The notes beneath the pieces were generated by a model, which was not told the DNA's origin, did no database searches, and was given only the letters and a program-made list of their open reading frames with translations. Shown here one piece after another: positions 1-64,000 of a stretch of 64,000 nt of DNA (the stretch's first letter is position 1; every line of letters starts with the position of its first letter). The DNA is from Longimicrobiales bacterium (GTDB lineage Bacteria; Gemmatimonadota; Gemmatimonadetes; Longimicrobiales; Gaopeijiaceae): positions 288,001 to 352,000 of the forward strand of contig CBDFMQ010000002.1 in NCBI GenBank assembly GCA_965249725.1, written 5' to 3'. The translations under genes and the position numbers were made by a program.

Positions 1-987
1 GTGGGCGCTCTCTTGGCTGCCGCCACCGGAGTGGTAGGTGCGTCGGTGACGGCCATGGGCCTCATCTCGCTGCCCGTAATGCTCCGCAACGGATATAAGG
101 ACGATCTGACGCTGGGTGTCATATCGGCCTCCGGGACCTTGGGGCAGATCATCCCGCCCAGCATCGTGTTGATCGTGTTGGGTGATCAGATGGGTGTCTC
201 CGTCGGAGCCCTGTTTCAGGCGGCTGTCGTGCCTGGGCTCGTCCTCACCGGGGCCTACGCCCTCTATGTGATCGGGGTGGCCGTCGTGAATCCGGAGGCG
301 GCCCCGGCGATGGAGGAGGCGCGTGAGGTCAGGGGCCTCGACCTCGTTCGTCGTGTCTCCGTGTCGTTGATTCCGCCGCTCGCTCTGATACTGGTTGTGC
401 TCGGGAGCATTTTCGCCGGCGTGGCCACACCCACCGAAGCGGGTGCGCTGGGATCGGTCGGCGCCATGATGCTGGCGGCGATGGGGGGACAGCTCACCAT
501 GTCTGCCCTCAAGGCGGCAATGAACGACACCACGCGCCTAACGATCATGGTGATCTTCCTACTCATCGGGTCGACGGTCTTCACCCTCGTGTTCCGGGGC
601 CTGGAAGGAGATCTATGGATCGCGAGGATGCTCTCGAACCTCCCCGGTGGCTCGCTGGGGTTCCTCCTGGTCGTGAACGTGGTCGTCTTCGTCCTCGGTT
701 TCTTCATCGACTTCTTCGAGATCGCCTTCATCATCGTGCCGCTCGTGGTCGCTCCCGCTCAGATTCTCGGACTCGATCTGACATGGCTGGGGATCGTGCT
801 GGCGGTGAACATCCAGACCTCGTTCCTCACTCCACCCTTCGGCGTCTCCCTCTTCTACCTCCGTGGGGTGACACCTGCGGAGATCTCAACGACTCGCATG
901 TACCGGGGAGTCTTGCCGTTCATCCTCATCCAGTTGGTCGTCCTCGGGGGGCTGATTGTCTGGTTGCTGAGCAAAGGACCTGGCTAA
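1..987 (+). CDS. TRAP transporter large permease subunit (DctM family), probably 5'-truncated by window edge
   Basis: Polytopic membrane protein with DctM motifs SGTLGQIIPPS, GVATPTEAGA and QTSFLTPPFG. Confidence 0.92.
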   Translation: MGALLAAATGVVGASVTAMGLISLPVMLRNGYKDDLTLGVISASGTLGQIIPPSIVLIVLGDQMGVSVGALFQAAVVPGLVLTGAYALYVIGVAVVNPEAAPAMEEAREVRGLDLVRRVSVSLIPPLALILVVLGSIFAGVATPTEAGALGSVGAMMLAAMGGQLTMSALKAAMNDTTRLTIMVIFLLIGSTVFTLVFRGLEGDLWIARMLSNLPGGSLGFLLVVNVVVFVLGFFIDFFEIAFIIVPLVVAPAQILGLDLTWLGIVLAVNIQTSFLTPPFGVSLFYLRGVTPAEISTTRMYRGVLPFILIQLVVLGGLIVWLLSKGPG

Positions 988-1053
988 GCAAGGCGGAACC
1001 AGCCTAGGTTCGCCGTCACACCGTTTCGTTTTACGCCCCGTCTGGAGGCCTCC

Positions 1054-1959
1054 ATGTCCGCTCGCTCGTTTGCACGCATGTCGCTCCTCATGTCGCTCCT
1101 TTGGGCCATGCCCCTCGTCGCCCAACGCGATTGGGATGCCATCGAGATCCGCACGATAGAGTTGGGCGGAGGCGTGTACATGCTCATGGGCAGCGGGGGC
1201 AACATCGGGCTCTCCGTCGGTGAGGACGGGGCGTTCGTCGTGGACGACCAGTTCGCTCCGCTCACGGACAAGATCAAGGCTGCCATCGCGGGCGTGACCG
1301 ATCAGCCGGTGAAGTGGGTCTTGAATACCCATTGGCACGGTGATCACACGGGAGGAAACGAGAACTTCGGTGGTGACGGCGCACTCATCGTTGCCCACGA
1401 CAACGTCTACAAGCGACTGAACCCGGCAGAGTTCGCGGAGCTGGTGGGGCGGAGTCAACAGGCGCCTGACGTTGCCCTGCCGGTCGTGACGTTCGATGAG
1501 GCGATGACGTTCCACTGGAACGGTGAGGACATCCACGCCTTCCACGTCGAGCACGCTCATACGGATGGGGACGTGATCATCCACTATCGGGGGTCCGACA
1601 TCTACCACATGGGCGACACGTTCTTCAGAGGTCGATATCCGTTCATCGACGTGGACTCCGGCGGCAGCGTCGACGGCATCATCGCGGCGGCGGACCTGGT
1701 CCTACGCATGAGCGGGTCGAGCACCAAGCTCATTCCGGGACACGGGGACCTGGCGACTCGCGAGGACCTGCGCGAATACCGAGAAATGGTCAGCACCGTG
1801 CGGGGTCGCGTGGCTCAGCTCATCAGGGACGGCAAGACGCAGGAAGAGGCTATGGCAGCGCGCCCGACGGCCGATCTCGACGCAGCTTGGGGGGCGACGC
1901 AGGAGTCAGCCGAAGGGTTCGTGACCCTGGTCTATCGGAGCTTGACGGAGGGTCACTAA
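1054..1959 (+). CDS. Secreted MBL-fold metallo-hydrolase (cyclase-like subgroup)
   Basis: Signal peptide; NTHWHGDH, HTDGD, HMGD and IPGHG motifs; GGAGG RBS upstream. Confidence 0.9.
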   Translation: MSARSFARMSLLMSLLWAMPLVAQRDWDAIEIRTIELGGGVYMLMGSGGNIGLSVGEDGAFVVDDQFAPLTDKIKAAIAGVTDQPVKWVLNTHWHGDHTGGNENFGGDGALIVAHDNVYKRLNPAEFAELVGRSQQAPDVALPVVTFDEAMTFHWNGEDIHAFHVEHAHTDGDVIIHYRGSDIYHMGDTFFRGRYPFIDVDSGGSVDGIIAAADLVLRMSGSSTKLIPGHGDLATREDLREYREMVSTVRGRVAQLIRDGKTQEEAMAARPTADLDAAWGATQESAEGFVTLVYRSLTEGH

Positions 1960-1994
1960 GGCCGTCGAGGGCTCCTGGAATCCTCTAGAGCGCG

Positions 1995-3119
1995 CTAGAG
2001 CTTCGGGAACGCGAACCTGGCGTACTCCAGTTCGTTCCCTCGGAAGTACTCGAAGCTTACGGCCCGAAAGTCTCTCCACGACTCGTAGACGCGTCTGAAC
2101 CCGGCGTCGGCTGCCGCCTGTTCCTCGAGATACGCGTTGCTCTCAAGCCACGCCGCCTCCAGGATCTCGTCGGAGAAGCTTCGAAGAGTGACGCCCTCCT
2201 CCGACGTGAGCCGCGCCAAGGCGCGGGGATTCTCGACGTCGTAGCGCGATAGGGTCTGTACATTAGCCGCTTCGCAGGCGGTCTGCAGCGCTTCCTGATA
2301 CGCAGGGGGCAGGTCGTTCCACGCGTCGAGACTGACCTGCAGCGTGGTGGTGACCCCGGGCTCCCACCAGCCCGGGATGTAGTAGTTCTTCGCGATCCGG
2401 TGCAGCCCGAGCTTCTCGTCGTCATAGGGCCCCACCCACTCGGTGGCGTCGATGGCTCCTCGCTCGAGCGCCGGGTAGATCTCGGCCGCGGCCAGGACCT
2501 GCACGCTCACTCCCAGTCGTGCCATGATCTCACCGGACAGTCCTGGAATGCGCATGCGCAGCCCCCGCATGTCTGCGAGAGAGTCGATCGGCTCGCGGAA
2601 CCATCCGCCGAACTGGGGTCCGGTGCTGCCGCATCCGAACGTGAGGATGCCGAAGTCCGAATAGAGCTCCCTCATCAGCTCCAGACCCCCGGCGTGATGA
2701 AGCCATGCAGCACGCTGTCGGTTCGACATTCCAAATGGGATGGCAGTGCCGAAGGCGAGGGCCGGGTTCTTGCCGATGTAGTAGTAGTCGGCGGTGTATC
2801 CCGCCTGCACCGTGCCCGACTCGACCCCGTCCATCACCTGAAGGGCAGGAACGAGCTCGCCGGCGGCGAAAACCCGTATCGTGAATTGCCCTCCCGTCAG
2901 GGCCGAGATCCGGTCGGCTAGGTGTGTGACATTCCCGTGGAGGATGTCCAGGCTGGGAGGAAAGCTCGAGGCGAGCCGCCAGCTCACCCGGGGGCCGGTC
3001 ACCACGGAGTCTCCCGAAACGCTCGGGGACGGATCACCTCCGCATGAGGCCAGCACGCCGGTGCCGGCCGCGCCGAGGGTCGCTTTCCGCACGAAGTCGC
3101 GACGCTTCATAGAGCTCAT
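1995..3119 (-). CDS. TRAP transporter substrate-binding protein (DctP/TakP-like), Tat lipoprotein
   Basis: KRRDFV twin-Arg plus LASC lipobox; GGWF, LRMRIPG, ALERGAIDATEWVGP and PGWWEP motifs; start at 3119 or 3110. Confidence 0.9.
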   Translation of the reverse strand: MSSMKRRDFVRKATLGAAGTGVLASCGGDPSPSVSGDSVVTGPRVSWRLASSFPPSLDILHGNVTHLADRISALTGGQFTIRVFAAGELVPALQVMDGVESGTVQAGYTADYYYIGKNPALAFGTAIPFGMSNRQRAAWLHHAGGLELMRELYSDFGILTFGCGSTGPQFGGWFREPIDSLADMRGLRMRIPGLSGEIMARLGVSVQVLAAAEIYPALERGAIDATEWVGPYDDEKLGLHRIAKNYYIPGWWEPGVTTTLQVSLDAWNDLPPAYQEALQTACEAANVQTLSRYDVENPRALARLTSEEGVTLRSFSDEILEAAWLESNAYLEEQAAADAGFRRVYESWRDFRAVSFEYFRGNELEYARFAFPKL

Positions 3120-3238
3120 TGTGTGGGCACATCCATGGTGACGGGGATCGGGGCTTCCGCGCTGCCGTCCCAAGATCTACCCGTGGAGCCCGACCGGGGC
3201 AAATGGCCTGTCAGAGCCTAGGCTGGTCGGTCCGGGGC

Positions 3239-3733
3239 TCAGTTCGGTTCCAGCGTCCGCACTTCGGTCAGGAGCGTGAAGCCCAGCTCTTCATCTGCGA
3301 TCATCTCCGAATAGTCGATCCAGATGCTGGTCGGATATCCACGGCTCGCATCGAAGTCCACGTCCACCCGGGCAGCGTCCTGGTCGTAGGCGTCTTCCAG
3401 CAGGTCGAACAAGCCGTCGATCGTCAGGTACCACTGCACCTCGTTGGGTTCGAGCACCTTGTCGGTCGCCAGATCCGTGGCACCCGTCAGGACTCCCGCC
3501 ACTACCGTGAGGCGGACGCCCTCCTCCCGGAACGGGCAGAAGCAGACGCGTCGGACGTCGAATGTGTAGTCCTCCAGGCTTTGGGCCTCCCAGAGCGACC
3601 GTTGCTCGCTCAGGCGATCCACCTCGGGGCCTGTCGAGTCGCCGCACGCCAGGGGGCCCAGCAGAAGCACGGCCGTCACTATCGATCCGAGTCTGGCTCG
3701 GATCGGTCGGCCGCTGTGATGGGATCGAACCAT
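3239..3733 (-). CDS. Lipoprotein, DUF6174-like
   Basis: PLAC lipobox; W...DY...CFC, TIDGLF and GYPTSI..D...IADEE pattern recalled for DUF6174; start trimmed to ATG 3733. Confidence 0.7.
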   Translation of the reverse strand: MVRSHHSGRPIRARLGSIVTAVLLLGPLACGDSTGPEVDRLSEQRSLWEAQSLEDYTFDVRRVCFCPFREEGVRLTVVAGVLTGATDLATDKVLEPNEVQWYLTIDGLFDLLEDAYDQDAARVDVDFDASRGYPTSIWIDYSEMIADEELGFTLLTEVRTLEPN

Positions 3734-3825
3734 GGATGCCTCGACGATCGAACGTTGCTGCGTGTCTACCCTTGGATAACGCTTGAAGGGGTTCTCATGT
3801 GACACCTGACTCGGATTCCTCGCGG

Positions 3826-3861
3826 ATAAGAAGAAGCGCCCGGCCGCTATGGCCGGGCGCT
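3826..3861 (-). terminator. Rho-independent terminator after the multicopper oxidase gene
   Basis: 11-bp stem AGCGCCCGGCC / GGCCGGGCGCT with 5-nt loop, followed by TCTTCTTAT on the minus strand. Confidence 0.7.
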
Positions 3862-3897
3862 CATCACGCGTGGTCGTGCCGCTACGCCGGGACCGCG

Positions 3898-5673
3898 TCA
3901 GCCGGCGGGATCCACCTTCATCGAGATCGACATGCCGGATCCGACATGCTCCGGAATCTGGCAGTTGAGCATCCAATCCCCGGGGTTGGACATCTCGATC
4001 AACAGGTCGATGGTGGCGCCAACGGGCACGATGACCGTGTCGCGCCACACCATGTGGTTCATCCGTACCCCGTCCTGCTCCAACACCAGGAAGCGTTGGC
4101 CGTGAAGGTGCATGGGGTGGTTCATGGGATGGAACGACTTGGGGTTGTTGAACAGGCGGAGCTTCACGACGTCGCCCTCCTTGAAGCGCCAGCCTCTAGC
4201 CGGACCCAACTCACGGTCGGGCGACATGGTCGCCATGTCCGGCAGAATCCACGTCACCTCTTGGCCTGTCGCCAGCCAGTTCATCATCGGCATCGTCTCG
4301 TTCCACTCGAGCGGCGGCACGTAGAACGTGTCGATGGCCATCATCTGCTGGATCGGCGTGAGCAGTCCGCGGGCATTCAGCGTTAGTTCGAGCTCGTGGT
4401 CCACCTCTCGGTCGAAGTGGGGGCGCATCGCGTCGATATCCGCCCCGACCTCGGCCGGTTCCCTCAGCTCCGCAAACGCCGCCGAGTAGTCCGCTTCCGT
4501 GCCCTCGTCGGCAACCGTCACAGTGCCCAGGGTATCGACTTCCGCGTAGAACTGACCCAAGAAGTGATTGATCGCCTGGATCCGGCTCGTCATGGCCGCG
4601 TCACCGGCTTCATCGAACTTCACTTCGACTACGTACCGCTGACCGGGGGCGATCACCACGCTCCCGACCATGATCTCCTTCTCGAACCTGCTGAGGTCGC
4701 TCGCCACCAGCTTAATCGGGGCGCTGTCCCACGACACGTTGAACATGCGCGTGTTCGAGGCATTGGTGAGGTGGTACCGGACCACATCGCCCTTCTTTAC
4801 ATCCAGCTCATGGCTCGGCTTGCCATCCACAAGCATGACGTTGCCGAACCGCCCCATGAGGACGTGTGTGGGGGACTCGAAGCCCCACGGAATGGGGCCC
4901 AAGGCGTCCATGAGGATGTCGTCCAGTATCAGGACGACCTCATGGTTGACGGGGCTGTAGTAGTCCTCATCGGCGGACTCGACGATGATGTTGCCGTACA
5001 GGCCCAGATCCTGCGCGACCTCTTCGCGCTGGTGCGGGTGGTACCAGAACGTTCCCGCATCGGGAAATCGGACCTGATACTCGAACGTGTCCCCGGGTCG
5101 CACGGGTCTCTGGGTGAGGCCGGGCACACCGTCGTACTGGTTCTCTACGCGCACGCCGTGCCACCGGAGGGTGGTCGCGAATTCGATGTTGTTCGTGAAG
5201 TTGACCGTGATACTGGAGTGCTGCTTGACCTTGATGAGGGGCCCGGGATACTGACCGTTGAACGCATACATGATCAGGTCATGCCCACCGACCGTGCGGT
5301 GGACCAGCCCGGCCTCCATATCGAGCACGTCACCATCAGCCAACTCGATGACCTCGCGATACGTGGCCACGGGCAACATGTCGCGCTGCATGTCGTCGAG
5401 GTCCATGCCCGGCATGAAAGGTGCCGCCGTCGGGACATTACCCTCGAGGTAGGGCATCATGGACATGTCCATGCCCTCCATGGGAGGCATGCGCCAGACG
5501 TTGGGATCCATGCCCGTCATGTCGTGCTGCATTCCGGGCATGTTCATGGGCATCGGATCCTGCGCACGCACGGGCGCGGACAGAACGGTCAAGCCGACTG
5601 CTGCCCACACCATTCCGTAAAACGCGACACCACCGGTCACGTTGAGTCGTCGGTCCATCGGATACTTCAGCAT
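3898..5673 (-). CDS. Three-domain multicopper oxidase homologue with Met-rich N-terminus and degenerate T2/T3 site
   Basis: NGQYPGPLI, RWHG, FWYHPH, HPMHLHG and WMLNCQIPEH...GM motifs; signal peptide; GGAGAGGT RBS before ATG 5673. Confidence 0.9.
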   Translation of the reverse strand: MLKYPMDRRLNVTGGVAFYGMVWAAVGLTVLSAPVRAQDPMPMNMPGMQHDMTGMDPNVWRMPPMEGMDMSMMPYLEGNVPTAAPFMPGMDLDDMQRDMLPVATYREVIELADGDVLDMEAGLVHRTVGGHDLIMYAFNGQYPGPLIKVKQHSSITVNFTNNIEFATTLRWHGVRVENQYDGVPGLTQRPVRPGDTFEYQVRFPDAGTFWYHPHQREEVAQDLGLYGNIIVESADEDYYSPVNHEVVLILDDILMDALGPIPWGFESPTHVLMGRFGNVMLVDGKPSHELDVKKGDVVRYHLTNASNTRMFNVSWDSAPIKLVASDLSRFEKEIMVGSVVIAPGQRYVVEVKFDEAGDAAMTSRIQAINHFLGQFYAEVDTLGTVTVADEGTEADYSAAFAELREPAEVGADIDAMRPHFDREVDHELELTLNARGLLTPIQQMMAIDTFYVPPLEWNETMPMMNWLATGQEVTWILPDMATMSPDRELGPARGWRFKEGDVVKLRLFNNPKSFHPMNHPMHLHGQRFLVLEQDGVRMNHMVWRDTVIVPVGATIDLLIEMSNPGDWMLNCQIPEHVGSGMSISMKVDPAG

Positions 5674-5776
5674 CCACCTCTCCTCGAGATCGAACTCGTA
5701 GTCCAACTCACGTATCTGCCTCGCGAGTGCCGAGGTCTAAACCAATCAGAAGTTTAGCGACATGCGGGGGCGCTGC

Positions 5777-7150
5777 CTACGAGATGGGCCTCTGCACGCC
5801 GGCGGGCCCGTTGTCCCAATCCTGAGCGCTGGAGTTGTTCGGGACGCCCCAGTCGTCCCCATTCCAACCCTCGAACCCGTCCATCCTCATGAGCCAGAGC
5901 CCGGTGACGCCGTCACTGATTCCGATCAGGCCGTCGGCGTTCCGAACGTCGACTCCCCAGGCTCCCTGGTAGACTCCCCACGTGTAGCTGCTGTTCTCCG
6001 GACCCGGGCGCGTGTTGTGCGGGCCGGGATAGGTATCGTAGTAACCCACGGTATACGGATTCGTCGGGTCCATCATGTTGAACACGGACAGTCCCGTTTC
6101 GTAGCCCGCGACGAACACGTAGGGCCAGCGCATCTCATGGTTGTGAGCCAGGGTCTTCCAGTCCTCTTGCCATGCTCCGATCGACCGGCGGATCGTGGGG
6201 ACCTCCCCGTCGAGGCCCGGCTTCAGGTCGAAGATCCGCAAGGGTTGATACTGGAACTCGGTTTCGCCGACCGCGTAGCGACCGTCGGGTGTCGGGGTCA
6301 CCGTGTGTCCCCAATTGATTCCCGATACACCCGTCACGGTGGTGATCAGTTCAGGCTCTTCGGGTCGTGAGACATCGAACAGGTAGTATCCACCACCGCC
6401 GCCGCCGTAGAAGATGTCTCGCTGTGTGGCGGGGTCGAATCCGACGTAGAAGTCGTGATATCCCTCGGACAGGGCGCCGGGGGTCGGTGGTACGGGCACC
6501 CCACCCAGGTACCCCTGATCCTCTGCACCCGCGACGAACCGGCCCATGTCGAACATCTTCGCCAGCTTGCCATGTGTGGCGAAGAGAATCACTCGACCGT
6601 CCGAGTGCTTGTAGACGAAGATGTTGTGGAATCCGCCCCCGCCTTCGGGCCGGACCCGTCCGACCTCCGTGATCCGCTCAGGCAGATCCGTAACGTCGAC
6701 GACGATACCTCCGACGTCGGAGTTCGGGCCGCCCTGCCGAAAGGAGACCGACTGGATGAAGTAGTATCGGTCGCCGATCTTGAACTGCTTGCCATCCATC
6801 GCACCGCCCTGGTGCAGTTCCTGGTTCTCGACCCTCCAGCGGTGGATGACCTCGGCGTTGTCCGGGTCTTCGATGTTGATGACGTCGAAGCCCTTCTCGG
6901 TGGTCCGACGCGAAACGTAGACGTAGGGCCTCGACAACTCCTGCTCCACCTCGATGTCACTGACCGACAGGTAGGGACCGAGCGGGAGGTGAGACAGAAC
7001 GTGAACGTTGGTGCTGCCCCTCATTCCGGGGGGACGAGGCTGAGTCTCAGAAACGCCCTGCGCGGCCGCACCGGCCACCCCGAGGAGTGAGCTCATGAGG
7101 ACTGCGAGAATACTGCTCGAGGCCGAAGCCCGATTCACTTTCGTAATCAC
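5777..7150 (-). CDS. Secreted His-rich beta-propeller protein (LVIVD/choice-of-anchor-B-like), paralog P1
   Basis: Signal peptide; blade-like motifs (RPYVYVS, FDVINIEDP, VFNMMDPTNPYTVGYYDT, GAWGVDV); GTG 7150 with GGAGG RBS. Confidence 0.75.
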   Translation of the reverse strand: MITKVNRASASSSILAVLMSSLLGVAGAAAQGVSETQPRPPGMRGSTNVHVLSHLPLGPYLSVSDIEVEQELSRPYVYVSRRTTEKGFDVINIEDPDNAEVIHRWRVENQELHQGGAMDGKQFKIGDRYYFIQSVSFRQGGPNSDVGGIVVDVTDLPERITEVGRVRPEGGGGFHNIFVYKHSDGRVILFATHGKLAKMFDMGRFVAGAEDQGYLGGVPVPPTPGALSEGYHDFYVGFDPATQRDIFYGGGGGGYYLFDVSRPEEPELITTVTGVSGINWGHTVTPTPDGRYAVGETEFQYQPLRIFDLKPGLDGEVPTIRRSIGAWQEDWKTLAHNHEMRWPYVFVAGYETGLSVFNMMDPTNPYTVGYYDTYPGPHNTRPGPENSSYTWGVYQGAWGVDVRNADGLIGISDGVTGLWLMRMDGFEGWNGDDWGVPNNSSAQDWDNGPAGVQRPIS

Positions 7151-7328
7151 TGAAATCACCTCCGCAGACAGCGCACATCCAGGTTCGGAGACAACATGCC
7201 ACAGGCCGATTGACGCCCGCAAGCAAAGCACAGTCGATAAAGGGGTTCTGGCGGAACTCTGAGCCCCCAAGTATGATGAGCACCGGCTTAGACGGCCAGA
7301 CAAAGCAATCCGTTAGGGAGGTAGTCTG

Positions 7329-8708
7329 ATGAGTTGGAGAAATTTGTGCGCCGGGTTCGGGACCACGACGCTCGCGCTGGCGTTCACGGTTCTGTACGCC
7401 GCGCCCGCGAGTGCGCAGCATGCGCCGGGCGAGCAGGGTAGCAGCAACGTCCACGTTCTGTCTCATGTGCCCCTGGGTGGTGCCAGGCCCTTGGCGAATT
7501 CGGATGCGGCGGGGATCGACTCGTACGGTCGACGGACCGCCGATATCGAGATGGAAGAGGACATGGACCGTCCGTACGTCTACGTGTCCAGTCGTTTTGC
7601 CCCGAGCGGTTTCTCAATCATCAGTGTCGAAGATCCCGAGAACGCCGAGATCATCTACAAGTGGGTGGTCGACAACCCCATGCTCCATCAGGGCTCGGGA
7701 GCGCTGGACGGGAAGTACTTCAAGTCTGGTGGCCGCTACTACTACATCCAGTCCTTCCAGTTCAGGGCCGGCGGACCGGACTCGGATCTGGGCGCCATCA
7801 TCTTCGACGTGACCGGCCTGCCCGATCCGTCACAGGTGAGGGAAGTGGGTCGCATTCAGGGGCCGTCACAGCAGGGTGGCTTCCACAACATCTTCGCGTA
7901 CAAGCACTCCGACGGCCGCAACCTTCTCTTCGCCACGATTTCCGAGCCTGCGGCGCACGTCTACGACCTGGACATGTTCCTGGCCGGTGACCCCGACTTC
8001 GGGCTTATCGCCCGCGTACCGAATCCTGATCCCGCGCAAAGCAGGGGTTATCACGACTACTACGTCGGCTACCACCCGGAGAGCGGGCAGGATCGCTTCT
8101 ACGGAGCCGGGGGCGGCGGGTTCTACGTGTACGACATCACGGACCTCGGCAACCCGAACTTCCTGACGTCGGTCACCAATGTGTCCGGCATCCGGAGTGG
8201 ACACACGCTCACGCCGACGCCCGACGGGCGTTATGCCGTGGGTGAGACCGAGTACAGGACGGCTCCTCTGCGTATCTTCGACCTCCAGCCGGGTCTCGAT
8301 GGAGACGTGCCGACCATCACGCGACCCATCGGTGCCTGGACGGCCAACTGGAAGAACTTCTCGCACAACCACGAGGTCCGGTGGCCTTACGTGTTCGTGG
8401 CCGCTCTCGACGACGGGATGCAGGTCTTCAACATGATGGATCCGACCAATCCCTACACCGTCGGATTCTACGACACGTGGGACGGGCCGGACGGCACGCT
8501 CGCGAACCCCGCCACGACCTTCCAGGGCGCCTGGGGTGTCGACGTGCGCAACAACGACGGCCTCATCGTGGTGAGCAGCTTCATCACGGGCCTTTGGATC
8601 ATGAGGATGGACGGCTTCGAGGGTTGGAACGGTGAGGACTGGGGTATGCCGAACGTCTCCAGCGTACAGGACTGGGATAACGGCCCGGTGTCGCGACCCG
8701 TTTCATAA
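7329..8708 (+). CDS. Secreted His-rich beta-propeller protein, paralog P2
   Basis: Same motif series as P1; ASA signal peptide; GGGAGGT RBS. Confidence 0.78.
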   Translation: MSWRNLCAGFGTTTLALAFTVLYAAPASAQHAPGEQGSSNVHVLSHVPLGGARPLANSDAAGIDSYGRRTADIEMEEDMDRPYVYVSSRFAPSGFSIISVEDPENAEIIYKWVVDNPMLHQGSGALDGKYFKSGGRYYYIQSFQFRAGGPDSDLGAIIFDVTGLPDPSQVREVGRIQGPSQQGGFHNIFAYKHSDGRNLLFATISEPAAHVYDLDMFLAGDPDFGLIARVPNPDPAQSRGYHDYYVGYHPESGQDRFYGAGGGGFYVYDITDLGNPNFLTSVTNVSGIRSGHTLTPTPDGRYAVGETEYRTAPLRIFDLQPGLDGDVPTITRPIGAWTANWKNFSHNHEVRWPYVFVAALDDGMQVFNMMDPTNPYTVGFYDTWDGPDGTLANPATTFQGAWGVDVRNNDGLIVVSSFITGLWIMRMDGFEGWNGEDWGMPNVSSVQDWDNGPVSRPVS

Positions 8709-8723
8709 GACTTTTGTCAGGGT

Positions 8724-8764
8724 CGAGGGGGATGGGGGCGTCATGTGCGCCTTCATCCCCCTCG
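8724..8764 (+). terminator. Intergenic stem-loop (terminator or mRNA stabiliser)
   Basis: CGAGGGGGATGGGGGCG / CGCCTTCATCCCCCTCG stem; weak U tract. Confidence 0.45.
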
Positions 8765-8794
8765 GTTGTATGTATCCCGTCCGGAGGTAGCCCC

Positions 8795-10186
8795 ATGTCA
8801 TCGAGACCCTCAACCATCATCCGGGTGGCGATCGCATCAGCCGTTGCGTTCGCCGCTGCGTTCGCCTTGGGTGCGTCCTCCCACGTCGCGGGCCAGGACC
8901 AGTCCACGTATCCCCGCATGCCGGGAATGGCGGGAAGCCCGAACGTCGAAGTCCTCTCGCACCTCACGTTGGGCATGGGGACCGTGTCGGACATCGAGGT
9001 CGAGCAGGACGCCGACCGTCCTTACGCCTACGTGACCCGCCGGATGGGCGGCTTCGACGTGATCAGCCTGGAAGATCCGGAGAACGCCGAGGTCATCTAC
9101 GAGTGGCGGATTGAGAATCTGGCACTCCACCAAGGTGGGGGATCCGACACCAAGTACTTCAAGCACGACGGGCGTTACTACCTGGTGCAGGGAGTCAGCT
9201 TCCGGCAGGGCGGTCCCGACGCTGACGTCGCTGCCATCGTCTTCGACGTGACCGGACTCCCCGACGGATCGCAGGTGCGAGAGGTGGGGCGCGTGCGGCC
9301 CGAGGGTGGAGGGGGCTTCCACAATATCTTCATGTACAAGCACACCGACGGCCGTCCGATTCTCCTGGCCACCCACGCGGGCGCCAAGATGTTCGACATG
9401 GGGAGGTTCGTCGAGGGCGAGGAGGACCAGGGCTACCTCGGGACGATCGGCGTACCGCCGGATCCCGGGAATCTGTCGACCGGCTACCATGACCTCTACG
9501 CTGCGTTCGATCCGACCACGCAGCAGGACCGGTTCTATGGTGGAGGGGGTGGGGGATACTACGTCTACGACATCACCAGTCCGGAGAACCACGAACTCAT
9601 CACGACGGTCACGGGTGTGTCCGGATTCAATTGGGGTCACACCTTCACGCCTACCCCCGACGGTCGGTACGCCGTGGGCGAGGCCGAGTGGCAGTACCAG
9701 CCGCTTCGGATCTTCGATCTGAAGCCGGGACTGGATGCCGCGGCTAGGGGTGAGCTGCTGAACATCCGCCGTCCCATCGGCGCCTGGCATGCCGACTACA
9801 AGACGGTGGCCCACAACCACGAGGTCCGGTGGCCCTACGTGTTCGTTTCGGGCTACGTGACCGGCCTGTCGGTCTTCAACATGATGGACCCCACGAACCC
9901 CTATACCGTCGGATACTACGACACGTATCCGGGCCCGAACGACAAGGGCGGTGAGGAACTCGGCAGGGGTGGCAACTTCACCTGGGACGTCTACGAGGGT
10001 GCTTGGGGAATCGACGTGCGGAACGTCGACGGGCTGATCGTGATAAGCGATATGACCACAGGGTTCTGGATCTTCAAGATGGACGGCTTCGACGGATGGA
10101 ACGGGAACGATTGGGGGATGCCGAACAACTCGAGCGCCCAGGATTGGGACAACGGACCCGACGGCGTGCAGAGGCCGATATCCTGA
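8795..10186 (+). CDS. Secreted His-rich beta-propeller protein, paralog P3
   Basis: Same motifs, closest to P1; ATG 8795 with GGAGGT RBS. Confidence 0.78.
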   Translation: MSSRPSTIIRVAIASAVAFAAAFALGASSHVAGQDQSTYPRMPGMAGSPNVEVLSHLTLGMGTVSDIEVEQDADRPYAYVTRRMGGFDVISLEDPENAEVIYEWRIENLALHQGGGSDTKYFKHDGRYYLVQGVSFRQGGPDADVAAIVFDVTGLPDGSQVREVGRVRPEGGGGFHNIFMYKHTDGRPILLATHAGAKMFDMGRFVEGEEDQGYLGTIGVPPDPGNLSTGYHDLYAAFDPTTQQDRFYGGGGGGYYVYDITSPENHELITTVTGVSGFNWGHTFTPTPDGRYAVGEAEWQYQPLRIFDLKPGLDAAARGELLNIRRPIGAWHADYKTVAHNHEVRWPYVFVSGYVTGLSVFNMMDPTNPYTVGYYDTYPGPNDKGGEELGRGGNFTWDVYEGAWGIDVRNVDGLIVISDMTTGFWIFKMDGFDGWNGNDWGMPNNSSAQDWDNGPDGVQRPIS

Positions 10187-12378
10187 GGATTCACGGTACG
10201 GCATTGCTGCTGGTCGTGCTGGTTGCTGGATGGTTGCAGCCAGCGGCCGGCCAAGAGTTGCCCGGGGCCGCCTCGGACGCAGTGCCTCAGAGCAACAGCG
10301 ACATCCGCGTGCCCGCTACGTTCGTCGAGGACCGCCCGAGCATAGACGGAGTGTTGGACGAGGCCTTCTGGCAAGCGATTGAACCCATCAGCGACTTCAA
10401 GCAGAGGCTGCCAAACGAGGGTGCCGAGCCCACGGAGCGCACCGAGCTCCGGATCGCCTACGACCGCCGTGCAATCTACTTCGGACTCACGGCATTCGAC
10501 TCGGAACCTGACAAGATCAAGCGCACCATTTTGAAGCGAGAGGGATTCATCCCCCAGGACGATCACTTTCATATAGGGCTGGACTCGTACAACGATGATC
10601 GCAACGCATACTTGTTCGAGCTGAATTCCTTCGGAACGCAGGGTGACGGCCTAGTCACGGACGAGAATGACATTGCCTGGAACTGGGAGGGCGTTTATGA
10701 GAGCCAGGGTCAGGTCAACGACGAAGGCTGGGTGTTGGAGGTGGCTATCCCCTTCACCACGATTCGCTTCGATCCGGCGGAGAGCATCGAGATGGGGGTG
10801 GCGATTGAGCGGGGGATCGTACGCAAGAACGAGATTCTGCTGTGGCCACTCATCGATCTCGACTATAGGCGCTTCTATGGTCTCGTTCACTCGTCCCAGT
10901 ACGCGACGATCGTGGGGCTCGAGAACTTGCGTCCCGGCCGGAACCTGGAGATCAAACCCTATGCGCTCGCCGGCGCCCAGAAGGTCAACCTCGGTGTAGA
11001 AGGGGCCGAAAATGACACCGACGGAGACTTCGGTCTCGATGTGAAGTACGGCATCACTTCCAACCTCACGCTCGATCTCACGTACAACACCGATTTTGCC
11101 CAAGTGGAGGCGGACAACGTCCAGATCAACCTCACTCGATTCAGTCTGCGTTTCCCTGAAAAGCGTGAGTTCTTTCTCGAGAGATCGGGCCTGTTCGAGT
11201 TCGGATCGCGGGGCACAGAGACATTCTTCAGCCGTCGTATTGGAATCACGAACGACATTCTGGCTGGGGCACGTGTCACGGGGCAGGCCGGTCCGATCTC
11301 GGTTGGTATGCTCGATCTCCAGACCAGGAACGAGATCGACGCTCCGGGAACCAACTTCGGCGTCGCTCGAATCCGGGGCGACGTGTTGCCGGGATTGACC
11401 CTCGGCACGCTTTTCACGAATCGTGAAGGCGACGGCGAACACAACCGGGCCGTTGGTGGCGACATGTCGGTCCGGTTCTGGAGTGGGAGCACCCTCGACG
11501 CCTGGGCGACTAACGTGTGGTCGTCGGAGGGCGACGGCCGCTCGTCTGCGGGGGCCGTGGATCTGACCATCGACACGGACCTCTATCTGCTCGAGGTAGG
11601 CTATCTGAACGTCGGGGACGACTTCAACCCGGGAATCGGGTTCGTGCGCCGCCGCGACATGATCCGTTACAGCGGGAAGGCGGGCGTTTCGCCCCGCATC
11701 GGCCGGGGCGATCGGTTCGTTCGTCAGGTGTCCCTGTCGGTGGGTGGCAACTACATCGAGGGCCAGAATCATGAGAAGCAGTCGACCGAGCTGGGCGCAG
11801 ACTTCTCGTTCTCGCTCGAGAATACGGACCGCGGCGGGGGCAGTGTGAAGCGCAGCTTCGAGCGCCTCGACGTGCCGTTCCAGATCCGTGACGACGTGAC
11901 GATCGCTGCGGGCGACTACAACTTCACGACGGGCAGCTTCAACTACCGGCCCAACTGGAGCCGGCCCCTGGCCGGTTCACTCGCCCTCACCTATGGCGGG
12001 TTCTTCGGGGGCACGAGGACGACGTTCGGTGGTGGCCCGACCGTGAAGTTCTCGAAGCACCTCGAGGTGCGCCTCACGGCCCATCACAACGTCATCTCCC
12101 TTCCGGTCGAGAATGGTGATTTCTCGGCCACCATTCTGGGAGCCAACATCCTGACGGCCGTCAGTCGCAAGATCTTCGCCGAGGCGTTGATCCAGTACGA
12201 CAACGACTCGAAGAAGCTCCAGGCCAACTTGAGGATCAACTGGATTCACACGCCGGGGTCGGATCTGTTCGTGGTCTTCAACACCGGGTATTTCTTCGAA
12301 GACGGGATCAACTTCAGGGAATCGGCGTTGGATCAGAGGACGGGGTTGGTGAAGCTGACCTACTTGTGGTCGCTGTGA
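10183..12378 (+). CDS. CBM9-like plus DUF5916 outer-membrane beta-barrel protein
   Basis: IDGVLDE..W, TELRIAYD and EVAIPF (CBM9-like); LDLTYNTDFAQVEAD, FPEKREFFLE and FFSRRIG (DUF5916); C-terminal VKLTYLW; start uncertain (CTG 10183 or TTG 10204). Confidence 0.85.
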   Translation: MRIHGTALLLVVLVAGWLQPAAGQELPGAASDAVPQSNSDIRVPATFVEDRPSIDGVLDEAFWQAIEPISDFKQRLPNEGAEPTERTELRIAYDRRAIYFGLTAFDSEPDKIKRTILKREGFIPQDDHFHIGLDSYNDDRNAYLFELNSFGTQGDGLVTDENDIAWNWEGVYESQGQVNDEGWVLEVAIPFTTIRFDPAESIEMGVAIERGIVRKNEILLWPLIDLDYRRFYGLVHSSQYATIVGLENLRPGRNLEIKPYALAGAQKVNLGVEGAENDTDGDFGLDVKYGITSNLTLDLTYNTDFAQVEADNVQINLTRFSLRFPEKREFFLERSGLFEFGSRGTETFFSRRIGITNDILAGARVTGQAGPISVGMLDLQTRNEIDAPGTNFGVARIRGDVLPGLTLGTLFTNREGDGEHNRAVGGDMSVRFWSGSTLDAWATNVWSSEGDGRSSAGAVDLTIDTDLYLLEVGYLNVGDDFNPGIGFVRRRDMIRYSGKAGVSPRIGRGDRFVRQVSLSVGGNYIEGQNHEKQSTELGADFSFSLENTDRGGGSVKRSFERLDVPFQIRDDVTIAAGDYNFTTGSFNYRPNWSRPLAGSLALTYGGFFGGTRTTFGGGPTVKFSKHLEVRLTAHHNVISLPVENGDFSATILGANILTAVSRKIFAEALIQYDNDSKKLQANLRINWIHTPGSDLFVVFNTGYFFEDGINFRESALDQRTGLVKLTYLWSL

Positions 12379-12531
12379 GATCCGTCGACCGCCGCGATCC
12401 GACTGTCTGACGCGAAGATCTCGATCTTAATATGCTTGCGCCGTCGGTTCGGCCGGCCTAGATAGGAATGTGGGTTCCCGCCGGGTGACTTCCACCGCTC
12501 GGCCCCAGTGCTATACCCGGTGGTATGCCCG

Positions 12532-15500
12532 ATGCGCGGTCGCCTCCTCAACCGCATTTCCCCTCGCTTCCTCGCGCCGCTCCTGGTGCTGATCGTGCTG
12601 TCTTGCACGGACGGCGTCCGGCCGAACACCTCGGAACCCTCCTACTTTCGCGCCCCACTCCTCCTCGCGCCCCGAATCTCGTCCCTGTCGTCTGCCTTTA
12701 AGGCCGAGCCCGTCAATCGAATCCGGCTGACGGTACGTCACGCTCTGACGGCAGTCGTTCTGGCCACACAGGATCTCCCCGTCGATCCAAATGCCGCCCA
12801 GTGGCAGGTTGAGTTCGAGGTCGAGCTGCCGGGAGGCGCACCCGTTCCGGTAGTTGCCGAAGCCGAGTTGCTGGATGGTGACATCGTGCAGTGGAGCGGC
12901 CGCCTGGAGTTGGAGGTGGCAGCCCAGGCTACCCCGGTGGTCCACGAGCTCGATGTCTTCAGAGGCCCGCTCGACAACTTCTGGGCCGTCCTGGTTGCCA
13001 TTCAAGGAGGCCCGCTGTCCATGCTCGAGGGGGGTACGCTGCCACTGAATGCTACGGTGCAGGTGGATGGCAACCCGAACGCTCGGCCGCAGGTCTTCTG
13101 GCTGTCCCTCGACCCCACGGTCGCAACCGTCGGCGAAGCGAGCGGCGTCGTGACAGGGGTGAGCCCCGGCATCGCCCGGATCGTTGCGATCGCTGGCCGA
13201 GCGTCCGATCAGGTCGAGATCACCGTCCGGTCCAGGCCCGCTTCGATACAGATCCTCCCTGAGTCGATCGCTTTTGATGCGTTCGGACTTCAGGCTGCAT
13301 TCACCGCCGACGTTCTCGATACGCGCGGCGACGTGCTGGCCGGGGCGCAAGTCGCCTGGTCGGCGGAGGACCCGGCGGTGGCGGCGCACGAGGCCGGGGG
13401 ATCATTCATGGCCGTCGGCAACGGCGTGACGACCGCGATCGCGACGTCGGTTGATGATCCGTCGATCATGGCGTCGGTGCCCATCACGGTTCGGCAGATC
13501 GTCGCCGGCCTCGAGCTGTTCCCCACCTCACTGAGGCTGGTCTCCTTGGGGGAGACAGCGGCCCTGACCGCCTCGGCCGTCGACCCCCAGGGACACGACG
13601 TCGGTGACGCCGTGCTCGGGTGGTCCTCGGCCGACCCGAATGTTGCAGCCGTGGACGCGAACGGAGTCGTGACGGCCGTCGGCACGGGCATGACGACGAT
13701 CACAGGGACCGCCTCGGCGCCCGAGCTCGGTGTGGCGGAGGGGCGCGCAGCCCTACAGCAGCCGGTGGAAGCATCGATTACGGTGGAAGTGACCCAGGCG
13801 GCTTTCTCGGTGGTGGTCACGCCGAGCGAGGTCGAGCTGGGGGCGGTTGGGGAGACCACGCAGTTCGAGGCTCAGATCGTCGATGCCCTGGGGGTGCCGA
13901 TCACCGACGTCATGCCGGTCTGGAGCTCGACCCATCCGGAGATCGCATCCATCGATGTCGATGGCCTGGCCACGGCCCATGCTGTCGGCACGACCGCGAT
14001 ACAGGCCGCGGTCGACGGGATTGTAGGCCAAGCCACGCTGACCGTCGTCGCAGCGGATTTGATCGTGAGCCTGTTCGAGGTTCTCCCCGGCGGAGCACCA
14101 GGGAGCGTGATCACCGCCGCGGATGTCTTCTTCCGCGTGGAGGTGTTCAACCTCGGCCCCGGGGCCGCGGCGGCGACCGGTATCACCATCGACGTCCGCG
14201 ACAGCGGAACGGACGCGTTGGTCGGCCAGCTCACCTTCCCACAGCCTGCCCTCGACCCCGGCACTGGCTTCCTGCTCGAGGAGTTCGGTGCGGGCCAGTG
14301 GGCCGCCCTGACCCTGCCGGCCGGAGTGTACTTCGAGGCACGAACCGATCCGCACGACGGGGTGGTGGAAGGGGACGAGGCCAACAACAGCATCGTTTCG
14401 GCCGACTTCACCGTCCTGCTGACGGCGATCAACAAGTGGATCAATCCGGCGGGTGGCAACTGGAGCAACGCGTCCAACTGGAGCCTCGGGCACGTGCCCG
14501 ACCTCACCGATGGCGAGGTGGTCATCGATCTGGACGGCACCTACACGGTCACGATGGACGTGAACTCCAACGTGAAGGTCCTGACGGTGGGTGGAGGCAC
14601 GGGCGTGCAGACCCTCGCAGCCGACGGGCGGACGTTGACGCTCGACGGGGCGAGCACGGTCGCTTCGACGGGGGAGCTCAGACTGACGAACACCACGGTC
14701 GACGGTACCGGCTCTCTGAACAACGGCGGGCTCCTCACCGTGTTGCCCGGCACGGACAACATCGACGTGCCGTTCACGCAGTCGGGCTCGGTCGTTCTGA
14801 ACGGGAACAACGGAAATGCCATCCTCACGGTGGCAAACGGGTTCACCAACGCCGGGACCATCGACCTGACCGGAACGAGCTGGGCCGGGGTGCTGAACGT
14901 GTCGGCCGGCACACTGACGAACGGGGCCGGCGCGACGATCCAGGCGACGGGTGGCTCGACGAACCAGATCACGGCCACGGTCGATAACCAGGGGACGATC
15001 CTGGTCCAAGACGGGCTCCAGTTCTTCAACAGCGGACGCACGCTCACGTCCACGTCGGGGACGTTCGACGTGGCCGCCGGCCAGCAGGTGGAGATCAACG
15101 GAGGCACCACGGAGTTCGGAACCGGCACAGGACTCGTCGGGACGGGCACGATCAATTGGACAGGTACCACGGTGACGCTGGTCAGCGATGTCACGGTGGC
15201 GAGCGGGGCACCGACGTGGGCGTTCGGTGGCACGAACGCCGTGACGATCAACGGAGCCGGCACGCTGATCAATCAGTCGTCGCTGATGCTGCAGAACGAG
15301 ACCGTGGACGTGGCGATCGACAACCAGGCGACGGGCATGATCACGGTGCTGCCGGGGCTCACCTGGTTCAACGATGCGGTGACGCAGGCGGGCACCATCG
15401 TGCTGAACGGCAACAACGGACACGCGAACCTCTATGTACCCAACAACAGCTTCACGAAGTCGGGGACCATCGAGCTCACGGGCACGAGCTGGGCCGGGAT

Positions 15501-17928
15501 CTTGCAGGTGTCGAGCGGCGTGCTCGGCACGCTGACGAACGCGAGCGGCGCGACGATCCGCTCGACGGCTGGCTCGAACAACCAGATCACCGGGCACATC
15601 GACAACCAGGGAACGATCCACGTCCAGAAGGGACTCCTACTGAATGCCGGAGATACGGACACGACGACCGGGACGTTGAACGTCGAGAGCGGCCACACTC
15701 TCCAGTGGAACTCGGGCACGATTACGCTGGGGTCGGCGACTGGGCTCGTGGGCACGGGGACCCTCCTATGGACAGGGACGACCATGACGTTGGGCAGCGA
15801 CGTGACGGTCGAGAGCGGAGAGCCTGCGTGGACGTTTGCCCCCACGGTGCCGGTCACCATCAACGGCCCCGGCACGCTGATCAACCAGGCGTCGTTGACC
15901 TTCCAGGACGAGATCGTGAACGCTGACCTCGACAACGAGGCGACTGGCACGATCACCGTGCTGCCCGGCACCACCCAGCTGAACGGTGCCGTGACCCAGG
16001 CGGGCACGATCGTCCTGAACGGCAACAACGGGGACGCCAACCTCACGGTGGCAAACGGGTTCACGAACGCGGGCACGATCGATCTGACGGGAACGAGCTG
16101 GGCCGGGTTGCTGAACGTGTCGGCCGGCACGCTGACGAACGGGGCCGGCGCGACGATCCAGGCCACGGGCGGCTCGACCAACCAGATCACGGCCACAGTC
16201 GACAACCAGGGCACGATCCTGGTCCAAGACGGTCTCAAGTTCTTTAACACCGGACGCACGCTCACCTCGACATCGGGGACGTTCAACGTGGCGGCCGGCC
16301 AGCAGGTGGAGATCAACGGAGGCGTGACCACGCTCGGGACAGCGACCGGGCTGGTCGGGACGGGCACGATCAACTGGACGGGGACGACGGTCACGTTGGC
16401 GAGTGACGTCACGGTCGCCGCCGGGGCACCGACGTGGGCGTTCGGCACGACTAACGCGGTGACGATCAACGGTGCCGGGACGCTGATCAATCAGGCCTCA
16501 CTGACATTCGAGAACGAGATCGTCGATGCAGACCTCGACAACCAGGCCACGGGGACGATCACCGTGCAACCCGGTACCACCCAGTTCAACGGGGCGGTGA
16601 CCCAGGCGGGCACCATCGTCCTGAACGGCAACAACGGTGACGCCAACCTCACGGTGGCCAACGGCTTCACGAACGCGGGGACCATCGACCTGACAGGGTC
16701 GAGCTGGGCCGGCGTGCTGAACGTGTCGGCCGGCACGCTGACGACGCTGGGGATGAACGTGATCAGTGCGACCGGCGGTGCGACGGGCCAAATCACCATG
16801 AACGTGATCAGTGCGACCGGCGGTGCGACGGGCCAAATCACCGCGACGATCGACAACCAGGGGACGTTGCTGTCTCAGGACGGGCTCAAGATCAACAACA
16901 GTGGTCGGACGCTCACCTCGACGACAGGAACGCTGAGCGTGTCGGCCGGCCAGCCACTGGAGATCAGCGGTGGCACGACGACGTTGGGTAGTAGCACGGG
17001 GCTGGTGGGCACCGGCACCCTCGACTGGAGGGACACGCCGACCATAACGTTGTCGAGCGATGTGACGGTGGCGAGCGGCGCTCCAACCTGGACCTTCGGT
17101 GGCGGAACCGCTGCAACGATCAACGGACCCGGCACCCTGATCAATCAGGTCTCGCTGACGATGATCAACGAGATCGTGAACGCCCCAATCAACAACCAAG
17201 CGACGGGCACGATCACAGTGCTACCCCCGGGCACGACTCAGTTCAATGGATCGGTGACCCAGGCAGGTGCGATCACTCTGAACGGCAACAACGGGCCTGC
17301 TCAGCTCACGGTGGCGAACGGCTTCACGAACACCGGGACGATCGAGCTCACCGGCACGAGCTGGGCCGGCTTCTTGACCGTATCGGCCGGCACGCTGACC
17401 AATTCGAGCGTCATTCAAGCGACGGGCGGCGCCACGAACCAGATCACCGCGACCCTCAACAATCAGGGCACGATCATCGTGAATGACCAGCTCGATCTGG
17501 TAGGCACAGTCACGCATGCTTCCGGGGCGCTACTTCAGGGCACCAGCACCCTCGACATTACGGGTGCCAGCCTCACGTTCAACGGTGATGTCAACCCCGG
17601 CGCGCCCGGCACAGCCGGCACTCTCACGATCACCGGTGCTCTCGTACTTCAGGGCACGAGCAACGTGAACATCGATCTGCTGGTAGCGGGCCAGGACCGC
17701 TTGGTCGTCACGGGAGCCGGGACCCTCGCCGGGACCCTCAACGTGAGCCGGGAAGGTGCCTACGTGCCCGGTATCGGCTCGTTCATCGAGATCATGAGCT
17801 ACTCGTCTCAGTCAGCGAGCTTCGGGGGTACCACTGGTGTCGGTGTGGGGTTCAACGGGGACCGACAGTTTTCCATCAATACCGGGGACGCGAGCAAGTT
17901 CCGGCTCGAAGTCACCGCGTTCCCCTAG
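12532..17928 (+). CDS. Large surface lipoprotein/adhesin: Big_2 Ig-like domains, CARDB-like domain and ~202-aa beta-solenoid repeats
   Basis: VLSC lipobox; four W.S.DP.VA.V...G.VT Big_2-type motifs; DLIV...E.DE.NN; WINPAGGNWSNASNW; Gly/Thr/Asn-rich repeats. Confidence 0.8.
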   Translation: MRGRLLNRISPRFLAPLLVLIVLSCTDGVRPNTSEPSYFRAPLLLAPRISSLSSAFKAEPVNRIRLTVRHALTAVVLATQDLPVDPNAAQWQVEFEVELPGGAPVPVVAEAELLDGDIVQWSGRLELEVAAQATPVVHELDVFRGPLDNFWAVLVAIQGGPLSMLEGGTLPLNATVQVDGNPNARPQVFWLSLDPTVATVGEASGVVTGVSPGIARIVAIAGRASDQVEITVRSRPASIQILPESIAFDAFGLQAAFTADVLDTRGDVLAGAQVAWSAEDPAVAAHEAGGSFMAVGNGVTTAIATSVDDPSIMASVPITVRQIVAGLELFPTSLRLVSLGETAALTASAVDPQGHDVGDAVLGWSSADPNVAAVDANGVVTAVGTGMTTITGTASAPELGVAEGRAALQQPVEASITVEVTQAAFSVVVTPSEVELGAVGETTQFEAQIVDALGVPITDVMPVWSSTHPEIASIDVDGLATAHAVGTTAIQAAVDGIVGQATLTVVAADLIVSLFEVLPGGAPGSVITAADVFFRVEVFNLGPGAAAATGITIDVRDSGTDALVGQLTFPQPALDPGTGFLLEEFGAGQWAALTLPAGVYFEARTDPHDGVVEGDEANNSIVSADFTVLLTAINKWINPAGGNWSNASNWSLGHVPDLTDGEVVIDLDGTYTVTMDVNSNVKVLTVGGGTGVQTLAADGRTLTLDGASTVASTGELRLTNTTVDGTGSLNNGGLLTVLPGTDNIDVPFTQSGSVVLNGNNGNAILTVANGFTNAGTIDLTGTSWAGVLNVSAGTLTNGAGATIQATGGSTNQITATVDNQGTILVQDGLQFFNSGRTLTSTSGTFDVAAGQQVEINGGTTEFGTGTGLVGTGTINWTGTTVTLVSDVTVASGAPTWAFGGTNAVTINGAGTLINQSSLMLQNETVDVAIDNQATGMITVLPGLTWFNDAVTQAGTIVLNGNNGHANLYVPNNSFTKSGTIELTGTSWAGILQVSSGVLGTLTNASGATIRSTAGSNNQITGHIDNQGTIHVQKGLLLNAGDTDTTTGTLNVESGHTLQWNSGTITLGSATGLVGTGTLLWTGTTMTLGSDVTVESGEPAWTFAPTVPVTINGPGTLINQASLTFQDEIVNADLDNEATGTITVLPGTTQLNGAVTQAGTIVLNGNNGDANLTVANGFTNAGTIDLTGTSWAGLLNVSAGTLTNGAGATIQATGGSTNQITATVDNQGTILVQDGLKFFNTGRTLTSTSGTFNVAAGQQVEINGGVTTLGTATGLVGTGTINWTGTTVTLASDVTVAAGAPTWAFGTTNAVTINGAGTLINQASLTFENEIVDADLDNQATGTITVQPGTTQFNGAVTQAGTIVLNGNNGDANLTVANGFTNAGTIDLTGSSWAGVLNVSAGTLTTLGMNVISATGGATGQITMNVISATGGATGQITATIDNQGTLLSQDGLKINNSGRTLTSTTGTLSVSAGQPLEISGGTTTLGSSTGLVGTGTLDWRDTPTITLSSDVTVASGAPTWTFGGGTAATINGPGTLINQVSLTMINEIVNAPINNQATGTITVLPPGTTQFNGSVTQAGAITLNGNNGPAQLTVANGFTNTGTIELTGTSWAGFLTVSAGTLTNSSVIQATGGATNQITATLNNQGTIIVNDQLDLVGTVTHASGALLQGTSTLDITGASLTFNGDVNPGAPGTAGTLTITGALVLQGTSNVNIDLLVAGQDRLVVTGAGTLAGTLNVSREGAYVPGIGSFIEIMSYSSQSASFGGTTGVGVGFNGDRQFSINTGDASKFRLEVTAFP
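14735..17500 (+). repeat. Intragenic tandem repeats of about 606 bp (four full units plus a partial fifth)
   Basis: LNGNNG codons start at 14797, 15403, 16015, 16621 and 17278 (spacing 606, 612, 606, 657); boundaries approximate. Confidence 0.9.
16753..16842 (+). repeat. Perfect 45-bp tandem duplication (MNVISATGGATGQIT x2)
   Basis: ATGAACGTGATCAGTGCGACCGGCGGTGCGACGGGCCAAATCACC occurs at 16753 and 16798. Confidence 0.95.
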
Positions 17929-17952
17929 GAATCCCACCGGTGGGATTCCTAG
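17925..17952. repeat. Perfect 28-bp palindrome between convergent genes
   Basis: CTAGGAATCCCACC|GGTGGGATTCCTAG, overlapping the adhesin TAG stop. Confidence 0.9.
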
Positions 17953-17961
17953 CATTCAGCC

Positions 17962-19335
17962 CTAGAAGACCGTCGCCCGCTTCGACCCTTCGGGTCCGTT
18001 GTCCCAATCCTGGACCGTGGAAATGTTGGGCATTCCCCAGTCATTCCCGTTCCAGCCCTGGAAGCCGTCCAGGCGGAAGGCCCAGAAGCCGGTCGTGAAG
18101 TCGGAAACGATGATCAGGCCGTCTTCGTTGCGGACATCGAGACCCATAGCGCCGTTGGCCACCTCGGTGAAGAACGAAGCTCCGCCGCCGTAGGCGATGT
18201 TGTCGGGCTGATCGTAGGTGTCGAAGCTGGCCACCGTGTAAGGGTTCTCCGGGTCCATCATGTTGAAGACCTGAAGCCCCTCCATGTAGTTCGCGACGAA
18301 CACGTAGGGCCAGCGCATCTCGAAGTTGTGGGCGTGCTTCTTCCAGTCCGCCGTCCACGCTCCGATGGGTCGCGTGATCATGTTGGTGGCGTCCGTCGCC
18401 TCCATGTCGAACAAGCGGATGGGGCTGTAGCGGAGATGGCCTTCGGAGATGCCGTACTTGTGGTCCGGCGTCACCGCGAACGTGTGATCGCGGGTCACCC
18501 CTGGAACACACGCAACCGATTTGATCAGCTGGGGCTCTTCTGGGCGGGTCACGTCGAAGACGTAGGTCCCTACCGGCTGGGAAGCGGCGTAGGCGAGGTC
18601 CCGGCCGGTCTCCGGATCGAAGGCGATGTAGAAGTCGTGGTAGGTATGTGACATCCCGGCGCCCGGACAGGGATTGGTCGGCACAGGCATCTGAGCGATG
18701 AGCCCGTTGTCCGGGGCCCCGTCCAGAAACATCTGCATGTCGTAGATGTTGGCGTAGGGCCCGTTCACCGTTGCGAAGAGGAGCACACGGCCGTCGGAGT
18801 GCTTATAGGCGAAGAGATTGTGAAACCCGCCCGGGCTGAGCGGGTCTCGGATACGTCCGACCTCGCGTACCGCCTCGGGATCAGGAAGTCCCGTTACGTC
18901 GAAGACCACCGCGCCGAGGTCGGCGTCCGGCCCACCCTGCTGGAATTGGAGACCCTGAGCGTAGTAGTAGCGATCGTTCAGCTTGAAGTACTTACCGTCG
19001 GTGCCGCCCGAGCCGCGGTGCAGCTCGGCGTTCTCGATGCGCCACCGGTAGATGATCTGCGAGCTCTCCGGCTTGGACACGTCGATGATGTCGACACCGC
19101 CCAGGAGCCAACGGGACACATACACGTAGGGTCGAGAGATCTCCTGCTCGATCTCGATGTCGCCCACGCTGAAGGCCTGTCCGAGCTGGATGTGTGACAC
19201 CAACTCGACGTTGGCGGTGCCCTGTTCGATGATCCCGTCCGCCGGCGGTGACTGTGCGTCGGCGGCTAGAGGACTCCAGGCCAAGACGGCCAGAGACAGC
19301 ACGACCCGGCGGGGGAGGGCACTAAGCAACTGCAT
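17962..19335 (-). CDS. Secreted His-rich beta-propeller protein, paralog P4 (most divergent)
   Basis: Same motifs (GGFHNLFAYKHSDGR, YHDFY, HNFEMRWPY, WNGNDWGMPN); ADA signal peptide; ATG 19335. Confidence 0.78.
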   Translation of the reverse strand: MQLLSALPRRVVLSLAVLAWSPLAADAQSPPADGIIEQGTANVELVSHIQLGQAFSVGDIEIEQEISRPYVYVSRWLLGGVDIIDVSKPESSQIIYRWRIENAELHRGSGGTDGKYFKLNDRYYYAQGLQFQQGGPDADLGAVVFDVTGLPDPEAVREVGRIRDPLSPGGFHNLFAYKHSDGRVLLFATVNGPYANIYDMQMFLDGAPDNGLIAQMPVPTNPCPGAGMSHTYHDFYIAFDPETGRDLAYAASQPVGTYVFDVTRPEEPQLIKSVACVPGVTRDHTFAVTPDHKYGISEGHLRYSPIRLFDMEATDATNMITRPIGAWTADWKKHAHNFEMRWPYVFVANYMEGLQVFNMMDPENPYTVASFDTYDQPDNIAYGGGASFFTEVANGAMGLDVRNEDGLIIVSDFTTGFWAFRLDGFQGWNGNDWGMPNISTVQDWDNGPEGSKRATVF

Positions 19336-19349
19336 GGGGTCGGCCGGTT

Positions 19350-19961
19350 TCAGCAGTTCTCTACTTCGAACGGGCCGTGCCCCGACGCGGAGTGCATCAG
19401 GCCGCTCCGGGAGATCCCCTGCATGAGGATCGGTCCCTTCCAAGCATTCCCGGGCCTATCGACATTCGCGGGGTCCCACGAACCCGGCTGCTCGGCCGTG
19501 ACGAACATGATGAACTTGTTGAAGTCCACCTGTCCCTTGAGCTCACGGTTTTCGTCGAGGACGCCCATTCTGACGATCGGGCTCAGGTTGGGCGGCGTTA
19601 CCCAAACGGTGTATTCCACGTTCGGGGGTCCCCGGAGTCCTTCGACGGCGAGGTGAACGTCGTAGACGTACCGGCCATCCACCGAAACCGCGATGCCGAA
19701 CGGCGACTGAGCGAAGGTCTTCGTGACGTATCCGACCGCACCCGGTGCGCTACCCGTGGCTGCCATGCGGATGTTGTAGTAGTCGGCGAGGGGCGCAACG
19801 GCCGGCGCAGCAGCGCAGATACCAACGACCGGATCGGGCACGCTCGCCGAGGCTGGTTCGGCCTGCCACAACGGCGAGGCGAACGCAAGCGTGACAGCGA
19901 CCAACATCATCGACACCCGACCCACGGGGGCGGATAGCTCGCTCAGCAGCCCAAAACGCAT
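19350..19961 (-). CDS. Secreted hypothetical protein with C-terminal MHSASGH...C tail
   Basis: GGAGGA RBS before ATG 19961; hydrophobic signal; beta-rich body; 14 bp upstream of P4. Confidence 0.7.
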   Translation of the reverse strand: MRFGLLSELSAPVGRVSMMLVAVTLAFASPLWQAEPASASVPDPVVGICAAAPAVAPLADYYNIRMAATGSAPGAVGYVTKTFAQSPFGIAVSVDGRYVYDVHLAVEGLRGPPNVEYTVWVTPPNLSPIVRMGVLDENRELKGQVDFNKFIMFVTAEQPGSWDPANVDRPGNAWKGPILMQGISRSGLMHSASGHGPFEVENC

Positions 19962-19997
19962 CTTGAATCCTCCACAGAAAGCCACGTTCAACCTCGA

Positions 19998-20026
19998 AAA
20001 TTACGCAGGGCGCCTCAGGGCTGCAA
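19998..20026 (-). promoter_or_regulatory. Possible sigma70 promoter for the 19961/P4 operon
   Basis: TTGCAG-N17-TAATTT on the minus strand. Confidence 0.35.
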
Positions 20027-20052
20027 GACAATGGGCCGGGTGCCCGGAGTCC

Positions 20053-21531
20053 TCATGTATCCTGAGCCGAGTCGAAAAGGTCCTGCACTCGCTCGGTTTC
20101 TACACGGCTTCCCGCCATCGAGATCGCGACGTACGTGATCATCGATAGGAGCAAAGCTGGAAAGACTTGATGTAGGCTCGCCGACCACGGTGTGAATCTC
20201 CACAGGAAAAGGGGGGCGAGCCCCGCGACATACGAGCCGATGACGGCGGTCCCATTGCCCCTGCGCCAGTAGAGCCCGAGGACGATCGCGGGAAGGAAGC
20301 ATGCTCCGTAGAGGCTGCCGGAAAGGGCGGTCAGGGTGACGATGCCCCCTGGGGGGTTCAGTGCGATAACGGCAGTGATCAGGGCGAAGATCGCTACATA
20401 GACACGTGTTGCGCGCAACGCGGAGGCATCGGAGCTGGGGGGACGGAACACTCCCACGAGATCTCGTTCGGCGGTAGACGCCATCACCAGGAGGACGCTG
20501 TCCAGCGACGACATCGCCGCAGCGACCATGGCAACCAGAAGGAACGCGGCACCCAGGGGAGAGAACACGCCGTCCATGGCAAGGAGCGTAGGCACGATCA
20601 AATCCGTGTCGGCGACGTCGCCGGGAATGACGCGTCGCGCGTACAGACCCACCGGCACGAGGAGGGAGTAGACGGCCGTGAACGTGAGTGTGCTGACCAC
20701 CATGCCGGTCTTCGTCGCCTGTGCGCCTTCGAGCGCGTAGAAGCGGGACAACTGACGAGGCTCGACCGCGAACTTGATGGTGCCGGCGACCAGCACTCCG
20801 AACAGGGCCGGGACCGCGACGCCACCTCCCCAGGTGAACAGGTGGGATGTCTCGGGGGCCTGCCGGATCAGCTCGATGGCCCCGAGCCCCCCAGCCGCAC
20901 TCACCGTACCCGTGAAGAGTAGGATGGCCGCCACGGACATGACGATGCCCTGGACGGCATCGGTCTTCACCACAGAGATGAAGCCTCCTACCGCCGTGTA
21001 GAGCATGACCACGACGAACACGATCGCGATCGAGAGTTTATAGGGGATGTCCATGAAGGTCTCCAGGAGATTGCCGATTCCCTTGAAGACCGCCGTCATG
21101 TAGAAGAGACTCGCGAACAAGACGATGACCGCCGCGAGGAAGCGCGCAGCCGTGCTCTCGAAGCGGAATCCGATGAAGTCGGGAACCGTCAGAGAATCGA
21201 GGGAACGCGTGAAGACCCTCAAGCGAGGAGCGACGACCGCCCAGGCGAAGAACGAAAAGCCCACCACGAAGGGCACCAAGAGGAGCCAGGGTGCTCCCCA
21301 CGCATGGGCCTGACCAGAGAAGCCGATGAAGGAGTTGGTGCTCGAGTAGGTGGCGAAGAACGAAAGGCCGAGGGCCAAGCCGCCCATCCCTCGGCCCCCC
21401 ACGTAGTAGTCGGCCAGCCCCTTCGTCTCCTTCTTTCCGGCGTATGCGTGGTAGGCGAGGAGGACCGTGTAGAGTGACAACAACAGGTGGACGAGCCAGA
21501 ACTCGCGCAGGTTGTCGAGGATGGCGCTCAC
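20053..21531 (-). CDS. Sodium:solute symporter (SSS family)
   Basis: DYYVGGR, ATYSSTNSFIG, GGFISVVKTDAVQG and AAAMSSLDS motifs; about 13 TM segments. Confidence 0.92.
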   Translation of the reverse strand: MSAILDNLREFWLVHLLLSLYTVLLAYHAYAGKKETKGLADYYVGGRGMGGLALGLSFFATYSSTNSFIGFSGQAHAWGAPWLLLVPFVVGFSFFAWAVVAPRLRVFTRSLDSLTVPDFIGFRFESTAARFLAAVIVLFASLFYMTAVFKGIGNLLETFMDIPYKLSIAIVFVVVMLYTAVGGFISVVKTDAVQGIVMSVAAILLFTGTVSAAGGLGAIELIRQAPETSHLFTWGGGVAVPALFGVLVAGTIKFAVEPRQLSRFYALEGAQATKTGMVVSTLTFTAVYSLLVPVGLYARRVIPGDVADTDLIVPTLLAMDGVFSPLGAAFLLVAMVAAAMSSLDSVLLVMASTAERDLVGVFRPPSSDASALRATRVYVAIFALITAVIALNPPGGIVTLTALSGSLYGACFLPAIVLGLYWRRGNGTAVIGSYVAGLAPLFLWRFTPWSASLHQVFPALLLSMITYVAISMAGSRVETERVQDLFDSAQDT

Positions 21532-23192
21532 TGGGAGTCCCCTGACGCGAAGAGACCCTTCACGTCTTGTTTTTGCACCTTGCCCATGCTGTTGCGGGGC
21601 AAGTCGTCGAAGACCCTCAGTTCGCTCGGCACCTTGTACGGGGCGAGTCGGCCCTTGACCCAGCCCAGCACGGCATCCACGTCGACCGGCGAATCGCTCG
21701 CAGGGACTACGACTCCGCAGAGGCGTTCCCCCAGCTCAGGGTCGGGCACACCCACGATCGCGCAGTCCAAGACATGCGGATGCTCTCTCACCGTTTCCTC
21801 TATCTGTAGAGCCGACACCTTGTAGCCGCTCACCTTGATGATGTCGACGGACAGGCGGCCGAGGAGACGGTAGTACCCGTCCTCGACCACCGCCACGTCG
21901 CCGGTGCGAAACCACCCGTCGTCGAACGCCTCACTCGTCTCCTCAGGCCTACGCCAATACTCGGAGAAGACACCGGGCCCCCGTACCTCCAACTCCCCTG
22001 GGCTTTCCGGCTCTACCACGAGCTCGCCTGACTCGTCGACGCGCCGGACCTCTACTCCAGGAAGTGGTTGTCCCACATGGCCGGCACGCCGTTCCCCCAG
22101 GAGTGGGTTCGAGAGACCCATGCCGATTTCGGTCATCCCGTACCTCTCGAGGAGTGTATGTCCGGTGATCTCCCGCCATCGCTCGAGTACGCTGACGGGG
22201 AGTGCAGCCGAGCCGGACACCATGAGGCGCAGTTTCCGCGCCCCCTGGCTCCATCGCTCCTGGTCTTCCGGACTCGCCCCGTCCCACGCGTCGATGAGCC
22301 TGACGTAGACCGTGGGCACCGCCATGAACAGGGTGACGTCGCCCGAGGCGAAACACTCCCACGTATCGGTGGCGTTGAAACGGGGGAGCATCTGACAGCA
22401 GGCCCCGGCCCACAGGGCAGAGGTGACTACGTTGATGATGCCGTGCACGTGATGGAGGGGCAGCACCAACAGAACGCGGTCGTCGGGGCTCCAGCCCCAG
22501 GCGCCGACGAGGGAGGTGACTTGGGCTTCGATTTGCGAATGGGTCGTCACCACCCCCTTGGGTCGGCCCGTCGTGCCGCTCGTGTAGACCATGAGGGCTC
22601 GCCGGACAGGGGAGATGTCGGGCAGGGCGGGGGGCCCGGCGGGGGGCCCGGCGGGGGGCCCGGCGGGGGGCCCGGCGGCGGGCTCCTCGGTGGGCTCCGC
22701 GGGCACCACCGGAGCCGCTTCGGCGCACAACGCATCCGAATCCAGAGCCTCGAATCCTCGCTCCTGAGCCAGCGGGATGATTCGGTCGGCCAACGACGGG
22801 TGAACGACTACGGCGGTCGGCTCGGCGTCGTCCAGGACTTGCGCCAGCTCGGGGGGCGGATGCGAGATCGCCAATGGGACGGCTACGCCCCCTCCCATCC
22901 AGATTCCCCACTGGACCGCTACATGTTGGAATCCGGGGGGGACCAGGTAGGCGACGCGGGCCTCGGCGAGATCCGTGGCTTCTCCGTCCGTTGGCAGGAC
23001 CGCTGCCGAGAGCCGTTTGGCCACACCGTGCGCGGCCGAGAGAAGGTCCCTGTACGTGAACGAGCCCTCGTCGCAGGTGACTGCTGTACGGGCCAGGTTG
23101 GCTCGGGCCCGCCCGATCAGTGTGGGCTCTCGAGGCGCGCGCGCGCCCTGCGGGTCGGACGGATCAGGCATCGGCGCCTTAGGGGCTTTCAA
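21528..23192 (-). CDS. Acyl-CoA synthetase (MatB/ACSF3-like)
   Basis: YTSGTTGRPKG, LPLHHVHG, ERYGMTE, GWFRTGD and PRNSMGKV; start 23192 (TTG) or 23171. Confidence 0.9.
   Translation of the reverse strand: MKAPKAPMPDPSDPQGARAPREPTLIGRARANLARTAVTCDEGSFTYRDLLSAAHGVAKRLSAAVLPTDGEATDLAEARVAYLVPPGFQHVAVQWGIWMGGGVAVPLAISHPPPELAQVLDDAEPTAVVVHPSLADRIIPLAQERGFEALDSDALCAEAAPVVPAEPTEEPAAGPPAGPPAGPPAGPPALPDISPVRRALMVYTSGTTGRPKGVVTTHSQIEAQVTSLVGAWGWSPDDRVLLVLPLHHVHGIINVVTSALWAGACCQMLPRFNATDTWECFASGDVTLFMAVPTVYVRLIDAWDGASPEDQERWSQGARKLRLMVSGSAALPVSVLERWREITGHTLLERYGMTEIGMGLSNPLLGERRAGHVGQPLPGVEVRRVDESGELVVEPESPGELEVRGPGVFSEYWRRPEETSEAFDDGWFRTGDVAVVEDGYYRLLGRLSVDIIKVSGYKVSALQIEETVREHPHVLDCAIVGVPDPELGERLCGVVVPASDSPVDVDAVLGWVKGRLAPYKVPSELRVFDDLPRNSMGKVQKQDVKGLFASGDSQ
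22626..22673 (+). repeat. 12-bp tandem repeat (GGCGGGGGGCCC)x4 inside the acyl-CoA synthetase gene
   Basis: Four perfect copies encoding GPPA repeats on the minus strand. Confidence 0.95.
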
Positions 23193-23280
23193 GGCAACAA
23201 GTTACAAGAATCAGGAAGAGTTTTCCCCTAATCGGAAGAGTTGAGCCGGCGAGAAGCCAGGAATGACGCGGAAAGCCCGA

Positions 23281-23297
23281 TTGGCATGGCTGTTGCA
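23281..23297 (+). promoter_or_regulatory. Sigma54 -24/-12 promoter
   Basis: TTGGCATGGCTGTTGCA: GG-N10-GC with near-consensus TGGCA and TTGCA, 41 bp upstream of a small ORF. Confidence 0.65.
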
Positions 23298-23338
23298 CTT
23301 ATTTCGGGGTGGAAACTCCCTTAACACGGTGGAGCACC

Positions 23339-23521
23339 ATGAACGCCACAGCGATCTCGCCGACTTCTCGGGGAGAAAAACGTTACAGGGCATACTTGGA
23401 TGCGATACGTCGCGGCAAGAAGAAGCGCCATTTCCTTCACGGCCTCAAGGTCGCCCTAATTGGTATTGCAATCGGCGTGATCGGGGCCCTGATCATCGCC
23501 GCCTGGCAGTTCCCAACCTAG
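23339..23521 (+). CDS. Small (60 aa) basic protein with C-terminal TM helix
   Basis: GGAG RBS and upstream sigma54 motif; RRGKKKR followed by a hydrophobic helix. Confidence 0.6.
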   Translation: MNATAISPTSRGEKRYRAYLDAIRRGKKKRHFLHGLKVALIGIAIGVIGALIIAAWQFPT

Positions 23522-23542
23522 CTCTGGGACCGCTTCGCACCG

Positions 23543-24322
23543 CTACCCCCCCACCAGTGCCAACACCCTGAGCGGACTCCCGCTCCCGTCCACGATTTTC
23601 AGCGGCGCCGCCACGATGACCGATCCGGTCGCCGGTAGCTGATCCAGGTTACACAGGCTGGCCAAGCCGAGCTTGCCCGCGCCGTGCATGATCGTGTGGT
23701 TGGGGAAGGGTGGATCGAACCCTCCAGCCTGACCCGCGTCCGTCCCGATCGTCTCGACCCCGACTCCCGTCACGTCACGTTCGTAGGCCAGAAACTCGGA
23801 TCCCTCCTTGGCGAATCCGGGCGTATGGGGACCGTCGTCCGATACGTTCTGGAAGTCGGCCGGGTCGGTTCTCTTTCCCCACCCGGTCTGCAGAAGTACC
23901 CAGGCGCGTGCGGGGATCCGTCCGTTCTCCTGCTCCCAAGCTTCGATCCGAGCGGGAGTGAGCAGGAAGTCGGGGTCGTCGGCGACCTCCGCGGTGACGT
24001 CGATCACGCAGCCTGGACCCACAAACCGTCCCGCCGGCAGTGTGTCGCATGCATTGTTCGGCAGGTCCTTGCCGGTCACCCAATGAATCGGTGCGTCGAA
24101 GTGGGTGCCTGTATGCTCTCCTAGGGTGATCGTGTTCCAGTACCATGCCGGTCCGCGATCATCGTAACGCGAGATCAAGTCGATACTCACGCCGGGTGAC
24201 GGCGCAAAGATGTCGGGGAGCCCGATGACCGGAGTGTCCGGCCCAAGCGGCTGCGTGAGATCCACGACTCGGATCGCACCGGATGAGAGGCCCTCGGCGA
24301 GCTGCGTTAGGACTGAAGACAT
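23543..24322 (-). CDS. Cyclase family metal-dependent hydrolase (KynB/isatin hydrolase-like)
   Basis: EHTGTHFDAPIH, GVGVETIGTD and PLKIVDGSGSPLR motifs. Confidence 0.9.
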   Translation of the reverse strand: MSSVLTQLAEGLSSGAIRVVDLTQPLGPDTPVIGLPDIFAPSPGVSIDLISRYDDRGPAWYWNTITLGEHTGTHFDAPIHWVTGKDLPNNACDTLPAGRFVGPGCVIDVTAEVADDPDFLLTPARIEAWEQENGRIPARAWVLLQTGWGKRTDPADFQNVSDDGPHTPGFAKEGSEFLAYERDVTGVGVETIGTDAGQAGGFDPPFPNHTIMHGAGKLGLASLCNLDQLPATGSVIVAAPLKIVDGSGSPLRVLALVGG

Positions 24323-24592
24323 GATCGGTTTCCTTCTCTCGTTGCTGATCGGCAGGCGGGGCCCCGCAGATCGGGCGTGGGCGCTCGGGACGCACGTTCA
24401 CCCCGTGATGAGAGTCACTCACCGTACGGTCGGCCGCCGGTCGTTGCAAGCCTGATTGCAGGGCTGGCTGGGGGGTTCCGTGGGTGCCCAAGGCGCAGTC
24501 ATGAACACGCCCATCGAATCACCGGTCGCCCCCTCACCATCCCACCCAAGCCTGCGCGAAAGCGGGAGCCGGTGGATCCCGAGCGGGCCTGC

Positions 24593-24706
24593 TCGGGGAG
24601 CAGGTGCGCTACCCTCGCCCGAACCCGTCCGCCCGAAGCGCTGGTAGCGAAGCGGTGGTAGAGTAGCGGGGTTCGGGTGAGGGCGGCGCACCTAGCTCCC
24701 ATCACC
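24593..24706. repeat. Structured intergenic hairpin element, copy 1
   Basis: GGAGC-AGG/N16/GAAC...GTTC/N16'/CCTAGCTCC; shares ends and loop with 51205-51306 (opposite orientation). Confidence 0.85.
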
Positions 24707-24734
24707 CGGGTTGAGGCGATCCGCCGACTCCCAG

Positions 24735-25328
24735 CTAAACCGCGCCCTCGAAGAACGGGTTCTCCCCCGACGCGTGGTCGGTGACGTCGTGGATGACCGT
24801 GATCTCGGGGACGGCCTGACGGACCATCCGCTCCACGCCTTGGCGTAGCGTCATGCGGGACATCGCGCAGCCCTGGCAGCCACCGCTCATCTCCAGGTAG
24901 ATCTCGGTGCCCTGCACGTCGACCAACGAGATGGCACCGCCGTGGGAAGCGATCGCCGGGTTGATCTGGCTCTCGAGGATCTCTCGGACCTGCTCGGCCA
25001 GAGCCCCGTCGGGAGCACTGGACGGGGCACCTGCGCCTGCTGCGGCCAGGCGGACCTCGAATCCGCTCTCGTTGGCGCGCTCGACGAAATCGACCGTGGC
25101 GTCGTCGAGGCGTGGAGCCATCTCCTCGTCGACGACGAGGGTGAGACCTTCCACAGCCAGCTCGACCTCGCCGCTGCGAATCTCGTCGGGCCCGACCAGG
25201 GTGAGCTCGAAGTCCGGAGCCGCCGGCGTGCCGCCGGAGACGGCGATCCTCAGCGCCGTGAGTTCGCCGCCGCTCTGGTCGATATAGCTGCGAACCACTT
25301 CGAGGGCTCTGTCCGTCAGCGTTGTCAT
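24735..25328 (-). CDS. nfuA: NfuA-like Fe-S cluster carrier (degenerate A-type domain plus Nfu domain)
   Basis: INPAIASHGG, GGCQGC and DVTDHASGENP; Cys-less ATC-like N-terminal domain. Confidence 0.85.
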   Translation of the reverse strand: MTTLTDRALEVVRSYIDQSGGELTALRIAVSGGTPAAPDFELTLVGPDEIRSGEVELAVEGLTLVVDEEMAPRLDDATVDFVERANESGFEVRLAAAGAGAPSSAPDGALAEQVREILESQINPAIASHGGAISLVDVQGTEIYLEMSGGCQGCAMSRMTLRQGVERMVRQAVPEITVIHDVTDHASGENPFFEGAV

Positions 25329-25552
25329 CGAGAACACTCCTGCCGGGTACGGTAACAAACGTTCCTACAAACCATCCTAAGGACGTTCCGGATTGGGTCG
25401 GCGCCGTATACCCGCGAATCATTCCGGGGTTCTCTTCTCGGTTGATGAGGTGCGCCGGGGCGTCTAGCTTCCACCCTTTCGCAGGACCCGAAACATCCCA
25501 CGGTGCCCCGACCCTCTTGGTGGCTCGCGCAATTCGGAAACGGAACCAATAG

Positions 25553-26875
25553 ATGGCCGACACTCAGTTGATGGATAAGCTCACGTCTCTCGCCAAGCGC
25601 CGAGGGTTCATCTTCCAATCCTCCGAGATCTATGGCGGGACGGGTGCCGTTTGGGACTACGGCCCCCTCGGAATCGAGCTCAAGCGCAACGTGAAGGATC
25701 GCTGGTGGAGCACCATGGTCCATCAGCGTGACGACGTCGAGGGCCTGGATGCATCCATCCTCATGCATCCCAGGGTCTGGGAGGCTTCAGGCCATGTGGA
25801 CGGGTTCACGGACCCGCTCGTCGAGTGCTCGAATTGCCACCGCCGGTTCCGGGCCGACCTCCCCGAGGTCGAGAACGGTCAGTGCCCTACCTGTGGGACC
25901 AAGGAGGCGTTCGGCGAGGCGCGGATGTTCAACCTCATGTTCAAGACCTTCATGGGACCGGTCGAGGACGATGCATCGGTCATCTATCTCCGCCCTGAGA
26001 CGGCCCAGGGGTCGTACGTCAACTTCCTGAACGTGCAGACGGCGTCACGGCAGAAGATCCCGTTCGGGATCGCCCAGATCGGCAAGGCGTTCCGCAACGA
26101 GATCACGCCCGGAAACTTCATCTTCCGAACCCGAGAATTCGAGCAGATGGAGCTCCAGTTCTTCGTTGAGCCCGGCCAAGACGACGAGTGGTTCGATTAC
26201 TGGATGAACGCGCGCATGGAATGGCATCTCTCGCTGGGGATCCGCAAGGAGAAGCTCCGCTTCCACGAACACGGCCCCGACGAGCTCGCCCACTACGCGA
26301 AGAAGGCGTTCGACATCGAGTACGAATACCCGTTCGGCTGGAAGGAATTCGAGGGCATCCACAATCGGACCGACTTCGATCTCTCCCGCCACCAGGAGTA
26401 TTCGGGCAAGAGGTTGGAGTACATCGATCCGGCCGAGGGCAAGCGGTTCGTCCCCTACGTCGTCGAAACGGCGGTTGGAGTGGACCGAACCGTTCTGGTG
26501 GCACTCGTGGACGCGTATCGGGAGGAGGAGATCGAGGGCGAGACTCGGGTCGTGCTGAGCCTCGATCCGGGCTTGGCGCCGATCAAGGTCGCCGTGTTCC
26601 CCCTGGTCAAGAAGGACGGTCTACCCGAGATCGCCAAGAAGCTGGATGCAGATCTTCGTGGCAGTGCCATCCCGTCGTTCTACGACGCGGCGGGATCCAT
26701 CGGGAAACGCTACCGGCGGCAAGATGAGGCGGGCACGCCGTGGTGTGTTACGGTGGACGGTCAGACTGTGGAGGACGGCACGGTCACCGTCCGTGACCGG
26801 GATACGCTGGAACAGGTCAGGGTGAGCGGCGAGTCGGTGCCCGAGTGGGTGCGGGAACGGTTGTCGGGATCGTGA
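25553..26875 (+). CDS. glyQS: Glycine--tRNA ligase, alpha2 (homodimeric) type
   Basis: [44 protein letters not shown] and [11 protein letters not shown]. Confidence 0.97.
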
Positions 26876-27052
26876 ATGGACCCTGACGGGATACCGGACG
26901 AGACCCAGAAGTGATCCCGGGTCGGACCCGCCGACTGACCCGTTCGTGTTTGCCGGGGTCGCCGACGAAGCATCGGTCTCCCATGTTATCCGCTTGCTCG
27001 AAGAGGGCCTCGACCCGCTAAGGGGCTCTTCAACCTGAATCCGGAGGCATCG

Positions 27053-28525
27053 TTGTCGTCCAAGTCCGAAGTCTTCAGTTCACGCTGGGGCATGCTCCTG
27101 GCCATGCTCGGCATGGCTGTGGGTACGGGGAATATCTGGCGCTTTCCGCGCATCGCCGCGTCGAACGGTGGCGGATCGTTCCTGGTGGCTTGGGTGGTGT
27201 TTCTCCTGCTCTGGTCGGTACCGCTGCTGATCCTCGAGTTCGGGATGGGCAAGGCGACTCGATCGGGTACGGTCGGTGCCTTCGTGAAGACCATCGGGCC
27301 GAAGTTCGCCTGGATGGGCGCCTGGGTGGCGTTCGTCGCCACCGCCATCATGTTCTACTACAGCGTCGTCATGGGATGGACCATCCGGTTCTTCCTGGCG
27401 AGCGTGATGGGCGACGTGCCGTCCGCTGTGCCGGAGGCTTTTTGGGAGGGCTTCGCCGGCTCGCCATGGGCGCTAGTCACCCACTTGGTTGCAATGGGGA
27501 TGGGGCTGTTCGTGGTGTCCAAGGGAGTGAAGGGCATCGAGACGGCCGCCAAGTTCCTGATCCCCAGCCTGATCATCCTGGTCATCATTCTGGCGATACG
27601 GGCAGTGACCCTGCCGGGTGCGGGCGCCGGCCTGGCGTTCCTCTTCACTCCCCATCTGGCCGACCTGGCTGATTCGAAGATCTGGCTCGAGGCCCTCACG
27701 CAGAACGCGTGGGACACCGGGGCCGGTTGGGGTCTGGTTCTCACGTATGCCGTCTACATGAGGAGCCAGGAGGACACGGCGCTCAACGCGTTCGTTATCG
27801 GGTTCGGCAACAACTCCATGTCGCTTCTGGCGGGCATCATGGTGCTGGCGACCGTGTTCTCCGTGATGCCGGATGCCGCCGATCAGATCGTGGGCGCGGG
27901 CAACGAGGGGCTGACGTTCATCTGGGTGCCGCAGCTCTTCGCACTCATTCCTGGGGGGCGCTTCTTCATGTCCCTCTTCTTCTTGGCTCTCGTGTTCGCG
28001 GCTTGGACGTCCCTCGTAGCCATGATCGAACTGGCCAGTCGAATCCTCATTGATCTGGGCATGACGCGTGGTCGCGCGATCACCCTGGTGGGAACCGCCG
28101 GCATCCTGTTCGGCGCACCGAGCGCGCTCAACTGGAGCGACACCCCCGGAGCCGGGCCCTTCTTCGCGAATCAGGACTGGGTCTGGGGTGTCGGGCTGAT
28201 GCTCTCGGGCTTCTTCTTCGCGTTCGCCGTGCTGAAGTACGGCGTCACTCAATGGAGGGAGAAGTTCATCAACACCGGTGACTCGGACATCCATATCGGA
28301 GCCTGGTGGGATTGGGCCATCCGGTTGGTGATCGTCGAGTCGGTGGTCCTCATGGCTTGGTGGCTGTACCAGGCCCAGGGCGGGTCGTTCGCCGAGACGT
28401 GGACGCTCTTCTCTGCCTTCAACGTCGGTTCTGTTCTGATCCAGTGGGCCATCGCTCTGGTCGTCCTCTACCTCTTGAATGGGTGGTTGGTGGCGAAGCT
28501 CCCCGGTGCCCCCGAGGACGGTTAG
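27053..28525 (+). CDS. Sodium-dependent transporter, NSS/SNF family
   Basis: AVGTGNIWRFP and NGGGSFL signature; TTG start with GGAGG RBS. Confidence 0.93.
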   Translation: MSSKSEVFSSRWGMLLAMLGMAVGTGNIWRFPRIAASNGGGSFLVAWVVFLLLWSVPLLILEFGMGKATRSGTVGAFVKTIGPKFAWMGAWVAFVATAIMFYYSVVMGWTIRFFLASVMGDVPSAVPEAFWEGFAGSPWALVTHLVAMGMGLFVVSKGVKGIETAAKFLIPSLIILVIILAIRAVTLPGAGAGLAFLFTPHLADLADSKIWLEALTQNAWDTGAGWGLVLTYAVYMRSQEDTALNAFVIGFGNNSMSLLAGIMVLATVFSVMPDAADQIVGAGNEGLTFIWVPQLFALIPGGRFFMSLFFLALVFAAWTSLVAMIELASRILIDLGMTRGRAITLVGTAGILFGAPSALNWSDTPGAGPFFANQDWVWGVGLMLSGFFFAFAVLKYGVTQWREKFINTGDSDIHIGAWWDWAIRLVIVESVVLMAWWLYQAQGGSFAETWTLFSAFNVGSVLIQWAIALVVLYLLNGWLVAKLPGAPEDG

Positions 28526-28543
28526 GCCCGGATCAAGGTAGTC

Positions 28544-29194
28544 ATGGCGACAGAGTCCAAGCAGGCTAAGACGGAGCGTGCGGCCGAGGCCTTTGCGCTT
28601 CTGGCCCAGGAGTACCCGGACGCCCACTGCGCCCTCGAGCATATCGACGCCTACCAGCTGGGAGTCGCCACCATCCTCTCCGCTCAGACCACCGACGAGC
28701 GGGTGAACATGGTCACGCCTGAGTTGTTCGAGCGGTACCCTACGCCCGGAGACCTGGCAGCGGCCGACCAGGCAGACGTGGAGGAGATCGTTCGCTCTAC
28801 GGGGTTCTTTCGAAACAAGGCGAAGAACATCATCGGATTCGCCCTGGGGGTAACCGAGGAGCATGCCGGTGAGGTCCCCCGCACCATGGAGGAGCTTCAC
28901 GCCCTACCCGGCGTCGGACGCAAGACCGCCAACGTCATCCTCGGAAATGCCTTTGGCATCGACGAAGGCATGGTCGTCGATACGCATGTGAAGCGGATCT
29001 CCGGCCTGCTCGGGTTCACGAAGGAGAAAACGCCCGAGAAGATCGAGCAGGACCTCATGCGCCTCTTCCCGAGTGACCGGTGGACGCTCCTGGCGCACCT
29101 GCTGATCTTTCATGGTCGCCAGATCTGTGACGCTCGGAAGCCGCGTTGCGAAGCTTGCCCATTGTCTCACCTCTGCCCGTCGTCCAGAGTTTAA
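28544..29194 (+). CDS. nth: Endonuclease III
   Basis: ILSAQTTD, HhH LPGVGRKTA, VDTHV and Fe-S motif C.ARKPRC..C.....CP. Confidence 0.96.
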   Translation: MATESKQAKTERAAEAFALLAQEYPDAHCALEHIDAYQLGVATILSAQTTDERVNMVTPELFERYPTPGDLAAADQADVEEIVRSTGFFRNKAKNIIGFALGVTEEHAGEVPRTMEELHALPGVGRKTANVILGNAFGIDEGMVVDTHVKRISGLLGFTKEKTPEKIEQDLMRLFPSDRWTLLAHLLIFHGRQICDARKPRCEACPLSHLCPSSRV

Positions 29195-29299
29195 GGAACG
29201 AGGCCGGCATCTCCGGCAAGAAACGAGGGACTCGTTCGTAGGAGTTACCCATGGGAACTCCTCTCCCTGATCCGCGATTTGGACGACCAGGAGTACACG

Positions 29300-29878
29300 T
29301 TGAGTGAAACCATGCCCGAACGGGCCGAGGCGCTGGAGCTCCTCGAGAGCTGGGTCGAGAACGACGGACTCAGAAAGCACATGCTGGGCGTGGAGGCCGC
29401 GGTGCGGCATTACGCCCGTATGTACGGAGAGGATGAGGACGTCTGGGGTATGGCGGGGCTGCTTCACGACCTGGATTGGGAGAAGTACCCGGATGAGCAT
29501 CCACACCGAGGCCTGCAGGAGCTCGAGCAACGAGGCTACCCGATGGAGGTCGTGCGGGCGGTCCAGACGCACGCTCCGAATCGGACCGGCGTGGAGCCCG
29601 AGTCTCTTCTGGAGCGGGTCCTGTTCGCGTGTGACGAACTCTCGGGACTCGTCTACGCTTGCTGTCTGGTGAGGCCCAACGGGATCGACGACCTCAGCCC
29701 CAAGTCCGTGACCAAGAAACTGAAGGACAAGGCGTTCGCCGCCGGAGTGGACCGCGACGATGTGGCGCGGGGCGTAGAACTCCTGGGTATAGAGCGAGCT
29801 GAGCACATTCAGAACGTGATCGACGGGATGAGGGCGATCGGGGATGTCCTTCAGATCCGTGCGGAGGACAAGGCGTAG
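29300..29878 (+). CDS. HD/HDIG domain metal-dependent phosphohydrolase
   Basis: KH, GLLHDLD, EHP and ACDELSG motifs. Confidence 0.88.
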   Translation: MSETMPERAEALELLESWVENDGLRKHMLGVEAAVRHYARMYGEDEDVWGMAGLLHDLDWEKYPDEHPHRGLQELEQRGYPMEVVRAVQTHAPNRTGVEPESLLERVLFACDELSGLVYACCLVRPNGIDDLSPKSVTKKLKDKAFAAGVDRDDVARGVELLGIERAEHIQNVIDGMRAIGDVLQIRAEDKA

Positions 29879-32460
29879 TGCACCGCAGGCTTCTCCCGCT
29901 CCTCGCGCTCATTGCCGCACTCCCTCACGGGACGGCTGCCGCGCAGGACGTCGAGATGTTGGCGCGCGAGTACGGCACGACCCCTCCCGCGGGCTACTAC
30001 GCCGAGCTTCAGCGAAATCCTGATGCCTACCGCTTCGGCAGGGGTTGGCGCCCCGAGGCGCCGGCGGATGCCGGGCGCTTGTTCCGTACCGGGAACTTCC
30101 GTGGCGCCGCGACGCTGGGCCGCCGCGAAGGAGGCGTGAGTGGCACCTTTACCTTCCCGCTCATTCTCGGGCTGTTTGCGGATACGCCTGGTCTACCGAT
30201 GGGCAAGGTGGGGTGTCGTGCTCCCTGTACTGTGGGCCCTCCCGCGGAACCGCTCACACGCGACATCATTCAGCGTGAGTTCTTCGACGGCCCCAATAGC
30301 ATCCTCAGCACGATTCCAGAGTTCTACACGGAGGTGTCCGGGGGTCGAGTGACCTTGGTGGGAGACGCGCACGACTGGTTCCAGACCACCCTCACCGGCG
30401 AAGACGTCACTGGAGACAGCGACGGGCTCAGCAGCACGGATATGGTCGGGGAGTTCATCATCGAGATCCTCGTCGGACTGGACGACGGCACGCTGGACTG
30501 GGGGCAGTACGACAACGACGGACCCGATGGGTTGCCCAACTCCGGAGATGACGACGGCTACGTCGATGTGCTCACGGTCATGCATCCGACGGCGGGTGGC
30601 GAGTGCTTTGTGAGCGGCGTAGGACGCGTGTGGTCGCACCGGTGGCAGCTCTCCGTCTCTGCGGCGGCTACGGTCGATCCGATTTTGCAGGCTTACGTGA
30701 CTCAGACGGCTTCCGCGAACGGAGGCCAGATCCTAATCGACGACTATGCGATCGTCGCGGCGCTGGGGTGTGACACGCAGCACATCAACCAGATCGGCAT
30801 CTTCTCGCACGAGCTGGGACACGGCTTCGGTCTTCCCGACCTCTACGCCGTGGGGGGGAGCCACGGGGGCGTCGGACGGTGGGGCCTCATGGGCTCGGGG
30901 GCATGGGGCTGCAGCGGTGGCGTGCCCGCCGTTCCTTGTCACATGACGGCCTGGAGCAAGGAGGCGCTGGGGTGGGCCAACGTGATGACACTTGCTCCCG
31001 ACTCCGATCTCGGTGTGATCACACTCGATCCGGTGGAGACCACGGGTGACTTGATTCGAATCAATGCCTCCGACGGCAGTGGCGACTATGTGCTGCTTGA
31101 GAATCGCCAGCCGACGGGCTTCGACGTAAACCTGTTCTCCCCGGGCCTCCTCGTCTGGCAGATTGACGAGAACATGGTGTCGAGCCGGTGGAATTCGAAC
31201 AGCGTCAACTCATCCTCCGAGCGTCTGGGGGTCTGGCTCCGGCAGGCGGATGGCGAGAACGATCTGGCATTGGGCACCCAACGGGGCGATTCAGGAGATC
31301 CTTTCCCGGGCTCATCCGGGCAGGACCGCTTCACGGCGGGGTCCGTCCCCGCCGCGTTCACGTACGACGGCCTCAACGGTGAGGACGGAGTGCCGCCGGG
31401 CTTGGCATCGGGTATCACCTTGCTCGACATCCAACAGGTGGGTGAGCAGATGCAGTTTCGTGTGCTCACCCGTTACCAGGCTCTCATCCTCGAGGCCACC
31501 GGTGCGCTGGGCCCCGTTCCCTTCGTGGTGGACGGAGTGGAGACGCCTGGGAACCCCACCAGCGTCGTGTCGGCCCCGTTTCAGACCCACGTGGTCGAGG
31601 CCGCGGGCGGAGAGGAGTCCGTAGACGGCTTCCGGAACGGGTTCGTGTCATGGGAGGATGGGTCCGGACGGAGCCGGGAATGGACGACTCAGCTCTCCGA
31701 CGCGACCCTCACCGCGACCTACGGGAATCCCGAGGTGCGCTTCGACCTGACCCTCGACCATCCCGTGCCGGGAGTCGAGGCGGGCCAGATCGTCACCAAT
31801 CCTCCGTCGGAAGACGGGTGGGTGCAGCTCGGCACCGAGGTGAGCGTCGGGGTCGAAACCAATATCGGCTTTGCCTTCCGAGAGTGGACCGGCGCGCTCG
31901 CGGGTCAGGGTAATCCGGCCATCATCGCCCTCACTGAACCCGCGGACGCCGGCGCGCTGTTCGACGTTACGTTCGGGCTCGCGGGGGCGCCCACTCTGAA
32001 CTTCGAATTCGACGCCGCCACGCCCAACTCCCTCGCCGTCTCGGTGGAGAACGGCAACCCGCCGGTCACCTGGCAGCAGTTTGGCGAGCTTCCAGCCGGG
32101 ATGCACTCACACCGGAATCGCGGAGTGATCCATGGGACACCGCTCGAGATTGGCGTGTACGATGTGACGCTGTGGGCCACGGATGCGATCGGCCTGACGG
32201 CATCGGCTCCGCTCAGCATTACGGTGGCACCGCCCAGCTCCGGTCTGCGCGAAATGGCGAACCAGTTCCTCGCGGCCGAGCCGATGGACCCCAACCTCGC
32301 GACGTTCCTGGACTACCAGGGGAATCAGGACGAAGACTACGACCTGGGTGACTTTCGGGCCTGGGTCGTAGCCAATCCGGATCATCCCGCGACCCAGCAG
32401 ATGCGCGCCACGGATCCCATCGTGGTGCCCCTCTTCCTGCGGCGGGAGGAATCACGATGA
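29878..32460 (+). CDS. M6 family (immune inhibitor A-like) secreted metalloprotease with C-terminal Ig-like domains
   Basis: HELGHGFGLPDLY, WGLMGSG.W, AWSK..LGW and ENRQ motifs; DNDGPDG acidic Ca-type loop; Ig-like C-terminal part. Confidence 0.9.
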   Translation: MHRRLLPLLALIAALPHGTAAAQDVEMLAREYGTTPPAGYYAELQRNPDAYRFGRGWRPEAPADAGRLFRTGNFRGAATLGRREGGVSGTFTFPLILGLFADTPGLPMGKVGCRAPCTVGPPAEPLTRDIIQREFFDGPNSILSTIPEFYTEVSGGRVTLVGDAHDWFQTTLTGEDVTGDSDGLSSTDMVGEFIIEILVGLDDGTLDWGQYDNDGPDGLPNSGDDDGYVDVLTVMHPTAGGECFVSGVGRVWSHRWQLSVSAAATVDPILQAYVTQTASANGGQILIDDYAIVAALGCDTQHINQIGIFSHELGHGFGLPDLYAVGGSHGGVGRWGLMGSGAWGCSGGVPAVPCHMTAWSKEALGWANVMTLAPDSDLGVITLDPVETTGDLIRINASDGSGDYVLLENRQPTGFDVNLFSPGLLVWQIDENMVSSRWNSNSVNSSSERLGVWLRQADGENDLALGTQRGDSGDPFPGSSGQDRFTAGSVPAAFTYDGLNGEDGVPPGLASGITLLDIQQVGEQMQFRVLTRYQALILEATGALGPVPFVVDGVETPGNPTSVVSAPFQTHVVEAAGGEESVDGFRNGFVSWEDGSGRSREWTTQLSDATLTATYGNPEVRFDLTLDHPVPGVEAGQIVTNPPSEDGWVQLGTEVSVGVETNIGFAFREWTGALAGQGNPAIIALTEPADAGALFDVTFGLAGAPTLNFEFDAATPNSLAVSVENGNPPVTWQQFGELPAGMHSHRNRGVIHGTPLEIGVYDVTLWATDAIGLTASAPLSITVAPPSSGLREMANQFLAAEPMDPNLATFLDYQGNQDEDYDLGDFRAWVVANPDHPATQQMRATDPIVVPLFLRREESR

Positions 32461-32837
32461 GGCGGACACTCCTTTCAGCGGTTCTGGCCTGCGTTCTGGT
32501 CCTTGCTGCGTGCGATTCGGGCCCCAAGGGCCCCGGGCAACTCACCGGCCGACTGCGCTCAGGCCCCATCCCGGTGGGCGCCATCGTCCTGGAAGTCACG
32601 GGAGCGGGAATCACTGGGTTCTCCGGCTCGGGGACGACTCAGGCCTTCTTCGCCGAGAACGCCGCTGGTGCGTTCCGGGTGGTTCTGGTGACTCCTGATG
32701 CAGGCGAGATGGACTTCCAGATCAGCGTTCAGGACCTGGAGGCTCCGCTCCCCGCCGTGACTTCGGTCGAGGCTGTCGGGGCCGACAATGGCGCCATCGC
32801 CAACCTCACGGGGATCACGGTAGACGTGAAGCCTTGA
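32457..32837 (+). CDS. Small beta-rich lipoprotein
   Basis: LAAC lipobox; ATGA overlap with the M6 protease stop. Confidence 0.75.
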   Translation: MRRTLLSAVLACVLVLAACDSGPKGPGQLTGRLRSGPIPVGAIVLEVTGAGITGFSGSGTTQAFFAENAAGAFRVVLVTPDAGEMDFQISVQDLEAPLPAVTSVEAVGADNGAIANLTGITVDVKP

Positions 32838-32908
32838 CCGGCGGCTCGGTGCGCATCGGGAGTGGCAGCCGGCTTGCGCAGTGAGCCCGACGGTCTGACA
32901 ATACGCCC

Positions 32909-33019
32909 ATGACTACATCGACCATTGTCACCATGGTTCTCGTTCTGGGCTTCATCTGGGGCGGCTTCGCGTTCTTCCTTCTCACGGCCGTCCGCAAGGA
33001 GTCCGAGAAGGGCGATTGA
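32909..33019 (+). CDS. MetS-like NSS transporter small subunit (36 aa, not in ORF track)
   Basis: Manual translation MTTSTIVTMVLVLGFIWGGFAFFLLTAVRKESEKGD: single TM with the IWGG motif typical of the MetS family. Confidence 0.75.
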   Translation: MTTSTIVTMVLVLGFIWGGFAFFLLTAVRKESEKGD

Positions 33020-33154
33020 ACGGGCCTTTCGGGTCACCTCCTCCGCCTTGTGCGCTACCGCCCGATCCGACACCTTTCGCCGCGATGTGCGCTCCGCTTT
33101 TCCCACCGTGGACCGGCCTGTCTTGTAGCGGCCTAAACCCCCTCTGTTCAGCCA

Positions 33155-36100
33155 TTGCCTAGACGTACAGACCTCGACTCCATTCTCATCTTGGGATCCG
33201 GCCCCATCATCATCGGGCAGGCGTGTGAGTTCGACTATTCCGGCACCCAGGCCGTCCGCGCTCTGAAGGAAGAGGGCTACAAGGTCGTGCTGGTGAATTC
33301 GAACCCGGCGACCATCATGACCGACCCGGATCTGGCGCATCGGACCTATATCGAACCGCTGACGCCCGACTGGGTGCAGCGCGTGATCGAGCGCGAAAAG
33401 CCCGACGCACTCCTGCCGACGATGGGCGGACAGACGGCGCTGAACATCGCCATGGATCTGGACGAATCGGGCGTGCTCGAGGAGCACGGCGTCGAGCTCA
33501 TCGGAGCCAACGCCCGCTCCATTCGTATGGCAGAGGACCGAGAAGAGTTCGCGGCCGCGATGAGGCGTATCGGCCTCGATCTACCTCACGGAGGCTTCGC
33601 CCGCACGATGGACGAGGCCATGGTGATCGGTGAGGACGTCGGATACCCGGCGATCATCCGACCGAGCTTCACTATGGGGGGCACGGGCGGGGGCATCGCC
33701 TATAACCTCGATGAGTTCGTGGCGGCGGTCCGTCGAGGCCTCGACGCCTCGCATATAACCGAGGTGCTCATCGATCGCAGCGTAATCGGTTGGAAGGAGT
33801 ACGAGCTCGAGGTCGTTCGGGACGCGTCGGACAACGTGATCATCGTCTGTTCGATCGAGAACTTCGATCCGATGGGGGTCCACACCGGCGACTCCATTAC
33901 CGTAGCTCCGGTCCAGACACTCACCGATGTCGAGTACCAGCTCATGCGCGACGCGGCGATCGCGATCATCCGCGAGATCGGTGTGGAGGCGGGGGGCTGC
34001 AACATCCAGTTCGCGCTGGATCCCGACAGCGGCGAGATGCTCATCGTGGAGATGAACCCGCGCGTGTCGCGGTCGTCGGCTTTGGCGTCCAAAGCTACCG
34101 GGTTCCCGATCGCCCGAGTCGGCGCGAAGCTCGCCGTGGGCTACCTCCTGAACGAGCTGCCCAACGACATCACCAAGACCACACCGGCGTCCTTCGAGCC
34201 CACGCTCGATTATGTCGTTGTGAAGTTCCCCAGGTTCGCGTTCGAGAAGTTCCCCGAGGTGAATCCGATCCTGGGTATTCAGATGAAGGCCGTGGGGGAG
34301 ACCATGGCCATCGGACGTACGTTTCGCTCCGCCTGGCAGAAGGGGATCCGGGGTCTGGAGACCGGCCGCATCGGGTGGGTGACGGGAGCTCGTCTCGAGG
34401 ACGACGGACTCGAGTCGGTCGAGACCGAGGCCCTCCTCGCGGCACTCCGACGGCCTACATCGGAACGCCACTTCCAGCTCAAGTACGCCCTCGAAGACGT
34501 CGGTGACGAGTCGGGCCTGAGCATCGAGGACATCCGGCAGGCGACCGGTATCGATCCCTGGTTCCTCTATCAGCTCCTGGAGATCATCAAGGACGAGCGG
34601 TGGTACGCATCGCTCGACAACGTCGGCCCGGATGAGCTCCGCTTGATGAAGCGAAACGGCTTCTCGGACGGACAGCTCGCGGCTCTCCGAGGCGAGGATG
34701 AATCAGCGGTCCGCAGCCAGCGTTGGGAGTGGGACATCCGGCCGACCTACAACGTCGTCGATACGTGCGCAGGGGAGTTCCCGGCCGAGACGCCCTACTA
34801 TTACTCCTCCTACGAGGAGGAGGACGAATCGGCACCTTCGGATCGCGAGAAGATCATCATTCTCGGGAGCGGTCCCAACCGGATCGGACAGGGAATCGAG
34901 TTCGATTACTGCTGTGTCCAGGCGGTGTTGGCTCTTCGAGACGCCGGGTACGAGACCATCATGATCAACTCGAATCCGGAGACGGTCTCCACCGACTTCG
35001 ACGTGAGCGACAAGCTCTACTTCGAGCCCCTGACCTTCGAGGACGTTCTCGAGATCGTGGAGCGCGAAAAGCCGTTGGGGGTCATCGTGCAGCTCGGTGG
35101 GCAGACACCCCTCAACCTCGCCCATCCTCTGCAGGAGGCGGGAGTACCCATCCTGGGCACTTCCGTGGACGCGATCGACCGGGCCGAAGATCGAAGCCGT
35201 TTCGAGAAGGTCTGCCGGATTGTCGAGGCCACGGTACCCGAGAACGGCATGGCGACCAGCGAGGAAGAGGCGTTGGCGATTGCCGAGGACATCGGGTACC
35301 CGGTGTTGGTGCGTCCCAGCTATGTGCTCGGTGGGCGTGCCATGGAGATCGTGTACGACGCGCACTCCATGATGGGCTACTTCGAGCGGGCGGTGCGAGC
35401 GTCTCCGGATCATCCCGTTTTGGTGGACCGCTTCATCGAAGATGCCTTCGAAGCGGACGTCGACGCCCTGTGTGACGGCACCGATGTGGTCATCGGCGGG
35501 ATCATGCAGCACATCGAGGACGCAGGCGTCCACTCGGGAGACTCGTCCTGCGTACTGCCGCCTTACCTGCTCGGGGCCGACGAGCTCGCGGAGATCAAGG
35601 AAAAGACGCGCAAGTTCGCTCTCGAACTCGGCGTCGTGGGGCTCCTCAACATCCAATACGCCATCCGCGACGGGGTCGTCTACGTCTTGGAGGTCAATCC
35701 GCGGGCTTCTCGCACGGTGCCGTTCGTCAGCAAGGCCACCGGTGTGCCGCTGGCTCGCCTGGCGGCACGGATCATGGCAGGAGAGAAGATCGCCGATCTG
35801 GATATCCCGGAGGAGCCGCCGGTCGCGGGCGTCGCGGTGAAGGAGGCGGTGTTCCCGTTCGACCGATTCGACGTCGACATCCTCCTGGGCCCGGAGATGC
35901 GATCCACCGGTGAGGTGATGGGCTTCGACGACTCCTTCGGGATGGCCATCGCAAAGGCACAGGCCGCCTCCTATAACCTGCTGCCGGTCAAAGGCGGGAC
36001 GCTCGTCGTGACCGTCAACGATCGAGACAAAGCGACCGTCACTCCGATCCTGCGGCGCCTTCACGATCTCGGGTTCGTGATCTGGGCCACAAAGGGCACG

Positions 36101-36424
36101 CATCAGCACCTGGCGCGCCTGGGGATTCCGTCGGAGCAGGTCTTCAAGGTCGGAGAGGGCCGGCCGGACATCGTCGACCGGATCGTCTCGGGCAAGGTGG
36201 ACCTGCTCATCAACACGCCGCTCGGCAAGAAGTCTCAGTACGACGACTACGCCATGAGGCGAGCCGCCATCACACACAAGGTCCCCTACTTCACGACCAT
36301 GTCGGCGACGAGCGCTGCGTGTGATGCGCTGATAGCATTGCGTTCGCGCGCGTACACGGTGAGAACGGTGCAGGAGCGCATCGCCGACGCTCAGGAGCGT
36401 GCGGTCGTGGGCGCCGGTGACTGA
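33155..36424 (+). CDS. carB: Carbamoyl-phosphate synthase large subunit
   Basis: [20 protein letters not shown], duplicated ATP-grasp domains ([19 protein letters not shown]) and MGS domain; TTG start. Confidence 0.98.
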
Positions 36425-37391
36425 CCCTCCTCCGGTAGGCTTTCTCCTCCACCCGGCGTCCCCCCTTCACGATACCGGGTGGGGACACCCCGAACACCAG
36501 GGCCGCCTCCGGTCGCTTGCTTCTGCGGTCGGAAAGGACCTGCTCGCGCTTCACGACAAGGTCGTCCAAGTCGAATCAGGTGAGGTGGCGGAAGAGGATC
36601 TGATGCGGGTGCACTCGGCGGCCCACCTGGCGCTGGTTCGTGAAGCGGCCGAGAGGGCCGAACGCGAGGACGCGCTGATCCGGCTCGACCCCGACACCGT
36701 GGTCTCTCCGGCCTCATGGCGGGCGGCGGTTGGCTCGTCGGGTGCCCTTATCACTGCGGTGGAGGCCGTGGCGGACCGGACTCTCGCGTCGGCCTTCGTG
36801 GCTACGCGACCTCCCGGACATCACGCGACTCCGGATCGCGCCATGGGGTTTTGCCTCGTCAACCACGTCGCGGTAGCCGCAAGGTGGCTTCAAGCGACCG
36901 GGCGAGCGGAGCGCGTGCTCATCGTCGATTGGGACGTACACCATGGGAACGGCACCCAGGACGTGTTCTTCGACGACGGCACCGTCTTCTACATGTCGCT
37001 GCACCAATGGCCCCACTATCCCGGATCGGGCGCCGCCGCCGAGACCGGCACAGGCGAGGGAGAGGGTTGGACGCTGAACGTGCCTCTGCCGGCCGGCACG
37101 CCGCCCGACGAGTATCGAGGCCACTTCTCCGAGGCGTTGACTCAGGCGTTGGAGGTAAGCCGTCCATGTTTCGTCCTGATCTCGGCGGGTTTCGATGTCA
37201 TGGCCGGGGACCCGTTGGGGGGCATGTTGTTGGAGCCGGAGGATCTCCACGCGCTGACCCGCGAAGTCATGCATCGGGTCCAAGATGGTGCCGGCATCGT
37301 GGCGGCATTGGAGGGTGGGTACGACCCCAGACGAACCGGCCTGGGCACGGCTGCCGTGCTCAGGGCGCTTGCCGGCATCGATCTGGAGTGA
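36417..37391 (+). CDS. Histone deacetylase family (acetoin utilisation/acetylpolyamine amidohydrolase-like) protein
   Basis: [29 protein letters not shown] and LEGGY. Confidence 0.93.
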
Positions 37392-37493
37392 CCATCATGC
37401 GGATGGCTCCTTCATACCCCCACGGGGGTAGTTGATGGGACTCGCGGATGCTAGAATCCAGGCTCAGATACCCGACCAGGTGAAGGCTTTGCG

Positions 37494-38009
37494 ATGCTGA
37501 GAAGGCTCCAGATCTTCGGTCTCGTGGTGACCGCTGCACTCTGCACGTCGTCGGTTCCCTTAGCGGCGCAGGAACGGGACGACGCTCTGAGGAATCCCGT
37601 CGAGCCCCATCCGGTGGCCGATGAGGCCATCGGGCGTCTCAAGTCCCCGTACTGCCCTGGGTTGATGCTCGAGGTGTGTACCTCGTATCAGGGTGCTTTG
37701 CTGAGGGACAGCCTTCAGACCATGGCTCGTGAGGGTGGGAGTACCGACGATCTCGTGGATTGGGTGCTCTCACGTCATGGTGAGGAATACCTGGCCTATC
37801 CGCGGGCCTCGGGTAGGGGACTGTTGGCCTGGCTGGTCCCGCCGGGGGCGCTCCTCCTCGGGATCGTGGTGGTCGTCGTGGCGCTCCGATACATGCGCGA
37901 TCCGACGCGCTTCGACGCGGAGGCCGAGCAGGAGCTGTCCGCCGAGGAAGAGACAAGACTCCGAAAGGCTCTTCGCGAGATGGACGCGGCGGAGGAGCCG
38001 ATCTTCTAG
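37494..38009 (+). CDS. Cytochrome c biogenesis CcmH/CcmL-like protein
   Basis: Signal peptide; LKSPYCPG..LEVC; R..L......G......DW....HGE; TM LLAWLVP. Confidence 0.7.
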   Translation: MLRRLQIFGLVVTAALCTSSVPLAAQERDDALRNPVEPHPVADEAIGRLKSPYCPGLMLEVCTSYQGALLRDSLQTMAREGGSTDDLVDWVLSRHGEEYLAYPRASGRGLLAWLVPPGALLLGIVVVVVALRYMRDPTRFDAEAEQELSAEEETRLRKALREMDAAEEPIF

Positions 38010-38037
38010 GAGCCTTGGACAGGCTTCTAGCGCTCGC

Positions 38038-39036
38038 ATGAGCTCAGACACTTCCCGTCTGGAGCGGGCCGCCTCTGGCGTCCCCTCCATGCTCGATCTC
38101 CTTCATCTGAGTCGGAGACCCCTGTTTCCGCCGGGTGGTGTAGACCTCTACCGGCAGATCGCGCTTCTGACCGAGATGAGGGCTGGCCAAGAGGTTCTCG
38201 TGGTCCCGTCGGGCCTTGCCGTCACCCTCGAGTACTTCGTGGACGAGTACGATGTCCATGGCTCGGGCGTGGAAGACGATCCACGGTTGCTCGAGCGCTC
38301 GGAGGAGCGGCTGCGAGGCCTCGGACTGTTGGATCGAGTCCATGTGCAGCCCGGCGAGATGGACGGCCTGCCCTTCCGTGACGGGATCTTCGACGTGGTC
38401 GTCGCCGAGCTCGAGCTGACCTCTCATGTGGAGCCTGAGGCCGCCGTCGAGGAGCTGGTGAGGGTGGCCAAGCCGGGTGCCGTCGTCGTTGTCGTCCAGC
38501 CCGTTTGGAAGGCCCCCGTAGACCCGGAGCGGCAGGCGGTTCTGGCCGATCATCTCGGGTGCCGACCCTTGATGCTCGTGGAGTGGAAGAAGATCCTGAG
38601 AAGCGCCGGCCTCGAAAACCTCCACACCGAGGATTGGTCGGACGAGGAGACCGCGTTCCGCCCTCAGATCGCAAAGCCGTTCCCCGACTTCGCGGAGCTC
38701 TTCAGCCTGGGCGAGAAGCTGGGGATCCTCCGAAGAGCACGGCACCGGTGGGGGTGGGCCGGCCTGTGGACCGCTATGGCCAGGGAGCGTGAGGTACACA
38801 GGGTCCTCACGCACGAGCGCATCCTGGGGCTCGACTTGGTCAAAGGCGTGAAGGCTGGTGTGGCTCCGCCCGTCGATGCCGCCGGGGCCGATTCAAGAAC
38901 GGGGCAGGCGGTGCCTGAACCGGTTCAGCCCTCCTCCGAATCGGAGGCTGCATCGGAGGGGGACGCCGACCAAGAAGGGGAGCAGGTGACAGGACTCCCG
39001 CTGTTCGGCGACGATACGAAACCAGATGACCGATAA
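38038..39036 (+). CDS. Class I SAM-dependent methyltransferase-fold protein
   Basis: PGG near the N-terminus, LPFRDGIFDVVV and ELVRVAKPG; motif I atypical. Confidence 0.75.
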   Translation: MSSDTSRLERAASGVPSMLDLLHLSRRPLFPPGGVDLYRQIALLTEMRAGQEVLVVPSGLAVTLEYFVDEYDVHGSGVEDDPRLLERSEERLRGLGLLDRVHVQPGEMDGLPFRDGIFDVVVAELELTSHVEPEAAVEELVRVAKPGAVVVVVQPVWKAPVDPERQAVLADHLGCRPLMLVEWKKILRSAGLENLHTEDWSDEETAFRPQIAKPFPDFAELFSLGEKLGILRRARHRWGWAGLWTAMAREREVHRVLTHERILGLDLVKGVKAGVAPPVDAAGADSRTGQAVPEPVQPSSESEAASEGDADQEGEQVTGLPLFGDDTKPDDR

Positions 39037-39060
39037 CCACGGAAAGCGACGGAAGACGAC

Positions 39061-40257
39061 GTGACCAAGATCGCCCCGATGACCGATCCGGAGCAGGTGG
39101 CACGAGTCCAAGAGGCACTGAAGGAAGGCGGCCTGGACGGGTGGCTCTTCTTCGACTTTCGCGGCCAGAACCCCGTGGCGAGCGCCATGGTCGGCTTGGG
39201 CTGGACCACTCGCAGGTCCTTCGCCCTGGTGCCCGCCGAGGGGGACCCGGTCGCTCTGATTCACGCCATCGAGCACTCGTCCTGGCGGCATTGGCCTTGG
39301 GCCAAGAAGGACTACGCCAGTTGGCGAGACATGGAGTCCGAGTTGGCGGAACTGGTGGAGGGGCGGACGCGCCTGGCCATGGAGGTATCCTCTCGTTCGA
39401 GCGTTCCGACCCTCGACAGGATTCCGGCGGGGATGCTGGAGCTGTTCCGGGAGGTCGGCGTCGAGCCGGTGAGTTCGGGAGATCTGGTGTCTACGTTCTA
39501 CTCGGTGTGGTCCGAGGAGCAGCTCCAAGAGCACCGGGCTTCGGCCGAGACCGTGCGGCAGGTCGCGCTCGACGCATTCGCCAGAGCCGCGGACCACGTT
39601 CGCCAGGGCTCTCCTCTTCTCGAGGGACAACTCGGCGCCTGGATTCGATCGGAGCTCACGGACCGGGGCGTCGGGGTCGGTACGGACACCCATGTGGCCA
39701 TCGGTCCCAATGCCGCCGATCCGCACTACGACCCTCGTGATGCCGGAGCGCTTATCGTCGAGGGCGAGGTCCTGCTCATCGACCTGTGGGGGAAGCAGAC
39801 GGAAGGCGGAGTGCCGGCCGACCAGACCTGGATGGGTATCCTGGCGGGCTCGGTGCCCGAGCGGGTGCAGACGATCTGGGAGGCGGTCCGTGGCTCTCGC
39901 GAGGCTGGGATCGAGTTTCTTCGTAGGTGTCACGAGGAGGGGCGCGAGGTGCACGGCTTCGAGGTCGACGACGTATGTCGGGACTTCCTTGTCGAGGCCG
40001 GATACGGCGAGTTCTTCGTCCATCGGACCGGCCACTCGATGGATCTCGAACTGCACGGCAGTGGACCGAACTTGGACAATCTCGAGACGCGCGATAACCG
40101 TTTGCTCGTGCCCGGCGTAGGATTCTCCATCGAGCCCGGTGTCTACCTTCCGGACGACGTGGGAATCCGGAGCGAGATCAACGTGCACTTCGGAGTAGAC
40201 GGGCCGGAGGTCACGCCCCGCGAGCGGCAGGAAGAGATCCTGCTGTTGCTGGACTGA
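39061..40257 (+). CDS. M24 family (Xaa-Pro) aminopeptidase
   Basis: DPHY, LIDLWG, ADQT, HRTGH, SIEPGVY and GIRSE metal ligands. Confidence 0.9.
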   Translation: MTKIAPMTDPEQVARVQEALKEGGLDGWLFFDFRGQNPVASAMVGLGWTTRRSFALVPAEGDPVALIHAIEHSSWRHWPWAKKDYASWRDMESELAELVEGRTRLAMEVSSRSSVPTLDRIPAGMLELFREVGVEPVSSGDLVSTFYSVWSEEQLQEHRASAETVRQVALDAFARAADHVRQGSPLLEGQLGAWIRSELTDRGVGVGTDTHVAIGPNAADPHYDPRDAGALIVEGEVLLIDLWGKQTEGGVPADQTWMGILAGSVPERVQTIWEAVRGSREAGIEFLRRCHEEGREVHGFEVDDVCRDFLVEAGYGEFFVHRTGHSMDLELHGSGPNLDNLETRDNRLLVPGVGFSIEPGVYLPDDVGIRSEINVHFGVDGPEVTPRERQEEILLLLD

Positions 40258-40283
40258 CGGTACCGCTTTCCACTCCGGTCCCG

Positions 40284-42731
40284 GTGAGCTTGTCCTTCCT
40301 TCAGGTGGCGCTGCCACTCCCGCTGGATCACACGTTCACCTATTCGACGTCGGGTCCCGTGCCGGAGCCGGGCACGCGGGTGCTCGTCCCGTTCCGGCGT
40401 GAAGAGCGCATCGGGTTCGTCGTCGGCGCCGGCGACAGTGAGGGCCGCAAGGGCATCAGACCCATACTGGACGTCCTGGACACCGAGCCGGCGGTGCAGC
40501 CGGATCAGCTACGACTGGCCCGCTGGATGGCGGAGTACTACGTGGCGCCACTCGGCATCGCCTTGCGTACGATGCTGCCGGCCGTTCTCTCCGACGCTTC
40601 TCGCGACGTCGTCTCGTTGGCGTCGGTCGAGCCCGGAAAGCTCAAGCCGAGGGAGCGACGGCTCGTCGAGGCGCTGTCGGCCCGAGAGGCACCCTGGAGC
40701 GTACGGGCGCTCCGGAAGGCGCTTGGCATGGGCTCTATCTGGCCGGCGATCCGATCTCTGTCGGGGCGGGGGATCCTCAGTCATGAGACGCTTCCGCCGA
40801 GGGCGCCCCCGATCAAGAAGGAACGGGTCGCCCGGCTCGACCGTTGGATCGAGGACATCGAGGAGCTCGAGACCCTCTTCGGACGTGCACGCCGGCAGGC
40901 CGAAGCCTACCAAGCCCTTTGCGCATCCGGAGGCACGGTGGAGCTGGCTCATCTTACCGGGCAAGCCGGCTTCAGCAGGAGTGTGATCCATGGACTCGAG
41001 GACAAGGGCCTAGTCGTGGTCGAGGATCGTGAAGTGCGACGAGATCCCTTCGCGCAGATCCCCCTGGAGGAGGGGCCCGGACACGAACCCACGGCCCAAC
41101 AGGCGGAGGCGATTCGGACGCTGAAGGAAACCGTCGACGGAGGGCCGTCGGAGCCGTTCCTTCTGCACGGGGTGACGGGGTCGGGCAAGACGCTCGTGTA
41201 CATCGAGCTGCTGAGTCATGTGCTGGCCCAGGGCAGGGGAGCCATCGTTCTGGTGCCGGAGATCTCTCTCACGCCGCAAACCGTGGCCCGCTTCAGGGCT
41301 CGCTTCGGCGACGAGGTCGCGGTGCTCCACTCGGCCCTCTCCGACGGGGAGCGGTACGACGCATGGCGACAGCTGCGAGCCGGGCATCGCCGGATTGCCG
41401 TGGGGGCCCGCTCGGCTCTGTTCGCGCCGGTGGCGGACCTCGGGGTCATCGTCGTAGACGAGGAGCACGACAGTAGCTACAAGCAGTCCGAGGCTCCGCG
41501 GTATCACGCTCGGGACATGGCGGTCGTGCGGGCCTTCCAGCAGGGGGCTCTGTGCGTGCTGGGAAGCGCCACACCTTCCCTCGAGAGCTGGCACAACGTC
41601 AGCCGCGGCAAATTCAGCCGCATCTCTCTTCCGAACCGAGTCGGGGGAGGACGGCTCCCGCCGGTCCGGCTGGTGGACCTTCGGGCGGAGCGCCGGGCCA
41701 AGGGCGCCGATCGGCCGGCACGGAGCGAGGGCGGCGTGGTTCTAACGCCCCCCCTCGTTGAGGCGGTACGTCTCAGGATCGAGCGAGGCGAGCAGACCAT
41801 TCTTCTGCTCAACCGCCGGGGCTATTCATCGTTCGTCCAGTGCCGAGAGTGCGGAGACGTCGAGATTTGCTCCGACTGTTCCATCTCGATGACGTATCAT
41901 CGTGGGACCAATCGCCTCGTGTGCCATCACTGCCGGAGCGAGGCACCGGCGCCCTCGCGGTGTCCACGATGCGGGTCCGACGATCTGTCGTTCCGAGGGC
42001 TCGGGACCGAGCAGGTAGAGAAGGTAGTGTCGGAGACCTTTCCCAGTGCGCGGATCGCGCGCATGGATGTGGACACGACCTCGGGCAAATGGTCCCATCA
42101 CGAGATCCTTGGCCGCGTGGAGCGTGGGGAGGTCGATATCCTCCTCGGCACGCAGATGATCGCCAAGGGCCTCGACTTTCCCCGGGTGACCCTGGTGGGT
42201 GTGGTGAATGCCGACGTAGGAATCCACCTGCCCGACTTCAGGGCGAGCGAGAGGACCTTCCAGCTCCTCAGCCAGGTAGCCGGCCGCGCCGGCCGCGGCG
42301 AACTCGGGGGTGAGGTGCTCGTCCAGACATCTCTCCCCGATCACTATGCGATTCAGTCGGTCCTGGACCACGACTTCGTCGGATTCGCCGTGCGTGAGAT
42401 GGCTGCCAGGAGTGACCCCGCCTATCCCCCGGTAGTACGTCTCGCCAACGTCGTGGTGAGCAGCCCGGATGCCGACCACGCGGCTCGCAACGCCGAGGCG
42501 GCAGCGCGCTGGCTTCGTGGACGCCTCCAGCACTCCTCCTCCGTCGAATTGATCGGACCGGCGCCGTCTCCGATCGAACGCCTGCACCGGCGTTGGCGAT
42601 GGCATTTCATGCTCCGCAGCGGTTCGGCCAAGGCGCTGGGCGACGCATGTCGGACGCTGCAGGCCGGATTCCGTCCCAAGGGTTCCGAGGTACGAATGGC
42701 CATCGACCGGGATCCCACAGCGCTGCTCTGA
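40284..42731 (+). CDS. priA: Primosomal protein N' (replication restart helicase)
   Basis: GVTGSGKT, VPEISLTPQ, DEEHD, GSATPS, four CxxC pairs and GTQMIAKGLDFP. Confidence 0.97.
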   Translation: MSLSFLQVALPLPLDHTFTYSTSGPVPEPGTRVLVPFRREERIGFVVGAGDSEGRKGIRPILDVLDTEPAVQPDQLRLARWMAEYYVAPLGIALRTMLPAVLSDASRDVVSLASVEPGKLKPRERRLVEALSAREAPWSVRALRKALGMGSIWPAIRSLSGRGILSHETLPPRAPPIKKERVARLDRWIEDIEELETLFGRARRQAEAYQALCASGGTVELAHLTGQAGFSRSVIHGLEDKGLVVVEDREVRRDPFAQIPLEEGPGHEPTAQQAEAIRTLKETVDGGPSEPFLLHGVTGSGKTLVYIELLSHVLAQGRGAIVLVPEISLTPQTVARFRARFGDEVAVLHSALSDGERYDAWRQLRAGHRRIAVGARSALFAPVADLGVIVVDEEHDSSYKQSEAPRYHARDMAVVRAFQQGALCVLGSATPSLESWHNVSRGKFSRISLPNRVGGGRLPPVRLVDLRAERRAKGADRPARSEGGVVLTPPLVEAVRLRIERGEQTILLLNRRGYSSFVQCRECGDVEICSDCSISMTYHRGTNRLVCHHCRSEAPAPSRCPRCGSDDLSFRGLGTEQVEKVVSETFPSARIARMDVDTTSGKWSHHEILGRVERGEVDILLGTQMIAKGLDFPRVTLVGVVNADVGIHLPDFRASERTFQLLSQVAGRAGRGELGGEVLVQTSLPDHYAIQSVLDHDFVGFAVREMAARSDPAYPPVVRLANVVVSSPDADHAARNAEAAARWLRGRLQHSSSVELIGPAPSPIERLHRRWRWHFMLRSGSAKALGDACRTLQAGFRPKGSEVRMAIDRDPTALL

Positions 42732-42984
42732 GCCTCGTCGTCCTCGAGTCCCCCGAGCCCTGGCGGCCGCAGACACTTTCGCGTATCTGTTGGAGTAGGC
42801 AGGAGTTGCCGTCGCTCGGTGGCGTGTGTGACATGCGAGATACGGTGTCACGGTTTACTTAGGGCACGATGGGTCGTGCCTGCCTGCCCGGGGAGCCTCC
42901 GCATGCCCTCGCGTGTAAATAGAGTCGTGGAAGCGGGCCATCGAGCCCCTGTTTGAACCGTCGGGGAAGGGGGATGCCAGAGCA

Positions 42985-43554
42985 ATGGGTTGTCTGGCCC
43001 TGAACGCGTCATACGAGCCGCTCACCATCATTCCGGCTCGCCGCGCCATTCGGTTGGTGCTCGATCGCAAAGCCGAGATCCTCGAGACGGACGAGGAGCG
43101 CGCCTTCCGGTCGCCGCGGAGGGACTTGCCGTTCCCGACCGTCATTCGGCTGGTTCGCTACGTCCATGTGCCGAGGCGATTCCGCCGGCAGGTCACCAAC
43201 ACCTTCCTGTTCGCGCGCGACAACTACCAATGTGGGTACTGCGGACGGCACCGCGGACAGCTCAAGGGTCGACAGTTCCTGACGCGGGACCACATCCTCC
43301 CCATCTCCCGCGGCGGGGACAACTCATGGAAGAACGTGGTGACGTCGTGTTCCCCGTGTAACAACCGAAAAGGGAATCGCGTGCCCCGAGAGGCGGGCAT
43401 GGCGCTCCTGGTTGAGCCTACCGAGCCGAACTATGTGCGCCTGGTTTGGACGGTCCGTCGCGTGACGGAGGCGCAGGCCAAGTACATTCGGATGTTCTAT
43501 GGGGAGGACGCGCTCTCGACGCTCAAGGCGGGGCGCATAAGAAGGAACGACTAG
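42985..43554 (+). CDS. HNH endonuclease (McrA/HNH_5-like, stand-alone)
   Basis: LNASYEPL, RD...C.YCG, DHILP.SRGG..SW.N...C..CN.RKG. Confidence 0.92.
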   Translation: MGCLALNASYEPLTIIPARRAIRLVLDRKAEILETDEERAFRSPRRDLPFPTVIRLVRYVHVPRRFRRQVTNTFLFARDNYQCGYCGRHRGQLKGRQFLTRDHILPISRGGDNSWKNVVTSCSPCNNRKGNRVPREAGMALLVEPTEPNYVRLVWTVRRVTEAQAKYIRMFYGEDALSTLKAGRIRRND

Positions 43555-43564
43555 ACTCGAACCG

Positions 43565-44041
43565 CTAGTCGTCCAGCCAGGCGTACGGTCGTTCGTAGAA
43601 CTGGCCTGATCCGCGCACCGTTCCGGCCTCGGTGTGCTCTTTCCAGCGGATGATCCAGCCTCGATTCTCGTCCTGAATGACCTCGAAGGAAAACCCGGGA
43701 AGCTCCTGACGTTCCGCGAGGAATCGCGCCAGGGGCGCCGGCAGGTTGGGCACCCCTTCGACTTCGGCGTGCTGATGGTCCGCCATGATCTCCTCGCGGA
43801 CCTTCGACTCACTCAGTTTGAGCGCCCGAATCGCTTCCTCAACGGCTCCGGCGACATCGGAGAGACCCTCGTCCGGGGACGTCCCGGTGCGCCGCCGAAT
43901 CGCCCGGATGATCGCCCCCGTGCCCGGGGCGGCGAGATCGTCTCGGATCTGCTGAAGCTGACGGAGGAGCCGGGCGTGAAGGTGCAACAGCTGGCCGTAC
44001 TCTCTCTTCGCTTCACCAGTCTTCAGGGTGCCTCCGGTCAT
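43565..44041 (-). CDS. Hypothetical protein
   Basis: Helical N-terminal half and aromatic beta-type C-terminus; fills the gap between HNH and the next gene; start trimmed to ATG 44041. Confidence 0.65.
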   Translation of the reverse strand: MTGGTLKTGEAKREYGQLLHLHARLLRQLQQIRDDLAAPGTGAIIRAIRRRTGTSPDEGLSDVAGAVEEAIRALKLSESKVREEIMADHQHAEVEGVPNLPAPLARFLAERQELPGFSFEVIQDENRGWIIRWKEHTEAGTVRGSGQFYERPYAWLDD

Positions 44042-44183
44042 GCGCTCGTCTTTGGATGGGGAGGTCGTGGCTTCTTGAACCAAGTAAGATGACCACAAAT
44101 CAGGACATAAGTCGAGAGTTTCATACTTGGGCATACAAGGGAGGGATTGGCGCCCCCATGCGGGCCGGGCCATTTTCAGGACC

Positions 44184-44786
44184 ATGAACGATAGCGATGA
44201 ACGTGACGACCAAGGCCGGCGCGCGAAGCCCACTCCCATAAGGGAGGTGGTCGGAGAGACGCCCCCGAGCCCTCCGCAGCGCACCGACGAAGCCCCCGCC
44301 ACGGCTCCGCCGGAGCAGGGTGCGCCCGGGATGCGTGGTCAGCGAGAACGCCCGAAGGGGCGGCGTGACAAGGGCGTGCCTCGGGAGAGAGGTGCGCCTC
44401 ACGGGAAGAGCAGGGATCGGGGGGCGGGGCGGCGGCCGCCGCCCGCCCGCGACGCTATCAACGGGCCGGGCTCGGAACCAACGTCGGTCGAGGCCCTCCC
44501 CTCCTGCGAGTTCACGACGGAGGGAGTGGAGTGGATCGCCCGGCTCTCCGGCCGGAGCGCGACGGGCTCGACCTCCGACCTGGGAGCTCAGCTGCTCCAT
44601 CTCACATTCTATCGAGCCAGTGATCCCCTGGTTGCGCTGCGGGAGGCGCTGATTCCCGGTGACTCCATCGACCATCTATTCGAGGTGGATCTGGAGGCGG
44701 TGCTCGCCTCGGCAAGGGAGGCGATTCCGCCTGGGCCGACGCCGGAGGCTCGTCCAACGCCCCGCGGCGGTAGGGGTCGCCGGTAG
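44184..44786 (+). CDS. Hypothetical protein with disordered Arg/Pro/Gly N-terminus
   Basis: AGGA RBS; globular-looking C-terminal region (EWIARLSGR...LLHLTF). Confidence 0.55.
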   Translation: MNDSDERDDQGRRAKPTPIREVVGETPPSPPQRTDEAPATAPPEQGAPGMRGQRERPKGRRDKGVPRERGAPHGKSRDRGAGRRPPPARDAINGPGSEPTSVEALPSCEFTTEGVEWIARLSGRSATGSTSDLGAQLLHLTFYRASDPLVALREALIPGDSIDHLFEVDLEAVLASAREAIPPGPTPEARPTPRGGRGRR

Positions 44787-45015
44787 GGGCGACACCGATC
44801 CTCGCCCGAGTCCTCCTATCAGATCTCGATAAGGACGGAACCGATTCGGCGTCCGCAGTTAACAATCCTTCGCCTCGGGGACTCGCATAAAGAGGTCCGG
44901 TCGCGCGTCCACGGTTGGCGGCGGGACCGGGAGACCTGGTTTTGCACGGGACTCCCGTTTCCGAGAGATTCAGAAGATTCGATGATTCAACACCAGGGGC
45001 GGTATCGGTGTCTCC

Positions 45016-45606
45016 ATGGATGTAACCGAACAGGTACTAACCGGACAGGTACCAGACGCTGCATTGGTCCGCGAGGCGTGCGCCGGTGACGGCGCCGCCT
45101 TCGGAGCGCTCGTCGATCGGTACATGCGCGCCGCATATGCTGTGGCACTTTCGGTGACTGGGAGACATGAAGATGCCGAAGACGCCGCACAGGAGGCCTT
45201 CATGGTCGCCCTCGAGCGAATCGAGGAGTGCCGGAGCCCCGAACGGTTCGGGGGATGGCTCATGACCATTGTGAGGAATCGCGCGCGGAATCTGATTCGG
45301 CGCGAAGTCCTGCGCGGCACGGATGAAGTGCCCGCCGGAGCTTCGGCCAAGGGACCTACGCCTGAGATGGCTGCTGAGCAGATCGAACTGGAGGAGAGGC
45401 TCTCGAAGGCTCTCGGAGACCTGCCGGAGGTCCAGAGGGAGATCGTGTTGTTGCACGACCTCGAGGGGTGGAAGCATAGAGAGATTGCCGAGCGGTTGGA
45501 GATTCCGTCCGGCACGGTGCGCTCGCATCTCCACTTTGCGAGGAAGGCGCTTCAGAAGGACTTGAACCTGTCCGAACACAGAGCGGATACCAGGGAGAGA
45601 GCATGA
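45016..45606 (+). CDS. ECF RNA polymerase sigma-70 factor
   Basis: DAEDAAQEAF, F.GWL..I.RN and region 4 EIAERLEIPSGTVRSHL. Confidence 0.93.
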   Translation: MDVTEQVLTGQVPDAALVREACAGDGAAFGALVDRYMRAAYAVALSVTGRHEDAEDAAQEAFMVALERIEECRSPERFGGWLMTIVRNRARNLIRREVLRGTDEVPAGASAKGPTPEMAAEQIELEERLSKALGDLPEVQREIVLLHDLEGWKHREIAERLEIPSGTVRSHLHFARKALQKDLNLSEHRADTRERA

Positions 45607-46019
45607 CGAGTAACGGTCGAAGGAGCGCTTTGGGCCTTCACGACGACGAGGGATCCCGAGACCCCGGGTACGACTTGGGCTATCTCGATCCCGGCAAGCG
45701 AGACCCCGGCTACTGGGCCCGATTCCGAGTCCGCGTGATGACGAGGGCGGCCGGTGAGCTCGCCAGGCGTCGCGACATGGCGGACATCACGGTGCTGGAG
45801 GTGGCGCAGTCGTGGGCCAGGTTCCTGGTGCCGGCCGCAGCGGTGGCAGCGGCAGTCGGGGCGGTATTGCTGTCCCAGGGCCGGGCCACCGGACCACTGG
45901 CCGTGGCGGGCCCCGAAGAAGTGCTCACGCAGGAGCTCGAGGATCGAACGCTGCCGGACTTCATGGCGCTAGAGGAAGCCGATGACGGCGCGTTCCTCTT
46001 GGCGGGAGGGACATACTGA
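45603..46019 (+). CDS. Putative membrane anti-sigma factor
   Basis: ATGA overlap with the ECF gene; one TM helix. Confidence 0.6.
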   Translation: MTSNGRRSALGLHDDEGSRDPGYDLGYLDPGKRDPGYWARFRVRVMTRAAGELARRRDMADITVLEVAQSWARFLVPAAAVAAAVGAVLLSQGRATGPLAVAGPEEVLTQELEDRTLPDFMALEEADDGAFLLAGGTY

Positions 46020-46438
46020 TGCCCATCAAGCGGATGTTACGGGCCAAGGTGGTGGTCGGGACCGCGCTCGCGCTGCTCTTCGGGAGCGGCGTCGTGGTCG
46101 GGCTCGCCTGGGACCAGACGGCAAGCGCCAGCACTCCGGAGGAGGCGCGCACGGAAGAGCCGAGCAGGGATCGCGACCGCAATCGCGGGAGGGTCGTGGA
46201 CGGGGTCGGCCTCAGCGCGACGCAGGATGCATTGGTGGACTCGCTCGCTGCCTACCATGGCAAGCGGATGCGCAGTCTCGATGCTGAATTCCGGCCTCGC
46301 TATCGGGCCGTTATCGTGGACCTCCGGGAAGAGGTAAAAGGCCTCCTCACCGACGAGCAGCGGTCGATGTACGAAGTGCTGTTGGAAGAGCACGATGCGA
46401 AGCGGCACTCACGCCGCTCGAGGAACTCGAAGCAGTAA
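46019..46438 (+). CDS. Periplasmic helical protein (Spy/CpxP/heavy-metal sensor-like)
   Basis: N-terminal TM/signal; LSATQ and LLTDEQR (LTxxQ-like) motifs. Confidence 0.65.
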   Translation: MPIKRMLRAKVVVGTALALLFGSGVVVGLAWDQTASASTPEEARTEEPSRDRDRNRGRVVDGVGLSATQDALVDSLAAYHGKRMRSLDAEFRPRYRAVIVDLREEVKGLLTDEQRSMYEVLLEEHDAKRHSRRSRNSKQ

Positions 46439-46443
46439 TCCCA

Positions 46444-47754
46444 ATGACTATCCGCCTCATACTTACGCTCGGCGCCCTGATGGCCCTGAGCACGCCGGGG
46501 AGTGCGCAGGAGCGACCTCTCCTCGATCCGGGAGCGACCCGGATTACTCTGGATAACGCGATCGACCTGGCCCTGGTCCTGAGCCCGTTGCTGGCTCAGT
46601 CCGAGCAGTCGGTCATCAACGCCGGGGAATCGAAGAGGACCGCTGTGGGGGCCTTCATGCCGACGCTCTCGACCAGCTCGGGAATGTCGGTGCGGAGCGC
46701 GGAGCGATTCGACGCTGCGACCGATAGGCTCGTGTCGGGGAGTTCCAACTCCTACAACGCAGGCCTGAGCGCACGCTACGACCTCTTCCGAGGTGGTCAA
46801 CGGTTCTCGGACCTCAGTGGTGCGAAGGCCGATCTGAGGGCTGCCGAGGCACGCCGCCAGGATCAGCGGTTCGGGGTGATTCTCCAGACCAAGAACCTGT
46901 TCTTCCAGGCGCTTCGTCAGGAAGAGCTGCTCGAGGTGGCTCGCCGCCGGATCGAACAGGCGAACCAAAGCCTCGAGATGACTCGGACGCAGGTGCTCGT
47001 CGGCGCGGGCACCATGTCGGACACTCTGAGGGCGCGGCTGGAGTTCATCAACGCCCAACAGGCGGTACTCAACGCCGAGGTAGCGACCCGGGCCGCCCGT
47101 TTCGGTTTGGGTCGACAGATCGGCGAGGCCGCGCCGGTGATTCCGGTGACTCCCGGCGACCTGTCCCCCCGTCCTTTGCCGATGGTCGAATCCGAGGCAC
47201 TGACGATTGCCGAGTCACTGGCCCCGTCGGTGCTGGCCGCCGAGGCGGCGACGTCGGCGGCTCAACAGGCCTACTCATCGTCCAAGAGCGTCTATATCCC
47301 CACGGTCAGCCTGAGTAGTGGCTACAGCTGGGCGAACCAGGAGGCGTCGTTCGACGGAGGAAGCACGAGTTGGAACCTGAATTTCAATCTCAGCTACCCC
47401 CTCTTTAACGGATTCAACAGGGAGGCGAGCGTCGTTCGGGCTGAGTATTCGACGCGTCTGGCGCGTATCCAAGAGGACGACGCCCGGCTGGGTTCGAAAC
47501 AGGCCACCGACGCGGCGCTGAGAGCTCTGGAGACGGCGGAGCGGGCGATCGCGATCGCCCAGGAAGCAGTCGCGGTGGCCGACGAAGACCTGAGGGTCAC
47601 GCGGGCGCGGTACGAGGCGGACGTGGCGATCATCTTGGATGTCATTACGAGCCAAGTCGCGTCTGATCAGGCAAGGGTGGATCTCGTGAACGCGCGCTAC
47701 GACTACGTGCTGGCACGCGCTGAACTCGAGGCGATACTGGGGAGGGAGCTGTGA
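46444..47754 (+). CDS. TolC family outer membrane efflux protein
   Basis: Signal peptide; TLDNAI, two OEP repeats (P.LS...YDLF / PTVSL...YPLF). Confidence 0.92.
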
Positions 47755-48458
47755 GCGATCTGATCATTCAGACGAAGGGACTCACGAAGCACTACGTGCT
47801 GGGCGCCGAGACAGTGCGCGCCTTGAGGGGGGTAGATCTGGACATCCACCCGGGCGAGTTGGTGGCGATTATGGGACCCTCGGGCAGCGGCAAATCGACG
47901 TTCATGAACCTCATCGGATGTCTCGATACCCCCACCGAGGGCGCCTACTGGCTCAACGGAGTTCAGGTCAGCGATCTCTCCGACGACGAGCTCGCGCGCA
48001 TTCGCAACCGAGAGATCGGATTCGTTTTCCAGACCTTCAACCTGCTGCCGCGGGCCACGGCACTTCACAACGTGGAGCTTCCGCTCATCTACGCCGGAGT
48101 CGGAGCGAAGGAGCGTAGGCAACGAGCCGAAGCAAAACTCGAACTCGTGGGCCTGTCGGATCGCATGGATCACCGTCCGCCGGAGCTGTCGGGTGGCCAG
48201 AGACAGAGGGTGGCTGTGGCACGAGCGCTCGTGAACAACCCGGCGCTTCTGTTGGCGGATGAGCCGACTGGGAACCTCGACTCGGTGACCAGCGAGGAGA
48301 TCATGGCCGTGTTGGTGGAATTGAACAGAGAGGGTCAGACGATCATCATCGTCACGCACGAACACGACATCGCAGAATACACAAAGCGGCAAGTCCACCT
48401 GCACGATGGCGTCATCGCCAAGGACTTCCTGCATGAGCCGACAGGGATACACGTATGA
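47751..48458 (+). CDS. ABC transporter ATP-binding protein (MacB/LolD-like)
   Basis: [27 protein letters not shown] and VTHE. Confidence 0.95.
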
Positions 48459-49948
48459 CCGTCAATAGGAATCTGAGACCTTGGGTGCTGCTGCCGTGCC
48501 TTTTGTTGGCCGCGGGGTGTGGCGGGACGACCGAGGCCGATGAGGCTCCGACCGTCCAAAGCGCCGTGGTCGAGCGTGGCGACCTCAGGATTACCGCCGA
48601 GGCGACCGGCAACGTGGAGCCGGTCCGCAAAGTCGAGGTGAAATCCAAGGCGTCCGGCGAGATCCTACGCCTTCACGTCGACATCGGTGACGAGGTCCAA
48701 CCCGGAGCCCTACTTGCGGAGGTGGATCCCCGCGACGTCCGGAACGCATCGGACCAGGCCGAAGCCGACCTCGAGGTTGCTCAGGCCCGGCTCGACATCG
48801 CTCAGGCTCAGCTGACGCGCTCGGAGGGTCTGCTTGCCTCCGGCGTCATCTCGGTCCAGGAGCACGAGAGCAAGAACCTGGAGTACGCGAACTCCGTGGC
48901 GAATTTCGTGAAGGCCACGACCAACCATGAACTCGCGCAGCTCCGTCTCCAGGACGTGACGATACGGGCGCCCATGGCCGGAACCATCCTCGAGAAGAAC
49001 GTCGAGGAGGGTCAGGTCATCCAATCGGCTTCACAGAACGTGTCTGGCGGCACCGTGCTCTTGGTCATGGCGAATCTGGCCGAGATGCAGGTACGAACCC
49101 TCGTCGACGAGACGGACATGGGTGAGATCCGCGACGGCATGCACACGACCGTCACGGTGGAGGCCTACCCGGACCGTCCCTTCGTTGGAGAGGTCGAGAA
49201 GATCGAGCCCCAAGCCGTGGTCCAGCAGAACGTAACCATGTTTCCGGTCATCGTACGGCTCGACAACAGGTCTGGGCTCCTCAAGCCGGGGATGAACGCC
49301 GAGGTCGAGGTCGAGGTCGCTCAGGCGCCCTCGGTCCTGCTCATCCCGAACGCGGCGGTCGTCACCCCACAAGAGGCCGTCCCCGCGGGCATGGTCCTGG
49401 GCCTTGCTGAGGACGCGATCGACATGCGGAGTCTGTTTGCCGGCATGGGTGGTGGACGGGGCACAGGTGGTGGGCAGGGGAGGCCGGGCGCGAGAGCCGG
49501 AGGTGGAGGTCAGGCCGCATTCGACTCCATCCGAGCTCGGGTAGCCCGGGGAGAAATCTCCCAGGATTCGGCGAGAGCGATCATCCAGCGACAACGGGCG
49601 GGTTCGGGACAGGCCGACTCCGGCTCCGCCGGACGGGTTGTCGGCGCTGGGCGTCTGCCCGGAGATCCGACCCAGGCCGGCTCTGCGACAGCGGTGGAAT
49701 CCCGGCGTGCCGTCGTCTTCGTGATGGCCCAGGACGGGACGATCGAGCCCCGGGCCGTGATGATCGGGCTGAACGACTGGGACTTCACCCAGGTGGTGAG
49801 CGGAGTCGAAGAGGGCGAGCTGGTTGCGCTGATCGGTGCGGCCCAGCTCAGGGCGACGCAGGATGCGTTCCTCGAGCGGATTCGTTCCAGGTCCTCGCCG
49901 TTCGGCGGCGGCAGACCGGGTAGCGGCGGCGGTCGCGGGCCCCGGTAG
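48455..49948 (+). CDS. Efflux periplasmic adaptor (MacA/HlyD-like), lipoprotein
   Basis: AAGC lipobox; ATGNVEP, IRAPMAG, VDETD and LKPGMNA; Gly-rich insert. Confidence 0.9.
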
Positions 49949-49952
49949 AGCC

Positions 49953-51167
49953 ATGCTTATCCGAGAGATCATCTGGGTAGCGCTTGCCGCGGTCCGTGCG
50001 AACGCGCTGCGATCCTTTCTGACCACGCTGGGCATCATCATCGGCGTATCCGCCGTGATCGCTATGGTCGCGTTGGGTGAGGGCGCGCAGCGCCGCGTCG
50101 AGGATCAGATATCCAGAATGGGCACCAACGTGCTGACCATCAGTGCGGGGCAGCGGTACTTCGGAGGCGTCTCGACAGGTGATACGGAAGACCTCACCGT
50201 GGACGACGCCGAGGCGCTCCGGGACGAGAGCGGGGGGCTGCTGAGCATCTCCCCCATGATCAGTTCCCGAGTTCAGGTCGCTTATCTCCGTTGGAACTCG
50301 AACAACCAAGTCCGGGGGGTTTGGCCCGAGTACTTCGGTATGTACAACATGCATGTCGAACACGGTGAAGTGTTCAATCAGGGCCATGTTCAGGGCCGAC
50401 GCCGCGTGGCCATCTTGGGCTTCGCCGTTCCCGAATCATTGGGAACTCCGGCGTCCGTCCTCGTGGGCCAGACGATTCAGATACGCGGCCAGCCGTTCGA
50501 GGTTCTCGGGGTCATGGAAGAAAAGGGTGACGCCGGCTTCTTCCGCCCGGACGAGGAGGTGTTCATCCCCACCTCGACGGCTCAGTTCCGGGTGTTCGGC
50601 GGGCGCAATCGGCTCTCGTCGATCTACGCTCAAGTGCCCTCGACGGACGCGATGGACCGAGCCTTCGCCGAGATCGACCGCATCCTGCGTCGAGAGCACA
50701 AGGTCAAACCCGGTGAGAACACCGACTTCTCGATCAGGAATTCGAGCGATCTGGTGGCTACGTTCAACGAGACCACACAGACGTTCACGATGCTTCTCGC
50801 GGGCATCGCCGCCATCAGCCTCATCGTAGGCGGCATCGGCATCATGAACATCATGCTCGTCAGTGTGACCGAGCGGACACGCGAGATCGGCGTCCGGAAG
50901 GCACTCGGGGCCACCAGGAGGGCGATCCTCTTCCAGTTCCTCATCGAGGCCCTGGTACTGTGCGTCATGGGAGGGATTATGGGGGTGCTGGTGGGAGTGG
51001 GCGGGGCAGAGGCCCTGACGCGCTACGCCGACTGGGAGACCGTCGTCGCCGGAGAGTCCATCGCCATAGCTCTCGCATTCTCGGCCGGCATCGGGCTGTT
51101 CTTCGGGATCTGGCCCGCCCAGCGGGCGGCGAAACTCGATCCGATCGACGCCCTGCGCTACGAGTAA
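49953..51167 (+). CDS. ABC transporter permease (MacB/FtsX family)
   Basis: RS.LT.LGIIIGV, GGIGIMNIMLVSVTERTREIG and PA.RAAKLDPIDALRYE. Confidence 0.95.
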   Translation: MLIREIIWVALAAVRANALRSFLTTLGIIIGVSAVIAMVALGEGAQRRVEDQISRMGTNVLTISAGQRYFGGVSTGDTEDLTVDDAEALRDESGGLLSISPMISSRVQVAYLRWNSNNQVRGVWPEYFGMYNMHVEHGEVFNQGHVQGRRRVAILGFAVPESLGTPASVLVGQTIQIRGQPFEVLGVMEEKGDAGFFRPDEEVFIPTSTAQFRVFGGRNRLSSIYAQVPSTDAMDRAFAEIDRILRREHKVKPGENTDFSIRNSSDLVATFNETTQTFTMLLAGIAAISLIVGGIGIMNIMLVSVTERTREIGVRKALGATRRAILFQFLIEALVLCVMGGIMGVLVGVGGAEALTRYADWETVVAGESIAIALAFSAGIGLFFGIWPAQRAAKLDPIDALRYE

Positions 51168-51204
51168 AAGCGCGTCGCAGGGGGTGGAGGTCTCGGCTCT
51201 ACTT

Positions 51205-51306
51205 GGTGGTCGGAGCTAGGCGTTGGCACTGCGCCGGAACCCCGCTTCGCTACCACCGCTTCGCGGCGGACGAGTTCCAGCGCAGCGCCGACGCCTAGCT
51301 CCCCGA
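51205..51306. repeat. Structured intergenic hairpin element, copy 2
   Basis: GGAGCTAGG/N16/GAAC...GTTC/N16'/CCTAGCTCC between convergent genes; homologous to 24593-24706. Confidence 0.85.
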
Positions 51307-51400
51307 TCATTTTGGGGCCGAGGGACTCCAACCCCGGCGGACTTGTGGGGGGCTTGTTCAAGTAGGTAGCTGAGCGGCCCGCTAACGTCCTCCCCGCCGG

Positions 51401-52879
51401 TTACCGCGCCAGCGTCACCAGGAGTGGTTGGCCTTTGCGGATCAGCGACAGGATGGCGCTGCGTTCCCGGGCATAGGCTTCTTTGAGCGCGAGGCGGAAG
51501 GCTACCAGGCTCTCTACGTCGGTTTTCGCGACCCGGATGACCACGTCGCCTGGGATCAGGCCTGCTTCGAAGGCCGGCGTGTCTCTCAGTACGTCGATGA
51601 CCAGCACACCTCGGTCGGTCCCGAAGTACTCCGAGAGGCGAGGGTTCAGATCACTGAACTGTGCGCCTCCTACGAAGTTGCGACCGACCAGGCCTGCCGT
51701 GACAGGCCGGATCTGGACCACCCGAGTGGGCTCAGTGGCGGTGGTTCTGCGCTGTTGTTCCCGCTCTAGCCTCTCGAGGGAACCGACTTCGGCGAGCCTG
51801 GCCGCCGCCTGTGAGAGTTCCTCGGAAACGCGGTTGTTGTCGAACCTCAACCGATTGAGTCGGACATCCGTCTGACCGAGTTCTCGCGCTTGCTGCGTGA
51901 GGATCTCCACGATCTCCAGTTCCCTGATTCGTGTGGCCTCATGCAGTGTGTTCAACTCGATCCTCAGTCGGATGACCGTCGTCTTCAAGGAGTCGGCTTC
52001 CTGAGACGAGAGTAGGAGATACTCGAAGGGGAGTGCCGACTCCGCACTCATCACGACCGAGTAGCGACCGCCTGCTGCCACATTGGGAGTCAGTGGCATC
52101 GGCTCGGAACTCGACCAACCTCGCACCGAATCGCCTCCGAAGCTCCAGAGGAACCCACTCGGCCCGAGTTGGACCGAGATTTCGCCTCGGGCGGGCGGTT
52201 CCGGCGGCAACGGGAAGGCCACATCGGGGGGTGGTTCACCGGATCGGGAACTGACGCCGAAGGCCACCGCATTCCTTCTCGCTTGGTCGAGAATGCGGTA
52301 GGACGCCTCCTCCATCGAGTCTCCCGAAATGAGCAGCCGCACATGGTCTCGGCTCGCCCAGACGTTCCGTCCCGAAGCCAATCTCGCCTCGAACGACTCC
52401 CGTATGACGTCCAGCCGCTCCGACACGTCGGAGGGCAGCGTGAAGTCTGGGCGCACTCCTGCGGTGAGTGACACCTCACGAAGGCGGTCGTCGCCGCCCA
52501 TCACCCCCAGGCGGACCTCCTCACCGATGCCCAGATTACTCGTGAGCTTCTCCCAGGCCGGAAGCGTGAGCGGGGCCTGGCCGATCCGTTGGATCACGTC
52601 GCCCGGGACTATGCCGGCCCTCGCGGCCGGGCTGCCGTCCACGGTGCGCACCACCTGAATGACCGTTTCGCCGGGGCGGACACCGTCGCCCGCTACGCTG
52701 ATGTTGATGCTGATGCCCATCCACCCCCGGTCGGTACGCTCCACCGCGACCGTCGGACGAATCCGCGCCTGGACGCTCTCGGGTGTCCTGACCTGGGCCA
52801 GAGCCATCGAGGGGCCGAGAGCGATCCCCGCCGAGACTACGATCCAGGCGAACAGGGTCGAGGTGCGAGCGTGTAGCAT
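51401..52879 (-). CDS. Exported protein with two PDZ domains and a central coiled coil
   Basis: GWMGI...SPAARAGIVPGDVI and GVLV..V..TPA.EAGL.PGDVV; ALA signal; start ATG 52879. Confidence 0.8.
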   Translation of the reverse strand: MLHARTSTLFAWIVVSAGIALGPSMALAQVRTPESVQARIRPTVAVERTDRGWMGISINISVAGDGVRPGETVIQVVRTVDGSPAARAGIVPGDVIQRIGQAPLTLPAWEKLTSNLGIGEEVRLGVMGGDDRLREVSLTAGVRPDFTLPSDVSERLDVIRESFEARLASGRNVWASRDHVRLLISGDSMEEASYRILDQARRNAVAFGVSSRSGEPPPDVAFPLPPEPPARGEISVQLGPSGFLWSFGGDSVRGWSSSEPMPLTPNVAAGGRYSVVMSAESALPFEYLLLSSQEADSLKTTVIRLRIELNTLHEATRIRELEIVEILTQQARELGQTDVRLNRLRFDNNRVSEELSQAAARLAEVGSLERLEREQQRRTTATEPTRVVQIRPVTAGLVGRNFVGGAQFSDLNPRLSEYFGTDRGVLVIDVLRDTPAFEAGLIPGDVVIRVAKTDVESLVAFRLALKEAYARERSAILSLIRKGQPLLVTLAR

Positions 52880-53550
52880 CAGAACCAGTTGTCTCCACCG
52901 CTCACGGAAATCTGCCGGAGCGTCTCCTGCCGCTCGGCGAGAACGTTGACCAAGAAGCCGTTGAAGACCGGATCGGCCGGCGCGAGGCGCAGAGCTTCCT
53001 GGCTTGCGGCCAGCAACCCTTCGAGCGCCGCGACGCGGCTCAACGGATCCTCGAATCGTGTCTCGCCGTCTCCCCCTGCCAACTGCCGGAAACGCACCAG
53101 CGCTTGCATGTAGGTTTGTTCGGCGAACTGAACGGCCTGGGCCGCCTCGTCCGCGGTCGAGATTTGGGATACCGGGACCATCATGTTCTCGAGTGATAGC
53201 GGATCGGCCGCTCCGTCGTGAGTGGTGACGGCGAGACCGAATCCCGTCCCGCCGAGGAAGAGCACGGCCGCCGCCGCCCCTTGCATCCACGCCGGAGCCG
53301 CTGCTAACCCGAAGCGGCGAAAGCTCTCCTCGGTGCGAATCAGACCCTCGCTGACCAGACGCGCCTCCAGCGACTCCCAATCACCCGGGGGCGGACGCAG
53401 CGCCGCGAGTTCGCCCAGGCTCTCGGACTGGAGTCGATACGCCCGCAGTTCCTCGGCACACCCCGTGCACGAGTGCAGGTGTTCCCGTTCGTTCGGGTTG
53501 GGACGCTCGTCGACGAGACGGGCCAGGGTGTCGCTTGTCAGATGCTCCAT
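52879..53550 (-). CDS. Zinc-binding (ZAS) membrane anti-sigma factor
   Basis: EHLHSCTGC (HxxxCxxC); one TM; overlaps the ECF gene. Confidence 0.82.
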   Translation of the reverse strand: MEHLTSDTLARLVDERPNPNEREHLHSCTGCAEELRAYRLQSESLGELAALRPPPGDWESLEARLVSEGLIRTEESFRRFGLAAAPAWMQGAAAAVLFLGGTGFGLAVTTHDGAADPLSLENMMVPVSQISTADEAAQAVQFAEQTYMQALVRFRQLAGGDGETRFEDPLSRVAALEGLLAASQEALRLAPADPVFNGFLVNVLAERQETLRQISVSGGDNWF

Positions 53551-54098
53551 GCTTCCAATTCCTCTCGGTCTTCTGGCGTATTCAGCGCCTTCAGCAACTC
53601 TCTCATTTTCCCGCGCGCCTTGAATAGCTGGGACTTGGATGTCCCGGACGCCGTCCCCAACAACTCCCCGATCTCGTCGTGCGTATAGCCCTCCACGTCG
53701 TGGAGGATCAATACCTTCCGCATGCGCTCGGGCAGTCGGTCCAATGCCCATTCCAGCTTCTGCCCCAGGAGTGCGTCGGTTCTTGGTGGGGCCACGGCGA
53801 TCGTCTCCGGCATCGGAGCCTCTCGCTTTTGTCGAGTCTCCGCCCGTCGTACGGCCTGTAGGGCCGAATTGACGGCGATGCGATGAAGCCATGTGGAGAA
53901 ACGCGCGTCCCCCCGGAAGGTGGGGAGAGCTCGGATGGCCCTGATCCACGCCTCCTGGGCGTAGTCATGCGCCAAGTCGTCGTCTGCCGCGATCCGGCGG
54001 ACGACGGCGTAGACCCGGGGGGAGTACCGCTCATACAACGAGCGGACGGCCGCGCCATCCCCCTGGACGGCTTTTCGTATCAGTTGAGATTCGTTCAT
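53538..54098 (-). CDS. ECF RNA polymerase sigma-70 factor
   Basis: FRGDARFSTWLHRIAVN and EGYTHDEIGELLG..GTSKSQL. Confidence 0.94.
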   Translation of the reverse strand: MNESQLIRKAVQGDGAAVRSLYERYSPRVYAVVRRIAADDDLAHDYAQEAWIRAIRALPTFRGDARFSTWLHRIAVNSALQAVRRAETRQKREAPMPETIAVAPPRTDALLGQKLEWALDRLPERMRKVLILHDVEGYTHDEIGELLGTASGTSKSQLFKARGKMRELLKALNTPEDREELEAWSI

Positions 54099-54125
54099 GC
54101 CTTCAAGGCTTGATTGTCCGTCCTT

Positions 54126-54154
54126 TTGACGTCGGCATGGCGCTCGAGGGTTGC
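54126..54154 (-). promoter_or_regulatory. Putative ECF-type autoregulatory promoter
   Basis: GCAACC-N17-CGTCAA about 28 bp upstream of the ECF start. Confidence 0.5.
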
Positions 54155-54187
54155 CCCATGCGTGTGGATTCGCATACGGTGCCGCTC

Positions 54188-54910
54188 ATGATCGAGTTCC
54201 ATGACCTCACCAAAGAGTACGGCCGCATCAAGGCGGTCGATGGGCTATCCCTCTGCGTCGAGCCCGGAGAGGTGTACGCGCTTCTCGGTCCGAACGGCGC
54301 CGGCAAGACGACGGCCTTGCGCTGCTTGGCCTCGCTTCTCAAGCCCACCGCCGGATCCGCTTCCGTAGGTGGGGCCGACGTGGTGCAGCTTCCTCGCGAG
54401 GTGCGTGGGCGGATCGGATTCCTTGCTGCCTCCATGGGACTGTATGAGCGCCTGACGCCCACGGAGCTGCTCACCTACTTCGGTCGCCTACACGGCGTGG
54501 ATGGAGATGTGTTGGGAAGTCGGGTCGCCGAGCTCGTCGAGACCTTCGGGATCGCGGAGTTCTCGAACCAGCGTTGCGGCACCCTCTCCACCGGACAGGG
54601 ACAGCGGGTCTCGGTAGCTCGGGCCCTCATTCACGACCCGCGGGCCCTGATTCTGGATGAACCGACCATGGGGCTGGACGTGCTCAGTGGTGAGGTCATC
54701 TACCGCTTCATCGAGAACGAGCGCGAGCGGGGAAAGGCCATCCTCTTCTCGACCCATCAAATGGCTGAAGTGGAACTCCTGGCCGACCGGATCGGGGTGT
54801 TGAGCGCCGGACGCCTGGTGGCCGAGGGCACCGCCGAGTCGCTGCTCGAGGAGACGGGGCAGCCGAGCCTGACCCGGGCGTTCCTGTCGCTGGTGGAGGA
54901 GCGGGCGTGA
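54188..54910 (+). CDS. ABC transporter ATP-binding protein (NatA-like)
   Basis: GPNGAGKTT, LSTGQ, LDEPT and STH. Confidence 0.9.
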   Translation: MIEFHDLTKEYGRIKAVDGLSLCVEPGEVYALLGPNGAGKTTALRCLASLLKPTAGSASVGGADVVQLPREVRGRIGFLAASMGLYERLTPTELLTYFGRLHGVDGDVLGSRVAELVETFGIAEFSNQRCGTLSTGQGQRVSVARALIHDPRALILDEPTMGLDVLSGEVIYRFIENERERGKAILFSTHQMAEVELLADRIGVLSAGRLVAEGTAESLLEETGQPSLTRAFLSLVEERA

Positions 54911-56931
54911 ACATCGCCTGGGTCGTGTTCCGCAAGGAACTCAGGGAGACCCTGAGGGACCGGCGCACCCTGATGATGATGGTGGCTGTGCCCGTGCTGC
55001 TGTATCCGATCCTCATGATTGCCGCGGAGCAGCTCACGCTCATGGGGCTGCGACAGCTCGAGTCCGAGCCGTCGTTGATCGGTGTGGTCGGACCGGACGT
55101 AGGCGACCTCAGGGAGTTCCTCGGGGGCCTCGAGGGCCTGGCGGTGGGGGACGTATCCGATCCGGTCCAGGCCGTCCGTTCCGACTCGGTGCAGGCGGTG
55201 GTCCTGTTCGGAGCATTCCCGGTCGCGGACTCGACTCGGGCCGTCACGATCCTGTACGACGCGGCGGACGAGCGCTCTCAGAGGGCGAGGGGCTTGCTCG
55301 ACGGCGCGCTCCGAAACTGGCAGGATTCCCTGGTCGCCGGTCGTCTCGAGGATCGCGGCCTTCCTGCCGGACTCGCTCAGCCTCTGGCCGTGGCGGATTC
55401 GTCGGTGGCCCGGGCCGAGGAGCTGGGGGGGTACGCGCTGGGTCGCTTCCTCCCCATGCTCCTGATCTTGATGACGCTGCTCGGGACCTTCTATCCCGCC
55501 ATCGACTTGGCGGCGGGTGAGAAGGAGAGGGGCACCCTCGAGACTCTCCTCACGGCCCCGGTGCCGCCCAGAGAGATCGTTGCCGGGAAGTTCCTCACGG
55601 TGGCGCTCATCGGCGTTGTGGCGGCGGCCCTGAACCTGGGGAGCATGCTCCTCACGTTTCAGACCGGCCTCTTTCAGTTCGGCGACGCACTCGACATCGA
55701 GTTCGCCCTCCCCCTCGGAGCCGTTGTCACCATTTTCATCACCTTGGTGCCGTTGTCGGTGCTGTTCGGCTCGCTGTTTCTGGGCGTTGCGCTCCGCTCG
55801 AGGTCCTTCAAGGAGGCCCAAAACGCCCTGACGCCCATCTATCTGGCGGTTATCGTCCCATCCTTGCTTCCGGTCTTTCCCGGTATCGACTTCACGGTGG
55901 CCTTGGCTGCCGTCCCCGTGGCGGGCGTAGGCCTCTTCTTTCGTGAATTGATGGCAGGCAGCCCGGAGTTGGTCCCCTCTCTTGTCGCGGTGGTGACGAC
56001 CTTGCTGTGGGCATGGGCCGCTCTGGCGTTCGCATCGGTCTCCTTCGGCCGAGAGCAGGTGTTGTTCGGTGACGGTGACGGAAGCGTGGAACCGGGCGGG
56101 CGGGGTCTAGGCGCTCAGATCCGGGCTTGGATTGGTCCTCCGGGACTGACGCCTCGGCCGGTACACGCCTTGGCCTTCATTCTGGTGGTCGGGGCCCTCT
56201 TCTTCTACCTCGGGTTCCCGCTCCAGGCACGCTTGGGCGAAACGGGCCTGCTTCTATCCGAGTGGCTGCTGCTTCTCGCCCCCGTGCTGTTGTTCGTGGG
56301 TGTGGCGAGATTCAACGCCCGCGAAACGCTGTCACTGCGTCGGCCCGCGGGCAGACAGCTGGGTGGCGCGCTCCTGCTCATTTCCGGAGCAATGCCCTTG
56401 GGTTGGTTTCTAGCGTGGATTCAGGGATTCGTCATCCCGATTCCCTGGGAGCTCTTGGAGGGCCTGGACGAGCTGCTCACGGCCGAGAGCGCGCCGAGGC
56501 TGATCTGGTTGCTCGTCATCTTTGCGGTCACACCGGCGCTCTGCGAGGAGTTCGTCTTCCGGGGAGTCTTCCTCTCCGGCACCCGAGGAGGCGGGTCCGC
56601 GATCCGGGTTGCGCTCCTGAATGGGCTCGTGTTCGGGGTGTTCCACGTCTCGTTCGAGTCGGTCTTCCGCTTCCTCCCGACGGCCTGGCTCGGCGCGGTC
56701 CTCGCGTGGGCTGTTCTGTCGACTTCGTCGATCTGGGTCGGAGCGTTCATGCACTTCCTCAACAACGGCGCTGTCGTGCTGATCGCCTCGGTGCCGGCGT
56801 TGCGAGCCTGGTTCGAGGCTGGCGGCGAGGCACCGCCTTGGCTGCTGCTTCCTCCCGCCGTGGTCTCGATGGCACTGGGCATACGGCTGCTCCGAAGTGA
56901 TGGACGCGAGGGTGACCCTGGGCCCTGGTAA
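54907..56931 (+). CDS. NatB-like ABC permease fused to a CPBP (Abi/CAAX) intramembrane protease
   Basis: KELRE.LRDRR, AGEKERGTLETLL and SFKEAQ; C-terminal EEFVFRG, FGVFH and HFLNN. Confidence 0.88.
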   Translation: MNIAWVVFRKELRETLRDRRTLMMMVAVPVLLYPILMIAAEQLTLMGLRQLESEPSLIGVVGPDVGDLREFLGGLEGLAVGDVSDPVQAVRSDSVQAVVLFGAFPVADSTRAVTILYDAADERSQRARGLLDGALRNWQDSLVAGRLEDRGLPAGLAQPLAVADSSVARAEELGGYALGRFLPMLLILMTLLGTFYPAIDLAAGEKERGTLETLLTAPVPPREIVAGKFLTVALIGVVAAALNLGSMLLTFQTGLFQFGDALDIEFALPLGAVVTIFITLVPLSVLFGSLFLGVALRSRSFKEAQNALTPIYLAVIVPSLLPVFPGIDFTVALAAVPVAGVGLFFRELMAGSPELVPSLVAVVTTLLWAWAALAFASVSFGREQVLFGDGDGSVEPGGRGLGAQIRAWIGPPGLTPRPVHALAFILVVGALFFYLGFPLQARLGETGLLLSEWLLLLAPVLLFVGVARFNARETLSLRRPAGRQLGGALLLISGAMPLGWFLAWIQGFVIPIPWELLEGLDELLTAESAPRLIWLLVIFAVTPALCEEFVFRGVFLSGTRGGGSAIRVALLNGLVFGVFHVSFESVFRFLPTAWLGAVLAWAVLSTSSIWVGAFMHFLNNGAVVLIASVPALRAWFEAGGEAPPWLLLPPAVVSMALGIRLLRSDGREGDPGPW

Positions 56932-56976
56932 TCCTATCTTCCTCGCGTGCGTCCACACTCAACACCCGAGCATCGA

Positions 56977-58167
56977 ATGAGCGACCAACCGCGGCCCTTG
57001 GCCGGAGCTACCCACCTGGAGTGCACTGCCACCGGGGAGAACGTTGAGAGCGAGGCCCTGCACGGACTTTCAGCCGCCGGCAAGCCCTACTTTGCCCGGT
57101 ATGACCTGGAAGCGGTGCGGCCCGACTTTCAGCCTTCGGATCTGCTTGCGCGCCGCCCGGACCTTTGGCGGTACGAAGAGGTCCTGCCCGTGCGCAACAG
57201 GGCGTTCCAGGTAAGCCTCGGGGAGGGGTGGACCCCGCTCATCGATGCTCCGCGCCTTGCTTCGCGGATGGGCGTGGGGCGGGTCTGGGTGAAAGACGAG
57301 GGGCAGAATCCCACGGGCAGCTTCAAAGACCGTGGGCTGTGCATGGCCGTATCTCGTGCCAAGGAGTTGGGAGCCACCGAACTGGCGTTGCCCTCGGCGG
57401 GGAACGCCGGGGGAGCGGCCTCGGCCTACGGGGCGGCGGCTGGTCTCCCGGTCCACGTGGTCGTGCCGATGGACACGCCCGCTCCAATTCTGGCCGAAAT
57501 GAGGGCGCTCGGGGCCGATCTTCAACTCCTGGACGGGCTGATTACGGACTGCGGCAAAGTCGTCAAGGAGGGAGTGGAGGAGCACGGTTGGTTCGATCTC
57601 TCCACCCTCAAAGAGCCCTACCGGGTAGAGGGCAAGAAGACGATGGGGTATGAGATCTTCGAGCAGCTCGGCGGTCGACTGCCCGACGGCATCGTCTACC
57701 CGACAGGCGGTGGTACGGGACTGATCGGCATGTGGAAAGCCTTTGATGAGATGGAGCGCTTGGGCTGGATCGGGTCGGAGCGCCCCAAGATGTTCTCGGT
57801 GCAGGCCGAGGGGTGTGCGCCGATGGTTCGGGCCTGGGAGAGCGGGGCCACCGAGGCCGAGATGTGGCAGGACGCATCGACCTACGCCGCGGGCCTCAGG
57901 GTTCCGGGTGCCGTAGGGGATTTCCTGATTCTCGGGGCTGTACGCGAGTCAGGCGGTGCAGCCGTCGCGATTCCGGACCAGGACATGGCGGACTGGGTGG
58001 GCTTTCTGGGTCGCGACACCGGGATCTTCGCGGCCCCGGAGGGTGGCGCGGTCGCCGCCGCGGTTCCGGCGCTGCTGGCGATGGGGGCGCTCGGTGCCGA
58101 CGACGAGGTCGTCCTCTTCAACACCGGAAGCGGGCTCAAGTACGTGGGCATGTCTCCGGTCGCCTGA
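56977..58167 (+). CDS. thrC: Threonine synthase-like PLP enzyme
   Basis: LGEGWTPL, KDEGQNPTGSFKDRG, SAGNAG, EGKKTMGYE and PTGGGTG. Confidence 0.82.
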   Translation: MSDQPRPLAGATHLECTATGENVESEALHGLSAAGKPYFARYDLEAVRPDFQPSDLLARRPDLWRYEEVLPVRNRAFQVSLGEGWTPLIDAPRLASRMGVGRVWVKDEGQNPTGSFKDRGLCMAVSRAKELGATELALPSAGNAGGAASAYGAAAGLPVHVVVPMDTPAPILAEMRALGADLQLLDGLITDCGKVVKEGVEEHGWFDLSTLKEPYRVEGKKTMGYEIFEQLGGRLPDGIVYPTGGGTGLIGMWKAFDEMERLGWIGSERPKMFSVQAEGCAPMVRAWESGATEAEMWQDASTYAAGLRVPGAVGDFLILGAVRESGGAAVAIPDQDMADWVGFLGRDTGIFAAPEGGAVAAAVPALLAMGALGADDEVVLFNTGSGLKYVGMSPVA

Positions 58168-58172
58168 CCGTC

Positions 58173-58424
58173 GTGCGTTTCCCGTGGCTAGCGCTCTGGT
58201 TTCTTCTGGGTGGTTTGGTGGTGTACGCTTGGATCGTGATGCGGCTGAGAATTCGGCGGGCGTTGCAGATGCCGCCGCCGCACATCGAAGACCAAGACAT
58301 CCGCCGAATCGAAGAGGAAGGGACGCTGATGACCGACGAGCCGGCGCCGCTCGACTTGGAACGCATCCGCAAGAAGGAAGATGAATTCTGGGAGCAGACC
58401 TGGGACGAGGCCGAAGAACTCTAG
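58173..58424 (+). CDS. Small membrane protein with acidic C-terminus
   Basis: GTG 5 bp after the thrC stop; N-terminal TM; EDEFWEQTWDE tail. Confidence 0.65.
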   Translation: MRFPWLALWFLLGGLVVYAWIVMRLRIRRALQMPPPHIEDQDIRRIEEEGTLMTDEPAPLDLERIRKKEDEFWEQTWDEAEEL

Positions 58425-58446
58425 GATTTCGGGCTGGGGTGCGGTC

Positions 58447-59019
58447 CTACGGCTTCGCGCGGTAGTAAAAGCCGGGGAGCGGGATCGGTCGATGGCTGAT
58501 CGGCATGTCGTCCAGCGGATCGCTACGCCGAATCCATAGCCCCTCGTTGAGAGCGAGACTCCCGCCGAGCGCGTGGCCTCCGGCAAAGTTCCAGTCGGCT
58601 CCCAGGGGGATTCTGAGGAGCAACGACTGGCCGGTCCTGTGGGTCGGCTCCTCGGGGAACGCGGTCACTCCCCAGAGGCCGATACCCAAGAACGGCTGAA
58701 GATCCCCACCGCCGAAGTACTGCTTTCCCGTCACCGCCAGGCTCACGTCCTTGAAGCCAAACGTGGCCAGGTTCGCGTCTATGCTCCGATCGCCCCACCG
58801 GAACTCGAAAGAGAATCCGACCAACCCGATGCCTCCAGCTGTGACACCGATGCGGAATTCCATGTCGTCGTCCGCTGCCGACTGTGCCTGGGATGGCGCA
58901 GGTGCCAGCGCGAAAAGGCCTGAAGCGGCCCAGAACAGGAGGAGCTGGCCGGCGCTCGAACGTGGGTGCCTTTGAGGGCTTACGCGGCCGACCGAGTCGG
59001 GATTGAAGCGAGAACTCAT
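58447..59019 (-). CDS. Exported protein, probable small outer-membrane beta-barrel
   Basis: AQA-type signal; alternating Gly/aromatic strands (QPFLGIG, RIPLGADW). Confidence 0.55.
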   Translation of the reverse strand: MSSRFNPDSVGRVSPQRHPRSSAGQLLLFWAASGLFALAPAPSQAQSAADDDMEFRIGVTAGGIGLVGFSFEFRWGDRSIDANLATFGFKDVSLAVTGKQYFGGGDLQPFLGIGLWGVTAFPEEPTHRTGQSLLLRIPLGADWNFAGGHALGGSLALNEGLWIRRSDPLDDMPISHRPIPLPGFYYRAKP

Positions 59020-59081
59020 GGGGCCGGAGTATAGAGGAATCGCCCATTCGAGGCTATCCTATCGGCCCTGGTACGAGTGAC

Positions 59082-59126
59082 CCTGGTGGGGATCCTGGTG
59101 GGGATCGTGGTGGGGATCGTGGGCAT
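59082..59126. repeat. 12-bp tandem repeat CSTGGTGGGGAT x3 plus a partial copy
   Basis: Copies at 59082, 59094 and 59106, partial at 59118, in a divergent intergenic region. Confidence 0.85.
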
Positions 59127-59168
59127 CCCGTTCCGAGCGTAAGGAGTCGGCTGGTGGAGGACGATGGC

Positions 59169-60095
59169 ATGCGAAGAGTGACGCGGTTCGTCGGGGTGCC
59201 GGCCTTCGGCCTCTCGATGCTGTTTGTCGCGTCGTCGTGCACCCCTCCGGACCGGCCCGTCCGGTCGGTCGAGCCGCTGCCCGAGGCTCTCCTGACCTAC
59301 CTGGAGCCGGACACCGTACGAGGTCGTTTCCTGCAGGACGGGCTCACGTACCACTACCTCTGGTCGGCCAAGGGCCCATGGGCGGTTCACTCCCTGAGCC
59401 TCGATCTGGAGCGCTGCGACCTAGGACTCGTCGTGCTCCCGGCGGGGCACGACCGACCCGCCGACCCGGGCCTCGCGACTGTCTCCGCGTTGACGCATGC
59501 GGGGAATGAAGGGGTCCTGGCCGCCGTGAACGGGGACTTCTTCACTCCGGAGGGACGGCCCGTCGGGCCGGAGGTCACCGATGGACTGATCTTGCGGGCC
59601 CGTGGTCGACCCTCGTTCGCCTGGAGGCCCGGTGCCGATCCATGGATCGGAAGGAGCCGTGTGGGGGAGGGAGGAGGATTGGAGGCCGGCTTTTGGATTT
59701 CGGTGGACTCCCACTCGCTCGCTCAGGTGGTTGGCGGGTTTCCCGAACTGTTGCATGAGGGCAGCGCCGTCATGGAGCTCGACCTGGATCCGGCGCAGAG
59801 CTTCGCGGCCTTCCGTCATCCGAGGACCGCCGTCGGGTATGATCCGGAGGCTCGTCGGCTCTGGCTGCTGGTGGTCGATGGCAGACAGGGTGCGTACTCG
59901 TCGGGGATGACGTTGGTGGAGTTGACCGACGCGCTCATGGCTCTGGGGGCGAGCGAGGCGCTCAACCTGGACGGGGGAGGCTCGTCGGCCATGGTCGCGG
60001 ACGGCAGGCTCCTCAGCCACCCCTCTGATGAGGCGGGTGAGCGAGCGGTACGAAACGCGTTGGCAGTCGTCTCCAATCCCGCCTACTGCCGCTAG
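59169..60095 (+). CDS. Phosphodiester glycosidase (NAGPA/DUF2233) family lipoprotein
   Basis: AAVNGDFF, RHPRTAVG, VVDGRQ and LNLDGGGSS; ASSC lipobox. Confidence 0.9.
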   Translation: MRRVTRFVGVPAFGLSMLFVASSCTPPDRPVRSVEPLPEALLTYLEPDTVRGRFLQDGLTYHYLWSAKGPWAVHSLSLDLERCDLGLVVLPAGHDRPADPGLATVSALTHAGNEGVLAAVNGDFFTPEGRPVGPEVTDGLILRARGRPSFAWRPGADPWIGRSRVGEGGGLEAGFWISVDSHSLAQVVGGFPELLHEGSAVMELDLDPAQSFAAFRHPRTAVGYDPEARRLWLLVVDGRQGAYSSGMTLVELTDALMALGASEALNLDGGGSSAMVADGRLLSHPSDEAGERAVRNALAVVSNPAYCR

Positions 60096-62197
60096 AAGGC
60101 TACGCTGATTCCCGCGAAGATGGCCCTTCCGGGCCCGGGCTCGTAGTAGCGACCCCCGAACGCGTTTACGGCCACGGCCGCCGCGTACGTCTTGTCGAAG
60201 ATGTTGGCGACCCCGGCGAACGGTGAGACCTCCATCCGCCCGATCCGGGCTGCCGTAAGGCCGGTGCGGGCTTCCCAGAGTGAGTAGGCGCTCGCGAACT
60301 CGGTGTTGGAGTCGTTGACCGCCATGCGGCCGACGTAGTCTCCGCGGACCTCCCCGAACCAGGCCCCACTCCTGATCCGGACGAAGCCGTCCAGGCGGTG
60401 TTTGGTCAGACCAGGAATGTCGTTGCCGTCAAAGACTTCACCGTCCACTACGAAGTCGGTGAAGGTCGCATCGACATAGGTGTAGGTAAGCTGTGCCCGA
60501 ACACCCTCGGGGAGGACCGCGCGGACGGATCCCTCGAACCCTTGATACTTGGACGCGCCGCTGTTCCGGAAGAAGGTGCGGCCCTCTTGGGCCGGGTCCT
60601 CGAACGGTACGAGCTCGTCGGTACTCTCCGTGACGAAGACGCTGGCCTCGTAGCTCACTCGACTCCTGAGTTGGCCCCGGATCCCCATTTCTCCGCTCAC
60701 ACCACGCTGTGGGTCCAGGTCGGGATTGAAACCTCCACCCCCATCAGGCCGGTTGACCAATTCCGTGGTGGAAGGCGTATCCAAAGACGTCGCCACGTTG
60801 CCGTAGAGGACGAGTTCGGGCGTGACCTCAACGTGCACGCCCAGCGTGGGACTCAATGCATCCATAGTCCGCCCCCCGGACTCATCGGGGCTTTGGGCGG
60901 TGATCAGATGATCGTCCGCTTCGAAACGAAAGCGATCGTAGCGCAGGCCGCCCATCGCCCAGACCCGGGGAGACAAAGGTGCCCGGACCTGTACGAATAG
61001 CCCCGTCGCCGAGACGGTCTCGAACTGATCCAACGTGAGAGTCCCGCGGGTGCCCCCGTCGTTCTCGAAGTTCAGGCGGTTGTCGCGCTGGAAGTCCAAG
61101 TCGATCCCGGCGGTCCATGTCAGGTTTCCGGACTCGCCCGGGGTCTGTGTACTGATGGCCGCACGGGCGCCGAAGGCGGTGCGCTCGAGGTCGATGATCC
61201 TGGGGGGAATCGGGTTGTCCATATCGCGGAACAGGCCCCATCCGGAGAACTGCGCGCTCACGGCCCCCAGAGGTCCGTTCCACGCGACTCCCAACTGTCC
61301 CTGGTGCACTGCCTTGCGAGAGCCCTGATTCACGTTGAAGGCCCGCGCCGTCAGCGTTCCGGCTTCTAGATCGGCCTGATTGAGCTGTCCGGCGTTCTCA
61401 CCTTCGAGGTCGAAGAAGTTGCCGGTGACGCGGAAGGATCCCCCAGCGAGTTCGGTTCGTACCTGGGCGTTCGTGTTGAGTCGATCGGCCCCGCCGAAGA
61501 GGTCTGCCGGATCGTCCGGATGCGTCCGGAAGCCGTCGTAGGAAAGATGAGCCAGGTTCACGAGGTAGGAGGTCCCTCCTGCCGTGCCGGAGGTGGTGCT
61601 TTGCAGGCGCACGAGCCCGTTGTCTCCGAAGACGCCTTTGGCCTCCTGGCGGATGGGCACGTCGGGCGGTCGAGCCGTTTCGAAGCTCAAGACGCCGCCC
61701 CCCCCGTTTCCATAAAGCGCCGAGGCCGGGCCGCGTAGAATCTCTGCTCGGCCTAGGGATCCGATATCCAAGTGGTCCAGCGTGGACTGGCCGTCGGCCA
61801 GAGTCGCCGGTATTCCGTCCACTAGCACCTTGAGGCCGCGTACACCGAACTGCGCTCGGGCTCCGAGGCCGCGGATCGAGATGCGTTCACCGACCGTGTA
61901 GTTGTATCGATTCTGCACCTGTACGCCGGGAAGACCCTGAAGAGCTTCCTCCAGCGAGAGTCCGGAGTTACCCGACTGGAGGTTCTGTTGGCCTTGAACC
62001 GAGACGGCGAACGGCGTGCGGCCCAGGCCGTCCGAGCCTCGGATCACCGTAACCACCACCGAATCTAGCGGCACCACGCTGTCCGGCAGCTCCTGCGCCG
62101 CCAGCCGGTTGCCCATCCCGGAGAGGCCTACGGCTAGCAGACCCGTCAGGGTCCACTGGCGGGCTCGGGTCCGGTCGGAAAGGGCCTTCATCGTCAT
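60092..62197 (-). CDS. TonB-dependent receptor
   Basis: DSVVVT TonB-box-like; IRG, LVDGIP and EILRGPASALYG plug; C-terminal Phe. Confidence 0.93.
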   Translation of the reverse strand: MTMKALSDRTRARQWTLTGLLAVGLSGMGNRLAAQELPDSVVPLDSVVVTVIRGSDGLGRTPFAVSVQGQQNLQSGNSGLSLEEALQGLPGVQVQNRYNYTVGERISIRGLGARAQFGVRGLKVLVDGIPATLADGQSTLDHLDIGSLGRAEILRGPASALYGNGGGGVLSFETARPPDVPIRQEAKGVFGDNGLVRLQSTTSGTAGGTSYLVNLAHLSYDGFRTHPDDPADLFGGADRLNTNAQVRTELAGGSFRVTGNFFDLEGENAGQLNQADLEAGTLTARAFNVNQGSRKAVHQGQLGVAWNGPLGAVSAQFSGWGLFRDMDNPIPPRIIDLERTAFGARAAISTQTPGESGNLTWTAGIDLDFQRDNRLNFENDGGTRGTLTLDQFETVSATGLFVQVRAPLSPRVWAMGGLRYDRFRFEADDHLITAQSPDESGGRTMDALSPTLGVHVEVTPELVLYGNVATSLDTPSTTELVNRPDGGGGFNPDLDPQRGVSGEMGIRGQLRSRVSYEASVFVTESTDELVPFEDPAQEGRTFFRNSGASKYQGFEGSVRAVLPEGVRAQLTYTYVDATFTDFVVDGEVFDGNDIPGLTKHRLDGFVRIRSGAWFGEVRGDYVGRMAVNDSNTEFASAYSLWEARTGLTAARIGRMEVSPFAGVANIFDKTYAAAVAVNAFGGRYYEPGPGRAIFAGISVAF

Positions 62198-62590
62198 AAT
62201 CGATCCTTCAAGTAGTGCCACGAATGGGCGTGTGCCTCCTTGCAGAGGACTGCCGAGTCTACCCCCGTGTTGACCGAGCAGTCCAGGGCCGCTGTAAGAA
62301 GTCGTTGCCACCGCATGGGGGATGGGAGCACATTCAGGGGTCTACTGCCCGGCACCCGCGGATGATCTCTGCGGTGATCTCCCCGACGAGCTCACCGGAG
62401 AGCTCACCGGGGAAAGCCGGGGTTGTGCACCGACTTCGGCGGGGGTGGGGCACCTTGGAGGGCCGGCATGCGCGGAATAATGTTCAAAAGGGAAATGTTT
62501 GCCGGGTTTTTGCCGGCGTCCCTCCTGATGTGTCGAGACGAAATCCGCAGAAAACCTAGCTTTTCGCTCTTCCCCACATGTTCTGGCTTC

Positions 62591-62607
62591 TGGGCACACG
62601 CCTTGCG
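62591..62607 (+). promoter_or_regulatory. Sigma54 -24/-12 promoter for the pilin operon
   Basis: TGGGCACACGCCTTGCG: GGCAC...TTGC with exact GG-N10-GC spacing, 26 bp before ATG 62634. Confidence 0.6.
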
Positions 62608-62633
62608 ATATCGGTCGTTCGTGGAGTAATGCT

Positions 62634-63260
62634 ATGAAAAACACAACTAATCTTCAGTCTGCGAACGACGGCGGGGCCAACGTCCCCGGTCGGGCTTCGA
62701 TTCATGGGCCACTCTCAGGGTTCACCCTGGTTGAGCTCCTGATCGTTCTATCGATCGTCGGGATCCTGATGACCATCGTGCTTCCCAGGATCGACGTCGC
62801 GCGTTTCCAGCTCGACGCCGCCATCCAAGAAGTAGCGTCGGCCGTTGCGAGCGCGAGAGGACAGGCGATCCTCCGTCAGCATGACTACGTGCTCATGTTC
62901 GAAGAAGACGAGGACCGGTTCTTCGTCCTAAACGACATGAACAACAACGGGCAGACGGACGCGGGTGAGGAGCGCAGGATGGTGCAGCTCTCCGAGCGCG
63001 TGAGGTTCCACCGCGGGGGTGCCGATCCGATCATGGGTCTGACCGGCCCCATCGCCTTTACCAAAATGGCGGAGTCACTTCCGGCCTTGATGTTCCATCG
63101 TAATGGCGCCGCCAGTGAAGAAGGCGTCATCTACATCACCTCTGTACGCGCCGTGACGGCGAGTAATCCCCAGGATTCGAGAGCCCTCCAGGTTGAGCGG
63201 GCCACTGGGCGCGTCCGTTGCTTTACCTATCGGACTTTGGCTTGGCAGGAAGGCTGCTGA
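62634..63260 (+). CDS. Type IV minor pilin/pseudopilin (FimT/GspH-like)
   Basis: GFTLVELLIV prepilin motif; AR.QAI; TGRV. Confidence 0.88.
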   Translation: MKNTTNLQSANDGGANVPGRASIHGPLSGFTLVELLIVLSIVGILMTIVLPRIDVARFQLDAAIQEVASAVASARGQAILRQHDYVLMFEEDEDRFFVLNDMNNNGQTDAGEERRMVQLSERVRFHRGGADPIMGLTGPIAFTKMAESLPALMFHRNGAASEEGVIYITSVRAVTASNPQDSRALQVERATGRVRCFTYRTLAWQEGC

Positions 63261-63262
63261 TT

Positions 63263-63649
63263 ATGAATAGACAAGGTTTCACGATCGTCGAGATGATTGT
63301 GGCGATTCTCATCCTCACCACCGCCATTCTGGGCATGGGCGCTTCGGCAGGATTCATGATGCAGGCGGCATCAGGCGCCGGCGTCAAGTCGGAGGCCCTA
63401 CAGGCGGTCGAGGGCCGGATTTCGCAGATCGTCATGGACCCGCGTTATACGGTGCTCGACTCCATCTACGGGGGCACCGAGACCACCCTGCCAGGCCTCG
63501 AGGGCTATGACCGCCAAACTGCGATCACCCACGTATACCAGGCAGGTGCACCGGGTAAGTTCACCGATTACAAGAGAATTGTCGTTACCGTTTCCGGGCC
63601 TGGCCTCACCGAGGACATCACCCGGACCATGATTGTGGGGACACCATGA
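63263..63649 (+). CDS. Type IV minor pilin (PilV/GspI-like)
   Basis: MNRQGFTIVEMIVA prepilin motif; KRIVVTV. Confidence 0.85.
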   Translation: MNRQGFTIVEMIVAILILTTAILGMGASAGFMMQAASGAGVKSEALQAVEGRISQIVMDPRYTVLDSIYGGTETTLPGLEGYDRQTAITHVYQAGAPGKFTDYKRIVVTVSGPGLTEDITRTMIVGTP

Positions 63650-64000
63650 GTAGGCTAAAGAACCGTAGGGGCGAAGCTGGGTTCACCCTGATCGAGCTCC
63701 TTATCGTCACGCTGGTGTTCGGGATCGTCGTTGCAGGCGCGCTGGGCTTCATGACCGCTCAGCACAACGCCTTCAACAAGGGCTCCGACCAGCTGTTGAC
63801 GCTTCAGAACCTCCGTTATGCGTACCAGACGCTCGAGATCGACCTCTCGACGCTGGGCAGCAATGTACCCGCCGGGCAACCCGGCTTGGTCCTCGCTGAG
63901 GACGACGTGGTCGCCTTTACGGCGGACTACACGTCGAATCTCGCGAACGACGTGTCTGCCGTGTACATCGACCCGGACGCGCCCAGCGGGATGGTTCAGG
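63646..64000 (+). CDS. Type IV minor pilin (PilW/GspJ-like), 3'-truncated by window edge
   Basis: Manual translation MSRLKNRRGEAGFTLIELLIV...QNLRYA; ATGA overlap with the previous gene. Confidence 0.85.
   Translation, partial: MSRLKNRRGEAGFTLIELLIVTLVFGIVVAGALGFMTAQHNAFNKGSDQLLTLQNLRYAYQTLEIDLSTLGSNVPAGQPGLVLAEDDVVAFTADYTSNLANDVSAVYIDPDAPSGMVQ

What the first reader, a model, noticed from the sequence alone, without database searches (positions are those of the whole stretch)
24593..24706. Unrecognised structured repeat/ncRNA family: conserved ends and loop, completely exchanged 16-bp stem
Seen: copy 1 (+) TCGG GGAGC-AGG tgcgctaccctcgccc GAAC CCGTCCGCC CGAAGCGC TGGTAGCGAAGCGG TGGTAGAGTAGCGGG GTTC gggtgagggcggcgca CCTAGCTCC CATCACC. 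Copy 2 (reverse complement of 51205-51306) TCGG GGAGCTAGG cgtcggcgctgcgctg GAAC TCGTCCGCC GCGAAGCGG TGGTAGCGAAGCGGG GTTC cggcgcagtgccaacg CCTAGCTCC GACCACC. The lower-case arms differ in sequence yet are both 16 nt and pair 15/16 (two G-T, one mismatch) in this orientation. Inference: selection on single-stranded structure and stem length, as in an ncRNA or an ssDNA hairpin substrate for a recombinase or HUH transposase (analogous to attC or REP sites, but matching neither consensus as I know them).
Basis: partly seen in the sequence, partly recalled or inferred. Interest (0 to 1): 0.8.

Follow-up and report, generated by a model that had tools for sequence, protein, structure and literature searches.

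The report
T-shaped DNA repeats at stop codons
The two hairpins are copies of an apparently undescribed family of repeated DNA elements in one group of uncultured bacteria; each folds one DNA strand into a long, freely changing stem capped by two tiny ultra-stable loops, usually sits right behind a gene's stop codon, and spreads by an enzyme that could not be identified.

Summary
They belong to a dispersed repeat family of Longimicrobiales: 6 copies in this genome, 45 model hits in G011, 22 of 150 family genomes, none in 140 other phylum genomes. The 16-bp length and the 'conserved ends' belong to this pair only. What the family keeps is a T-shaped fold: a 17-28-bp stem of any sequence topped by two C-GNA-G mini-hairpins, a motif stable in DNA and weak in RNA. 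That strand is the template strand of a gene whose stop codon it abuts (82 of 107). Young copies form mosaic pairs and fill sites that are empty in relatives. Old copies behind tuf, rpoC, secA, dnaK and macB keep the cap (0-4 differences in 41-43 nt; silent sites differ 30-50%) while the stem turns over by paired changes. No Rfam, REP, attC or Ssn match; no Y1 transposase in 20 of 22 carriers. Best reading: a REP/BIME-like single-stranded-DNA element with an unknown mobiliser, partly retained by the host. The scan had not noted this sequence; it noted similar designs in other taxa.

The parts
24541..24734 (+). Copy 1, whole element (~194 bp); the folded (GNA-loop) strand is +
   Evidence: model hit 24594-24699, 28.8 bits, E 2e-4
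24541..24552 (+). Upstream motif (CCGCC-AAGCC type) shared across the family, ~85-95 nt before the cap
   Evidence: 57 of 111 elements vs 5.6% of random windows
24564..24578 (+). Copy 1 outer stem, 5' arm
   Evidence: folds with 24718-24732
24596..24626 (+).
24627..24668 (+). Copy 1 cap: twin GNA mini-hairpins with a 13-nt near-duplication; base 24662 reads C in public contigs
24669..24700 (+). Copy 1 long stem, 3' arm
24718..24732 (+). Copy 1 outer stem, 3' arm, ending 2 nt from the nfuA stop codon
24735..25358 (-). nfuA-like gene (NifU + Fe-S_biosyn domains) whose stop codon abuts copy 1; host gene, not part of the element
23543..24322 (-). Cyclase-family gene on the far side of copy 1; host gene
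51168..51358 (-). Copy 2, whole element (~191 bp); the folded strand is -
   Evidence: model hit 51212-51304, 63.3 bits, E 3e-13
51272..51302 (-).
51243..51271 (-). Copy 2 cap: 7-bp hairpin and 2-bp hairpin, both with GAA loops closed by C-G
51212..51242 (-). Copy 2 long stem, 3' arm
49836..51167 (+). MacB-like permease gene whose stop codon abuts copy 2; host gene
51401..53380 (-). PDZ-domain gene converging on copy 2; host gene

Best explanation
A lineage-specific, non-coding, dispersed palindromic DNA element that works like REP/BIME/REPIN repeats but is not one of them. SHOWN: one strand folds into a T shape, a long stem of arbitrary sequence topped by two C-GNA-G mini-hairpins; it has been copied to many sites; its 3' end usually lies at a stop codon on the gene's template strand; old copies keep the cap and the pairing. 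INFERRED (about 0.75): the fold is read as single-stranded DNA, not RNA. INFERRED (about 0.5): a trans-acting ssDNA nick-and-join enzyme recognises the cap and the shape of the stem, not its sequence, and joins the 3' end to new sites without a target duplication; ends come to rest at stop codons because joins or deletions further in destroy the gene. The enzyme is not a recognisable Y1 transposase or Ssn nuclease and was not found. INFERRED (about 0.5): copies behind strongly transcribed genes are kept because the cap binds a host protein, with the mirror RNA hairpin protecting the mRNA 3' end as a by-product.
For: Family and spread: 106 distinct elements from genome and metagenome scans; model hits in 22 of 150 family genomes, 12 of 81 genera, 45 in G011, 11 in G002; six copies in this genome with mutually unrelated arms. 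Mobility: the dnaN-pyrE site holds a ~405-bp inverted pair from stop codon to stop codon in G011 and nothing of it in 5 of 5 other genomes compared, with no visible target duplication; chimeric arms and duplicated 3' arms. Fold: 704 of 750 arm pairs Watson-Crick in 33 non-redundant elements; hairpin 1 paired in 99.5% of cells with G-C/C-G and T-A/C-G swaps and a G-T pair in 20 of 30 sequences, which fixes the strand; in subfamily A, 36 G-T vs 5 A-C departures and 15 double changes in 36 copies. DNA signature: 52 of 58 loops in the variant that my patterns could not retrieve are GNA and all 58 are closed by C-G (reversed rows turned by me); the family uses GC-GNA-GC and CC-GNA-GG, the two stems that PMC13037366 section 8 names as forming the mini-hairpin, with only GNA among 64 triloops and a much weaker RNA counterpart. 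Polarity: 82 of 107 elements (68 vs 24 after merging same genes) have a converging gene's stop at a median 78.5 nt from the cap; no bias on the other side (57 vs 46); 14 of 21 free subfamily-A ends lie within -2 to +5 nt of an in-frame stop. Retention: orthologous caps differ at 0, 1, 4, 2 and 3 of 41-43 nt while four-fold sites differ 30-50%; macB arms show 9 and 13 doubly changed pairs, 8 and 13 still paired.
Against: No mobilising enzyme: Y1 transposase in 6 of 150 family genomes and 2 of 22 carriers, no element beside it; Y2 elements in G011 have unrelated ends; GIY-YIG matches are long proteins; 150 of 173 neighbour proteins scanned show housekeeping genes, with one integrase, one rve-type and no recurring nuclease. 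No replichore bias, unlike lagging-strand HUH elements: 2 of 6 copies here carry the folded strand as leading-strand sequence, 4 as lagging (from local skew); orientations in G011 are mixed. G-T over A-C is absent in the non-redundant arms (18 vs 13) and in subfamily B (14 vs 10); by distinct change types subfamily A gives only 13 vs 4 (p=0.049). 6 of 58 loops are not GNA, and the rpoC copies of three species carry AAC. 25 of 107 elements have the other orientation. Most loci were retrieved by a pattern that contains the cap, and kin are not independent. Copy 1 is missing in G001, so single copies are dispensable.
Confidence: 0.6

Rival explanations
1. A structured RNA module: either a 3'-UTR hairpin that protects or regulates the upstream mRNA (as for REP and ERIC), or a small antisense RNA made from the GNA strand, spread as a passive repeat.
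For: Position right after stop codons of highly expressed genes; long-term conservation with paired changes; both strands fold well as RNA; REPs within 15 nt of a stop can affect translation (PMC12306157 passages); ERIC effects depend on orientation (PMC2229807).
Against: The strand whose wobble pairs work is antisense to the adjoining mRNA in 82 of 107 cases; in the mRNA the loops read UNC, with no known RNA rationale, and the stem symmetry excludes the cUUCGg register (read); old arms lack the G-U excess typical of RNA stems; no sigma-70 promoter or terminator match at either copy (weak test in this phylum).
Confidence: 0.2
2. An attC-like site gone free-living: folded bottom-strand substrates of an integron-type tyrosine recombinase that have been attached behind chromosomal genes.
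For: Same polarity as attC (folded bottom strand directly behind an ORF; attC is read by structure, 10.1101/2022.09.11.507474 passages). The attC-like array in this genome (C3 ~2281.7-2288k) also carries twin GNA mini-hairpins on its bottom strand. Variable stem with fixed unpaired features.
Against: Only 10 of 116 elements have a complementary AAC..GTT pair around the cap; in the window copies it lies at the top of the stem with no room for an L box; no arrays, no adjacent integrase; the model does not hit the array sites (5 hits in G000, none there).
Confidence: 0.1
3. Neutral selfish or relic repeats whose arms stay paired only because template switching or hairpin mismatch repair copies one arm onto the other; no present function.
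For: Near-perfect Watson-Crick arms; many double changes in young copies; loss of copy 1 in G001; patchy distribution.
Against: Arm copying cannot explain why the unpaired and asymmetric cap is nearly invariant at orthologous sites while silent sites differ 30-50%; gene conversion from other copies is unlikely to explain it, since caps differ between sites in one genome.
Confidence: 0.07
4. A classical MITE moved by a DDE transposase.
For: Size 100-200 bp, long stem-loop, filled and empty sites as in ERIC, RUP, YPAL (PMC2229807); subfamily A has a short ATGAC..GTCAT inverted end.
Against: No shared terminal repeat across the family, outer ends of the B-A pair are unlike each other, no target duplication at the one clean filled/empty site, ragged 5' ends and mosaics.
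Confidence: 0.03

Closest known systems
REP / BIME / REPIN elements mobilised by RAYT (TnpA-REP) (PMC3733652 passages, PMC6006769 part 1)
   Same: Extragenic, GC-rich, mostly downstream of genes, inverted pairs and mosaics, structured single strand, patchy copy number between kin.
   Different: About 190 bp with a 17-28-bp variable stem and a branched twin-GNA cap instead of a 20-40-bp hairpin; no unpaired GTAG/CGTC tag at the stem foot; no RAYT gene; strong one-way polarity to the stop codon.
NTS/SRM hairpins of the Ssn GIY-YIG nucleases (PMC11893778 passages)
   Same: Oriented ssDNA hairpin repeats; the junction of the B-A pair shares a 9-nt GTCATTCCC string with the start of NTS.
   Different: 0 of 116 elements match the published SRM pattern; no small GIY-YIG gene in carriers.
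Integron attC sites
   Same: Folded bottom strand directly behind an ORF, read by shape; this genome's attC-like sites have a similar twin-GNA cap.
   Different: No conserved R/L boxes, no arrays, no integrase, flanked by core genes.
TwoAYGGAY motif (Rfam RF01731; name seen in a table of PMC2864571; architecture taken from earlier AI notes)
   Same: Two small hairpins on a long variable stem, dispersed.
   Different: No Rfam match; loops are GNA on the antisense strand, not GGA loops.
ERIC/IRU, YPAL, RPE, CIR bacterial mini-elements (PMC2229807 parts 1-2)
   Same: 100-200-bp long stem-loops between genes, orientation effects, no encoded enzyme.
   Different: No TA ends, terminal repeats, target duplication or GANTC site seen; stems not conserved in sequence.
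DNA mini-hairpins at phage G4/St-1 priming origins, ssiA and N4 promoters (PMC13037366 passages, section 8); E. coli RRS (PMC10592627 passages)
   Same: Same GCGNAGC, CCGAAGG and GCGTTAGC motifs as ssDNA signals; RRS is a conserved, host-kept ssDNA structure.
   Different: Here two mini-hairpins cap a chromosomal repeat; no replichore bias as in RRS.

Membership tests
REP/BIME/REPIN (RAYT-mobilised) | 20-40-bp hairpin with an unpaired GTAG or CGTC tag at its foot | tested here: not met
   Alignment A1 and folds: GTAG occurs only inside paired stems; unit is ~95-190 bp
REP/BIME/REPIN (RAYT-mobilised) | Cognate Y1/RAYT gene flanked by the repeats | tested here: not met
   PF01797 in 6 of 150 family genomes, 2 of 22 carriers; no model hit in the 8 loci
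REP/BIME/REPIN (RAYT-mobilised) | Extragenic, dispersed, inverted pairs and mosaics downstream of genes | tested here: met
REP/BIME/REPIN (RAYT-mobilised) | Cleavage and rejoining of the folded strand by a HUH enzyme | not testable with these tools
   needs biochemistry
NTS/SRM-Ssn | SRM consensus hairpin | tested here: not met
   0 of 116 elements (pattern)
NTS/SRM-Ssn | Small single-domain GIY-YIG gene flanked by repeats | tested here: not met
   10 matches in 5 carrier genomes all in frames of 409 aa or more; 22 matches in 150 genomes at E<=1e-9, none short in a carrier
Integron attC | RYYYAAC...GTTRRRY boxes closing the hairpin, inner L boxes with extrahelical bases | tested here: not met
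   complementary AAC..GTT 7-mers in 10 of 116; L boxes not seen in A1
Integron attC | Folded bottom strand directly downstream of an ORF | tested here: met
   82 of 107; strand from wobble pairs
Integron attC | Arrays of cassettes beside intI | tested here: not met
   neighbours are core genes
MITE (DDE-mobilised) | Terminal inverted repeats and target-site duplication | tested here: not met
   one clean filled/empty site, no duplication; ends not shared family-wide
IS91/rolling-circle mini-element | Ends matching those of a Y2 element of the same genome | tested here: not met
Known ncRNA (Rfam, incl. 6S, SRP, TwoAYGGAY) | Covariance-model match | tested here: not met
   0 matches in the window; only sub-threshold miRNA-hairpin scores over elements in 10 loci; SRP lies elsewhere; 6S model finds nothing in the genome, but rings in only 5 of 14 controls
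Known ncRNA (Rfam, incl. 6S, SRP, TwoAYGGAY) | Discrete transcript | not testable with these tools
   needs stranded RNA reads of a carrier
d(GNA) DNA mini-hairpin | GNA triloop closed by C-G on a GC-GC or CC-GG stem | tested here: met
   122 of 128 arm-anchored loops, 52 of 58 in the pattern-independent variant; rule from PMC13037366 section 8

The most novel reading that the evidence does not exclude
These are substrates of an undescribed single-stranded-DNA recombination system that reads a twin-GNA T-junction regardless of stem sequence and attaches it to the stop codon of expressed chromosomal genes on the template strand. That is the geometry of an integron cassette end, and the attC-like sites of the same genome carry the same kind of cap, so the family could be a living example of how folded recombination sites get appended to genes, or a host-domesticated ssDNA signal (for priming, SSB exclusion or R-loop control) at the ends of highly transcribed genes.
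Probability: 0.13. Interest if true: 0.85.

Novelty: new variant of a known kind. Interest (0 to 1): 0.52.

Why it matters
Dispersed bacterial palindromes are tied to two known enzyme classes (RAYT, Ssn), and several families have no known mover. This family adds a clean case with an unusual design: sequence-free stem, branched cap that obeys the DNA mini-hairpin rule, one-way placement at stop codons, recent expansion in a complete genome without Y1 or Ssn genes, and purifying selection on old copies. It gives a defined bait (the folded cap) to find a new ssDNA-processing enzyme or host binder, and a testable parallel to the placement of attC sites behind cassette genes. If the mover proves to be a diverged HUH enzyme, it is one more REP-like family.

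Tried and rejected
Copy-2 cap with 3 mismatches in 251 order genomes: own genome only. Viral contigs: 0. An 18-nt end motif in genome contigs gave 119+ hits across many phyla that look like chance coding matches; not used. One non-Gemmatimonadota cap match (L102) has no arms and lies in an ORF: treated as chance. 6S and SRP readings rejected (copy numbers). Idea that arms are inverted copies of the target flank: subfamily arms are the same at many unrelated sites, so rejected as a general rule, although some outer stems reach over the stop codon. Intrinsic terminator: no match at either copy. Replication-strand targeting: no bias. Y1, Y2, GIY-YIG partners: none. The HNH gene between the copies (42985-43554) was not tested further; it is not adjacent to a copy. 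Sequencing runs: no RNA holder listed; run X17 does not cover the element; no joint skipping the element in the 4 runs. Census caught 6 reversed rows and missed some stems; one search replaced it. Literature: searches listed no paper on this family; the library lacks most subscription papers, I read no supplements, and the figure-borne consensus lists of PMC3733652 (TIR families) and the supplement motif catalogues of PMC2864571 and PMC5737381 were not seen and could hold a related motif.

Full report
Observation. Folding is far beyond shuffles as RNA and as DNA, on either strand. Rfam has no match. Sister genomes are titled Longimicrobiales, phylum Gemmatimonadota. Copy 1 lies between an nfuA-like gene and a cyclase gene; copy 2 lies between converging macB-like and PDZ genes.

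The true unit. Orthologues in G001 and G002 keep the central ~40 nt but have different stems, including different outer ends. The conserved part is therefore the cap, not the ends. A hairpin survey and a relaxed search found six copies in this genome, behind nfuA, macB, dnaK, secA, tuf and rpoC, with mutually unrelated arms. Each window copy extends to about 190 bp, with an outer stem and an upstream motif found in 57 of 111 elements against 5.6% of random windows. Public contigs from three studies read C at window 24662, restoring a mini-hairpin in copy 1.

Distribution. The cap pattern gave 44 loci in genome contigs, 43 of them titled Gemmatimonadota, 59 in metagenomes, 2 with the T variant and 0 in viral contigs; 106 distinct elements. 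A covariance model from 30 diverse copies (these match by construction) hit 22 of 150 family genomes in 12 of 81 genera, none of 140 other genomes drawn from the phylum, with 45 hits in G011, 11 in G002, 4 in G001 and 5 in G000; copy 1 scores weakly. More distant copies replace the whole stem of hairpin 1 but keep the architecture.

Structure and strand. The fold is a long stem (10-28 bp, median 24; 704 of 750 pairs Watson-Crick in 33 non-redundant elements), usually a purine-rich internal loop and short neck, then a three-way junction with two mini-hairpins. Hairpin 1 is paired in 99.5% of cells, with G-C/C-G and T-A/C-G swaps and a G-T pair in 20 of 30 rows; the retrieval pattern limited the letters there but did not force pairing. 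In subfamily A, departures from the consensus are 36 G-T, 5 A-C and 15 double changes in 36 copies (13 vs 4 by distinct types, p=0.049). Against this, subfamily B gives 14 vs 10 and the old arms 18 vs 13. Loops found by anchoring on the arms are GNA in 122 of 128, and 52 of 58 in the long-stem variant that my patterns could not have retrieved; all of these 58 are closed by C-G (reversed rows turned by me). PMC13037366 (passages and section 8) reports that only GNA of 64 triloops forms the mini-hairpin, that GC-GC and CC-GG stems are the accepted ones, that the RNA counterpart of the four-base-loop form melts at 39 C against 76.5 C, and that SSB binds such tandem hairpins poorly. The family uses exactly these two stems, and the tuf copy here uses GCGTTAGC, also listed there. 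I infer that the functional form is single-stranded DNA.

Placement. In 82 of 107 elements with a gene called on the 3' side, that gene converges on the element, its stop a median 78.5 nt from the cap, about the length of the element's 3' part; after merging same genes 68 vs 24 (kin not independent). The other side shows no bias (57 vs 46). The folded strand is thus the template strand of the adjoining gene. Of 31 intact subfamily-A ends, 10 join another copy and 14 of the other 21 lie within -2 to +5 nt of an in-frame stop, some supplying the stop themselves (about nine distinct genes). There is no replichore bias and no promoter or terminator match at the window copies.

Mobility. G011 and kin carry young subfamilies A (43) and B (27), often as an inverted B-A pair, with chimeric arms and duplicated 3' arms. 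The dnaN-pyrE site holds a ~405-bp pair from stop to stop in G011 and no element in G314, G327, G000, G002 or G309; no target duplication or old spacer is visible. The nfuA site is filled in G000 and G002, empty in G001, and holds an unrelated-arm copy in the opposite orientation in L152. No mover was found: Y1 transposase in 2 of 22 carriers and never beside a copy; the Y2 elements of G011 have unrelated ends; no small GIY-YIG; 150 of 173 representative neighbour proteins scanned show core genes and no recurring nuclease.

Retention. Orthologous caps plus neck differ at 0 of 42 (secA), 1 and 4 of 41 (macB), 2 and 3 of 43 (tuf), while four-fold sites of the adjoining genes differ at 30-50%; macB arms differ at 22 and 29 of 48 positions, with 9 and 13 doubly changed pairs of which 8 and 13 still pair. 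Resident copies are therefore under selection for the cap sequence and for stem pairing. Arm-copying repair may add to the pairing but cannot explain the cap.

Mechanism. Most likely: a REP/BIME-like element read as folded ssDNA through its cap, spread in trans by an unidentified nick-and-join enzyme, coming to rest at stop codons, and kept behind strongly transcribed genes by a host role. The fold, strand, spread, placement and selection are shown; the DNA-level reading is a strong inference; the enzyme and the host role are guesses. Rivals: an RNA module (0.2), a free-living attC-like site (0.1), neutral relics (0.07), a DDE MITE (0.03).

Comparison. It works like REP/BIME/REPIN (PMC3733652, 12 passages; PMC6006769, part 1 of 10) but fails the tag and RAYT tests. 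It fails the SRM pattern and Ssn gene tests (PMC11893778, 12 passages). It shares position and strand with attC (10.1101/2022.09.11.507474, 12 passages), and the attC-like array of this genome has twin GNA caps on its bottom strand, but the R boxes are missing in 106 of 116 elements. PMC5737381 (4 passages) notes that branched ssDNA attC-like structures would be rare. ERIC, YPAL, RPE and CIR differ in ends and architecture (PMC2229807, parts 1-2 of 3). TwoAYGGAY was seen only as a table entry (PMC2864571, 3 passages); its two-hairpin architecture comes from earlier AI notes. RRS is a host-kept ssDNA structure with a replichore rule that this family lacks (PMC10592627, 12 passages). REP effects near stop codons come from PMC12306157 (6 passages). 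Ten searches listed no description of this family; supplements and figures were not seen. Gene names such as nfuA, secA, dnaK, tuf, rpoC, dnaN and pyrE rest on Pfam hits or on my recognition of printed translations.

Verdict. Real, undescribed as far as searched, a new variant of a known kind. Interest 0.52. The boldest reading not excluded, a new ssDNA system that appends structure-read sites to stop codons in attC geometry, has probability about 0.13 and would merit 0.85.

Noticed in passing
window 24662: Window has A; contigs of three runs from three studies read C. Possible assembly error or strain variant.
   Followed up: partly
G000:C3:2281700-2288100 and C1:101150-101290: attC-like array whose bottom strand carries twin GNA mini-hairpins, next to a truncated tyrosine recombinase at C3:2292816-2293238; a solo site on C1 has GAC..GTC in place of AAC..GTT ends, like the ends of subfamily A.
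   Followed up: partly
L174, L177, L180, L182 (G011) and L173 (G314): Seven near-identical ~2.5-kb elements in G011 encoding a tyrosine recombinase plus an IS91-type Y2 transposase; the four inspected end at GTTRRRY-like sites, suggesting insertion at integron-type sites.
   Followed up: no
G000:C3:1085516-1085612: 31-bp inverted copy of what looks like the tmRNA 3' end (recognised from memory) folding back over a terminator-like hairpin.
   Followed up: no
G000:C3:2182031-2182195 and 1456787-1456952: Two ~165-bp CTAG-ended elements with 26-29-bp terminal inverted repeats, a separate MITE-like family.
   Followed up: no
G000:C3:1477071-1477345, 385930-386091, 2416594-2416736: Other long intergenic hairpins with unrelated loops, one nested, each after a gene end.
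   Followed up: no
window 42985-43554: Stand-alone HNH endonuclease gene after priA, between the two copies.
   Followed up: no
G001:C5:119000-148000: Second, more diverged copy of the nfuA and macB regions in G001, probably a contaminating contig; its macB site holds a three-hairpin variant of the element.
   Followed up: no
L025 near 4630, L037, L038, L115: AT-rich palindromes built on TATACGTATA just beyond the far end of elements in G002 and genus g15; operator-like.
   Followed up: no
L384, L385 (G002): Identical elements behind both tuf genes, consistent with gene conversion running past the stop codon.
   Followed up: no
G000 whole genome: No 6S RNA match at E<=1 (model rings in 5 of 14 controls).
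   Followed up: no
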